DNA of 64,000 nt from Octopus sinensis (taxonomy: Eukaryota). The notes under the pieces are model-generated. The model did not search any database. It was given only the letters and a program-made list of their open reading frames with translations, and was not told the origin of the DNA. The stretch is taken from NCBI RefSeq assembly GCF_006345805.1, contig NC_042999.1:146444001-146508000 (forward strand), given 5' to 3'. The position numbers were made by a program, and so were the translations under genes. Positions 1 through 64,000 of the stretch are shown here, in pieces (the first letter of the stretch is position 1; each line of letters starts with the position of its first letter).

Positions 1-699
1 TTGCAGAAAGGTGAATTGTTATGTTTCTAAGGCAGTAAAAGAGGCATAAAAAATGGTCAACTAACATATTTTCTTCATTTTCTCTCTGATAAAGTGCCCA
101 GAACAAAATATTAATATATAATGCCGGTCAAAGTTATGCAGTTTTGCCAACAATATCAGCAGACTTTTGCCGATGCCAACTATCTCTATCTATTTTAACG
201 CTGTCTTCATATAACAAAGGATAATTTCTTGAGCGTCTGATGTATGCATATATACATCATATACATAATATACATCCATATTTTATACACACACACACAC
301 TGTATGTACATATATATACAGTATGTATACATGTATTTATGTATTTATGTGTGTGTGCTTGTATCTGTGTATGTGCATATGTGTGTGGGTCTGTGCAGGC
401 TTAGTAGTGCAAAAGAGAAGACAAAACTCTGTAAGTGAAAATACAGTGCTTTATTTTTAATCGATAGAAGTCTATAAAAATGCCTCAAGGGTCGATTATT
501 TTGCGCGTGGCACTTATCTGCATGCACGAAAATTTCGGCACTCGAGTCAGTTTTGTAACTTTCTGTTGATTAGCAAATTAGAAACATACATACATGCCTA
601 CATAAATAAGGAACGTAATCTCGACGAGGCTTGATAGTTGGCTATTGAAACAAAAATTTCACATCCTACAAAGAACCTTTCACGACCTTTTAAAAACAA

Positions 700-2065
700 A
701 ACAGAACATTGGATGCGAAGCTAGATACAAACTGTACATAGTTTCTTTGAATGTGTTTCTCCAAGAGCACAACCAAACAAATACAGTGATAATAGATGAA
801 CAGGAGGAGAAAAGAAAGGAGTTTTGGACTGTGCTGAAATCTCTTCATCACCAAAGATGCTAAACAACATCGGCGCTGTTTAATATAGCTGATCTACAAG
901 AAGGCATCTGATTCAGTCCCTCACTCATGGATACTAGAACCACTACACCTTGCCAAAGTGCCAAATATTATAGTTAATGCATTGAAAGACCACAGTATAG
1001 TCCACACAATTATCACTAACAACCGAAGCAATATCTATAGCTGCAAACCAAATTAATGGTGTTTGTACCGGCACTAAAATCCTTGTTTTCAACCCTTTAA
1101 ATGTAATATCAAGACTATATTTTGGGATATGCATAAAAGAAGAGCAACATCACCACCACACTTTTTGTTGATGACCTAAAATTACACTCAGGTAAAATGA
1201 ACAACATCAAGAGAAACTTAGAACCTGTCATAACATTTTCACGAGACAGGGCGTTTGGGCAAGATAAATTCTCATGCATGATAGTCAAAGATTGATTGTC
1301 AGCCAGTCAGAGAGCATCAATTGTTCTTCTGTTTTCCCTATTTCCAGTGATGAATACATTGAACACACTAATACTGAGTGGAAAGCCAGTCAGAAAAGAA
1401 CGCTTCTGCAGGCTCCAAAACATATGGAACTCAAAGCTATCTGCATTTAATAAGACCATGTCTCAACATATCTTGCAACATTTGGGATATTAGACTAGAC
1501 ACGATGAAATCTGCTATCTGGACATTAAAGCTAGACATATTCTGACCAAGAATGGCAACTTCCACATCAAAAGAAATACTGTTAAGAGCTGTGTATGAAA
1601 AACATAAAGAAGGTAGAAGTGACATAAGATTTATCCAAACAGCCTTTGAATGTCTCACTGTATCACTCAGACAACGGCTCTGAATAGGAAAGAAAGAAAC
1701 GCAATAAGAAATGAGAGTAACAGTATCTTCGGTGTAAGGGCGAAATTCTTAAGCAGGTACTCTGAGAGAATAATCTGAGTACACAAAAGATTGGAGAAGC
1801 ACTCAACATAACGAAAAAAAAAGAAAAAAGCAAAAAGCAAAAGGAAACAATGCATGAGTACATATCACGCAAACCAGAGTATAACAATGGCATTGAAGGG
1901 AGAATAGCTTCTCCTGGACTTATGATAAATACATTGCATCCCGCCTAGAAGGATATGCTTTTGCCATCCAGAAACTTGAGATCGCTTCCAAATACTTGAC
2001 ACCAAGAGAAACAAAGTTGCTACCAAACCTCAATGTTGTAACAGAAAATGTCAGTGATGCTGAAC
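700..2065 (+). mobile_element. Highly decayed R4/Dong-like non-LTR retrotransposon remnant
   Basis: Frame-shifted motifs LFVDDLKLH (about 1160-1190), FGQDK, LSAFNKT, LDIKAR and [18 protein letters not shown] parallel the better-preserved element at 60697-62668. Boundaries are approximate. Confidence 0.65.
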
Positions 2066-2080
2066 CTATCTATATATCTA

Positions 2081-2127
<47 letters not shown>

Positions 2128-2128
2128 T

Positions 2129-2179
<51 letters not shown>

Positions 2180-2284
2180 GTCTGTCTGTCTGTCTGTCAG
2201 TCTACCTACAACCTACCTACCTACCTACCTACCTACCTACCTACCTACCTACCTACTTACCTACCTACCTACCTACCTACCTAC

Positions 2285-2342
<58 letters not shown>

Positions 2343-2345
2343 GTT
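2066..2345. repeat. Compound (TC)n/(TATC)n/(TACC)n microsatellite
   Basis: Directly visible. Confidence 0.95.
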
Positions 2346-2599
2346 TGTCTGCACTTCTGTTCGTCTGTATTTATGAATATAGACGAACAGAAGGAAGTAG
2401 AAATAAATGGTTTTCTCTTAATACACAAACGACAAGCCGAGAGCAGATATGTTTGAATGGCTCAAATGATTTCAATTAAAATCCACATCGTTGCCAACTC
2501 TTGAGAAAGTGAGAAGTAATAAAAAGATTAACGACCTTAGTTGCAGCTAATGAATTACTTGTCGTTCTGAACAGTAAGAACAAAAATACGATTTGAATC

Positions 2600-4300
2600 G
2601 TTCGGATAACACTAAACACGTCTCCTTGATGCATGTGAATTTCAAAATGTGAGACATTGTAACCGAAGCCATACCAAAGTTTAATCTATTCTGAACTTGA
2701 TGTTTTGCTTAATTCCTCATCATTCCCCGACTTTGATTGCTGAGGAATAAGTCCTGAAGATTTCCTTGACAAACACTGAGTACTTCTCAAAAAAGGTGAC
2801 GAGAGATGGAAAGACAATTGGGTGGTGAATGCCTAGCTAGTGGAGGTACGAGGCTAGCGATGTCCAAGAAGTAGAGCAAATTATATTAGCGGTAAAAATA
2901 CGACAAAAAGAAGAGACATCACGCTTGTAGACCAGAGGTTGGAGTGTGTCCATGAGTGAAGGAATGCCAATTGGTCGAAAAGCTCTTTGGATGTGATCTA
3001 GAATGTTTACGTGCATAGTATTAGTTCAGCCTAGATGTGGACGCCGTAGTCTGTTGTGGTATTATTTGAACCTTCTGGAGTGTCAGCAGCTGGGAAGGGC
3101 TAGTCTTTTGCATGTGATCCAAGTTATGCTAAATATACACTTTCGCAAGGAGAGCACTTCAGTGAAAGGGTGGCCTAGTGTTTGAAGCAAATGTGAGGGC
3201 TCTGACTGAATAGCATTTCAGTTTAGAAGAAGCACCGTGCACAAGTATTTTCTGGATGTGATTTCTGCCTGAGATTTCTTCCTGTTAATTAGCATTATTC
3301 TACGGTCTCTGTTTATGGAGTCAATGCGGGCTTGATATGCAGTGTGGAGATGGCGTGTGAGTGATGCATAGCAAGAGAAGGTTACAAAGGAATGAAGGGT
3401 TGCATTCTTTGCATAACAGTGGGCGTTGTTGGATGCGGTAACAGTTAAGTCATTGATTTATAGAAGGAAAACAGCAGTGGGACTGAACCGAACACTGGAA
3501 ACACCAGATTATGAATGGGAGAGAAAAATCTCCGTCAACACGTGTTGTTATCGTACAGTACAAGTGTATAGATTCAAGAGAGAAATGTAGTTGAGTCCGT
3601 GGGTAAGACGTTTTTATAAAAGATTTGCATGTCAGACATGGACAAAGGCCTTGCTGACATCGAGAGCAAAATAATGTTTTCACCAGACTCCTCTAAAGTG
3701 ACAGCCCACTGTCGTATCATATAAGAGCGCAGGTCACTTCAAGTACCGTCTTATTCACTGAGGTGAGAGAGAATTAATGTGATGGAAAACATATTTGATA
3801 ATGGTTGCCTTCAGCATCTTGATAATGCAAAATTCTAAGGCAATGGGGTGGTTATTGGCTGGGTCGGAGAGTATGCTTTTCTTTAAAATAGGACACAAAG
3901 AGTCTTGCTTCCAAATGATTCCCCAGAGCGAGTATAAGATTAAAAACTTTTGTGAATATAGAACGATTTCCATGGTTCAGCGTTTGAGTGTAACAGAAGA
4001 GATAATGTCAACAATACAATTCTTCCTTCTTTATCTTCCACAAACAAACGTACTTTATATGCAACTTACCCACTCTATGTCAAACTTGCGCTGACTCCCT
4101 AAACAGTGACTTTGGAAGCATACTTCAATGGCGATAACGTATCTTACCTCTTTCAACTGTACAAAGACGCAGTCACTGAGCTTATCAAAATATTGTACTT
4201 CTCTTTATATAGTCTTCGATCACCAAATAATAAAAGCCCACCAAAGTAGCTGTAAATATAAGGATTTCTAATCACTGGTGATCTCTCCTAGCGATCTCAC
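2600..4300 (-). mobile_element. Decayed CR1/L2/Jockey-group LINE reverse transcriptase remnant
   Basis: Minus-strand motifs PILKKSILSDPANNHPIAL, SGVS...INDL...HCYAKNATL (a YADD relic) and LDHIQRAF...MDTLQPL, with many stops. Boundaries are approximate. Confidence 0.7.
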
Positions 4301-6439
4301 ATTCATAACCTACCACAAACAGCTTCTGAAAGTTTGCGTTTTCTCTTAAGTGCTCAGAACAACTATTGACCTTTTACAAAACTGGGGTGATCCCTAATGG
4401 AATACTGTTTTTATATACACGAAAACACTGTAGGTTTACTCAAACATATCAAACATAAGTATGGTGGGCTAATTGAAAATTTTGATTTTTTTCAAGCTCG
4501 CAGATGTAATCTTCCCATTCTGTTATCCCAGAACTATAAGTGTCACCTCTTTACCCCCATCCCTAAGCATGCTAACTGCATATCATTTCCAACTGAACAC
4601 ACCCTGAACACATCCATCTTTCCTTACGTCATTCATTTTCGGTTTCCTTCCTCCACCAGAGTTTACAGCATCCGAAACCCCAAATCTTTCTCCTCAGAAT
4701 ATTGATGCTCTGGAATTCTCTTCCCACACACAGAGCACCTAATACACCCAGCCTTAGAGGTCCTGTAAAGGATGTTGGTACAGCCATTCCGTCTTAGCTA
4801 AAACTATTAAACCATAAATAATAAATATAAACGTGGAAATAAAAGTAATGGAAAACTGAAAACCAAAGAAAACAAACAAACAAAAAACAAACTGTAAACG
4901 AAAAAATAATTGTCTTCCAAATCTATAATCGAATTTCTTCTCTAGAGCTGGCAACCTATTTAGTTGCCTGACTTTGATAAACTACATGATTGCCTGTTGA
5001 AATATCATAGAAAAAAAAATGTTTGTTCTGCAAATTGATGGTAAATAGTTTTCTTTACAGCTATTTGCTATCGAATTACATTTGGAGAAATGAAACGATA
5101 ACAAAATACTAAAAATAATAAAAAATAAAGCCTCAAAGAAAATCAGACATGAGTCGTTGTCAATTGTAACACAATCTCTGCCGTCAAAACTATACCCTAA
5201 AGGATAACAAAATTGACTTGTTGGATAATGGAGGCATTACAGTGGATCTAAGTGATTTTACTCGAAAAGAAATTTACTCGTCGAGAATTTAGAAACGGAC
5301 AGGACAACGTAATTACATAATTGTTTTTCTCCAGTCAACCAAATTTTCCCTTTAACATTACCCGAGGTTCACTTTACAATATCTTCACGAATATTCAATC
5401 AACAATGGTTTTTGTTTACTTTAAGCATAAATATCCAATGAAAAATTCAGTTTATTTAATTATATATTAATTACTTATAGTGAATATTTATTTTTCCTCT
5501 TTTTGTGCACCTGTTAATAAATTTTGCGAAAATAGTAATTCTGCTATTTTTTTTAACAAACTTTATATATATCATTTGCTCCTGGGAAAGACAAAACATC
5601 TTTTCAAGAAAATATGATTTTTTTCAAATTTTATATTCTATTCCAGATTATGATAGAGGCTAATATTATGATTTCGGATTCCTAAAAGCGTAGAATGAGT
5701 GCGAAACCCGTTTGTCTTTGCGGTTCAGTTTGAAGTATAACCTAAATTTCTCTCAAGTGGAAAAGATATTTTATCCTAAACCATTACTGATAATGTAGGC
5801 AATATAGGTAATGTAGGCCAAAGTAAATGGTTAAATCGTTTAATGTCCATTATAAGAACTTTTGTTAAAATAAAGGAAGGTATATGCGATGTTATCAAAT
5901 TTTGTTATCCAGAGATTCATGTGGAACAAAAACATAATCGAAATGGTATACATGCAATCTCGTTGAGTAAGAGTCTTTTGACGAAGAACGAACATAACAA
6001 TCGTCTAAATGAATGTGTAGTTTTCCTAAGAAGACCACTGCTCAATAGACAGCTTGCAGTCTTTCAGCTGAAAAACCTTTCAATATCGTCTCAGCCAATA
6101 GAATTTAATCAGACGAATACAAGCGTAAATTCGAATAAACAACACAAACAATAAAAAAAAACCCCAAACAATGCAAACAAAAACAGCAGAAATGAGAATT
6201 TCTTTTTGCATGGCGTGTATAGAAGTGGAGAGGAAAAGGTCACATCTTTCAATGCATAGGTTCATCAAATTCATTTCCATTGAGGTAAGAGATTCCTTGA
6301 GGCACACTGATTTAAATAATCGGAACCATCAAGGGCTTACACAAACAAACACATATACACACAAACATAATTGTGTATATACATATGTACATGTATGTAT
6401 TAATATATATATATATACATATATATGTATATGTATATA

Positions 6440-6502
<63 letters not shown>

Positions 6503-6503
6503 G

Positions 6504-6535
<32 letters not shown>

Positions 6536-6661
6536 CATCACAATCAAGGAACGGCCATTATAGGCCATTCACCCACTAGAAATAACAGCCAAAGCTTCAA
6601 CCGCAAAATAACATTAATTCCGCAAACCAGGAGAAAATTAAAAAAACATTTACCCTGTAGT

Positions 6662-6765
6662 TTCTTATACGATGCACCGTTTCAATCTATTGTTTAATGG
6701 TAAACTAACCTGATTAAATTAAATCAAGCCAATCTTCCATAGGCCGATAGATTCGTCAGTAAGAA
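6662..6765 (-). ncRNA. Type I hammerhead ribozyme in the inverted segment (1-nt insertion before GAAA)
   Basis: Reverse complement reads ttctta-CTGACGA-atctat...atagat-t-GAA-acggtgcatcgt-A-taagaa. Confidence 0.8.
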
Positions 6766-7511
6766 GCAGCCAGATCGGAACAGATATTATCACGAGGCAC
6801 TTCCATCCCTGCCTCGGCAATATCTGACCTAAAATTTTCAAATCATCGCACTCGCACCAAATTTATCGGCAGCAAATAAATATAAGCCGCCGATTCCATT
6901 ACGGAATTAACCAGAAAATTCATAATTAATCAATATAGGGTGGCAAAAAATTTTGTAGAATTTTTTTGCCACCAGCGGCCTAGTGGGAAAAAATTAAATA
7001 GTCATAGACCATTTATAAGTTCAACATCACAATCAAGGAACGGCCATAATAGGCCATTCACCCACTAGAAATTAAACAATAGATGAAACGGTGCATCGTA
7101 TAAGAAACGGTGCATCGTATAAGAAACTACAGGGTAAATGTTTTTTTAATTTTCTCCTGGTTTGCGGAATTAATGTTATTTTGCGGTTGAAGCTTTGGCT
7201 GTTATTTCTAGTGGGTGAATGGCCTATTATGGCCGTTCCTTGATTGTGATGTTGAACTTATAAATGGTCTATGACTATTTAATTTTTTCCCACTAGGCCG
7301 CTGGTGGCAAAAAAAATTCTACAAAATTTTTTGCCACACTATATTGATTAATTATGAATTTTCTGGTTAATTCCGTAATGGAATCGGCGGCTTATATTTA
7401 TTTGCGGCCGATAAATTTGGCGCGAGTGCGATGATTTGAAAATTTTAGGTCAGATATTGCCGAGGCAGGGATGGAAGTGCCTCGTGATAATATCTGTTCC
7501 GATCTGGCTGC

Positions 7512-7614
7512 TTCTTACTGACGAATCTATCGGCCTATGGAAGATTGGCTTGATCTAATTTAATCAGGTTAGTTTACCATTAAACAATAAATGAAACGGT
7601 GCATCGTATAAGAA
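7512..7614 (+). ncRNA. Type I hammerhead ribozyme, copy 1 (one mismatch in stem II)
   Basis: Stem I ttctta/taagaa; core CTGACGA 7518-7524; stem II atctat/ataaat; GAA; stem III acggtgcatcgt; predicted cleavage after GUA at 7608. Confidence 0.85.
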
Positions 7615-7999
7615 ACTACAGGGTAAATGTTTTTTTAATTTTCTCCTGGTTTGCGGAATTAATGTTATTTTGCGGTTGAAGCTTTGGCTGTTATTTCTAG
7701 TTGGTGAATGGCCTATTATGGCCGTTCCTTGATTGTGATGTTGAACTTATATATGGTCTATGACTATTTAATTTTTTCCCACTAGGCCGCTGGTGGCAAA
7801 AAAATTCTACAAAATTTTTTGCCACCCTATATTGATTAATTATGAATTTTCTGGTTAATTCCGTAATGGAATCGGCGGCTTATATTTATTTGCTGCCGAT
7901 AAATTTGGCGCGAGTGCGATGATTTGAAAATTTTAGGTCAGATATTGCCGAGGCAGGGATGCAAGTGCCTCGTGATAATATCTGTTCCGATCTGGCTGC

Positions 8000-8102
8000 T
8001 TCTTACTGACGAATCTATCGGCCTATGGAAGATTGGCTTGATTTAATTTAATCAGGTTAGTTTACCATTAAACAATAGATGAAACGGTGCATCGTATAAG
8101 AA
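8000..8102 (+). ncRNA. Type I hammerhead ribozyme, copy 2
   Basis: ttctta-CTGACGA(8006-8012)-atctat...atagat-GAA-acggtgcatcgt-A(8096)-taagaa. All core nucleotides are canonical. Confidence 0.9.
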
Positions 8103-8487
8103 ACTACAGGGTAAATGCTTTTTTAATTTTCTCCTGGTTTGCGGAATTAATGTTATTTTGCGGTTGAAGCTTTGGCTGTTATTTCTAGTGGGTGAATGGC
8201 CTATTATGGCCGTTCCTTGATTGTGATGTTGAACTTATATATGGTCTATGACTATTTAATTTTTTCCCACTAGGCCGCTGGTGGCAAAAAAATTCTACAA
8301 AATTTTTTGCCACCCTATATTGATTAATTATGAATTTTCTGGTTAATTCCGTAATGGAATCGGCGGCTTATATTTATTTGCTGCCGATAAATTTGGCGCG
8401 AGTGCGATGATTTGAAAATTTTAGGTCAGATATTGCCGAGGCAGGGATGCAAGTGCCTCGTGATAATATCTGTTCCGATCTGGCTGC

Positions 8488-8590
8488 TTCTTACTGACGA
8501 ATCTATCGGCCTATGGAAGATTGGCTTGATTTAATTTAATCAGGTTAGTTTACCATTAAACAATAGATGAAACGGTGCATCGTATAAGAA
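8488..8590 (+). ncRNA. Type I hammerhead ribozyme, copy 3
   Basis: Same as copy 2; core 8494-8500; predicted cleavage after 8584. Confidence 0.9.
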
Positions 8591-8975
8591 ACTACAGAGT
8601 AAATGTTTTTTTAATTTTCTCCTGGTTTGCGGAATTAATGTTATTTTGCGGTTGAAGCTTTGGCTGTTATTTCTAGTGGGTGAATGGCCTATTATGGCCG
8701 TTCCTTGATTGTGATGTTGAACTTATAAATGGTCTATGACTATTTAATTTTTTCCCACTAGGCCGTTGGTGGCAAAAAAATTCTACAAAATTTTTTGCCA
8801 CACTATATTGATTAATTATGAATTTTCTGGTTAATTCCGTAATGGAATCGGCGGCTTATATTTATTTGCTGCCGATAAATTTGGCGCGAGTGCGATGATT
8901 TGAAAATTTTATGTCAGATATTGCCGAGGCAGGGATGCAAGTGCCTCGTGATAATATCTGTTCCGATCTGGCTGC

Positions 8976-9078
8976 TTCTTACTGACGAATCTATCGGCCT
9001 ATGGAAGATTGGCTTGATTTAATTTAATCAGGTTAGTTTACCATTAAACAATAGATGAAACGGTGCATCGTATAAGAA
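8976..9078 (+). ncRNA. Type I hammerhead ribozyme, copy 4
   Basis: Same as copy 2; core 8982-8988; predicted cleavage after 9072. Confidence 0.9.
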
Positions 9079-9298
9079 ACTACAGGGTAAATGTTTTTTT
9101 AATTTTCTCCTGGTTTGCGGAATTAATGTTATTTTGCGGTTGAAGCTTTGGCTGTTATTTCTAGTGGGTGAATGGCCTATTATGGCCGTTCCTTGATTGT
9201 GATGGTGAACTTATAAATGGTCTATGACTATTTAATTTTTTCCCACTAGGCCGCTGGTGGCAAAAAAATTCTACAAAATATTTTGCCACCCTATATTG

Positions 9299-9436
<138 letters not shown>

Positions 9437-9513
9437 TATATATACGTACCTACATATACATATATTCATAAATGCACACAGACACACATTTACATATATA
9501 TTATATCTATATA

Positions 9514-9968
9514 TATTGGATTGGCAACTAAGTTCCCGCCGTTTTTTAAAAATTTTGTAATATATTTTTTTCAAAAATTCTATTTTTGAATCATTTCGGA
9601 ATCTATTTTGTTTATTTTCCTAGTTAATTTTAGTTAATTTTTGTTTATTTTCAGATCATTAAAATGGAATGTCAAGAAAAAGGAGCATTTTCGACACCTC
9701 CTTCTTTTTGCTTTTAATCAAGGTTCTAATGCCGCAAAGTTGCTCGCGACATTTGTGTTGTGTATGGAGAGAGTGCCATAGTTGAAAGAACCGCTTGTGA
9801 TTTGTATGCCAAGTTCAAAAATGGAAATTTTGACCTCAAGGGCGTACACTTTCTGGCCGTCCAGTTGAGTTCGATGAAGGGCGATTAAACCAACTTTTGC
9901 AAGAAAATTCTCGTCAAATTACAAGGGAACTGACAGAGACATTGGAATGCTCCTACGCTGCTATAGAA
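9514..9968 (+). mobile_element. Mariner (Tc1/mariner) 5' fragment: left TIR and transposase N-terminal HTH
   Basis: TA followed by TIR-like ttggattggcaactaagt. Frame-shifted peptide EHFRHLLLFAFNQGSNAA..ARDICVVYGESAIVERTA..YAKFKNGNFDL..SGRPVEFDEGRLNQLLQENSRQITREL. Confidence 0.85.
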
Positions 9969-11070
9969 AAGAAGAGGAGGGGAGGAGGAAAAGCGAGCAG
10001 AAACGAAAGTGAAGAAGGGAGAAAAAAGAAGACGAAAAAGGACAAGGAGGAGGAAGAGAAGAAAAAAAGAAGACATTATACACACATACTTTTCTTTTGA
10101 TATCTATTAGTTTTTAGATTTATTTTCCTATACATATTATTTATATATGATTTCGTAGGCGCTATTTACATATCATATCATATACCCAGGCAAATTCCCC
10201 ATTTTTTCGGAGGGGGTAGCCACAGCAAGATACACACCAGGCATTCCATTCATTTCCCAGCTATTTACAGCAGAAAATTATTGGATAATATTTTTATAGT
10301 TGCCGAAGCAACTTTCCACACATGTTAAATAAGTATCATTCCACAATTGTTACATTTTGGCAGATTAAACAGCATTGGTAAGGAAATTATAATAGGTTAT
10401 TATTTGAATGTATATAGTCTAATCTAAGATACATGAAGCATTTTTCTTCAATTCTCCTCCTTAAAACACAAGAGAATTACCAGGGGTGAACAAGGACATT
10501 TTCAGAAAATACTACAGTAGCAAGACTGATTTACGCTGGCATTATCTTACTGCAGTTAATTGGGATTCCATTAACTGCTAATGAGATAATAATCACTGCC
10601 ATATTTCAGCATGATGGCACTTATTGTCAACATGTCACAAATATTCAGAATTACCTGCTTGAACCAGCTCCAAATATGTTGATTAAAGATTGGATTAGCA
10701 AAACGTGTCCATCTTGATGTCATATCTAAACCTTTTGGATTAATTTCCTTGGAGATTTATGAAATGTTCAATCTTGCAAACAAGGATTACAACACTTGAA
10801 ATTTATGTGAGCATAAAGAAAATACTGCAAATATAGTGTGGCAGATTTTCTAGGACGTACATGGAGACGTTGCGGAACGATTTGAACTGTGTGTAGGGGG
10901 ATCGTTACGGCCAACATGTCGAAGCTTGTTCTTTAAACTTCTAACAATATTATTTATCTTTCATTCAATAGTTAATTTTATGTATATTTTTTATACTATT
11001 GATGCATGTCATTAATACAAAGAGATAATTTATGGTCATACGGCACGTACACACACATATGTATATAAAC

Positions 11071-11165
<95 letters not shown>

Positions 11166-11193
11166 GTATGTCAGTCTGTCTATCAATCCATAT

Positions 11194-11510
11194 GAGGAGA
11201 CACCCTCGGTCATGAATGACAATGGGATTGCACCTAGAAAGTTACCCTCCGAGGTACAAGTCCGAGCAAGGTTGCCCATGCATATCAGCCTCCCCTCTCC
11301 ACGCCACCAGTGTTATCCAAAGGAAAGGCAAAGGTCGATACAGCTTGGCACCAGTGATGTTGCATTTCATTTCTACAGCTGAGTAAACTGGAGCAACGTG
11401 AAATAAAGTGTCTTGCTCAAGAGCACAACACGCAGCCCAGTCCGGGAATCAAACTCACAACCTCACGATCGTAAGCTCGACGCTCTAGCCACTGAGCCAT
11501 GCGTCTTCAC
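11194..11510 (-). mobile_element. tRNA-derived SINE, family B, with 12-bp target-site duplication
   Basis: A box tggctcagtgg, B box gtttgattc and central cttgagcaagacactt. TSD atcaatccatat at 11182-11193 and 11511-11522. Confidence 0.9.
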
Positions 11511-12063
11511 ATCAATCCATATATACAAATAAAATGAGTAAGATTATGTTAAGGAGTAGACAGACAATAAACCGTATATGAACTTAAACTACTAAAAAAA
11601 TCGTGGTGCGAAAATTACCCCACTATAGACGCAGACAAACACACAAACACACATACACACACACACACACACATATTCACACATACACATACACTCATTC
11701 TCACCCACACACACGCATTATGCATATAATTGTGGTCGGTCTCTTGTGTAATATATCGTCTGACGGCCCGGCAATGGCTTTTTCCCCCGTCATGTCTTGT
11801 TCAAGTCTATTTGCCACAGGTTACTGTGAGTCAAGCTTTAAACATAACTGGATTAATGCGATTAACGACCAGCATGATTAGAGCCATCAAAACAATCATG
11901 CAACACATAATGATCTCGTTCCTTATAATGAACAACATAATAAGTAATTAGCGAACAAAACGCTTTAGTATGAACTGGATTGTCAAGTATAAAGCCAATT
12001 AAATAATTATTGAAATATTACATTTCTAAATATCTCAGAGTGATATAAGCAGTAGTGGTACGA

Positions 12064-12303
12064 TAGAGTGGTTGTATACTGTGAACTTAATGTGACAGTC
12101 CCATGAAGGGAATCACACCACTGCTATATATCCCTAGGAAGCATCAGCGCTTCCTGTCGGCCTTGACACATTTCCTTGCCCTTATGTTTACAAGGGGGAG
12201 ACAAGGCCGACAGGAAGCGTTGATGCTTCCTATGGATATATAGCAGTGTTGTGATTCCCTTCATGGGACTGTCACATTAAGTTGACAGTATACAACTACT
12301 CTA
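12064..12303. mobile_element. Palindromic MITE or fold-back element (about 102-bp arms, 36-bp spacer)
   Basis: tagagtggttgtatactg...gtcggccttg (12064-12165) is the near-perfect inverse of caaggccgac...cagtatacaactactcta (12202-12303). TA occurs at both ends. Confidence 0.75.
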
Positions 12304-12502
12304 AATAATTATTTAGATTTATTTATTCGTCTCGTGTTAAAAACAATATGAAAATAAGTATTTTACGCCCAGTCACAATTTAATACATAGCATATATGCT
12401 TTTGTTACTATGATTTTCGGTATTATATATGGATCCATCCTCGACGATCTGGATCTAAATCTTAATGCGTTGACGTAGCCTACTACTTCCCATTCAGAAA
12501 GT

Positions 12503-12829
12503 GACACCCTTCGGTCATGAATGACAATGGGATTGCACCTGGAAAATTACTCTCCAAGGCACAAGTCCGGGCAAGGTTGTTTATGGAAGACCAGCAGTCG
12601 CCCATGCATACCAGTCTCCCATCTCCACGCCAACGATGTTATCCAAAAAAAAGGCAAAGGCCGTAACAGGTTGGCTGCAGTGACGTCGCAGCTCATTTCT
12701 TCAGTCATAGTGAAGTGCAGCAACGTGAAATAAAGTATCTTGCTCAACAACACAACACGCAGCCCTGTCCGGGAATCGAACTCACAACCTCACGATCGTA
12801 AATTCGACGCTCTAACCACTGAGCCATGC
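12503..12829 (-). mobile_element. tRNA-derived SINE, family B
   Basis: Aligns with 11194-11510. Confidence 0.85.
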
Positions 12830-13260
12830 AAGTCGTAGGCTACCTCTATGAACAATGAATTTCTTTAGAAATATACAGTCTTACAAATGGGTTACTCTGA
12901 AGGATTTCTGGGGTAACATTATTTAACAGGATGCTCGGACATCAGAGTGCCTCATTAGGTCAAGTAGCTACTTATCCGTGTTAAGACGTCACAGTCCCGG
13001 TACGACGGTTATGTGCTTAGGATGTTGCAAGAAAGTCTCGTAAGATGAATTTATTCAGCTGAGTTATTCGCCAGGAGACCTAGGGGTATATTAAGAAGGA
13101 TATGGTTCGATAATATCCACAGCCTCAGTTGGTCCTGCCTGAGAGTCCAACCGGAAAATCTATTGGCTGTTGCTTTTGATAGGCGCCTATAAAGGAGGTC
13201 CCTGGGAATTCCCCACTGCACGGGCATCTCAGGATTAGTAGGCAGAGAAGATTGTTGGAC
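12830..13260 (+). mobile_element. RTE-clade LINE 3' remnant
   Basis: Peptide RRPRGILRRIWFDNIHSLSWSCLRVQPENLLAVAFDRRL*RRSL resembles the RTE C-terminus (R.RGRPR.RW.D.I...A.DR..W). Confidence 0.6.
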
Positions 13261-14029
13261 GGACTTATCTAATCTATAACACATGGTTATATAACATAGA
13301 GAGCTACAAATCAGTAGAGGCGCCACAACATATCCGTCTCTATATATAGTTATAAACCCAATAATGTCGACATTATTTTTTTTTATCCATCCATGATTGA
13401 TAAAATTCGTACATAAAATTATCGTCTTTTGATGGTATAGCAAAATCAATAATATTTTTCACTACGCTATTTCTAAGTTATAAGATAAACGTCTTGAGAA
13501 TGGTAAGTTAGTTTTGTTTATTTTCTTTTAATGTTTTCGTAAGTAGTCTTAAGAAAAGTTACGGCTTCATATATAATGATAAGTAATGTTAGAATAGAAG
13601 TAATTACCTTCGAGTTACCAATAGCAAAATTTTCTCTTTGAATGCTTCTAAGTAAATACATTATTAATATTCCGGGAGTAACTAAAGTGGTAGCTGCACA
13701 ATTAGAATCATATATTAGCAATTCTGTTTAGTGAGCTAAGAAGCGGAGAATGGGAGGAGTCACAGAACATATATGTTAAATTTTTTCAGTATGCAAAACT
13801 CTATGCAGCATGCATGCTATATATAATTTACAAATATATATGCCGTTTCCTAAAGTGGCAAATACATATTTAAATGGCTATGCAGAAACAAAATTCATGG
13901 GCCTATAGTTGCACTGTATAGATACACTATCTCCTAGACACACAGGCGCACACATACATCCAAAGGTGTGTATCTATATATACAAAAATACCTACCTACT
14001 TACGTACCTACCTACCTACCTACATATAT

Positions 14030-14420
14030 AGGCGCAGACGTGACTGTGTGATAAGAATTTTGCGTCCCAACAACATGGCTCCAAGTTCAGTCCCAATGCG
14101 TTGCAGCTTGGCCAAGTGTCTTCTACTTTAGCTTCGGGTTGACCAAAGCCTTGTAGATTGGTAGACGGAAACTGAAAGAAGCCCATCGTAGGAGTGACTG
14201 TGTGGTAAGTAGCTTGTTTACGAACCACATGGTTCTCGGTTCAGTCCCATTGCGTAGCACCTTGGGCAAGTGTCTTCTACTATAGCCTCGGGGCGACCAA
14301 AGCCTTGTGAGTGGATTTGGTAGACGGAAACTGAAAGAAGCCCGTCGTATATATGTATATATATATATGTGTGTGTGTTTTGTGTATGTGTGTGTGTGTA
14401 TGTTTGTTATGCTTGTGTGT
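14030..14420 (+). mobile_element. Two tandem 5' halves of SINE family A
   Basis: Head ...gtgtggtaag...ggttcagtccc...ttgggcaagtgtcttctac...gacggaaactgaaagaagccc occurs twice. Confidence 0.8.
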
Positions 14421-16079
14421 CTAATTAGACTGAACAAATGCTTTTGAGTTTTATGTGAGCCCCGCTATTAATAGCGTACTAAACGACCACGAGGCGATGA
14501 ACCACCTTTGAGTTTATTTAAAAAAGAGGGATTAAGATTACGATAAAATAAGGAAATATGTATCAATAGTTAGTGCTTGTATTGTATTCTCCTTTCTACA
14601 ACGATTTCTGCCAGAGATGTTTCGGCAAAGGGTGGTATAGTCAACAACAGAACATGTTTTGAAAATAATTGTAATGAAATTATGAAAATATTTGAGGAAA
14701 CAAAGTTCACGCAAACACACACGCGCACGCACAAAGACACAGACACAGTCACACACTCACACACACACACACACAGACACACGCGCATACACACATGTAT
14801 AAATAAAACGTTTTTCAATATAGGTATTTATGAGATCTTACCATTTATATACTTCGTTATCAAATACAAACAAACGCAAATGAGCTCTCATATTTTTCAC
14901 CCGTTAATTTGATATCTATTTAGTAATGAAATGTAGTACAAGTACCCATGCGATTTCTCCGCGGTGTGGTTGAAGCTGAAAATAATTTACATTAAACAAA
15001 ATCTAGGATTCAGCTAACATGGCCGATGTAATTTGCTTAAACATGCATTCGTTGGCAATGTGGTTAAAATTCATTATGTGCAACACAGTGAATATCAGGT
15101 AAACGTAAATTTTGATATTACTATACCAACGTTATTTAGGGAAGTTTAACATTGTTTACAAGTTCGTCAGCGGTTATGTACAGCTAGATGCCTGTATTCT
15201 TTTTTTATTTTTAAAAGCACAAACAAACAATCAATAAGTTGATATTCACTCCTGCTGTATTACCTATGTTTGAAAGAGCAACATTGAAGAGCACCAGTGC
15301 CCTGAGACTAACGATTCAGTATTTTCTCGCCCTCATTTGAGAGGGAAAAGCAGAAAATTTGAAACTACCCCATAGCACCATGTTCATGAATTCGTACAGC
15401 TTTCAATACTAAAGTTTAGCTATTCTCCCTCCTCCTTGGGATATTACTGATATAGATTATTGCATTTAGTTCACTTCTTGCTAAAAATGCATAACTACAA
15501 AGTTTCCAAACACTCCAAAGAGCTTATGTAGTTCAGAAAATCATTGTTTTTTGATTACATCCTTTACGGTGCCTAAACTTTAGTTATGAGCTTGACTGCA
15601 TGAGACGAATATAGCTAGACAAGAACGTCGAGTTGACTGATATCAAATATCTTTCTGAAAATCAACATATCATCTTATGTTCTTGTTCTCAAACTTCTTA
15701 GGCTCTGGATGTTGGCATCGTTTTCTCAATATCTTTTTGCTGTGAAATTATAATTACAACAGCCAGTATAGTTTCTAACTCTGGAATTGAGATTTGCTAT
15801 ACTCCGGTATATTGAGGATGGGATAAGTTACAAAACTGAAAATGAAAACCCTCATATTTTCCTATATTCTTACTTTTGGTAACTGACAGTTTTTCAACCA
15901 GTCTTTGCGCGGAACTAAATCCATTCTGTTCAATGTTGAAATCCTAGTGAAGTTTTAATTCTTTGCAAATTTTAGTATTACCGGCAAAACTAGCATAGCA
16001 TTGGTTAATGACATTAAAATATGCCTGATGTAACTGTTATGTGTATCAATGTATGAATGGAAGTATGTGTGAATGGATG

Positions 16080-16166
<87 letters not shown>

Positions 16167-16370
16167 GGAAGCGGCTGACCTCCCCTGTTCGAAAGTCATA
16201 ATGGACACAGGTTCGTGTGTCATATAGCTAGCTAGAGGCGATGGCCTCTTGGAGCCAATCAACGGCAGCTTTCGTCCTATATTTATGTACTGCCATATTA
16301 GCTTGGCGATAACTGTTAATATCCAGTACTGCTGCCGTAGTATCCTTTAGAGAGACTTAAAATAACAATA

Positions 16371-16445
<75 letters not shown>

Positions 16446-16757
16446 TGTGTAAGTGTGTATGTGTGTGTGCTTGTGTGAGTGTGTGCGTGCATGTATGTAT
16501 TCTTGTATGCATAGTTAGTAAACAATGAGCGTTTTGGATAATTGGCAACATAATGCAAATGCTTTTTCGGTATGCACACAATTTTAATGGCAGCAGGTAA
16601 ACAAGAGAACGAAACAGGTTTCCCTTCATTTTGTCTGAGAATCTGAGGTTTATTACAATTTTGCCAATGGGGAGACACAAAAAATACCTGTTACGTAGCC
16701 ACTTAGTTTTACACACCAAGGACAAATCAAATTGCACATCCAAAGGTACATATTGAA

Positions 16758-16792
<35 letters not shown>

Positions 16793-18860
16793 ATATCCAC
16801 ACATAACACTTATATAAAGGGAGTTTAAATTGTTTGCGTAATTGATTCAATGAACGAGGCACTCAAATACTGTTTATAGAGTTGCAATAATATTTGGTAT
16901 TAATTGCAAATTGTTAATTTCAAAGTTTCTCTGCTAAAACTGGCGAAGTTTAGAAGTAAACAGATACCACTCTGAATGTATGCGCTCTCACGTAAAAAAA
17001 CACACACACACACACACACAGACACACACAGACACACACATACAGATATATTGTGTATGTACTCCTATATATATATTTCCACACAAACACGCACATGCCC
17101 ACACATAAACACACACACAACACATATATATATGTTTTACACATGTATATGTGTGTAAGTGTGTGTGTATATATACGTATATATGTGTGTGTTTGTGTGT
17201 GCGTATGTGCGTGTAAGGGGAGATCAAATGTGTAGGAAAATATTAAAGATATGCAATGAAATAAGACATATCGCAAAATATGTATGTAAGAAGAGGGACA
17301 GGAGGTGGAGTCTTTGATTACGTACAACTGAAAATTTGGGTTTATGTTTTTTTTTGTTTGTATGCCGATGTATGTCCTTTGCAGCGCTATCTAGAAGATA
17401 CATCACTTCCAAATTTCTTGAGCCCATCCTATCTCACACCTCCCTTTGTATTTGAAGTATTTCTTAGTACCATGCCATACCTCAATTATCATTTTTTTTC
17501 TTTGACCAGTGATTCTGATAGGGTCACACCCAATATAATCTGTACTTCTTTTTGAGCACTTCTTCCTTCTGTCTTATTCAGTAAACATGTAATTTTTATT
17601 TCCTGTAATTAGCCAACAGCTAATGGCGCCTAATTAGATATCCTTCACGTAGTACTAACAAATGCATTTACCTATAGTCATTTAATTAGTAAATCTTAAT
17701 ATCTCTCCCTATCTATAATAAGTATAGTAAATTTGTTGTCAGCACAAAATACTAGATATCCAGCAGAAGATTATTCCTAATTCACACTTTCTTGCAATAA
17801 ATGTGTGTATATTTGTCCTTTTATTAAAAGTTGTATATTACGAAAGATGAAAAATTGTGTAAATTTTCATCACTCGATGTCTGAAGTTAAATGATTTTCA
17901 TCGTCAGGATGTTACAGTTTCGTTTGAGGCTTGCACTGTAATTGCTGGGACTATATCATTCGCTTTATTTCAATAAGGTACGATGACCTGATACTGTAAA
18001 TTAAGTGGAATTGGGATATGCGAACATGCATGGGTTTTATGAAGTTGCTGGGGTAAAACAGATTACCGAGACAGCGTTTTACCGAGTAACGCAACATGGT
18101 ATATTGTCTTCCTCAGTACATCCCCCAATAAAAAAACAAAAAAAAAACACAGTTTCTAACACAATCAGTAATATCAAACCTTAAGTAAGGGAAGAACTAG
18201 GAATCATTGCATTTGACTTCAGAACTTAAAGGGGCGCAGCTAGTACAAGATATTTTGTTCTATTTTAATGATTCTGCAATTCAAATACCCAAACATAAAA
18301 GAAGTATTAATAACAAGAATTTTTATATTATAGAAATCAGTTATGGAGCGGAAGAAATAACAAGTTTTAGTCTATTCACGCAACCGATCTGTTTCCTCTT
18401 CGGAATAATATTCAGCAAATAGACAAAAGATAAACAAACACTGATAACAGTCAACAACAATCTGCATGATGCAATATTTTATGACTTATATAACAGCAAA
18501 CGATAATAAAAAATGAGGTGGAGATATTAAACAACAGACATGCAAGGAAATATAAACCGTGCAAAGATTATCTGATAGCACAGGAGTACGGCTGAAGCAT
18601 CGCATTGTGATCTTGGCCTCTGGTAGATCATTGCAGGAATGTATTCATATATACGTGATGTGGGAGGGACCGGGGAAATCAAAATATTCAACTACAAGCA
18701 AATTTGAAAGAAAATCTAATAACCACGAATAATGGTGGTAAAATTAAATAAACAACTTATATTATCTAGTCGACTCTTTTCGACTGAACAACTGAGAAGC
18801 CAATTTCTATAATGCAAATAAACAGCGCAACACAGACACATCTGAATGTATATCTCTCTG

Positions 18861-18903
<43 letters not shown>

Positions 18904-18969
18904 TCTTTTCTCTTTTACTCTTTTACTTGTTTCAGTCATTTGACTGCGGCCATGCTGGAGCACCGCCTT

Positions 18970-19000
<31 letters not shown>

Positions 19001-19078
19001 ATATATGCATATATATATATGTGTGTGTGCGTATATACACATACATAAATACATATATATATGGATACACACACACAT

Positions 19079-19109
<31 letters not shown>

Positions 19110-19186
19110 AATGTAATCGATATACATATATACAGACGTGTGTGAATATATATGTATATATACAGACGTGTGTGAATATATATATG

Positions 19187-19239
<53 letters not shown>

Positions 19240-20171
19240 ATATCTTATCCTCTAACGTCAAAATCACTGCAGTTGTGGAGGAAAGAAATTCTCTCTTATG
19301 ACAAAAGTGGTAGAAACATATCCGTCCAGTGCTTCCCTTAAGCAGATTCACAGACATGGCTGCATTAGCTCCAAGCAGTGTTTTTACAACTTTTACCATA
19401 ATTTCTTCCCCTCGGTACGTCAGTGAATATGCCTTTAGAAAATAAAATGTCAGAAACATGTTTAACAGAACCTAAGCCTCGTTTGTTTATCACCACGTTT
19501 GGGAGCCTTATATTATTGCATTGGTTACCTTTCTTGTTTCTCTCCTCTTTTATTTCCCCTGTTCTAAGAGCACCAGAGAGATTACCTTACTCTCTGCACC
19601 CACTATGTTGCACAACTTCGGAATAACTCAACTATATGCTGTTGCATGTTAACTTCGCCCAATATTAGCCTGCATTGTGCGAGAAAACTCACAAGTGACG
19701 GTGCTATGAATGTACCTATGTTCATGATCTCCATTACTAGTTTTGCCTCTCCCCATATGCTATGGCACCAGCCTATAAGCAGGAGTGTGATCTACCGGCT
19801 CACCTATTTCCTGATCTAGTACTCAATCTGAAAAATTACGCATACACTCTGATGCGCCATATTCTGATCAACTGCTATGCATCAGCTTTAGGCTACTTTC
19901 ACAACTCCTTCGAAAGCGTAGAGATACTTATACAGTTTTGTGAAAGGCGGTGTTATGTCATAGTCTTCCTTGCCTTTTGTTTGTGGAGATCATCGGACAA
20001 GGTAGCATTACCGTACTTTGACGTACCCTTCATAGGTCTTTTCTGGCTTACAAGCGACAAGCTGCTGTTACTGCTAGTTTCTTTCTTTTCTTTTTGGGTG
20101 TAGGTGGCAAACTTACGTTTTTACCCCTTTTGTATGGCAAAACATTGATGAATTTATATATTTACAAACAT

Positions 20172-20580
20172 GGGCGCAGGAGTGGCTGTGTGGTAAGTAG
20201 CTTGTTTACCAACCACATGGTTTCGGGTTCAGTCCCACTGCGTGGCATCTTGGGCGAGTGTCTTCTACTATAGCCTCGGGCCGACCAATGCCTTGTGAGT
20301 GGATTTGGTAGACGGAAACTGAAAGAAGCCTGTCGTATATATGTATATATATATATGTGTGTGTGTATGTGTTTGTGTGTCTGTGTTTGTCCCCCTACTA
20401 TTGCTTGACAACCGATGCTGGTGTGTTTACGTCGCCGTCACTTAGCGGTTGGGCAAAAGAGACCGATAGAATAAGTACTGGGCTTACAAAGAATAAGTCC
20501 CGAGGTCGAGTTGCTCGATTAAAGGTGGTGCTCCAGCATGGCCGCAGTCAAATGACTGAAACATGTAAAAAGAGTAAATA
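20172..20580 (+). mobile_element. Full-length SINE family A (tRNA-like head, internal TA/TG microsatellite, LINE-like 3' tail)
   Basis: ggcgcaggagtggctgtgtggtaag...ggtgctccagcatggccgcagtcaaatgactgaaac; multicopy in this window. Confidence 0.9.
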
Positions 20581-20905
20581 AAGAAAAAAAAGAGTATGCC
20601 TATCTCGGCACTCGTCATTTTTCTGCCTATTATTTGTCATCTTTTTAAATCTGCTGCATTTTGTTAAAAAAGAAAAACAATAATAATTTTCGAGGCATGT
20701 GTTTGTTGCTATTACGATTAATCTCGAATACCTGGTAAATGCCTGCACAAATATAAAATATTTAAAATGTCCAAATAGAAACCTTATTTTCCTAAAAGAA
20801 AAAAATAATTGCTGCCGATATGAAGCACAAATTCTTTTCGATAAAACTAAACGTGTTAAATTTAATTTTCCTCCAAAACTGTTTTAGAGACTTCCGTTCA
20901 TCGCA

Positions 20906-20918
20906 AATAATAATAATG

Positions 20919-20985
<67 letters not shown>
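20906..20985. repeat. (AAT)n microsatellite
   Basis: Directly visible. Confidence 0.95.
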
Positions 20986-20986
<1 letters not shown>

Positions 20987-21648
20987 TATAAATAGAAAAC
21001 AACATCAACAGCAAACAGACCCACGCAAACAAAGTCTAACAACTGAGTAGAAGTTAGTTTTGGGGAATAAACACGTGACTCTTATAATAACGCCGAGTAA
21101 TTAGATGTCCTCACGACGAATAAGGCAGTTCATCTATTTTTATATCGAAATTTTATTACAGCTTTGCGAAAACATAAGGTATTCTTTAGCTCTAACGAAA
21201 ACTGATATTAGCTTATTGTAGGTTTCAATGAATATGAAAATATGGAGGATATAATGAAACTCATAAGATTGTCACTGTAGGTCAATACAATCGATCAGCT
21301 ATTGAATATTATTGGATGTATAATCGAATATCCAATAAACAGCGATAGGATGTTTTTAAACGCAAGGAAATTCTATTTGTTGACATTGTGGCGCTAATCT
21401 CTAGTTGGAACGTTTGGAATAGCGCAGTATTGTGCTGTAGAGCTTAGCCAACACAATTGAAACATCATCTTAAATAAGAAGGATATTTTGATTAATCTCA
21501 GTAACGAAGGATAAATAGAAGAAGAAAAAAGATCAGGCACCTCCTGCATTGAACATATGCAAACAGACGTACTTATAAGTTTGTGACCTAGTTTCAATTT
21601 CCGGTCGAAAGCAAGCCTCTTCACCTACAGCTATATCTGTGTGTATAC

Positions 21649-21707
<59 letters not shown>

Positions 21708-21859
21708 CACACACAGACATACACACACACACACATACACACGCACACACACACGTTTGTGTGTGCTTGTGTGTGTGTACACATGTACACATATATATGT
21801 ATATGTATATAGATACATATATATATATATGTACATATAATGTTTGTAAACAAACGCGG

Positions 21860-22310
21860 AAGGCTTTTATGTAAGTGATACTGAGAGAAGGCTACTATGA
21901 AACGCTCACAGTATGATAGTAACCGTATAATATATCATATAGATATTTTATTCTCCGATTTGAAGTGACAATTAATAAACACAAATAAATGACTGAAAAA
22001 TGATGAGCTAACCCCAGTCAGAATCGAACACTCAAATCAATGGTATTACTATACTATGAGCTTTCCATAGTAGCTTCTTCTCCATAACTTACAAAGCCTT
22101 GTGTAGTATTAGACAGTTGAAGTATACATTAATTAAATTTGGCTTAAATTGATGGGGGAGATTTTGACCCAATCGGATGCACCAGGAGCCGTGTTAGCGT
22201 ACATTTGTGTGTTCGATTCTGGCTGGTGTTGGTTCATAATTTTTCAATTTATTTGTATTTATAAATTGTCGCTTCAACTCATATAATAAAATAGTATTAT
22301 GATATATTAT
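21860..22310. repeat. Old, permuted inverted duplication (A-B then A'-C-B')
   Basis: About 21860-21925 is the inverse of about 22042-22100, and about 21930-22037 is the inverse of about 22203-22310. The copies are diverged. Confidence 0.6.
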
Positions 22311-22327
22311 CATAAACTTATTATATA

Positions 22328-22676
22328 TAGGCGCAGGAGTGGCTGTGTGGTAAGTAGCTTGCTAACCAACCACATGGTTCCGGGTTCAGTCCCACTGCGT
22401 GACATCTTGGGCAAGCGTCTTCTGCTATAGCCCCGGGCCGACCAATGCCTTGTGAGTGGATTTGGTAGACGGAAACTGAAAGAAGCCTGTCGTATATATA
22501 TATATATATAATATATATATATGTGTGTGTGTGTGTTTGTGTGCTGGTGTGTTTACATCCCCGTCACTTAGCGGTTCGGCAAAAAGAGACCGATAGAATA
22601 AGTACTGGGCCGATTTGCTCGACTAAAGGCGGTGCTCCAGCATAGCCGCAGTCAAATGACTGAAACAAGTAAAAGA
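22328..22676 (+). mobile_element. SINE family A
   Basis: Aligns with 20172-20580, with internal deletions. Confidence 0.88.
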
Positions 22677-23011
22677 AAAAAAAAAGAAAGAAAAAAAATA
22701 TAAATATGCAAACTACAGATAGAAGAATAAAACAACCTAATGACATAACAATGTACATGTACTGAATTTCTTCAGTTTCTTTATATTGATGCATTTCGCC
22801 CATCTATAAATTTTGAGTTCAAATTCCGCCCAGGTCGCTTTTTGCCTTTCATCCTTTCGGTACTTGTTGACCGAAATTTCTGCCATTGTGCAATATTTAT
22901 ATGTATATGATGCACTGTAACTTTTAAGCGAGTGAAGGTGCAAATTTATAAATTTGGTTGCCGGAAATATAGCATTAACAAACACAGTGACCAAATCTTC
23001 TGTAAAACCAT

Positions 23012-23420
23012 ACTCTTTACTCTTTTACTTGTTTCAGTCATTTGACTGCGGCCATGCTGGAGCACCACCTTTAGTCGAGCAACTCGACCCCGGGACTTAT
23101 TCTTTGTAAGCCCAGTACTTATTCTATCGGTCACTTTTGCCGAACCGCTAAGTGACGGGGACATAAACACACCAGCATCGGTTGTCAAGCAATGCTAGGG
23201 GAACAAACACAGACACACAAACACACACGCACACACATATACATACATATATACGACAGACTTCTTTCAGTTTCTGTCTACCAAATCCACTCACAAGGCA
23301 TTGGTCGGCCCGAGGCTATAGCAGAGGACACTTTCCCAGGGTGCCACGCAGTGGGACCGAACCTGGAACCCGGAACCATGTGGTTGGTAAGCAAGCTACT
23401 TACCACACAGCCACTCCTGG
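23012..23420 (-). mobile_element. SINE family A
   Basis: Reverse complement aligns with 20172-20580. Confidence 0.9.
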
Positions 23421-25825
23421 TAATAAAAAATATAAATAATAATTTTTTTGATAGATACACTTGCATAAATCTAATGAGGGACAATTAAAAATAATTAAGT
23501 AGTCTTGCAGTAATTCTGGTACTTATTTTGTCGACTCTGAAGACGAATCGACACAGAGGTAGTTGAATTACTCAGAATGCGAAAAACGTTTTTCTAAATA
23601 ATTGTCTAAGACACAAGGATAGCAATTTGAGGAGTGGTTACTCAATTAAACTGATGTGGCGGATGATTATTTCCTGCAAGTAATATAAACACGAGTGTAT
23701 ATATAGACCAGAAGTCCATATGGGAAGCCCTCTCATGGTAACTATTGCAGTATTCCGTGTTCTAACACAACATCTACATGTATGGATGAATATTAATTGT
23801 TGGTATTAATACTGCTTCTGTCGCTATTAGTTATATTTGTACACACACACACACACACACACACACATATGCATATGTGTATCTATGTAATTGATCGCTG
23901 AATAAAAAGCAATGATGCTCTGAACATAAAGAACAAAGAGAAATACACGTAAAGCCAGCGCTCTAACAACTCTGCCCACGCAGCAAAGAGACGTTAAGAA
24001 TATATAACGTAAGGTATTTTATTCGGCATTTAAGAAAGACAATTCATCATGCATGTCAAATTAGAAAAAATATTCTATTATCTATCTATTTGATTTAAAA
24101 TTTGATTTGTAGAAGGTTTTCAGAAGAATTCAAAATTCTTACAATAAAATATCTGCATTAAGAAGCAAACTTGTTACAATTTCCGAAGGGGAATATCCAA
24201 TATTATTCGATTTCAGTCATTAATCATCTTTCCCGGTCTTTCATACCACTTGGAAATAATCTAATCACGTCTATTATACAATTACTGTTTAGGGTTTATT
24301 GAAAACGAAATATTGAAGAGATATATATATAATCTTATAAATTATTTTTTATTCTCGATCTGCTATTACTACAATCAGTACAAGAAATGTATTTTTAACA
24401 CAATGCTTCGAAGCTCTTAATTCTATTATCTGAATTGCTTCAAGCAATCTAAAATATTTCATTACAAGTACAATGCCGCGCATATTCTGTTGCTAGTGTT
24501 TAAATAATAGTATTTAAATAATAGTTGCCTCAATCGTGAGACAACTTTAACTGCCACTATGAGTTTCTTTTCAGTGATACAACTTATTCTCCAGGACACA
24601 TTATTCATACCTCCAGGTATTTTGCTTCATTATATTTAAAAGAAGTGTCATGTTTTTTTCAAATGCAAGCTGAGCAAAAATCAATTGTGATAAGTGAGAG
24701 ATTACGTTTAGATGCACATACGTAGTCTAGTCCAGAGGAGATTTTGTTGGTGTGTTTGATTTATTCTAGTTTTAACTTCTACACATAGTTTCAGAATAGG
24801 CACCGGCGTGAGTATGTTAAGAAGCTTACTTCTCATCCATGTGGTTCAGGGTTCAGTGTTACTGTGTGAGAGCTTTTTTTCTACTATACCCTGTGGTGGC
24901 TAAAACTAACTGAAATAAGATAAATATATTTTGATTCTTTCAGTCACTGGATTGCCTCATGAGGGGGTACTGCCTTGATGGGCCTTTTAGTCGGAAGACT
25001 CTACTCTAGTCCTTTTCTTAAACCTGGCGCTTACCTGGTATCAGTATCTTTTGCCAAACCATTAGGTTATGGGGATGTAAACAAACTAACACCGGTTATT
25101 GAGCAGTGGTGAAAGACAAACGCAAAAACATGCATACACACATATTTTTAGTATATATATGTCTTTAGTAATTAGAATTAAAGAGTGTTGAGTAATAAAT
25201 GAATTCTAGGTTAGTTAAAATACGCCTGTGACAGTTTAAAATCTAAGGGCAATTTCCTTGAAATTAGCCTTCTATGGTAAAAGGTGTAAAATCACCATGT
25301 CTGCCCAGAGTTATCTTCTATCGGACTCCAAAACGCAGCGTTTCTAGCTCTTTACCCATTATCAATGGGAAATACCGAAGCAATGTAAGTCTGGACATAT
25401 TTAAAGCCGTAGTTCTACCTGCAGAGAATTTGACTTTAGGGAGTTGAAATATGGTTACAAACATATTTGAAGTAATCTAAAATGCCTTTCATGCATAAAC
25501 ACTGCTTGGCACTGATACTATTAAATTTCTCCAGGCGTGGCGTTCTGATAGCGCAGCTCGGTCAATGTTATTGACTGTGTTGCAGTTAAAGCTACGGGTT
25601 TAAATCACTCCACAGTTGACTCTCTTTGGAATTTCCCGTTCATAACGAGGAAAGGGCTAGAAAGACGGCGTCTGAAAATCTGACAGATGTCAACACTGGG
25701 CAGATATGGTGTTTTTACACTTTTTATCATATGAGAAATGTTTCTTCCCGGTAACTGTAGTGAATTCCTCTTTAAAAGCTGAAACACGCCACAAAACATA
25801 TTTTAACTAACCTGATGTTCAAATA

Positions 25826-26680
<855 letters not shown>

Positions 26681-26880
26681 GCAGGTTTATATAAGTTTTC
26701 GTCTAACCAAATCCATCAACAAGGCTTTGCTCGGCCCGAGGTTATATTAGATGACTTTTGTCCAACGTTCCATGCGGTGGGACTGAACCAGGATCCCTGT
26801 GGTTAGGAAGCGAACTTCTTACGACAGGGCTACACTTTTGCCTACATACATACATACATACATACATACATACAAAATTA

Positions 26881-27100
26881 CCTTGTTGTTGATGTCGAAA
26901 TTCAAATGGTGGAACCTTGGATCTAGGTTAGAAACCATTTATTTCTCTATTGGCAAGCAATCTTGAAATAAATTGAATAATGACATACAAATATACCCTG
27001 TTGTTGATGTCGAAATATCAATGAAAGATCCTTGGATGTTGGTTAGAAATTGGCTCTTTCTCTATTAGCAAGAAATAAACTGAATAACGTCATACATACA
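26881..27100 (+). repeat. Two diverged tandem copies of a 115-bp unit within (CATA)n
   Basis: cc.tgttgttgatgtcgaaat... occurs at 26881 and 26996. Confidence 0.75.
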
Positions 27101-28394
27101 TAATTCGTATATGATTAAGTGATACAAGACAGGAGAATATAATATAGATTATGTATATGCATCTTATTTACATGTTTCGGAACCAGATACAGAATGATTA
27201 CAGAACTTAAACATTTAGCAACCCCGCAGAAGTCAGTTATAGGTTTTTGTAAAAATGAAGGCTTGCGTTTACTGATAACTACATATAATAGTCGGGAAGT
27301 TAAAAGGAAATCGCAGTAGGAAATCGCAATCAACTTCTCGCTTAAGTGTAAAGGGGCTGCATATATCTTTATCTTTTATATTGTACTTGTTTGTCATTCG
27401 ACTGCGGCCATTCTGTAGCACCAACTTGAAGGGTTTTAATCGAAGAAATCAAGCCCAAGGTTTATTTGTTTTCAAGTTTAGTACTAATTCTGTGTTTTTT
27501 TCTGTCGAGTAGCTAGGTTACAGGGACAGGCATTCCGTCAGATTACATATCAAGGTCACTGATGTAGAACCAGATGACTCTAGATAAATGGCAGATATGA
27601 TAGGTTCATATGCATATGTCCGTAATCAAAGAAATCTCTTTTTCTCTCTCTCTATTTATAGAAATGTATATGTGTGTGAGTGTTTGCGTTTGTGTGTGTA
27701 TGTATACATATATGTGTAAATATATATATGCATATATATACACACATAATCTGCTTCAAAATGGTAGTATGGTAACTACTAATCTTAGAAATATTACTGG
27801 ATATGACAAATTCTTACCTGATTTTCTTTCGCCATTCTCTCTCTCTTTCTCTCTTACTTTCTTCTCTTAATCTCTCCTCCTTTTTACCACTTCTTTCATC
27901 TTTAGCTACACCTCTGTCTTTATCGCACACCTGTTTTTCTTTATTCACACTCCTTTATCTTCCTCGGCATCTTGTTTTTATCTCCCTGTTTCTCTCAACC
28001 TTTTGCTATCTATTTTCCCGCCTCTGAACATCCTTATAAAATGTCTTGCCAGCTGGCTAACATCAGGCGTTTAAACAAGTGTGCCTTTGATGATTTTTTA
28101 TTGTTAAGCATACAATTGATTTGCAACATCCACTGTAGAGGTTACAAATAACCACAGTAGTGAAAGATACATACGGAACACATGGTGTGAATTTATGTCA
28201 ACCATACTTTCTCCGACCAACGCCCACACCACACTCACACATACACATAGAAGTCACACCCGTTCTGCTCACAAACGAGGTTGATTCCAGACGAGGAAGA
28301 GGCCATCACGTATTTTTGATTGTCTGAAACTGTCTCAGTCTCTCTGTCTGTACTATATATGCATGTTTGTATGTGTGTATTTGTATATATATCT

Positions 28395-28622
28395 CTTTAC
28401 TACCCACAGGGGGCTAAACACAGACGGGACAAACAAGGACAGACAAACGGATTAAGTTGCTTATATCAACCCCAGTGCGTAACTGGTACTTAATTTATCG
28501 ACCCCGAAAGGATGAAAGGCAAAGTCGACCTCGGCGGAATTTGAACTCAGAACGTAACGGCAGACGAAATACGGCTACGCATTTCGCCCAGCGTGCTAAC
28601 GTTTCAGTCAGCTCGCCGCCTT
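28395..28622 (-). mobile_element. tRNA-derived SINE, family D
   Basis: ggcggcgagctg...gagttcaaattccgccgaggtcgactttgcctttcatcctttcggggtcgataaattaagtaccag. Confidence 0.85.
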
Positions 28623-28655
28623 TGTATATAATATAATGTGTATTTGTATATAATA

Positions 28656-28709
<54 letters not shown>

Positions 28710-29519
28710 ATCACCTAATATAAAATAACATGTATGTATATATGCACACGCACGTATATGTATGTATTTACGTACGTACGTATATATGTATCTATCTATG
28801 TATGTATATATGTACGTACGTACGTAGTATGTATGTTTGTATGTATGTTTGTATGTATGTTTGTATGTATGTATGTATACGTATAAGTACCGACACTTAC
28901 ATTTCATATATACATTATCCAAAGGTTATAAAGTAAGATTGACGTAAAAAGATATACATAATAGATTCATTGTATTACGGGTGGATTACAGTTCGTAAAT
29001 CGGATTATATATTTCAAACATATGAAAGCGAATTTTCGAAACCTTCAACCTCAATGATTCTTAAAAATCTTGCCACTAATAGTGCAAATATAAAGAACGA
29101 CTCATCGAGGATATAAATTTAATAAGCTTGATAAACCACTGATGGGATTAACTAAATTATTTCTGAATAGTTGCTTCGATTCCAACACAGAACTTTAAGT
29201 GTTAAGCATTTGATGAAGGGATCATATTATTCATCGTTTATTCAGAAAAGTAGATATAGAAATAAATAAATATATTAAATAGTTTGATTTCTTATGATTT
29301 TGTCGAAACCACAATATACTAGACGGGAGTGTGATGTGAATGGGTTTCTCTGGGCTATACATACATATGTAACTACACACGTGCTGTTGGTGAATTTTTT
29401 ACTTCTTGGACATTTGCCTTTTTCTTTTCCTACGAAGAGCAATGCGCAAAACGTAAAAAAATCTCCCTTTTTAATGAGCGCCAAACTAATACTTTCCTTG
29501 TGCACATCCCCTTGTTGTT

Positions 29520-29890
29520 TGTTTCCTCAGGCTTAGCGAAGGCGGAGGTATTGTTTTTCAGTCGTGTTTGTTTGTCCATGGACACGATATCTCAAGAACC
29601 GCTGGTTGGATTCGGATGAAACTTTCAGGGATATTTGGGCTCATAACGGGCACGAATTGATTCGATTTTGAGATTTATGCGGTACCGGACTAGGATTCTG
29701 GATTATTTTCCCTGTTATTTTTACATAATGTTTGAGAGCGGCCGGGTTCACTTTTAGTATTCCCGTTTGTGAGAGCAGTCGAGTTTATTTAAGATATTTT
29801 CATTTTAAAAATCATCTTTGGCTATTCGTTGAGAGGACGTTAGTGTTACCTTGGAGGAAGTTTGCGCTCCTTCAGTGCTCTCGTTATTGT
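29520..29890 (+). mobile_element. Helentron-associated non-autonomous element (HINE-like)
   Basis: 5' subterminal hairpin cctc(a)ggc..ggcggagg, short (gttt)n, 3' ggaggaagt and terminal hairpin gcgctc..agtgc. An inverted second copy lies at 48369-48741. Confidence 0.65.
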
Positions 29891-30013
29891 TAACTTTATT
29901 GCTCGTTTATTTGATTTGACAATATATGTGTGTGTGTATTTATGTATGAGTATGTATAGATACACATATATACATAGACAACACATACACATATACGTAT
30001 ATATAAGTATGCA

Positions 30014-30071
<58 letters not shown>

Positions 30072-30133
30072 ATATATATATATGAATATAAATAAATAAA
30101 TATAAATATAAATAAATAAATAGAGCGAGCGAG

Positions 30134-30245
<112 letters not shown>

Positions 30246-30519
30246 TGAGGAAGTGTGAAAAAACAGCAAATCGACCCATTAATTGCTCGGTACTTTATGT
30301 ATTAACCCCGGTATAGTGAGAGACAGTCATCATGGTGAAATTTGAACTGAGTGCAAACACGAAGAGCAAATAACCCAAATGATTCATTTTGACATTCTAA
30401 CGACTCCGCTAACTCACCACACCGACGGTGGAGGTATGTTTAAGCATATACATATATGCATTTTTTGCGTCGGTTTATACATGGAAGAATCTTGCTTTGC
30501 TCTGTACCCTATTTTCTAT

Positions 30520-31070
30520 CTGTTACTGGCTTCCGTCATTAGTCATCAGTCATGCTGAGGCAACACCTTGAAAAACTTTAGTGGAACGAATCGACTCCAA
30601 TAGTTAGTTTCCATGTTTTTTTAAGCCTGGTACTTATTCTATTCGTCTCTTTTTTGTCGAACTGCCAAGTTACGGGCACGTAAATACACCAACACCGGTT
30701 GTCAAGAGATCTGAGACAAAATGCGTGGCACCTTGGGCAAGTGCTTTTTACTATAGCCTCGGGTCGAACAAAGCCTTGTGAGTGATTTGGTAGACGGAAA
30801 CTGAAAGAAGCCTGTCGTATATATGTATATATGTGTATGTATGTTGTGTATATGTTTGTATGTCTGTGTTTGTCCCCCAACATCCTTTGACAACCGATGC
30901 TGGTGTGTCTACGTTAACTTAGCGGTTCGGCAAAAGAGACCATTAGAATAAGTACTAGGCTTACAAAGAAAAGTCCTGGGGCCGATTTGCTCGACTAAAA
31001 GCGGTGCTCCAGCATGGCCACAGTAACATGACTGAAACAAGTAAAAGAGTAAAAAGGGTAAAGAGTAAAC
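30520..31070. mobile_element. Back-to-back SINE family A pieces (minus-strand tail 30520-30710; plus-strand copy 30722-31070)
   Basis: Similarity to 20172-20580 in opposite orientations. Confidence 0.8.
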
Positions 31071-32653
31071 AAAAAACCCAAAACAAAGCAAAACAAAAAG
31101 TAACAAAATTTAAAAACAAGCATAAACACTGCACTGATATGTTTTCAGTTACATGCAGCAGAAACCATTACAATAGGTATGCAGAAGCCAGACTAATTGG
31201 CGTCCCCCAGTGGAGTGTATTGTAATCTCTTGAATGTCACTGCAACCTCCATGTTCTTAACTACCCAAAGAAGATCAGAAAAATTTGAAATGGATCGAGA
31301 TGATTGAGCTAAAAAAGAAAAAGAGACTGTAGAAGATTCTAGCTGATAGAGAAAGCCGCCTCTGATAGCGATTATATCAGCATAATATACAAGAGTGAAA
31401 TGCATTTTTTCTTTCTCGTAACATTACAGATATTTCATTTTACTACTATCACAAAATTCGATTCTCATACAGCGATGCCAGTTAATTCTATTTGAAGACA
31501 CATATGTCGTGTTCCATAGAAACTTATTGTTATGGTTTGCTTCTTGTTGCAGACTAAAATCATGCGATAAAACAACGATGAAGAGAAATTCAACATTTAC
31601 TGTGAAGCAAACCTAGTTTTATCTATAAATGTTGCCAAAAACATCATTTCGAATCGATCCACATCATTTACCTAACACTAAAATCATATCAACTTTTATA
31701 GAAAACTAATTCCATACGAATGTTTAGTCCCAAGTTCTACTTTATTGTAAGAGATACACTGAAAATTTCCACTTCACATAGCATATCAGCCACATCATCT
31801 CCGCCCCCGCTTTTTCTCTCGTTCTTCTGTGTTAGAAGATAAAGAATACTTTAAGTGCTGTCGTTGTTTGCAGCGTTAAGTGGTTTTACTTTCAGGTGCA
31901 CTTTTACAATTACTAAAATGTGCGGTTTGAGGACTAAGGATATTGGCTTCGTACGCAACATTGTACAAGCATCAAGATGCCCACCACTAATCATGATGAT
32001 GATAGATAATCGAGTCATTTAATTGTACTGTTGCTGGAAGGAAAACTATATGTTACTCATGACGCATCTCCATCCAGCACCGATAGTCTCCATCGCAACC
32101 TCAAGAGAATCTCCTTATCAAATTCATAAGCTCTATTTTAATGAACATTTAGCCTTTGACTTTCGGAGTCTTCATTCACAAAGTCCAAACTTTTCTGGAA
32201 AAGTTTGAGAAAATAAGCAAAGAACAGAATCACGTGACTGTAAAACGTTTTAGACTTAAAACAATGTGATAGTTATTTTAGTAATTGTGGATTAGCAAAA
32301 TCGTTGAACCATCGGGAATTTGCCTTGCAGTATTTTGTGATATCGTTTTATGTTCATAGATCAAATCCCGCAGGTGCCAAATTTTGTATTTCCTGTTTCC
32401 CATTATAACCGTTCACGAAAACTGACTTGTAGGCACGTGGTATTTCGTTGTGCAACCATATTATACTACAAAGTATATTAAATGTTTTTATGAGTCAACA
32501 CCACGTTTCTACTGTGTTAGCAGTGTTCTTTACATTATTTTGTTAAGGTTATTTTTACAGAAATTATAGCCAGCACTGATTCTTTTGGTACAGCATTTCG
32601 TATTGAGATGTCAGATGTAAACAAACAATGAGCTCGGAGACTAAAATGAGTAA

Positions 32654-32704
32654 TGAGTGTATATGCCATATTTCGAGGGTCTTTTCCCCCTTCATCAGCA
32701 CCCA
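32654..32704 (-). ncRNA. Minimal type I hammerhead ribozyme (Penelope-type)
   Basis: Minus strand: tgggtg-CTGATGA-a-ggggg-aaaaga-ccctc-GAA-atatggcatat-A-cactca. Stems I, II and III all pair. A TATA-like tatataag lies about 30 nt upstream. Confidence 0.78.
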
Positions 32705-33134
32705 CCTAACCCACCCTTCCCTCCGAACACATTGCTTATATAGCTACCCAATAACTTATCACGCTGTATGAAGTGGCTATATAAATAATTGCTAATTTAA
32801 TCCAGAATATCCCGCCTTAACAAGAAAGTGGGACTTCTTTTGTCAATGCCAGGAATCAATACTGACATTTAAACAGCATTTATTTGCGTAAAAAAAAATA
32901 TTGTATATTATTTTGATTGATGATGTTCCATTCCTAGTCACGCCTGTTTCAGCAGGACGAAATATCAAAGATGTTGCAAGTATAACCATTTCATCTTTTC
33001 TACACGATAAGAATATGCAGCACCCTTTTCTTAAGACGCACGATAAGAATATGCAGCGCCCTTTTCTTAGTATACCATCTGAAAGAAAATTTTAACTGAC
33101 TTTTCTCTCTGACAATGACAGTGAATTGGCAGAA

Positions 33135-33560
33135 TACGAGGGTCAGCTGAAAGGTTCATAGGCTTTCTAAGGTTCTCTTATGGAATGTTACCAAACGAGG
33201 TTTGTTTTTCAATATGATACCCCTTGCGTTCCACACACTTCTTCTATCGGTGTTGTAGTGCTTGGATCCTATTGGTGCAGAAGGTTTCATTAAGTTGATA
33301 AAAAAGTCACCAGCTCCAGATGTAACGTCATTATCACTGCAATACTGCATCCTAGCCAAGAGTTGTTGTTTTTTTCATTTTGGGGAACAGGTAGTTAGTT
33401 GGGGCCAAATCAGCAGAAGAGGGAGGAGATCAATGAGCTCAAATCCAAAGTCATGTACAAAAAGCCATTCAAGCCAAGCACGTATGTGCTGGACCATTGT
33501 CTTGATGAGACAACCCCTATCGCCAGTTTTCCTGGGCGTTTGACTTTGACAGCCTTTCGT
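33135..33560 (-). mobile_element. Mariner 3' fragment: transposase catalytic C-terminus and right TIR
   Basis: TIR tacgagggtcagctgaaag. Minus-strand relics KRPGKL..GV, SADLAPTNYLFPKMKK (YSPDLAP motif) and GIQALQHR*KKCVERKG. Confidence 0.85.
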
Positions 33561-34371
33561 AAGGAACCTGCCCCAACCTGCTTGAAGGCTCGGATTTCCT
33601 TTTCAAACAAGGACAGAGGTTCACAATTAAAACCAGCTTCCCTTGTGCCTCTGAGAACCTAATTTATGTAATAACCTGCTTGGGTTGCGTTCACAACTAT
33701 ATTGGACAAACGAGTATGACTTTGAGAAAGAGAACCACTCGACATAAAGAGCAATCCGTTTCCCGCAATACAGACAAATTCCTCTCATTGAACATACAGA
33801 AAAATGTGCAGATAACATCAAACCAAATTTCACAGTCTTCCCTTTCTACCAGTGCTAAGACACAATCTAGAAAGTTTAAATAAAGGAACTTTTTACATTG
33901 AAAAATACAAATACGTCTTAATATGCACGCATAACCAACTTTTATCTTTTTACATATTCCAATTCATGATTACATCACTGTACATAAATCCCCTCACTAA
34001 ACAAGGTTTTTGAAATTTGTCTCTGTCTGTACACATATATATTCCACTCCCTTTACCGAAAGCTGAACAGTTATCTCCCTTACCCACAACAATAACGATA
34101 ATAACGACAACCAATTACCTCCCTTTATTTATCTACTTGTGAAGTCATTCACTCGTGAATTTCATCACACACAACATGGACCAAATTTTTTAAGAAAAAA
34201 ATATATATTCAAATAAGTAAAACATAATATCACGAATAGCGATAGCGAAACCGGTCGATATATTAAAAATTATATTAAAACTATGTAAGTGTGCGTATTT
34301 TCTATTTTTAATTTCTTATATACATTACAACTCACCAACGTGGGGATAATCGAAATTCCTCTTTTCTGCTA

Positions 34372-34376
<5 letters not shown>
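33561..34376 (+). mobile_element. 3' fragment of a Penelope-like element (GIY-YIG endonuclease remnant, 3' UTR, hammerhead-like motif)
   Basis: Reads ...TCPNLLEGSDFLFKQGQRFTIKTSFPCASENLIYVITCLGCVHNYIGQTSMTLRKRTTRHKEQ (LIY..C..C...YIGQT...R...H GIY-YIG signature). After a frameshift it continues IRFPQYRQIPLIEHTEKC. It has gaaaccggtc at 34247 and ends in (TA)n. Confidence 0.85.
34227..34261 (+). ncRNA. Minimal hammerhead-like motif with variant core
   Basis: atatc-ACGAATA-gc-gata-gc-GAA-accggt-C-gatat. Stems are intact and the triplet is GUC, but the core deviates from CUGANGA. Confidence 0.55.
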
Positions 34377-34450
<74 letters not shown>

Positions 34451-34842
34451 ATACATATATACATGCATACATAAACGTATACAGCACAAACAAGCTCATA
34501 TACACATCACATACATATGAAAGCACGGACAGTCTAACTATCCACGTAGTCTTTTACGTTATTAAAACATGTTTTCGGCTGCTGCTGGCGTAGTCGTGGT
34601 CGTTTATAAAGAAATTTCCAAGGATGGGTACGAGAAGCTTTGGTATTGTTATATTCAAGCCAAAGCCACTGTACCGATCTTTGGACACTCTTTTATTCTT
34701 ATACAGAAGTGCTGCCTCATTTTGTTTGGTGCCAATTCATGTCACCTACATCATCTATCCAGTTTGTATATATTTAATATTGTATGTAATTATGTATGTA
34801 TGTATGTATGTATGTATGTATGTATGTATGTATGTATGTATG

Positions 34843-34876
<34 letters not shown>

Positions 34877-35192
34877 TGTATGTATGTGTGTGTGTGTATG
34901 TATGTGCGTATGTATTTGAGCGTATGTATGTTTATGTAAATATATGCATGTGTGTGTCTATGTGTGAGTGTATTTGTGTGTGTGTGTCTCTGTGTGTGCC
35001 TGTGTGTGTGCTTGTATGTGCCTGTGTTTATGTGTGTGTCGTGTCAAAATTGTGTTGATATTTAATCGACAACAGTTGAGCATGTTTATGTCTATTCTGT
35101 GACTTTCCTTTGTTTTCCAATAAATTCTTTTACGTCATTCTGTGCGGCACTTTCAGTAAATATACACACATACATATACTATACATATACAT

Positions 35193-35238
<46 letters not shown>

Positions 35239-35306
35239 AATGTTTGTGTATACACAAATATACATACAGATAAACGCACACACACACATAAGCGCACACA
35301 AACGCT

Positions 35307-35383
<77 letters not shown>

Positions 35384-35385
<2 letters not shown>

Positions 35386-35675
35386 TAGAAAAGAGTGAAA
35401 AAACTATAGAAGGCTTGTTTTATAAGGCTAAAAAATATTTAAGTCGTTATGTTAGAAAAATGTTATAAAATTTTGTGCATAGTAACATAGTTTTTGGAGA
35501 AATAACCGGTCTCCAAAAACTATGTTACTATACACAAAATTTTATAAAATCTTTCTAACATAACGACTTAAATATATTCTTTAACCTTATAAAACAAGCC
35601 TTTTGTAGTTTTTTCACTCTTTTCTATTTTTTATACATCCAACCACTTGCTTTCACACACCAACTTTCTTACCTA
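35384..35675 (+). mobile_element. Fold-back fragment (about 117-bp inverted arms) flanked by TA repeats, probably the 3' end of a Penelope-like element
   Basis: 35384-35500 is the inverse of 35510-35628. The spacer contains accggtc, the same stem III and cleavage motif seen at 34250-34256. Confidence 0.6.
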
Positions 35676-36739
35676 TATATATATGTATACGCGTGCATTC
35701 GTAGATCAACTTAACTACAGGTAAGTGTTCATGTTGTTGACAGTGGCTAATGCAGTACGTAAAAAATTACCTGAAGATTTATTTTCAAACAAGAAAGTAC
35801 TTGTAAAATTACAGATATGTAAAGTTTCAAATATAAGATGTGAAAATGGAGGGATGTTGGAATTTGATTGTCTAACATATTATCCGTACACAATTCCATA
35901 GAGCTTGAACTATACATACATACATACATACGTACATACATACATACATAATACATACATACATACATGCATACATACATACACACATACATACACACAT
36001 ACATACATACATACATACAGACATACATAAATACATACATATATACATACTTATTCAGGTACACATATACATGCACAATACCCAAAGACACAGACAAATG
36101 TATCTATGCACATATTTATCGTATTTATTTATGAATTGAAACTATTTGTTTTCCTATTTTACAAATTTCATTAAAAAAAACCCAGTCGCATCAATACTAA
36201 GTGGAAATGATATCGATTAATGCAGAGTTGTAGACTTTAATTTAAATCGCAGCGTTCTGTTGATAGAATTTTCTAAAAAATAAATACCATTCGTAATAAA
36301 CGGAAACAAACTACTGAAGAGTAAACCATCTTAATAAACATATTTGTAAAATCGAAACCAATTTGCATGCTGCCATCATTTGCAAAAATCAATACAGCAA
36401 CTTCAATATTTGCTAATTTTCTGATATATATTCTCCGTTTAGTTTCAAATTTTCGAGTCGAATTTCCTCTGTCTTATGGATTACAGTATACCCTAAAAAA
36501 ACTTGCTGTTGCGTATAGAAAGATAGAAAATTTGGTGGAAGCCTAATCCATGTTATTTCTTTATAACAAGTAAGATTTAACCTCAGGAATAAAGGCTATG
36601 ATATTTCCTCTTTGAAGCAATAATCATGCTAGTGTAAACAACTGTATATGTTATGTTGTAAAGCTTTGATACATACATACATACATACATACATACATAC
36701 ATACATACATACATACATACATACATAATACACACACAC

Positions 36740-36772
<33 letters not shown>

Positions 36773-36789
36773 AACACATACACACATAT

Positions 36790-37079
36790 ATATTGATAAA
36801 AATGGTAAAACAACAACAGAAAGAAAGAGATCTCGATATTATGTAAATAGAGGAATTTATCTGTAAATGTAATATGTGACAATTATTCGGTACCCATGAT
36901 AGAACTCTGAGTTTCGGATGCCGAGGTGGAAATCCACGCCGCCATCTCTTCACTTATCCAGCCATCGGAAAAATTAATTTTTCATAGCATTTTTCCAATG
37001 GCCGAATAACTGGAGAGATGGCGGCGTGGATTTCCACCTCGGCATCCGAAACACGGAGATTTATCATGGCTACCGAATA

Positions 37080-37082
<3 letters not shown>
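36790..37082 (-). mobile_element. Fold-back Penelope/retrozyme-like fragment with a degenerate hammerhead in both arms
   Basis: Arms 36881-36972 and 36991-37082 are inverted copies. Their consensus gives gataa-CTGAAGA-gatg...catc-c-GAA-actc(a/g)gagt-N-ttatc. The right end abuts (TA)n. Confidence 0.65.
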
Positions 37083-37123
<41 letters not shown>

Positions 37124-37569
37124 TATAATATATATATATATACTAACATTGGCATATAGCGTACATAAATGCATGCATATAGATGCATGTATATTTCTCT
37201 CTGTCTGTCTCTCTCTCTCTCTCCACACACACACATATACATTGTAAACCATATACGACTAAACACACACATATACACTTACACGCACACATATATCAAG
37301 AAGTGTAACGACTAAAGAACTTGGGACGGCTTTTGGGAATCTAACAGAGGGCAGCACTGGACAGATGTGGTGTTTTTACGCCTTTTTACCATAAGATAGA
37401 GTTCTTTCTCCATGATAATTGCAGTGAATTTGCCATTGGAGGGTTGGGTATGTCACAAACTTAAGCACTGCTTGCCGCTGTTACTGTTGTAATTGTTTCC
37501 GATCTGGTGGTCTAATGGTGCAACTCAGTAATTTTTGTCGACCGTGCTTCAGCATTTTTATCTCCACAT

Positions 37570-37870
37570 GTTTGTTCCCTCTTGAGCCATGCTTGGCTCA
37601 TAAGGGCTGTTTTCCCGGTTTTATCGGCGCATAGGTTTCCCACTTGGACGGGACATCGGTCCGTCTCAGGTGAGCTGTTAGATGCGGGAGGAAAGATTGA
37701 GAGAAAGTTGTGGCAAAAGAGTCAGCAGAAGTTTGCCATTACCTTCTGCCGGAGCAGTGTGGAGCTTAGGTTTTTCGCTCATAAACACACGTCACCTGGA
37801 CTGAGATTCGAACCCGTAATCACTCGAATGTGAATCCGCTGCTCTAACCACTAGGCCATGTGCCTCCACT
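37570..37870 (-). mobile_element. tRNA-derived SINE, family E
   Basis: Head gtggaggcacatggcctagtggttagagcagc...ggttcgaatc; second copy at 63563-63840. Confidence 0.85.
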
Positions 37871-38031
37871 TTGTCTCCACGTACATACTTCTAAATAGAT
37901 TTTCCATGCATGCGACATTAATTCGTTAACACTAACTTAGTTCACTTATCAGGTGGTCACAATCTTCCTGATATTTTATTCCAGTAAAATTATTCCCTAC
38001 ATGTGACGTCATGACATCACCAGCCACGTCA

Positions 38032-38307
<276 letters not shown>

Positions 38308-38532
38308 TTAATATACAAAGGTTAATGAAATAACAAAGGAGGAATCAATACATTCAAAGATAAAGTTTTTAATTTCTATGTAATGCCTCCGACAGTTTTA
38401 CAATGATTTCAAAACGAAAGAAACGTCAATAGAGACTAACAGAAATTTGGTTCAAAACATGTTATATACTGAAGTGAAAAACCGTTTGGATTGATAAATC
38501 ATTAAAAAAAAAGGTGGGCACAAACACCTTTC

Positions 38533-38663
<131 letters not shown>

Positions 38664-38667
38664 GTCT

Positions 38668-41545
38668 AGCAAAGCACTAGCCATAGATAGAAATAGAGTA
38701 GAGGGTGAGCTAGTTAAGAAGCTAGAAGAGGCAATTAGAAGCGGCATCGCATCCGACGTTTGGCGGCGAGGTTGGCCCTCGACCAACACTTCAACGCCAA
38801 ACACGAAGGATGTGCTGTCAGAGCTAGGATGCGTGCTCTAAGGAACGAAGTGTTGGAGCCGCGAGAGAGGCCCGGTGGCAGAGGCGCAACAGGGCAACAA
38901 AGCCACCATTCGGTCACTGGTAGATGAACAGGGGCGCGAATTGCTCGAGCCAAGTAAAATGTGTGAGGCCTTTCAGCAGCATTTTGCCCGACTGTTCGGA
39001 ACGAGTGGAGGGCAAGAACGTAGGGTGGACTTCAGTGCCTACCTACATAGCCTACCACGACTCTCGACAAGAAAGGCAGGGTGCTGCGAAGGTGCCATCA
39101 CGGCGGCGGAAGTGCGGGAAGCGATGGCAGAATGCTCGAGGGACAAATCACCGGGTTTGGATGGTCTACCCTACGAGCTTTACAATTGTATGCCAGACTT
39201 GTTTGGGAGATCTCTTGGCGGCGGTGTACTGCAACTGGCAGCAAAACGGGAGCATTCCTGGTTTTGTGAGCCGAGGAGCCGTAACACTGCTGAAGAAAGA
39301 TCTAAACAAGGGAAATGTAATAGATAACTTTAGGCCCATCACTCTGCTTAATGCAGACTTGAAAATTTTGGCCAAGGTGCTAGCCAAGAGGTTGGCGCTT
39401 GTCATCGAGAAACTGGTCGACAAGGCGCAAACATGCGCCGTGCCAGGCCGGACCATCCATGACAACCTCCATCTGATGCGCTACATCATAGACAGGGTAG
39501 TTAACGAACCTGGCATGGGTGGGGCCCTGATCAACTTGGATCAATCAAAAGCCTTTGATAGGGTAGACCATCGATACTTGGAGGCAGTCCTGAGAGCGGC
39601 TGGTTTCGGTCCCGTCTTCCGCGGCTGGATAGCTGCCTTGTACAGAGGCATCCGTTCGGTAATTCGCGTAAATGGACATCTATCGAGACCTTTCGACATT
39701 GCACGTTCGGTCCGTCAGGGATGCCCCCTCTCGCGCTTCTATACGTATTGACTCTTGAGCCACTACTGCGGAAGCTGGCGACTCTAAGGGGCATCCCGCG
39801 AGAATTGGGATGCGGGACGAGCGTGTCTGCATACGCGGACGACGTCACCGTCATAGTGTCTAGCCACGAGCACTCGAGCTGGTCGGCGAGACACTGAAAA
39901 ACTACGAAGCGGTGACAGGAGCGAAAATCAACCGGGAAAAGTCAGTGGGCTTGCGACTAGGCACCTGGAGAAGCAAGCCCATGCCGTCCACCAGCGCCTC
40001 CGTCGTGGGACGCTGGACCGACGGCCCGGTTGAGTTGCTCGGGGTCTGGTTTGGTCCGGACCTCCAAGTGGAGAAGAACTGGAACGAGATAACGAGTAGG
40101 GTGGTGACTCTCGCCCGGCAATGGGCCGAGAGGAAACTGTCCCTAAAAGGTCGAGCGGAGGTGGCGAACACGTACATCGCGTCCGTCATCTACTACCGCC
40201 TGACCGTCGTACCTTGTCCCGACCCTACCATCACCAAACTACACCATCCTCTTTCGCTTCTTGTGGAAAGGATGCGTCCCGATGGTCAGGCGATCCATTT
40301 GCTGTCAACACCCGTTAAAAGGAGGGCTGGCATGCCGTGGTTGATGATGCGCAGACACGCGCTGAACTGCGACATCTCTGGCTCTATGTAGACGACGGTG
40401 AACAGGTGTGGTCGCCGTTTGTGAGGCACGCTTTCCCGCAGCTCGTCTCCATGACCGAACTGCAGTCGTGGATCAAAAAGAGGCCGAGGAAGGGCGAATG
40501 GCACCGCGAGTGTCGCGTTGCTCTCAAGCAACTCTGCCGTCCTGGGTCGACCTTAAGTGACTTCAACACAACCAAAGCATTCTATAGGGGTTTAGTGGAG
40601 GGGAGGTACGACGACGAGCTCGGGGCGAACCTGGACGTCGACGAGGAGTACCTGCCCGCCTGTTCGGGACGACTTCGGGCCAGGCCCATGGACAACTTCC
40701 AGAGATCCCTGGCCTGGCATGTGCTACCGAGAAGCGCTACCCGTTCGGGATAAGCTCTACAGACACGGCTCGAGAACACGGGCCGACCTGCCCGAGATGC
40801 GGTCAGAGCGACGAAACCGTTCTGCACGCACTCGTTCAGTGTCCAACAATTTCCGACCTGTGGCTTATGTCGAACAACTGCTGTCACGTGTGGACGAGTC
40901 GGTTTATCAGCTGAGTCTATCGTCAATATTGTCACGCCTCCTTCCTTCAAACGGGAAGGAAGAGCTATTTCATCATCATCCTTGTGGCTATGGCGAAAGA
41001 ATGTATCTGGTGGACGCGTCTGAAAGGATTGGAGGACAAACTTCCTCTCTGGTCAATCTCTCATCAACTTCTTCAAGTACCACTTGAAAAGGAAAGTGAG
41101 AGTAGAGAGGCAAGTTTTGTCTAGCGAATGTTTTAAAAAAAGATGGTGAATGTGCAAGAATGGCACGTATGAATGACGAAGCCACCTTGAGCATAGTCCT
41201 ATGAACCCAGAAATCGAAAACAGAGAGTTACTTATTTGCAAAAAAAAAAAAAAAAAAAAAAGAAATATAAAATGTGACTTCATTGACCGAGGTTACCGTG
41301 GTCTTTTCCGTAGGCTTTCTTTCCACGGGTAAACCTCACCTGTCCTCCCCTTTACACTTCATATTGAATTTCTGTGATACGACCCTATCCCTATTGATCA
41401 TTTTTTTTTTTTTTTTTTTTTTTTTTGTTTTTTTTTTTTCCTCTCCCCCTTTTTTTTTTTTTTTTTTTTTTTTTCCCCCCCCTTTTTTTGTCCTCTTTCT
41501 CTCTTTTACGATCCCTTTGGATTGAACCTCCCCCTTCTAATTTTT

Positions 41546-41612
<67 letters not shown>

Positions 41613-41688
41613 AATACCTTCAAAAGAAAGCTCTACCTTGTAATTTGTTCTATCTGTGTGCAGCCCTGTGTGGCTATAAAGAAACATA
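38668..41688 (+). mobile_element. 5'-truncated Tx1/L1-clade LINE (ORF2 RT and C-terminal zinc knuckle, frameshifted), inserted in a (TCTA)n microsatellite
   Basis: KSPGLDGLPYELY; NFRPITLLNADLKILAKVLAKRL; DQSKAFDRVDHRYL; SVRQGCPLS; SAYADDVTV; GAKINREKS; CPRCGQSDETVLHALVQC. GC-rich relative to flanks, with (TCTA)n on both sides. Confidence 0.92.
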
Positions 41689-41735
41689 TCTATATAATCT
41701 ATCTATCTATATATCTATCTATCTATCTATATATA

Positions 41736-41766
<31 letters not shown>

Positions 41767-41964
41767 ATCTATCTATATCTATATATATCTATCTATCTAT
41801 ATCTATCTATCTATATCTATCTATTATTATATCTATACTATATCTATTTATCTATATCTTATATATATATATATATCTATATCTATCTATATATATATAT
41901 CATCTATATCTACTAATATATATCTATCTATATCTATCTAAATCTATCTATCTATATCTATCTA

Positions 41965-42000
<36 letters not shown>

Positions 42001-43149
42001 GTCTTATATATATCTCTATCTATATATCTATATCTATAAATCTATATTATATCTATCTATATCTATCTATCTATATCTATCTATCTCTATATCTATATCT
42101 TATATATATATCTAATCTATCTCTATCTATATATTATCTATATAGATACTATATGGTATATCTATATATATATCTATCTATCTAATATCTATATTTATAT
42201 ATCTATATCTATCTATCTATATATATCTATCTCTATATCTATATATATCTATATCTATATCTATATCTATATCTATATCTATATCTATATCTATATCTAT
42301 CTATATCTATCTATCTCTATATATATATCTATATATATATCTATCTATCTCTATCTATATATATATCTATATATATATCTATCTATCTATCTATATATAT
42401 CTATCTATCTATATATCTATATATATCTATCTATCTATCTATATATATCTATCTATATATATCTATCTATATATATATATCTATCTATCTATCTATATCT
42501 ATCTATCTATCTATCTATATATATCTATCTATCTATATATATATCTATCTATCTATATATATATCTATCTATCTATATATATATCTATCTATCTATATAT
42601 ATATCTATCTATATATCTATCTATCTATCTATCTATATCTATCTATATATATATATCTATATCTATATATCTATATCTATCTATATATATATCTATATCT
42701 ATCTATATATATATATCTATATCTATATCTATATATCTATCTATATATATATATCTATATCTATATATCTATATCTATCTATATATATATATATCTATAT
42801 CTATCTATATATATAAATCTATATCTATCTATCTATCTATCTATATCTATATCTATCTATCTATATCTATCTATCTATATCTATCTATCTATCTCTATAT
42901 ATCTATCTATCTATCTATATCTATCTATCTATCTATCTATATATATCTATATCTATATCTATCTATCTATATATCTATATGTATATATCTATCTATCTAT
43001 ATATATCTATCTCTATATCTATATATATCTATATCTATCTATATCTATATCTATCTATCTCTATATATATATATCTATATATATATCTATATATATATCT
43101 ATCTATCTCTATCTATATATATATCTATCTATCTATCTATCTATCTATA

Positions 43150-43180
<31 letters not shown>

Positions 43181-43325
43181 ATCTATCTATCTATATATAT
43201 CTATCTATCTATATATATATCTATCTATCTATATATATATCTATCTATCTATATATATATCTATCTATCTATATATATATATATATCTATCTATATATAT
43301 ATATCTATCTATATATATATATCTA

Positions 43326-43356
<31 letters not shown>

Positions 43357-43573
43357 ATCTATCTATCTATATATATATATATCTATCTATCTATATATAT
43401 ATATATCTATCTATCTATCTATATATATATATCTATCTATCTATATATATATATATCTATCTATATATCTATCTATATATCTATCTATATCTATCTATCT
43501 ATATATATCTATCTATATATATCTATATATATATCTATCTATATATATCTATCTATATATATCTATCTATATA

Positions 43574-43604
<31 letters not shown>

Positions 43605-43973
43605 ATATATCTATCTATCTATCTATATATATATCTATCTATATATATATCTATCTATATATATCTATCTATATATCTATCTATATATATCTATCTATAT
43701 ATATATATCTATCTATATATATCCATCTATCTATCTATCTATATATATATATATCTATATATATATATCTATCTATATATATCTATCTATATATATATAT
43801 ATCTATCTATATATATCTATCTATATATATCTATCTATCTATCTATATCTATCTATCTATATCTATCTATCTATATCTATCTATATATATCTATCTATCT
43901 ATCTCTATCTATATATATATATATATATATATATATCTATCTATCTATCTATCTCTATCTATATATATATATA

Positions 43974-44004
<31 letters not shown>

Positions 44005-44834
44005 ATCTATCTATCTATATCTATCTATCTATCTATATCTATCTATCTATATCTATCTATCTATCTATCTATATATCTATCTATCTATCTATATATCTAT
44101 ATATATATATCTATCTATCTATATATATATATATCTATCTATCTATCTATCTATCTATATATATATATCTATCTATCTATATATATATATCTATCTATAT
44201 ATATATATATATCTATCTATCTATATATATTTATCTATCTATATATATATATATATCTATCTATCTATATATATTTATCTATCTATATATATATATATAT
44301 ATCTATCTATCTATCTATCTATATTTATCTATCTATCTATCTATCTATATATATTTTCTATCTATCTATCTATCTATCTATATAATTTATCTATCTACTA
44401 TCTATCTATATATATCTATATATATATATTATATATATATCTATATATATCTATATATATATCTATATATATCTATATATATATCTATATATTATATCTA
44501 TATATATCTATATATAATCTATATATATCTATCTATATATATCTATATATATATATCTATATATATCTATATATATATATCTATCTATATATATGATTTT
44601 TGATTTTTCCAGTTTCAGCTAATGAGCTGTGGCCATGTTTGGGCACCGCCATTTGGTTTGCTACACGGGTTTACCTCACGGATGCTTTTTAGCAAACGCC
44701 ATCTGATGCATGAGAGAATTCGATGCAGCCGCCCTCATCTGCACCTCCTGCAGTGAAGTTGGTTCATCCGGGATATATATATATATCTATATATATATAT
44801 ATCTATATATATAGATATATATATATATATATAT

Positions 44835-44873
<39 letters not shown>

Positions 44874-45066
44874 TATATATATATATATAGATATATATAT
44901 ATATATATATATATAGATATATATATATATATAGATATATATATATATATAGATATATAGATATATATATAATAGATATATATATATATAGATATATATA
45001 TATATAGATATATATATATAGATATATATATATATATATAGATATATATAGATAGATAGAGATATA

Positions 45067-45097
<31 letters not shown>

Positions 45098-45133
45098 GAT
45101 ATAGATATCTATATATATATATAGAGAGAGAGA
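41689..45133. repeat. Giant compound (ATCT)/(AT) microsatellite, about 3.4 kb
   Basis: Directly visible; interrupted at 44596-44772. Confidence 0.95.
44596..44772 (-). mobile_element. Short 3' fragment of the same CR1-like LINE embedded in the giant microsatellite
   Basis: Reverse complement aligns with about 48995-49165 (gatgaaccaacttcac...ggcggtgccc..catggccacagctcat.agctgaaact). Confidence 0.8.
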
Positions 45134-45837
45134 GGTCTCTGTGTCTTTGTCAACCCATCACTACTTGACAACTGGTGTTAGTGTGTTTAAAATCCCATAA
45201 CTTAGCAATTCGGCAAAAGATACCAATAGAAGAAGTACTAGGTTTAAGAAAATAAGTCCTGATGTTGAGTCGTTTGACTAAAACCCTTCAGGGCGGTGCT
45301 CCAGCATGGCCACAATCAAATGACTGAAAGAATAAAAGAATATTTAGGAGAATGTAAAATAGTGGCCATCCTCATTTGGTATTAAGGTAGGAGCCTTTGA
45401 GAGGAGAGGGTGCCATGAGAATTAAAGAAAGGGTCAGAGAAACTGTCATGTTTAATGAAATGAAGAGGATTTTTAAACCTCATTGGTCACCATAATAAAA
45501 AGAAAGAATTCATATGGAAGCATGGCTGCGTGGTTAAGTGTGCAGCTCAACTGTTTTGTTTTGGGTTCAGTCCCACAGCATAGTACTTTGAGCAAGGCAT
45601 CTGCTACAATAGCCCCAGGTCAACCAAAAGCCTTGAGTGGAAGATGGAAACCAAAAGAAGATGGAAACCAAAGAAGCCTGGAGTGGAAGATGGAAACCAA
45701 AAGAAGTTCATTGTGTGTGTGAGCAAGAGAGGGAGAGAAAGCAGGAGAGAGAGGGAGAGAAAGAGAGAGTGTGAGAGAAAGAGGGAGAGAGAGTGTGAGA
45801 GAGCTTGAGAAAGAGGGAGAGAGCGCTGAGAGAGAGA

Positions 45838-46420
45838 GCGTGAGTGATAGAGAGAGAGAACATGAGTGATAGAGAGATAGAACATGAGTGATAGAGAGAG
45901 ATAGAACATGAGTGATAGAGAGAGATAGAACATGAGTGATAGAGAGAGATAGAACATGAGTGATAGAGAGAGAGAACATGAGTGATAGAGAGAGATAGAA
46001 CATGAGTGATAGAGAGAGATAGAACATGAGTGATAGAGAGAGAGAACATGAGTGATAGAGAGAGATAGAACATGAGTGATAGAGAGAGATAGAACATGAG
46101 TGATAGAGAGAGAGAGAACATGAGTGATAGAGAGAGAGAGAACATGAGTGATAGAGAGAGAGAGAACATGAGTGATAGAGAGAGAGAACATGAGTGATAG
46201 AGAGAGAGAACATGAGTGATAGAGAGAGAGAACATGAGTGATAGAGAGAGAGCATGAGAGAGTGAGAGAGAGAGAGCATGAGAGAGTGAGAGAGAGAGAA
46301 CATGAGTGATAGAGAGAGAGAGAACATGAGTGATAGAGAGAGAGAACATGAGTGATAGAGAGAGAGCATGAGAGAGTGAGAGAGAGAGAGCATGAGAGAG
46401 TGAGAGAGAGAGAGAGCATG
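45838..46420. repeat. Minisatellite [AGAACATGAGTGAT(AG)n], unit about 22-26 bp
   Basis: About 20 copies of catgagtgatagag, grading into GA-rich sequence. Confidence 0.9.
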
Positions 46421-47062
46421 AGAGAGTGAGAGAGAGAGAGAGTGTGAGCGAGAGAGAGAGTGTGAGAGAGAGAGAGTGTTAGCGAGAGAGAGAGTGTTAG
46501 CGAGAGAGAGAGTGTGAGAGAGAGAGAGAGTGAGAGAGAGAGTTGTAGTCTATGGTATGTTACATTTAATGAAATGCGTGACCAAAACCCTCACTGTTTC
46601 ACTAGTTACAGTGCTTCACCAAGTTCAAACCCTGCTGAGGTCATCTTCCTTTTCAATCCTTCCAAGGTTGATACTATAAAATACTGAGGTCATCGTTATC
46701 CTGAACTAACCCCTCACAGCTAATTTCTAACTTTCTACCTATGTTGGAAATTACTAATACTGCTACAATATCAAATTTTGTTTTTGATGGGGTGATTCAG
46801 TTCCCTTTTTCCATGAATTTTTACATTTTACTCTTTTTTGAAAAGCTCCCCCATCTGAGATTATCAATCTGAAAAATTTATTTTAAAAAAAAAAAGTCAA
46901 AACTGAAATTTTGTTGTCTAGCGAGAGTCATCATGCCAATATAGTTAACACACACACACACACACACACTGGTTCAATCCCACCCACTTATCAAATATTA
47001 CAGTTTCTCAAAACTGAAAATTACAGAAAAGGGGATCAGAAACCTCTTTCTCCTATTTTTCA

Positions 47063-47216
47063 TGTGGCTGTGTGATAAGTAGCTTGCTTACGAACCACAT
47101 GGTTCCAGGTTCAGTCCCATTGTGTGGCACCTTGGGCAAGTGTCTTCTTTTATAGCCTCGGGCCGACCAAAGCCTTGTGAATGGATTTGGTAGACAGAAA
47201 CTGAAAGAAGCCCGTC

Positions 47217-47266
<50 letters not shown>

Positions 47267-47465
47267 CTGTGTTTGTCCCCCCAACATCACTTGACAACTG
47301 ATGCTGGTGTGTTTACATCCCCGTAACTTAGTGGTTCGGCAAAAGTGACTGATAGAATAAGTACTAGGCTTCCAAAGAATAGGTCCTAGAGTCAATTTCT
47401 TTGACTGAAGGTAGTGCTCAAGCATGGCCACAGTCAAACGACTGAAATGAGTAAATAAGAGTAAA
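47063..47465 (+). mobile_element. SINE family A
   Basis: Aligns with 20172-20580. Confidence 0.88.
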
Positions 47466-47694
47466 TGAGTATCTGTTATCTGCTTAAAACACACATCCCA
47501 AGAAAATTATGGTTTTTTAACACACTAATTTCTGAACTATTTTATAGTAATAACATTTTTTTTTATATATATGACATGGTGACATTTATGCTTCTCTCAA
47601 TTAGCAAAATAATTTGTGAAATGGTCATAAATTCCAGAAAGATTAATTGTTGGATTTGTTAGATTATTCCAGAGTGATTGGCAGTATCTTGCCC

Positions 47695-48124
47695 TTTACT
47701 TGTTTCAGTCATTAGACTGAGGCCATGCTGGAGCACCAGCTTGAAAACTTTTTACTTATTTCTTTTTTTACTTCTTTCTTTCTTTAAGCCTGGTACTTGT
47801 TCTCATCATCATCGTTTAACGTCCGCTTTCCATGCTAGCATGGGTTGGATGATTTGACCGAGGTCTAGCGAACAAGATGGCTGCACCAGACTCCAATCCG
47901 ATCTGGCAGAGTTTCTACAGCTGGATGCCCTTCTTAACACCAACCACTCCAAGAGTGTAGCAGGTGCTTTTACGTGCCACCGACACGAGGGCCAATCAGG
48001 CGGTACTGGCAACGGCCACACTCAAATGGTGCTTTATCAATATCTTTTGCCAAACCGCTAAGTTATGGGAATGTACACACCAATACCAGTTGTCAAATGA
48101 TGGTAGGGAGACAAATAGATACAA

Positions 48125-48178
<54 letters not shown>

Positions 48179-48335
48179 CAGGCTTCTTTCAGTTTCTATC
48201 TACCAAATCCACTCACAAAGCTTTGGTTGACCCAAGGCTATGGTAGAAGACACTTGCCCAAGCCGCCATTCAGTGGAGTGGAACTGAATATGGAACTATG
48301 TGGTAAGGGAGGAAGCTTCTTACCACATAGCCACT
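47695..48335 (-). mobile_element. SINE family A copy interrupted by another element (47804-48030) ending in gcggacgttaaac(gat)n
   Basis: Family A tail at 47695-47800 and body/head at 48040-48335 flank an unrelated repeat with an RTE-like (GAT)n tail. Confidence 0.7.
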
Positions 48336-48368
48336 CAGTTTTATACTTGGTGCAATTTTATACAGAAA

Positions 48369-48741
48369 AACAAGAACACTCAGAGAGCTCAAACTTCCTC
48401 CAAGGCAACACCAATGTCCTCTCAATGATTAGCCGGAGATGATTTTTAAAATGAAAATATCTAAAATAAACTCGACTGCTCTTACAAACAAGAATACTAA
48501 AAATAAACCCGACCACTCGCAAAAATTAAATAAAAAAAAAAAACAGTAAAATAATCCAGAATCCTTGTCCGGTACCAGATCAATCCCAAAATCTAATCAG
48601 TTCATGCCAGTCATGAAGCCAAATATCCCTGAAAGTTTCATCTGAATCCATCAAGCGGTTCTTGAGGTATCTTGTCCACAGACAAACAAACAAGCATGAC
48701 TGAAAACAATACCTCTGCTTTCACCAAAGCAGAAGTAATAA
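48369..48741 (-). mobile_element. Helentron-associated non-autonomous element (HINE-like), second copy
   Basis: Reverse complement aligns along its length with 29520-29890. Confidence 0.65.
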
Positions 48742-48769
48742 TTTGATATGGTGGTATTCATGCCTTTCT

Positions 48770-49182
48770 CAGGAATATCAGCAAAATAATTTCTGTGAAA
48801 CAGCTGCCAGAACTGGGCGCCACTGCGTGGTGCCTAGGACTCCAAACTTGCCATCAAGATGTAGGACAAGATTCTGTGATAGCCTGGGCTTCCGAGGCCC
48901 ACAGCTCTTCAATATCCTCCCGAAGAACCTGAGAGACCTGCATGGGGTGGATACAGATGTCTTTAAAATGAAGCTGGATCTCTTCCTGTCAGGTATCCCA
49001 GATGAACCAACTTCACGGCAGGAGGGGCAGATGAGGGCAGCTGCATCGAACTCTCTCATGCACCAAATAGCAGTTGCTAGAAAGCCTCCATGAAGTGAAA
49101 CCAAGTAGCAACACCAAATGGCGGTGCCCCAGCATGGCCACAGCTCATAAGCTGAAACTAGAATCAATCAATCAATCAATCA
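48770..49182 (+). mobile_element. CR1/L2-group LINE 3' end with (ATCA)n tail
   Basis: RGPQLFNILPKNLRDLHGVDTDVFKMKLDLFLSGIPDEP (N.LP...FK..LD motif), followed by a 3' UTR and tetranucleotide tail. Confidence 0.8.
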
Positions 49183-49610
49183 AACTTCCAAAAAGATTGT
49201 TGCATAACCAGATTATTCAACAGCAATTCTTCTGGCTTAGACAAACATCTAACTAACATCTTTAAGGGCTGTGGATTTAGTTGACCACAGCAGATAAATG
49301 TTAGGTGACGTTAGACCATGTATTGGTTTGTTATAAACAAAAGAAAATAAAATAGATCCTCATTTAAGAGGGACCCCAGGTAGTCCAATCCATTAGGCTG
49401 GATTTGAACTGGAGACGTGAATGCAAAAACTGTAACTATTGAAAAATATTTACTTTGATGGTCCACACTCTCAGCTATCTTCACAGCTCTAGGTTCCATT
49501 CTTATCTTTTTACATTTTACTTGTTTCAGTCATTGGACTACAGCAATGGATGGGCAGTGCCTCAAACAGGGAAGTTAGATCAACCCCATAATTTAAAAAA
49601 TTTTTTATAA

Positions 49611-49993
49611 GTGTAGAAGTGGCTATGTGGTAAGTAGCTTGCTTACCAACCACATGGTTCCGGGTTCAGTCCCGCTGCGTGGCACCTTGGGCAAGTGTCT
49701 TCTACTATAGCCTCGGGCCAACCAAAGCCTTGTGAGTGGATTTGGTAGATGGAAACTGAAAGAAGCCTGTCGTATATATGTACGTATATATATGTGTGTG
49801 TGTGTTCCAACATCGCTTGACAACTGATGCTGGTGTGTTTACGTCTCCGTAACTTAGCTGTTCGGCAAAAAGACCGATAGAATAAGTACTAGAGTTACAA
49901 AGAATAAGTCCTGGGGTCGATTTGCTCGATTAAAAGCGGTGCTCCAGCATGGCCACAGTCATATGACTGAAACAAGTAAAAGAGTAAAAAGAG
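49611..49993 (+). mobile_element. SINE family A, nested in an older opposite-strand copy (about 49505-50250)
   Basis: Aligns with 20172-20580; the flanks match family A on the minus strand. Confidence 0.85.
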
Positions 49994-50352
49994 TGGTGCT
50001 TATTTTATCCATCCCTTATGCCAATCCACTAAGTTACAGGGACGTAAACAAACCAACACCAATTAAGCAGGTGGAGGACAAATAGATACATAACAGACAT
50101 CCACAGTCTCTGTCTGCCAAATTCACTCACAAATTATTGGTTGGCCAGACCGTGATAGAAGATCATTAAAGTGATGCACGGTGAGATTGAACCCAAAACC
50201 ATGTGGTTGGAAAGTGAGCTTCTTTATCATATAGCCAAGCCTGCGCCCATCCTTAGTTTTTGTCTGAGAGTTGGTATTTGTAGGGAGTGGAAGCATGAGA
50301 ATTTTTTTTTTTTACGTGGGTGAAAATTCTCTATTTCCTGAATGCTGAGGGC

Positions 50353-50445
50353 TTACTCTTTTATTTGTTTCAGTCATTTGACTGTGGCCATGCTGGAGTA
50401 CCGCCTATAGTCGAGCAAATCATATATAAGTCGACAAACATATAT

Positions 50446-50482
<37 letters not shown>

Positions 50483-50642
50483 CGACGGGCTTCTTTCAGT
50501 TTCCGTTTACCAAATCCACTCACAAGGCTATGGTCGACCCGAGGCTATAGTAGAAGACACTTGCCCAAAGTGCCACGCAGTAGGACTGAGCCCGGAACCA
50601 TGTGGTTGGTAAAGAAGCTACTTATCACACAGCCACTCCTGC
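50353..50642 (-). mobile_element. SINE family A with internal deletion
   Basis: Reverse complement aligns with the family A head and tail. Confidence 0.85.
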
Positions 50643-51487
50643 GAACACGTTTAATAACAGGCGCACAAACGGAAAGAATCCTATGCACATACTTTCTTTG
50701 CAAAGAAAGACGAAATTTAAACAGAAAAATTTCTGCGTACACCAACAGCAAAATAAAACGGTGGAGGGGTGGGGAATAGAAGGAACACTGCTGGTTGATC
50801 ACCAGCAGTAAAACTATATGTACCCGTAAAGGAGTTATGTGATGAAATGGGGGTAGCTGAAACCAAAACCTACAGTCACACTGAAATAGGGTATGTTAAA
50901 TTACATCCAGAGAGAGGGAGAGAGAAAGGATGTGTGTTGTGGAAGAGGGAATAAGTGACCTGCGCTACGATCACTAAATAGATCAGGATATGTGTGTGCG
51001 TGTGCGTGCACACGCGCGCACAGACACACACACAACTATTCATACACAAACACTCACCTATTGTCCATAGTGATGGTAACGCACCTCACCTAGTCTCCGC
51101 AATGGACACCAAGTTTCACCTCTGGGTGGCATAGAGTCTTTCAGGCAAGTTAAGACCCTGTGCATTCGCAGGTGAAACTCGAAGTAGCAAGAGACTGACT
51201 GACTCGACCAAAATTAAATATTACTTACTCTCCACTGTGGTATTGAGTACTTGGTGTGTGTGTGTGAGTGTATCCAAGCACATGATGTATAAAGGGCCTC
51301 GAAAACAACGTGTGCATTTAAACAGTTTGTGTCATCCCACAGTATCTATTTACGTTGAGAACGTCCTTGAGAAGTACACGCATGAACATCACAACACCAT
51401 ACAATCTCATTTCGCATTCCATAAGCTTTGTACTTATTTGTAATACGACGTGAATCCATAACTAGTTAGAAAACAGAGATAGATTGA

Positions 51488-51540
<53 letters not shown>

Positions 51541-51545
<5 letters not shown>

Positions 51546-52382
51546 AAAGGGCTTAGTAAAATAAATTACTTTGCCGCATACTGAACTCATTAGAAATAGC
51601 AGCTAAAAAAAACTTTTTTAAAACTATTTCTAATACTTAAAGAAAACCTCTCTCATATAGTGTTTGCTCAATTCAACTCACGCAAATATGGGGGTAGAGA
51701 CATTAAAAAATCAAGTGCAAAGGTTATTTGAGAACGTACGTTTCAAGATTAGTCAACACGACACTTCTATCATCAGCTCAGAACTCCCTGGTTTGGATTT
51801 GAAAACACTGAAAGTAGGAGCATACCCTTTCGGCCTCCTCTCGCTTCCGAAGATCTGCTCGCAACTAACAGTGCCAACAAACTCAAAAATGCAAGCGAAG
51901 AATTTCTGCTCTCCCCTTTCCACCAGCGTGGGTTAAAATCAGCAAACACTATGCTTTTTTCGGTAAAATCTGCGGCATTATATAGAGAGAGATGAATTAT
52001 AATTTCAACAATTGAGGGTAAAATTAATTAATTAATCAATTTCACCAAGTGTTCAGTATGCAAAGGGACCATTTAAGGCGAATTCAAATTATTACATTAT
52101 ATAAAAGGGCTTAGTAAAATAAATTACTTTGCCGCATACTGAACTCATTAGAAATAGCAGCTAAAAAAAACTTTTTTAAAACTATTTCTAATACTTAAAG
52201 AAAAAGTTTTAAAAAAGTTTTTTTTAGCTGCTATTTCTAATGAGTTCAGTATGCGGCAAAGTAATTTATTTTACTAAGCCCTTTTATATAATGTAATAAT
52301 TTGAATTCGCCTTAAATGGTCCCTTTGCATACTGAACACTTGGTGAAATTGATTAATTAATTAATTTTACCCTCAATTGTTG

Positions 52383-52385
<3 letters not shown>
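51541..52385 (-). mobile_element. Second retrozyme-like element: about 1.2 copies of a 558-bp unit plus a 5' inverted segment (52205-52385), inserted in (TA)n
   Basis: atataaaagggcttagtaaa... occurs at 51541 and 52099 (period 558). 52205-52385 is the reverse complement of about 52001-52183. (TA)n flanks both sides. Contains a minus-strand hammerhead. Confidence 0.78.
51729..51780 (-). ncRNA. Type I hammerhead ribozyme with palindromic stem III and GUU triplet
   Basis: Minus strand: tgag-CTGATGA-tagaagtgtcgtgttgactaatctt-GAA-acgtacgt-T-ctca. Stem I tgag/ctca; stem II is imperfect (aga/tct, gtc/gac). Confidence 0.75.
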
Positions 52386-52426
<41 letters not shown>

Positions 52427-52888
52427 TGAGTTTTCGTCAGAAGTCTTGCCAAATTGTTTGCCTCAGCTCTCTCTTTCATACACACATACACACAGAATTT
52501 TACTGCTAGGAGACTTCTGGTTGACAAAAGCATTGGAAATTAGTTCAGGCACCTCAGTCTCTAATTGTACAAAGGAATGGATAAAACGACAATAAGAAAA
52601 TTTACAAAAAGCAGCAGGGAAGGTTTTGAATGAGGTAGTAATAGAGGGGGAAGAAGAGGTGCCGGCGAAATAAATGCAGTATCCCGCGGGAGAACAAGAA
52701 GAAAAAAAAAAAGGTTGTTATTGAGGGAAGACAGCTAAGACATATCACATTGACCGACCCAAGACCATTACTTACTACTCACCTTAATTTCAAAACTATT
52801 TTTGTTAATTGAATACAAGTTTTATTCGCGTTTTCGGCAGTATTTTTTCCATATAAGGAACACACACACACACACGTGTATGTATGTA

Positions 52889-52954
<66 letters not shown>

Positions 52955-53109
52955 TTTTCTTTTTAAAGTTGATAATAAACAAAAGAAACAAGAGGGAAGC
53001 AAATCACCAAGATATACAAATGCCGTTATACTAGACAAATAGACATATCTACAGATTGGTGCCCCACTCTCGAATTTATTTCTTCCGAACTCCCCGAGTA
53101 ATCTTTTTC

Positions 53110-53413
53110 ATCTTTTCACTTGTTTAGGCATTAGACTTTAAGCCTGATACTCCATCGTTCTCTTTTACCGAACCGCTAAGTTACGGGAACGTAAACATAC
53201 CAACACCGGTTGTCAAGTGGTGATGGGAGACAAAGACACTATATATGCACACACACACACAACAGGCTTCTTTCAGTTTCCGCCTTCCAAATTCACTCAC
53301 AAGGCTTCGGTGGGACCGAGGCTAAAGAAGACACTTGCCAAAGATCCCACGCAGTAGGACTAAACTCAGAATCATGTGGTTAGGAAGCAAGCTTCTTTCC
53401 ATACAGCCACGCC
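53110..53413 (-). mobile_element. SINE family A, diverged
   Basis: Reverse complement aligns with family A. Confidence 0.75.
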
Positions 53414-53479
53414 TAAAATCAAATTCTTGTTTTGAAAGGAGTTTCCGATCATTTTCCACTCACTGATCACAAGTTTACC

Positions 53480-53835
53480 ATAACTACAGTTTAGCACCCC
53501 GATTTTGTTCCTTCATAACTTCATTCAAAATGCATATTTTTAAATAATATTTTGCAAGAATATGAATTCGTGAGAGTTGATTACGTAACGTTGGCTCCTT
53601 AGATATATAAATCTGAAAACAAGTAAAAAAAAAATACTAGCTACAGAAATTGATATTAACGAAACCGGTCTGGGTGAGGAGGTTTCGAATCTACTTCGAA
53701 ACATTGTCTTCCCATATTTTTTATCAGCATAATTGTAACTCACACTATCGAAAACGTATTTCTGCAAAGTTTCATTTTCAAAATTTTCAGAAAGTTATGA
53801 AGAAACAAATTTGAGGGGCCCTAAACTGTAGTTAT
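53480..53835. mobile_element. MITE with about 40-bp imperfect terminal inverted repeats
   Basis: ataactacagtttag..cccc..tttgtt.cttcataact versus agttatgaagaaacaaa..gggg..ctaaactgtagttat. Confidence 0.7.
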
Positions 53836-56800
53836 ACAAAAAAAAAACAATACCCTCATGAAAGAATAAAAGAATTGACATTTTTTTTTATTATTAAACA
53901 TCCGATTATGAGTTCTTTGTTCATGGCTTCGCTTCCCCATTGAATGGTCATGTCATTTGAGATACCAATAAGCGTTCAAAAACCATTCTTTACATTAACT
54001 TAGTATTCATCTAACCTCTCGCTCCCCGCGCTTGGGTATGGAGGGGGCCAACAATTAATAGGGAACAGGAGACTCCCGGTTACGATTATTTCGTCTCCTT
54101 TGCGCTGCTAATGGCCTGAACAATGGCTTGAACTTCCACAATTTCATTCTCTCTTTAGAGTTTGTAGCAGAGAAATCGTAGGAGCGGGGTGGTGGTTTTT
54201 TTACTGAATTTATTATTATTTTTGGGTGGGGGAGGTGGGTGTTAATAATTTAAATAATTACTCCCCAGTATGGACACAACTGGCGGGTTGAAATAACTGA
54301 CTTTGTAAAGCCATGTACAGGATGGTATAGCTTGGCCTGTTAGAGATAGTAGTCAAATCTCCCTCCAAATCATCACCCTGCCACTTTAAATGACACACTG
54401 GATAATTTGAATCCTTACATAACCCCAAACCATGGAAAAGATGGTAGTTTGGGGTAGCCGGAAACAACCTTCTATTCTATCAGGGCTTGCCCGAGGCGAA
54501 ACAACGATTTGATTTAGGAGATAACGAGGGAACCTCCACGTGGTCATGAGACATGCTAGAAATAGCAGCCATACAATCACTTCAAATTAAACATTTTTTC
54601 TTTTATTCTTTTTAAAAGAGAAAGGAAGCTAGTTAGTGTGGAATGAGATACACAAGGCAAAAAAAAAAGACATGATAATAACAGTTATCATGTTTAATTG
54701 TGGTTTAGCACCATCAACTCCGTTAGAGCAGACCTATGATCAAAAACATTCTAGCCGTGACCGTCTTGTCTTTTTGACAGAATTATAGGAGACTAAGGAC
54801 CATTTATCAAATGGTGTCCTTTTCTTATCTGAGACAATATAGTATGACACTTGCCTGCTAGATGGTTTGGTGTTAAAACAACTGCGAAAACAATATTAGT
54901 GCGTGTGTAAGAAAGTGAAGTTAAGCACAATTAACTAGTCTGATAATAATAAATAATAAGGTGAGGATGTGAAAGCTGTCGATGCTAAAAGGAACATCGA
55001 TAAAGCCGGCCTCGGAAAGAATATTCTCACATACACACATATAAACATATACACAAATAAATACACAAATATGTGCACGCGCGTACACACATGTATATAC
55101 ATTAATTATAATAATGCGTTAAGAAAATATTTTTAAAAAGCATTAATATAAAAAAATATACTTATAAATCAGCTTACATAAATGAAGAGACGTTGATGGA
55201 GAGAAGAAAAAAAATCACAGAACATCCAACAGGTAGTAACAGAGAGAGAAAGAAAGAGAGAAGTTTGATGGAAAAAAATTCTTTAAAATGTCAGGCAGCA
55301 ACAATCAGATGACGAATAAAGAGTGTTTAAATTCATACTTTAAAAACATTACTCACCCCTGTGTAGAATTTACATCTCAAATAAAGCCGTCCATAACGAT
55401 AAGATGTGACCAACATATAAAAAAGCTTAGCCAGGGTTCACGGGTAGACAGACACCTTGCGAAACGAATATTCCTTTCTTTTTCTTTTTTTTAATTAATT
55501 CATTTGATACGTTTAAATTCTTTTGGTAAGTTTACTTTATATAAACATATTAAGAATTCCGTTTAATGTCTCTCAATGATGTATACAGGGTATATATATT
55601 TATGTGGCTTTAACTAAACTTCATTTAAAAAGCCTGCCGATTAGTGCGCACGCCTTCCATTCTGTACGGATAGCAACTCGATCCCTTCGAACTGGAAGCA
55701 GTCGTATGCATATTTATTTCGTGACGGTCTTCTTTCTATCCTTTAAAATCGGACCGCCTAAAAATAAATAAATACAATAAAACTGTTAGAAGAAACTAGA
55801 CAGGTGGTTAAGCATGCTTACGAACTTTGAACATAGTGTCAAATGAATGAATAAAAACATGACCGAGTAAAAAAAAGAAAGAAAAACGAAAGAGAGTGAG
55901 AGAGAAATTTGAAGTCCCTTCTTGCTAAAACTATATGATAATATTAGTAGTAGTAGTAAGCAATATTCCAAAACAGTAGACAATTCAATTAAGTGATTGA
56001 ATAATAAATGGACGAGTCTTCACCAAATACATAAAAATTAAGAGTTATGTGAGGGGGTGGCAGTTAAACAGGATTATAGTTTGGAAAAGTGATGTACTTA
56101 ATGGATATATATCCCTAATACAGCTCTCATATTGCGCTATGTTTATGAGATGTTTACCTTTTGCCAGTTGTTGTTTGTTTATTTAGCTTTCCGGCTTGGG
56201 GAATATAGTGGTTGCCAGTTGTAGACCACATGCATTTAGCGGCAGACACGTGCAGGCAACAACGCTTAATTCTGATAGTGCTGCTAATAATTCCACAACC
56301 TCTCCGTATTTCTCTCTCTCTCTCTCCTTCTTTCTTTCCTTTCCGTTTCTATCTCTGGTTCCGATAGATTTTCAACATCTACAGCTCACTTCCTTTCTTC
56401 CGAGACGAACAATTTAGGTAGTGGAGTGATGAGTGCATGTTTTCCAAGTGGTTCTTTTGACTAGACTGCGGAGTTATAAAAATAATATTCGTTCGAAAGA
56501 ATAAAACTACGCGATATATTATAGAATTCTTTGTTTGAAAACCAAATTCGATTTGACAAAAAAAAAAAAAAGTCCATAAACTACTCCGAATAAATATAAA
56601 AGATTCAACATGACATACATGCATGCATGCATGCATACACACACACACACACACATATATATATTATGGTAATACACAAGGTGTAATATTCCTGGGAATT
56701 TACTCACAAGCGCAATTCTGCGAGATGAAACCGCACGCGGCAAACAACAAACTGTTTCGAATATAAACACATCAAACAAGACAACCACAATTAAAGGAAT

Positions 56801-57620
56801 TTTAGTCATTTGTTGTTATTAGCTTTCTAAATCTGTTAATCCAATATATCATCGGCATTTCTGCTTAACAAATGAATGATTGTCCTCGAACATTCCGGAA
56901 TAGCAAGCCACTAGTTTTACAGAAACAGAAGATAAATAAATAAACAAACTTGTATATTAATACATATTTTTGGTTTGTCCACGTTTCTTTAGTCCTTTTT
57001 TTTTCCGGCAGAATAATCATAATTTATTTTTAAAGACAAGCAACTTGATCTACGCCTTATGACAAATTAAGAATATTTATATTTATACGCACCGAATTAC
57101 GAATAATTTATAAATACCGTGATATATTAATATATTTGTGTTTGATATATTAATTTTATATATTTAGACTTATGCTTGGTTCTTAGTAATATATATTTTG
57201 CTGCATTTGTTAATGCGGTGTGAAATAAAACATAACATAACATGTTTTTCTTAGGAATTCAATATTTCCTCCTGCCTTCGTAGAGTTAAGGAAACCTTTA
57301 TCATGTATTTGAGTTGCTATAACATATCACAATACTCTGTATGCATGTTGTTTGACCCCAGGTTGGCACTGATCAAAAGCATTAGAGTCATGACCATCTT
57401 GTCTTATGTTCAGCGTTAGTATAACCCAGGGTACATTATCCGAAATTTTCCCATCCATACACCTTGCGGGGAATTATTTGAATAATGAATTATTTTAATT
57501 ACGTTATTTTTACTTTTTACATGCGTTAATGAAACCCCACACTGTTTTGTTCTGTGCCGTCCCCAGCGTTTTCTGCGAACCCTTAGTGGTTAATAAAGAA
57601 ATTATTATTATTATTATTAT

Positions 57621-58850
57621 TAAGGTGGCGAGCAGACTGGGCGAAATGCTTAGCAGTATTTCGCCTGTCGTTACGTTCTGAGTTCAAATGTCGCCGAGGT
57701 CGACGAAATAAATACCAGTTACGCACTGGGGTCAATGTAATCAATTTAATCCCTTCCCCCAAATTTGAGGCCTTGTGCTTCCAGTAGAAAGGATTATTAT
57801 TGCTGTTGTTGTTGTTGCTATTATTATTATTAAGACGGTAAGCTGGCAGAATCGTTAACATGTTGGACGAAATACTTAGCGGTATTTCGCCCGTCGCCAC
57901 GTTTTGAGTTCAAATTACGCTGAGATCGACTTTGCCTTTCATCCTTTCGGGGTCGACGAAATAAGTACCAGTTAAGCACAGGGGATCGATGTAATCGATT
58001 ACCCCACCCCCACCGAAAAAATTTCAGGTCTTGTGCCAATAATAGAAAAGAAGAATATTATTATTATTATTAAGGCGACAAGCTGGCAAAATCGTTAGCA
58101 TGCTGGAAGAAATACTTAGCAGTATTTCGCCCGACGTCACGTTTTGAGTTCAAATTTCGCTGAGGTCGACTTTGTCTTTCATCTTTTTGGGGTCGATAAA
58201 TTAAGTACCAGTGAAACACTGGGGTCGATGTAATCGACTAGTCCGCTCCCAACCAAACTTCAGACCTTGTGCCTTCAGTAGAAAGGATTATTATTATTAA
58301 AGCGGCGAGCTGGCAGAGTCGTTATCACGCCGGGGCAAAATGCTTCGCGGCGTTTCGCCCGTCTTTAAGTTCTGAGTTGAAATTTCGCCGAGGTCGACTT
58401 TGCCTTTCATCCTTTCGGGACCGATAAATTAAGTACCAGTTGAGCACTGGGATCGATGTAATCGACTTCGCCCCTCCCCGGGAAATTGCTAGCGTTGTGC
58501 CTCGCACACACATTCAATGTTTTGTCCCATACTGTCCATAATATTTTTCTTGAAATAAGTACTAGTCAAGCACTAGGGTCGTTATCCCCCTCCCGATAAA
58601 TTTCAGGCCTTGTGCCTATAGTAGAAAGGAATGTTCTTATCATCATTAAGGCGGCGAACTGGTAGAATCCTTACTACATCTCACAAAATGTTTAGCAGCA
58701 TTTCTTCTGGTTTTACATTTCGAGTTCAGATGCCGCCGATGTCGACTTTCATCCTTTCGAGATCAATGAAATATTAGTTGAGCACTAGGATCGATCTAAG
58801 ATTTACACCTTCCTCTAAAATTGTTGGCCTTGGGACAAAATTTGAAGCCA
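57621..58850 (+). mobile_element. Head-to-tail cluster of about 6 family D SINEs separated by (ATT)n
   Basis: Heads at about 57621, 57832, 58071, 58299 and 58648, plus a partial copy at about 58550. All share gagttcaaat...gaggtcgac...agtaccag. Confidence 0.88.
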
Positions 58851-59900
58851 TTATTTATAAAGACGGTAGGATGTAGTTTCAGGGAGATGTGGTTGCCATT
58901 TCTAGCGTGAAGAACGACCCATTGTTAGTTCGGGTTTTGCGGCATTCGTGGAAATCGTAGTAAATTCCACAAGATGGGAAAGGCAGTAGAGCGAGGAGAA
59001 ACAGCAGAGAAGCAGGCTAAATACCTTTAAATATTTTATCTATTTTTCCATGTCTTCCGGTCGAGGTTTATAACAAAATTCCAGCTAGTATCAAACGAAT
59101 ATATATATATATATATGAAAGATTGTCAAATTTATTTCAAGGGCCGTTTGTAACCGGTTATGATTTCCGCTTGTAAGCCATTTCCTTTCACTTGCGCAGC
59201 TAATGCTCTTGAGAAAAACAAAAGAGACCAAAATAAACCCGTATCAGCATGACTCAATGCGTTTTATCTAATCTACGACAATCTTTAACACAGACACGTT
59301 AATCACTTCCTAACAATATATCGACACACAGCAAGTAGAAGCATGTTTTTAACTCCTTACAAGCATATCAAAGCATACAACAGAACACACATTCTTTTGT
59401 TTATATTCTTCATCCCATTCATGCCGATGCAGCAAGCACTGCTGTCCATCAACCAACTCTAGTGAACTATCTATCCCTCGTCTGACTAAATTAAACGCGA
59501 CTGCAGTATTAGCAACGATAAACTCTAGTATATAAACAGTTGAGAGGGGTTTTTTTTTCATCAACCGAGAAGAAATTAAATTTACGACACTTATAAACAC
59601 AAATGGGGAAGCATTAATTAAGACAATATATTTTTTGTTAAGTTCGAAGAGAAAATTTACTAAACGAGGCTTACAGATTAATCCAGAAATTATTCCTTTT
59701 GCAGACGACCACTGGCGATGTGTTGTCCTCCCATACTCTCGCTCGTTCAATCCAGCCTTAGCTGTATGGCAAGCTAGCGACGATACCATATAAATATAGC
59801 AACGATAGGTTCGTGTGCCAGCAGTGATGAGTTCGAGTCCTCTGAGAAGCTTGGAAAAGGAATGTAAACAGAAGACCGTTGTAAATATTTGGGTCTAAGA

Positions 59901-60184
59901 CATAGGTTCTCAAAGTGGGTGCTACCGCCCCCCCCCCACCGATGGGCGTTGAGATGGTCCAGTTGGGCGCTGGTGGCTAAGGAGAAAAAGGTAGAGAAAA
60001 AGGAGGCGTTGGGAGGGAGGCAGTGGATTGACGGACGCTATGAATTTATTATATTATTATAGTATTGTATACAAATTATATAATATATTAAATATCAAAT
60101 GATTCATAATATATATAAATTAGTAAAATATAAAATATTTATTTATACATAAAAAATATGGCCCAAAAAGTTTGAGAACCTCTG
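59901..60184. mobile_element. hAT (Charlie-like) MITE
   Basis: TIRs cataggttctcaaagt and agtttgagaacctctg; 8-bp TSD gtctaaga/ggctaaga (7 of 8 match). Confidence 0.82.
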
Positions 60185-60696
60185 GGCTAAGACATACAAA
60201 AGTAGGGTTAATTTTACTGTGTCAGATCGTATGATTTGGTTCCGGTTGTGAGGTTGTGTGTAACTTCCAGTAAAAAAAAAGAATAAAACAAAATAAAACA
60301 CGTACCATTGTAAAACTCATCACTTAACGATATTCATATCGCCAGGCGAAGGACTAGTAGCCCCTGTGGTGAATGCAAACAGCTGCAACCTCGGTTGGAG
60401 AGAGGTGAATGAACCCAGTTGGAGTAACCCTGGCCTGAAGAAATACGCCGAGTAAAATTCCTTATACGAATTTTCAACAACCGATATTTCACGATCTATA
60501 TTTAATTGTATTATTAGAACAATAGTATTTTGTTTTTTCCTTTCTCATTTCACATACTACCGAGGTCGACTTGGCCTTTCATCCTCTTGGGTTCGATGAA
60601 ATAAGCACCAGCTGAGCAGTATGGTCGATGTAATTGACTATCTCCTTCACCAACATAAAAAATTTCAGGTCCTGTGCCTATTGTAGAAAGGATTAT

Positions 60697-62665
60697 GAGA
60701 ACAATAGTTCCTACTATGATAGGAATTGTTTCTGTTTTTAGATTCCACATTCTGGTTACATCTATTTCCAGGTCTTTGTATTTTGAAAGTTTCTCCATTT
60801 CTTTTAGAGACACGTTGTCATCTGCCGGTATTGATACATCAATTAGAAAACATTTTTTTTCTTCATGATCTCTGACAACTATATCTGGTCTGTTGGCCTT
60901 AATTTCTCTATCTGTGTGTATCGGCATATCCCAGAGTATGGTTGCTTTCTCGTTTTCTGTGACCTTTTCTGCCTATACCATCTTTTTTCTGTTGTTATTC
61001 CATAATGTTGGCATAGCTTCCAGTGTATGTAGGTTCCAACTCTGTCATGTCTGTGAATATATTCCTTCTTAGCCAGGACTGGACAGCCAGAGATAATATG
61101 ATTTATTGTTTCTTGTCCATCTCCACACATTCTGCAGTTACTTGTTATATTTCTTTTCATTACATGTTTTTGGTAATTTCTGGTGGGGAGGCTTTGGTCT
61201 TGTGCTGCAATTAAAAATCCCTCTGTCTCTGCTTTGAGTCCTGAGCTTCTCAACCATTGCTGGGATTTTTCTTTGTCTATTTCTTTTGCGTTTAGTTTAG
61301 TCCAGTATTTACCATGAAGGGGCTTTTCTTGCCATCGTTTTATCATGGTTCGTCGCTGTTCTATTTTTAGTTTGGATTTCATTTGTTTTATAGCTTTTGT
61401 TGTTTCTTCTTCTTCTTCTTCATATTTATTAGGTGGTATGATTTCTTGTTTGTATTTGTCAGCTTCCTTAAATACTGAGAACAGTTTTTTGTTTTGCTCG
61501 TGTTTTGCCGCTATTTGTATCAGTTTTCCTTCCTTCTGAAGTAGATATTTTTGCAGTCCTATGGTGGTTATTTTATAGTAGTTTTCCAGCTGTATAAGGC
61601 CTCTACCACCTTCTATACGCTGTATATATAGTCTTTCTATGTCAGATTTTGGGTGATGCATCCTAGATCCTGTCATTATTTTTCTTGTTTTCCTATCTAT
61701 TTTGGTCAGTTCATTTAGTGTCCAGTTAAGGATATTGTAGCTGTAACTTATAACTTGGACAGCTAAAGTGTTAATACCTATTATCTTGTTTTTAGTATTG
61801 ATCTAACTCGTCTATAATATTCTTTTTTTATTTTCTCTTTCATTTGTGTGTGTTGTGTCTTATCTAGTTCATGGATTCCTAAGTATTTGTAAGTTTGGCT
61901 TTGGTCTAATTCTTTTATTTCATTGGCTTTATCTAGTGTGATGTTGCTACTCTTAACTAGTTTTCCTATTTTCATGGTTACTTTGGCGCATTTTTCTAAT
62001 CCAAATTTCATATCTATTTCTTTGGTAAATCCATGAACTGTCTTTAATAGTGTTTCCAGCTGTTTGTCATTTGCAGCATATAGTTTTAGGTCATCCATAT
62101 ATAAAAGGTGGCTGATCATTTTGCCGTAACATTTATATCCGCATCCAGTTCTGTTTAGCATATCAGATAGTGGTGACAGTGCCAAGCAGAAAAGGAGTGG
62201 AGAGAGCGTGTCTCCCTGGAATATTCCTCTTCTAATGGGGATGGTTTTGGTTTTCATGAGTCTCCCTTTTGTTTGGAGCTGTAGCACTGTTTGCCATTTA
62301 TTCATAGAGTGCCCTATGAATTTTATAATTGTTGGTGCTACTTAGTTAATGGCTAGTGTTTCGAGGATCCATGTGTGGGGGATGCTATCAAACGCCTTTT
62401 TGTAGTTCTTTCTGTGGCTGTCTTCAATTATGGCTTTATTAATCATTAGTTGATCTTTACAGCCATATGAGCCTTTGCGGCATCCTTTCTGCTCTTCTGG
62501 AAACAGGTTGTTTTCGTCCAGGTGCTTGTTCAACCTTTGCGATATCACTGCAGTAAATGCCATGTACATTGTAGGGGAACAGGTTATTGGTCTGTAGTTT
62601 TCTGGTTTTGCTGTCTCATTTGATTTGGGAATTAAGATGGTTTTCCCCTTCGTGAGCCATTCAGG

Positions 62666-62668
<3 letters not shown>
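60697..62668 (-). mobile_element. R4/Dong-like non-LTR retrotransposon fragment (RT, CCHC knuckle, restriction-like endonuclease), frameshifted
   Basis: NYRPITC; EEQKGC; YKKAFDSIPH; GIFQGDTLSPLLF; HLLYMDDLKLY; CRMC...ETINHIISGC...RHD; RPDIV...IDVSIP...EK..KY. The 5' end abuts an (AAT)n tract. Confidence 0.93.
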
Positions 62669-62702
<34 letters not shown>

Positions 62703-63011
62703 GAAGGCGAATGGCTCAGTGGTTAGAGCGTAGAGCTTACGACCGCGAGGTTGTGAGTTCGAATCCCGGACTGGGCTGCATGTTGTGCTCTTGAGCAAGA
62801 CACTTTTTTTTCACGTTGCTCCAGTTCACGCGGCTGTAGAAATGAGTTGCGACATCACTGGTGCCAAGCTGTATCGGTCTTTGCCTTTCCCTTTGGATGA
62901 CACTGATGGCGTGGAGAGGGGAGGCTGGTAAACAACCATACCCGGACTTGTGCCTGGGTGGGTAAATTTCTAGGTGCAATCCCATGGTCAGTCATGACCG
63001 AAGGGGTTCTC
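62703..63011 (+). mobile_element. tRNA-derived SINE, family B, in an (ATT)n tract
   Basis: tggctcagtggttagagcg...gttcgaatccc head; body matches 11194-11510. Confidence 0.88.
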
Positions 63012-63054
63012 ATTATTATTATTATTATTATTATTATCATTATTATTATTATTA

Positions 63055-63555
63055 AGGTGGCGGGCTGGCACAATCGTTAGTGCGTTGAACAAAGTGTTTG
63101 GCGGCATTCCGTCTATCTTTACATTCTGAGTTCAAATTTCGCCGAGGTCGACTTTCCTTTTCATCCTTTCGGAGTTGACGGAGCTGCGCATTGGGATCGG
63201 TGTAATCCACTTAGCCCCACCACACAAAATTTCAGGCCTTGTGCCTCGAGTAGAAAGGATAATTCTTCTGGTTCTTTATGATCTGAATTCAAATCCCGCC
63301 GAGGCCAAGTTTAGCTTTCATCCCTCCGAGTTCGATAAAATGCCAAATGTAATCGAATAACCCCACTGTCTCTCAGCCCAAATCAGAAAACCTTTATTAA
63401 GAATAAAAGGTGAATCATTAGAGCGTCATATTAAATACGTTGCGCTATTTCTCCTGGCTCTTTACGATCCGAGTTCAAATCCTCCGAAGATCAAGGTTCT
63501 CTTTTATTTTCCCGAGATCGATTAAACGAAGTATTAGTGAAGTACTGGGGTCATT
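63055..63555 (+). mobile_element. Further family D SINE copies and fragments
   Basis: Same central motif as the 57621-58850 cluster. Confidence 0.75.
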
Positions 63556-63562
63556 GTTGTTG

Positions 63563-63840
63563 TTTGTTCCTTCTCGAGCCACGCCTGGCTCATTAGGGCC
63601 GTTTTCCCGGTTTCCTTGGCGTATAGGTTCTCCACCTGGACGGGACGTCGGCCCGTCGCAGGTGAGCTGCAAGATGCAGAAGGAAAGAGTGAGAGAAAGT
63701 TGTGGCGAAAGAGTCAGCAGAAGTTCGCCATGTAGGTGTTTATGAGCGTTTCGCTCATAAACACACACATCGCTCGGTCTGAGATTCGAACCCGTGATTC
63801 CTCGACCGCGAGTCCGCTACTCTAACCACAGTGCCTCCAC
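63563..63840 (-). mobile_element. tRNA-derived SINE, family E
   Basis: Aligns with 37570-37870. Confidence 0.85.
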
Positions 63841-64000
63841 ACTGGGGTCATTGGTATCAAATAATCCCCACTCTCACTCGCATTTCTAGCCTACTGCCTC
63901 AGTCAAAACAACATTATTAGAAAGAAGTAAAGGACGACGGGGCGGCGGTGAAACAGTCGTTAGAGCGGCTGACGAAAATATTGTAACGTCTTCAGTACGT

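Follow-up and report, generated by a model that had tools for sequence, protein, structure and literature searches.

Animal non-LTR retrozymes and Penelope-like elements (PLEs) are the described systems that come closest to the element analysed here. As set out in PMC7229834 and in Li et al. (bioRxiv 10.64898/2026.07.22.740005), animal non-LTR retrozymes are non-coding, low-GC tandem units with a type I hammerhead in each; they are dispersed as anything from monomers to long multimers, have a strongly self-paired predicted circle and occur in genomes that contain PLEs. The 558-bp element at positions 51541-52385 of the window (the whole stretch of 64,000 nucleotides that was analysed) is alike in all of these respects. 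Its unit of 558 bp (442-600 bp in relatives) exceeds the ~300 bp, with a maximum of ~450 bp, given for the retrozymes of PMC7229834, and lies within the range of 51-972 bp given by Li et al. (bioRxiv 10.64898/2026.07.22.740005). Its hammerhead is of the PLE type, whereas that of animal retrozymes is canonical and, unlike the described retrozymes, the 558-bp family is dominated by head-to-head inversions, two fixed 3' ends and (TA)n targets. Neither 'inverted' nor 'microsatellite' is used anywhere in the main text of PMC7229834 (0 occurrences), and neither was noticed in the available text of Li et al. In contrast to animal retrozymes, the circle of the 558-bp unit is a predicted one, and a homologous PLE terminal repeat (pLTR) was not found in 72 PLE loci of the genome; an LTR-type arrangement was not seen among the loci drawn.

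The EN+ PLEs (Neptune, Hydra, Penelope/Poseidon; PMC8557442, PMC3846280, PMC11167929, PMC4209133) share with the 558-bp element 5' truncation, partial tandems, a head-to-head inverted copy, an optional tail on one arm, a (TA)n or AT-rich target and a predicted dimer-type hammerhead with a palindromic stem III. PLE insertions have been described as partial tandems with an adjacent inverted 5'-truncated copy, a tail of 30-40 bp and a (TA)n bias (PMC8557442); most of the inversions are head-to-head, and one of the arms carries the tail (PMC3846280). A purified PLE was found to cut both strands and to extend them, the tail being defined by two internal start sites of the reverse transcriptase (RT); a dimeric form of the protein is predicted, and insertion in vitro still took place with mutated hammerheads (PMC11167929). 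Unlike the EN+ PLEs, the 558-bp element has no ORF, and its tail of ~90-100 nt is about three times longer than 30-40 bp. The non-autonomous Chlamys PLEs, e.g. MRC1 of Chlamydomonas (PMC8557442), are likewise non-coding, multicopy in head-to-tail order and mobilised by a PLE. They resemble their autonomous partner at the 3' end, whereas for the 558-bp family no such partner was found in the 72 PLE loci; and most Chlamys lack canonical hammerheads (PMC8557442), whereas the 558-bp unit has a hammerhead.

On sequence criteria, the 558-bp element is filed as a non-LTR retrozyme with PLE-like insertion, and not as an autonomous PLE. The kind of system is already known, since the PLE signature is published and animal retrozymes have been proposed in print to be non-autonomous PLE derivatives (bioRxiv 10.64898/2026.07.22.740005). 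The formation of tandem and inverted PLE insertions and of their tails has been named an open question (PMC8557442), and the retrozyme life cycle has been called unresolved (Li et al. 2026, bioRxiv 10.64898/2026.07.22.740005). In the present family, young, short insertions are available by the hundred, completely assembled and with ends that follow a countable rule; a candidate cis signal is common to several families, and the small RNA could serve as a substrate in the published in vitro assay of a PLE. Animal retrozymes were previously linked to PLEs through co-occurrence and homology, and the family adds a link to PLE integration through the signature of the mechanism.

Structure of the element and its family

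The unit at window 51541-52098 (558 nt) is called U, and RNA of ribozyme sense is the minus strand of U. R coordinates are those of U rotated to begin at U462 (window 52002), low R values lying on the 3' side of the RNA. The features of the window copy are as follows.

51497-51545, no strand: left (TA)n target microsatellite (TRF and sequence), with no readable target-site duplication
51541-52204, minus strand: arm 1, 1.19 tandem 558-bp units in ribozyme sense (sequence comparison)
51588-51634, minus strand: predicted bulged hairpin (fold -15.6 kcal/mol), whose 3' strand bears a 17-nt motif (51590-51606)
52002-52098, minus strand: tail of ~90-97 nt in an internal copy; it is the stretch that separates the long 3' end from the short one
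52148-52164, minus strand: second copy of the 17-nt motif, in the partial second unit
52199-52204, no strand: inversion junction, where the arms overlap by 6 nt, beside the hairpin
52199-52385, plus strand: arm 2, a 187-nt inverted 5'-truncated copy, head-to-head with arm 1
52224-52240, plus strand: third copy of the 17-nt motif, in the inverted arm
52385-52422, no strand: right (TA)n target microsatellite (TRF)

The element thus reads (TA)n, U1-558, U1-106, reversed U91 to 1 with U558 to 462, (TA)n. The earlier note had described about 1.2 direct units of 558 bp, an inverted segment and (TA)n flanks, and each of these was borne out. The direct repeat (51541-51646 = 52099-52204) is 100% identical at a period of 558, giving 664/558 = 1.19 units; the 187 nt of the inverted arm are the reverse complement of unit positions 91 to 1 and 558 to 462, with 1/91 and 0/96 mismatches between the arms (one in total); and TRF returned the two flanking tracts. 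Arm 1 has its 3' end at ~51541, which is the fixed short end of the family, and is truncated at the 5' side at ~52204, while the 3' end of arm 2 (52385) is the fixed long end, with a tail of ~96 nt (52290-52385). No stop-to-stop frame of at least 110 aa overlaps 51541-52385, so that the element is non-coding, and no ORF with PLE RT and GIY-YIG endonuclease lies inside it. GC is low (0.30-0.39) across the two 1-kb bins that cover the element. Rfam found no family at the gathering score over the window; at E<=10 the inverted repeat drew only miRNA-type matches below threshold, and a hammerhead was again absent from the results.

The window copy contains one hammerhead; a hammerhead in every tandem unit is a feature of the family, in which hits lie 558 apart. 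Over the 2.72 Gb of genome searched, a 28-nt half of the hammerhead was found 1,979 times without mismatch, and the control 0 times. A search with the unit gave 186 matches from 40 of 1,820 candidates, on many contigs; the full-length copies among the matches listed were 93-100% identical to the 558-bp unit and, judged by this identity, the family is young. The first 100 hammerhead-half matches fell into 44 loci, from which an estimate of ~870 loci for the whole family was scaled. Thirty-eight of the 44 were drawn as a chromosome-order set, the remaining 6 being already covered by earlier loci (5 of them in the second set). This set comprised 25 inverted and 13 single-armed loci of 0.5-6.4 unit-lengths, and the second set, the 19 best-scoring loci, comprised 12 inverted and 7 single-armed ones. 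The longest array reached ~17 unit-lengths and one array spanned 9.7 kb; TATATA was present within 20 nt of 113/114 flanks. The suggestion of the earlier note that this is a system rather than a one-off therefore stands: the family is multimeric and genome-wide, with the architecture of the 488-bp family described below.

Contigs from sequencing runs (three guessed to be RNA, one unlabelled) cover the unit, although contigs cannot show transcription, strand, ends or circles, and they were given no weight on either side. Words of the unit recur in part in runs of four coded organisms, the best shares being 0.86, 0.42, 0.19 and 0.67, a pattern that points to relatives in several species.

The hammerhead and the related families

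A minus-strand hammerhead with a perfect palindromic stem III had been placed at 51729-51780 by the earlier note, and it was found exactly there, with the following parts.

51729-51780, minus strand: type I hammerhead, predicted to cut after U51733 (GUU)
51780-51777, minus strand: stem I, 5' strand
51776-51770, minus strand: core CUGAUGA
51769-51745, minus strand: stem II, a U·U pair followed by 3 bp, an internal loop and 3 bp
51744-51741, minus strand: GAAA
51741-51734, minus strand: palindromic stem III, ACGUACGU
51733, minus strand: N17 = U
51732-51729, minus strand: stem I, 3' strand

Stem III is an 8-nt perfect palindrome and helix I has 4 bp, a short helix of the PLE type. A strict descriptor, which was composed after the motif had been seen, gave one match in the unit and 0 in 2,000 dinucleotide shuffles. 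As to whether stem II and the cleavage triplet are canonical, a point that the earlier note had left for checking, the answer was negative: in 247/247 rows the triplet reads GUU instead of GUC and stem II opens with U·U in place of G-C, these rows being the commonest hammerhead type of the family with duplicates from overlapping loci counted in. A GUU triplet together with a U·U pair suggests a low predicted rate of cleavage. In a monomer, stem III would leave a loop of 2 nt, while two copies cofold through stem III and through stem I between molecules; the hammerhead would probably cut only as a dimer, and slowly. Such a dimer arrangement has been reported for PLE hammerheads (PMC4209133; PMC6765202).

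Covariation was examined among 11 family representatives. Paired bases filled 89.7% of cells, compared with 29-47% when the alignment was slid as a control, and two-sided changes occurred in 8/12 pairs; the rows had been picked with a pairing filter, which inflates these pairing figures. Covariation among relatives supports the predicted hammerhead fold of the 558-bp unit, and the concern raised earlier, that the family consensus might lack a foldable hammerhead, did not hold: it folds and it covaries. The G10.1-C11.1 pair, which is highly conserved in PLE hammerheads (PMC4209133), is U·U in the 558-bp family and G-C in three relatives (3/11 rows); the row of the 488-bp family is misaligned at this column and has A-U in a separate fold. 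With GUU and U·U, the predicted ribozyme of the 558-bp unit departs from the canonical form. Autonomous PLEs of the same genome have several such hammerheads; in several PLE families the triplet is GUU or stem II begins with a mismatch, which makes a hammerhead predicted to be non-canonical ordinary here.

The window also carries a sister element.

6536-9302, plus strand: 488-bp element of 4.5 units with an inverted arm, short end at 6536 and long end at 9302

Its hammerhead has a GUA triplet and a long stem II, and its inversion junction (window 7085-7127) shows a 19-nt tandem duplication across stem III and the cut site. The earlier note had called the 558-bp sequence largely unlike the 488-bp unit. 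Overall this is so, as the score of a global alignment of the two was reached by 18/300 shuffles for the 3' parts and by 159/300 for the remaining parts. It does not extend to the 17-nt motif, which is common to both units (19/23 nt identical), stands in collinear position and lies a short way 5' of the short end in each, 123-126 nt 3' of the cut in the 558-bp unit and 75 nt in the 488-bp unit. The description of an independent family needs qualification, given a positional motif and a similar spacing of two ends that are shared with the 488-bp family. Distant kinship of the two families is possible, as is convergent use of a single protein. The predicted hairpin with its motif is a candidate cis signal and a candidate hotspot of 5' truncation and inversion.

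Further families belong to the same group, and those of 543 and 600 bp bear the 17-nt motif at the corresponding position. A 543-bp subfamily is ~87% identical to U and has a CCGAUGA core with 456 exact matches, many of them tandem or inverted. C occupies the matching core position in copies of an autonomous PLE family (L138, L231, L245); for this reason the core was not taken as the mark of a dead ribozyme, and it may be a tolerated variant. Examples of the subfamily lie at L213, L214 and L217. A subfamily of ~555 bp is also marked by the 17-nt motif, and older motif-bearing copies occur at ~70% identity. A 600-bp family has GUC, a G-C first pair, a long stem II and long tandem arrays; with 1,889 candidates and 99% identity among the 40 of them that were scored it is young, and it is the best candidate in the group for an active ribozyme. 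One example is L205:200-930 (G000:C27:17380707-17381437). At one locus (L216:1877-2825), a 442-bp variant of the 488-bp family without GAAA and stem III forms a tandem of ~three units.

Two more hammerhead repeat families with a palindromic stem III and without the 17-nt motif were seen at L150:3300-3930, with a period of ~455 bp and a weak likeness to the 488-bp unit, and at L039:800-1300, an inverted pair. Genome-wide, the 17-nt motif had 29,335 matches against 2 for its control. This number was not adopted as a copy number of the group, since an abundant repeat that is unrelated fits the pattern as well (L155, L156, L166, L218 and window 54571). At window 54555-54571 (minus strand), this abundant, dispersed and apparently unrelated repeat holds the same GCTGCTATTTCTA word.

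Two 3' ends, the template and insertion

The 3' ends of the 558-bp family lie at R1-10 (long) or at R75-100 (short), ~90-97 nt apart, while the 5' ends vary. Inversions were head-to-head in all of the 37 inverted loci and tail-to-tail in 0/37. One long and one short end were combined in 36/37, the tail of ~90-97 nt being carried by exactly one arm in each of these; the exception, L093, has two long ends. If the choice of end were independent at ~1:1, half of the inverted loci would be expected to be mixed. Single arms used either end, with 6 long and 7 short among the 13 of the chromosome-order set and 6 long and 1 short in the second set. Several loci stand outside the 37-locus count: L012 holds two adjacent elements, of which the young one is long plus short; L018 holds a second partial copy and is an exception in that one of its arms begins at R61; and in two loci that were joined up by coordinates, a long end is combined with a short one (2/2). 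In the 488-bp family, a long end (R1) was combined with a short one (R86-101) in 10/10 inverted loci. The 5' ends clustered at R160-200 (14/63, p = 1.6e-4, an interval chosen after looking at the data), where the RNA is predicted to form the bulged hairpin, and showed no clustering at the ribozyme cut (2/63 in R270-300). A literature search that covered sources outside Repbase/Dfam, subscription journals and supplements found no account of the families, of the ~90-100-nt tail, of the long-plus-short rule for retrozymes or of the motif; repeat databases and supplements may list the families.

The insertions look palindromic, and the long arrays show satellite-like higher-order patterns, both of which would also fit a DNA-level mobile satellite or fold-back element (spread of the Helitron, MITE or eccDNA type) in which the hammerhead is a relic; Tc1/mariner elements, too, use a TA target. 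However, the ends are asymmetric, fixed at 3' and variable at 5'; 13/38 loci lack an inverted arm; a fixed offset separates the two termini, which are therefore not terminal inverted repeats; and the stems of the hammerhead covary across families. Spread at the DNA level therefore seems to us very unlikely.

The template was approached through substitution distances (197 segments, 60 loci), which were 0.88% within an arm, 0.95% between the arms of a locus and 2.8% between loci. Since the distances within and between arms are about equal and far below those between loci, both arms of a locus come from one haplotype. The units inside one locus are not identical. At L121, units were paired across the arms from their outer ends at four variant sites, while L118 and L128 gave other patterns without such pairing; the result of this register test, which is based on few long inverted arrays, is thus mixed. 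Long arrays showed alternating or period-3 variants. Assembly error, gene conversion and unequal exchange could all contribute to the unit variants.

We consider it likely that the 558-bp element is a non-autonomous, PLE-dependent retroelement (a non-LTR retrozyme) that is copied in trans by a PLE RT and GIY-YIG endonuclease. In the proposed course of events, multimeric unit RNA would be bound by the PLE protein, probably at the hairpin motif, and the endonuclease would nick (TA)n on one or both strands. Synthesis of cDNA would initiate within the RNA at either of two sites ~90-97 nt apart. If one strand were extended, a single arm would result, ending long or short. Extension of both would involve one initiation at each site, and the 5'-truncated cDNAs would be joined head-to-head, often at the hairpin. 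Cleavage by the ribozyme may perhaps be dispensable for insertion.

A narrower version of PLE dependence is strict rolling circle, in which 558-nt monomers freed by the hammerhead are ligated into circles, and both the tandem arrays and the two arms result from the PLE RT going round a single monomer circle. Folded as a circle, the unit is 63% paired (z = -5.4 against 40 shuffles), which agrees with this, as do the shared haplotype of the arms and the failure of 5' ends to stop at the cut site; moreover, circular retrozyme RNAs are on record for coral, mussel and axolotl (PMC7229834). Non-identical units are not expected from a monomer circle, nor is the outer-end register of L121, with the reservation that L118 and L128 differ, and alternating or period-3 arrays fit multimeric templates or later unequal exchange. 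In addition, the 543-bp subfamily has spread with its CCGAUGA core, the 442-bp variant is still tandem at its one locus although it lacks the 3' half of the ribozyme, and Li et al. saw cleavage in 1/9 dimers tested. Strict rolling circle is, in our judgement, possible and rather doubtful.

Within the reading of trans copying by a PLE, a more specific proposal can be offered tentatively, with the odds against it. At least four young non-coding families (488, 543, 558 and 600 bp) would parasitise one PLE via the bulged hairpin, a dimeric PLE would prime both nicked TA strands on one multimeric RNA with its subunits obliged to use different start sites ~90-100 nt apart, copying would proceed from a linear multimer or from a circle of two or three units and not from a monomer circle, and cleavage would be dispensable. 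If true, such a dimer would explain both the near-absolute long-plus-short rule and the matching haplotypes of the arms.

Relation to the Penelope-like elements of the genome

Of 5,029 GIY-YIG candidates in the genome, 150 were scored, and RT plus GIY-YIG ORFs of 775 and 781 aa are present. Their cysteine linker is presumably of the Neptune type, a clade label that we assign by comparison with the published description (PMC8557442). PLE 3' repeats end in (TA)n, and the PLE hammerheads have a palindromic stem III. BLAST of the units found no unit, related terminal repeat or motif in the elements' own 3' UTR among the 72 PLE loci, which are a small sample of the 5,029 candidates; unit matches at two of these loci (L046, L053) are separate insertions beyond the TA tract. 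Local alignment to nine PLE-locus 3' regions likewise revealed no pLTR homology. The sole alignment above all 100 shuffles, that of the 488-bp unit with L150, was rejected as a pLTR link because the sequence at L150 is a hammerhead repeat of ~455 bp in its own right, next to a PLE fragment. The tail of the commonest intact PLE family is ~26 nt, against 90-100 nt in the 558-bp family.

It might be supposed that the unit is a mere terminal repeat of a coding PLE and that its copies are 5'-truncated insertions of that PLE. The hammerhead type, the tail, the inversion and the target are the same as those of pLTRs, and Xenopus retrozymes are homologous to pLTRs (bioRxiv 10.64898/2026.07.22.740005). 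Against this, copies stand head-to-tail without an intervening ORF up to ~17 unit-lengths, and 0 of the 40 loci drawn run 5' into shared coding sequence. When four PLE proteins were compared by tblastn with 180 overlapping loci, hits appeared in 10, and the three loci viewed (L120, L202, L027) contain separate elements beyond the TA tract. The earlier note had named as one refuting outcome a unit that is merely the terminal repeat of a coding Penelope and never multimeric; the family is multimeric, and no continuous coding PLE was found in the loci examined. We regard this origin of the present copies as highly improbable, while descent of the unit from an extinct or unsampled pLTR is likely.

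The commonest intact PLE family (L131-L143) has an upstream ORF besides its 781-aa ORF, and the core of its hammerhead shows a compensated U3-A8 pair (UUGAUAA). Elsewhere in the window, 38842-41087 is a GC-rich, frameshifted fragment of a non-LTR retrotransposon with a 275-aa frame that matches RVT_1 (E 2e-17), and 60550-62722 (minus strand) is a broken non-LTR retrotransposon in several frames, of which a 307-aa piece resembles zf-RVT just under the cut-off. At 41686-45123 the window has an ATAT/TATC microsatellite of great length, and at 45726-46542 a GA-rich minisatellite with repeats of 22-24 bp.
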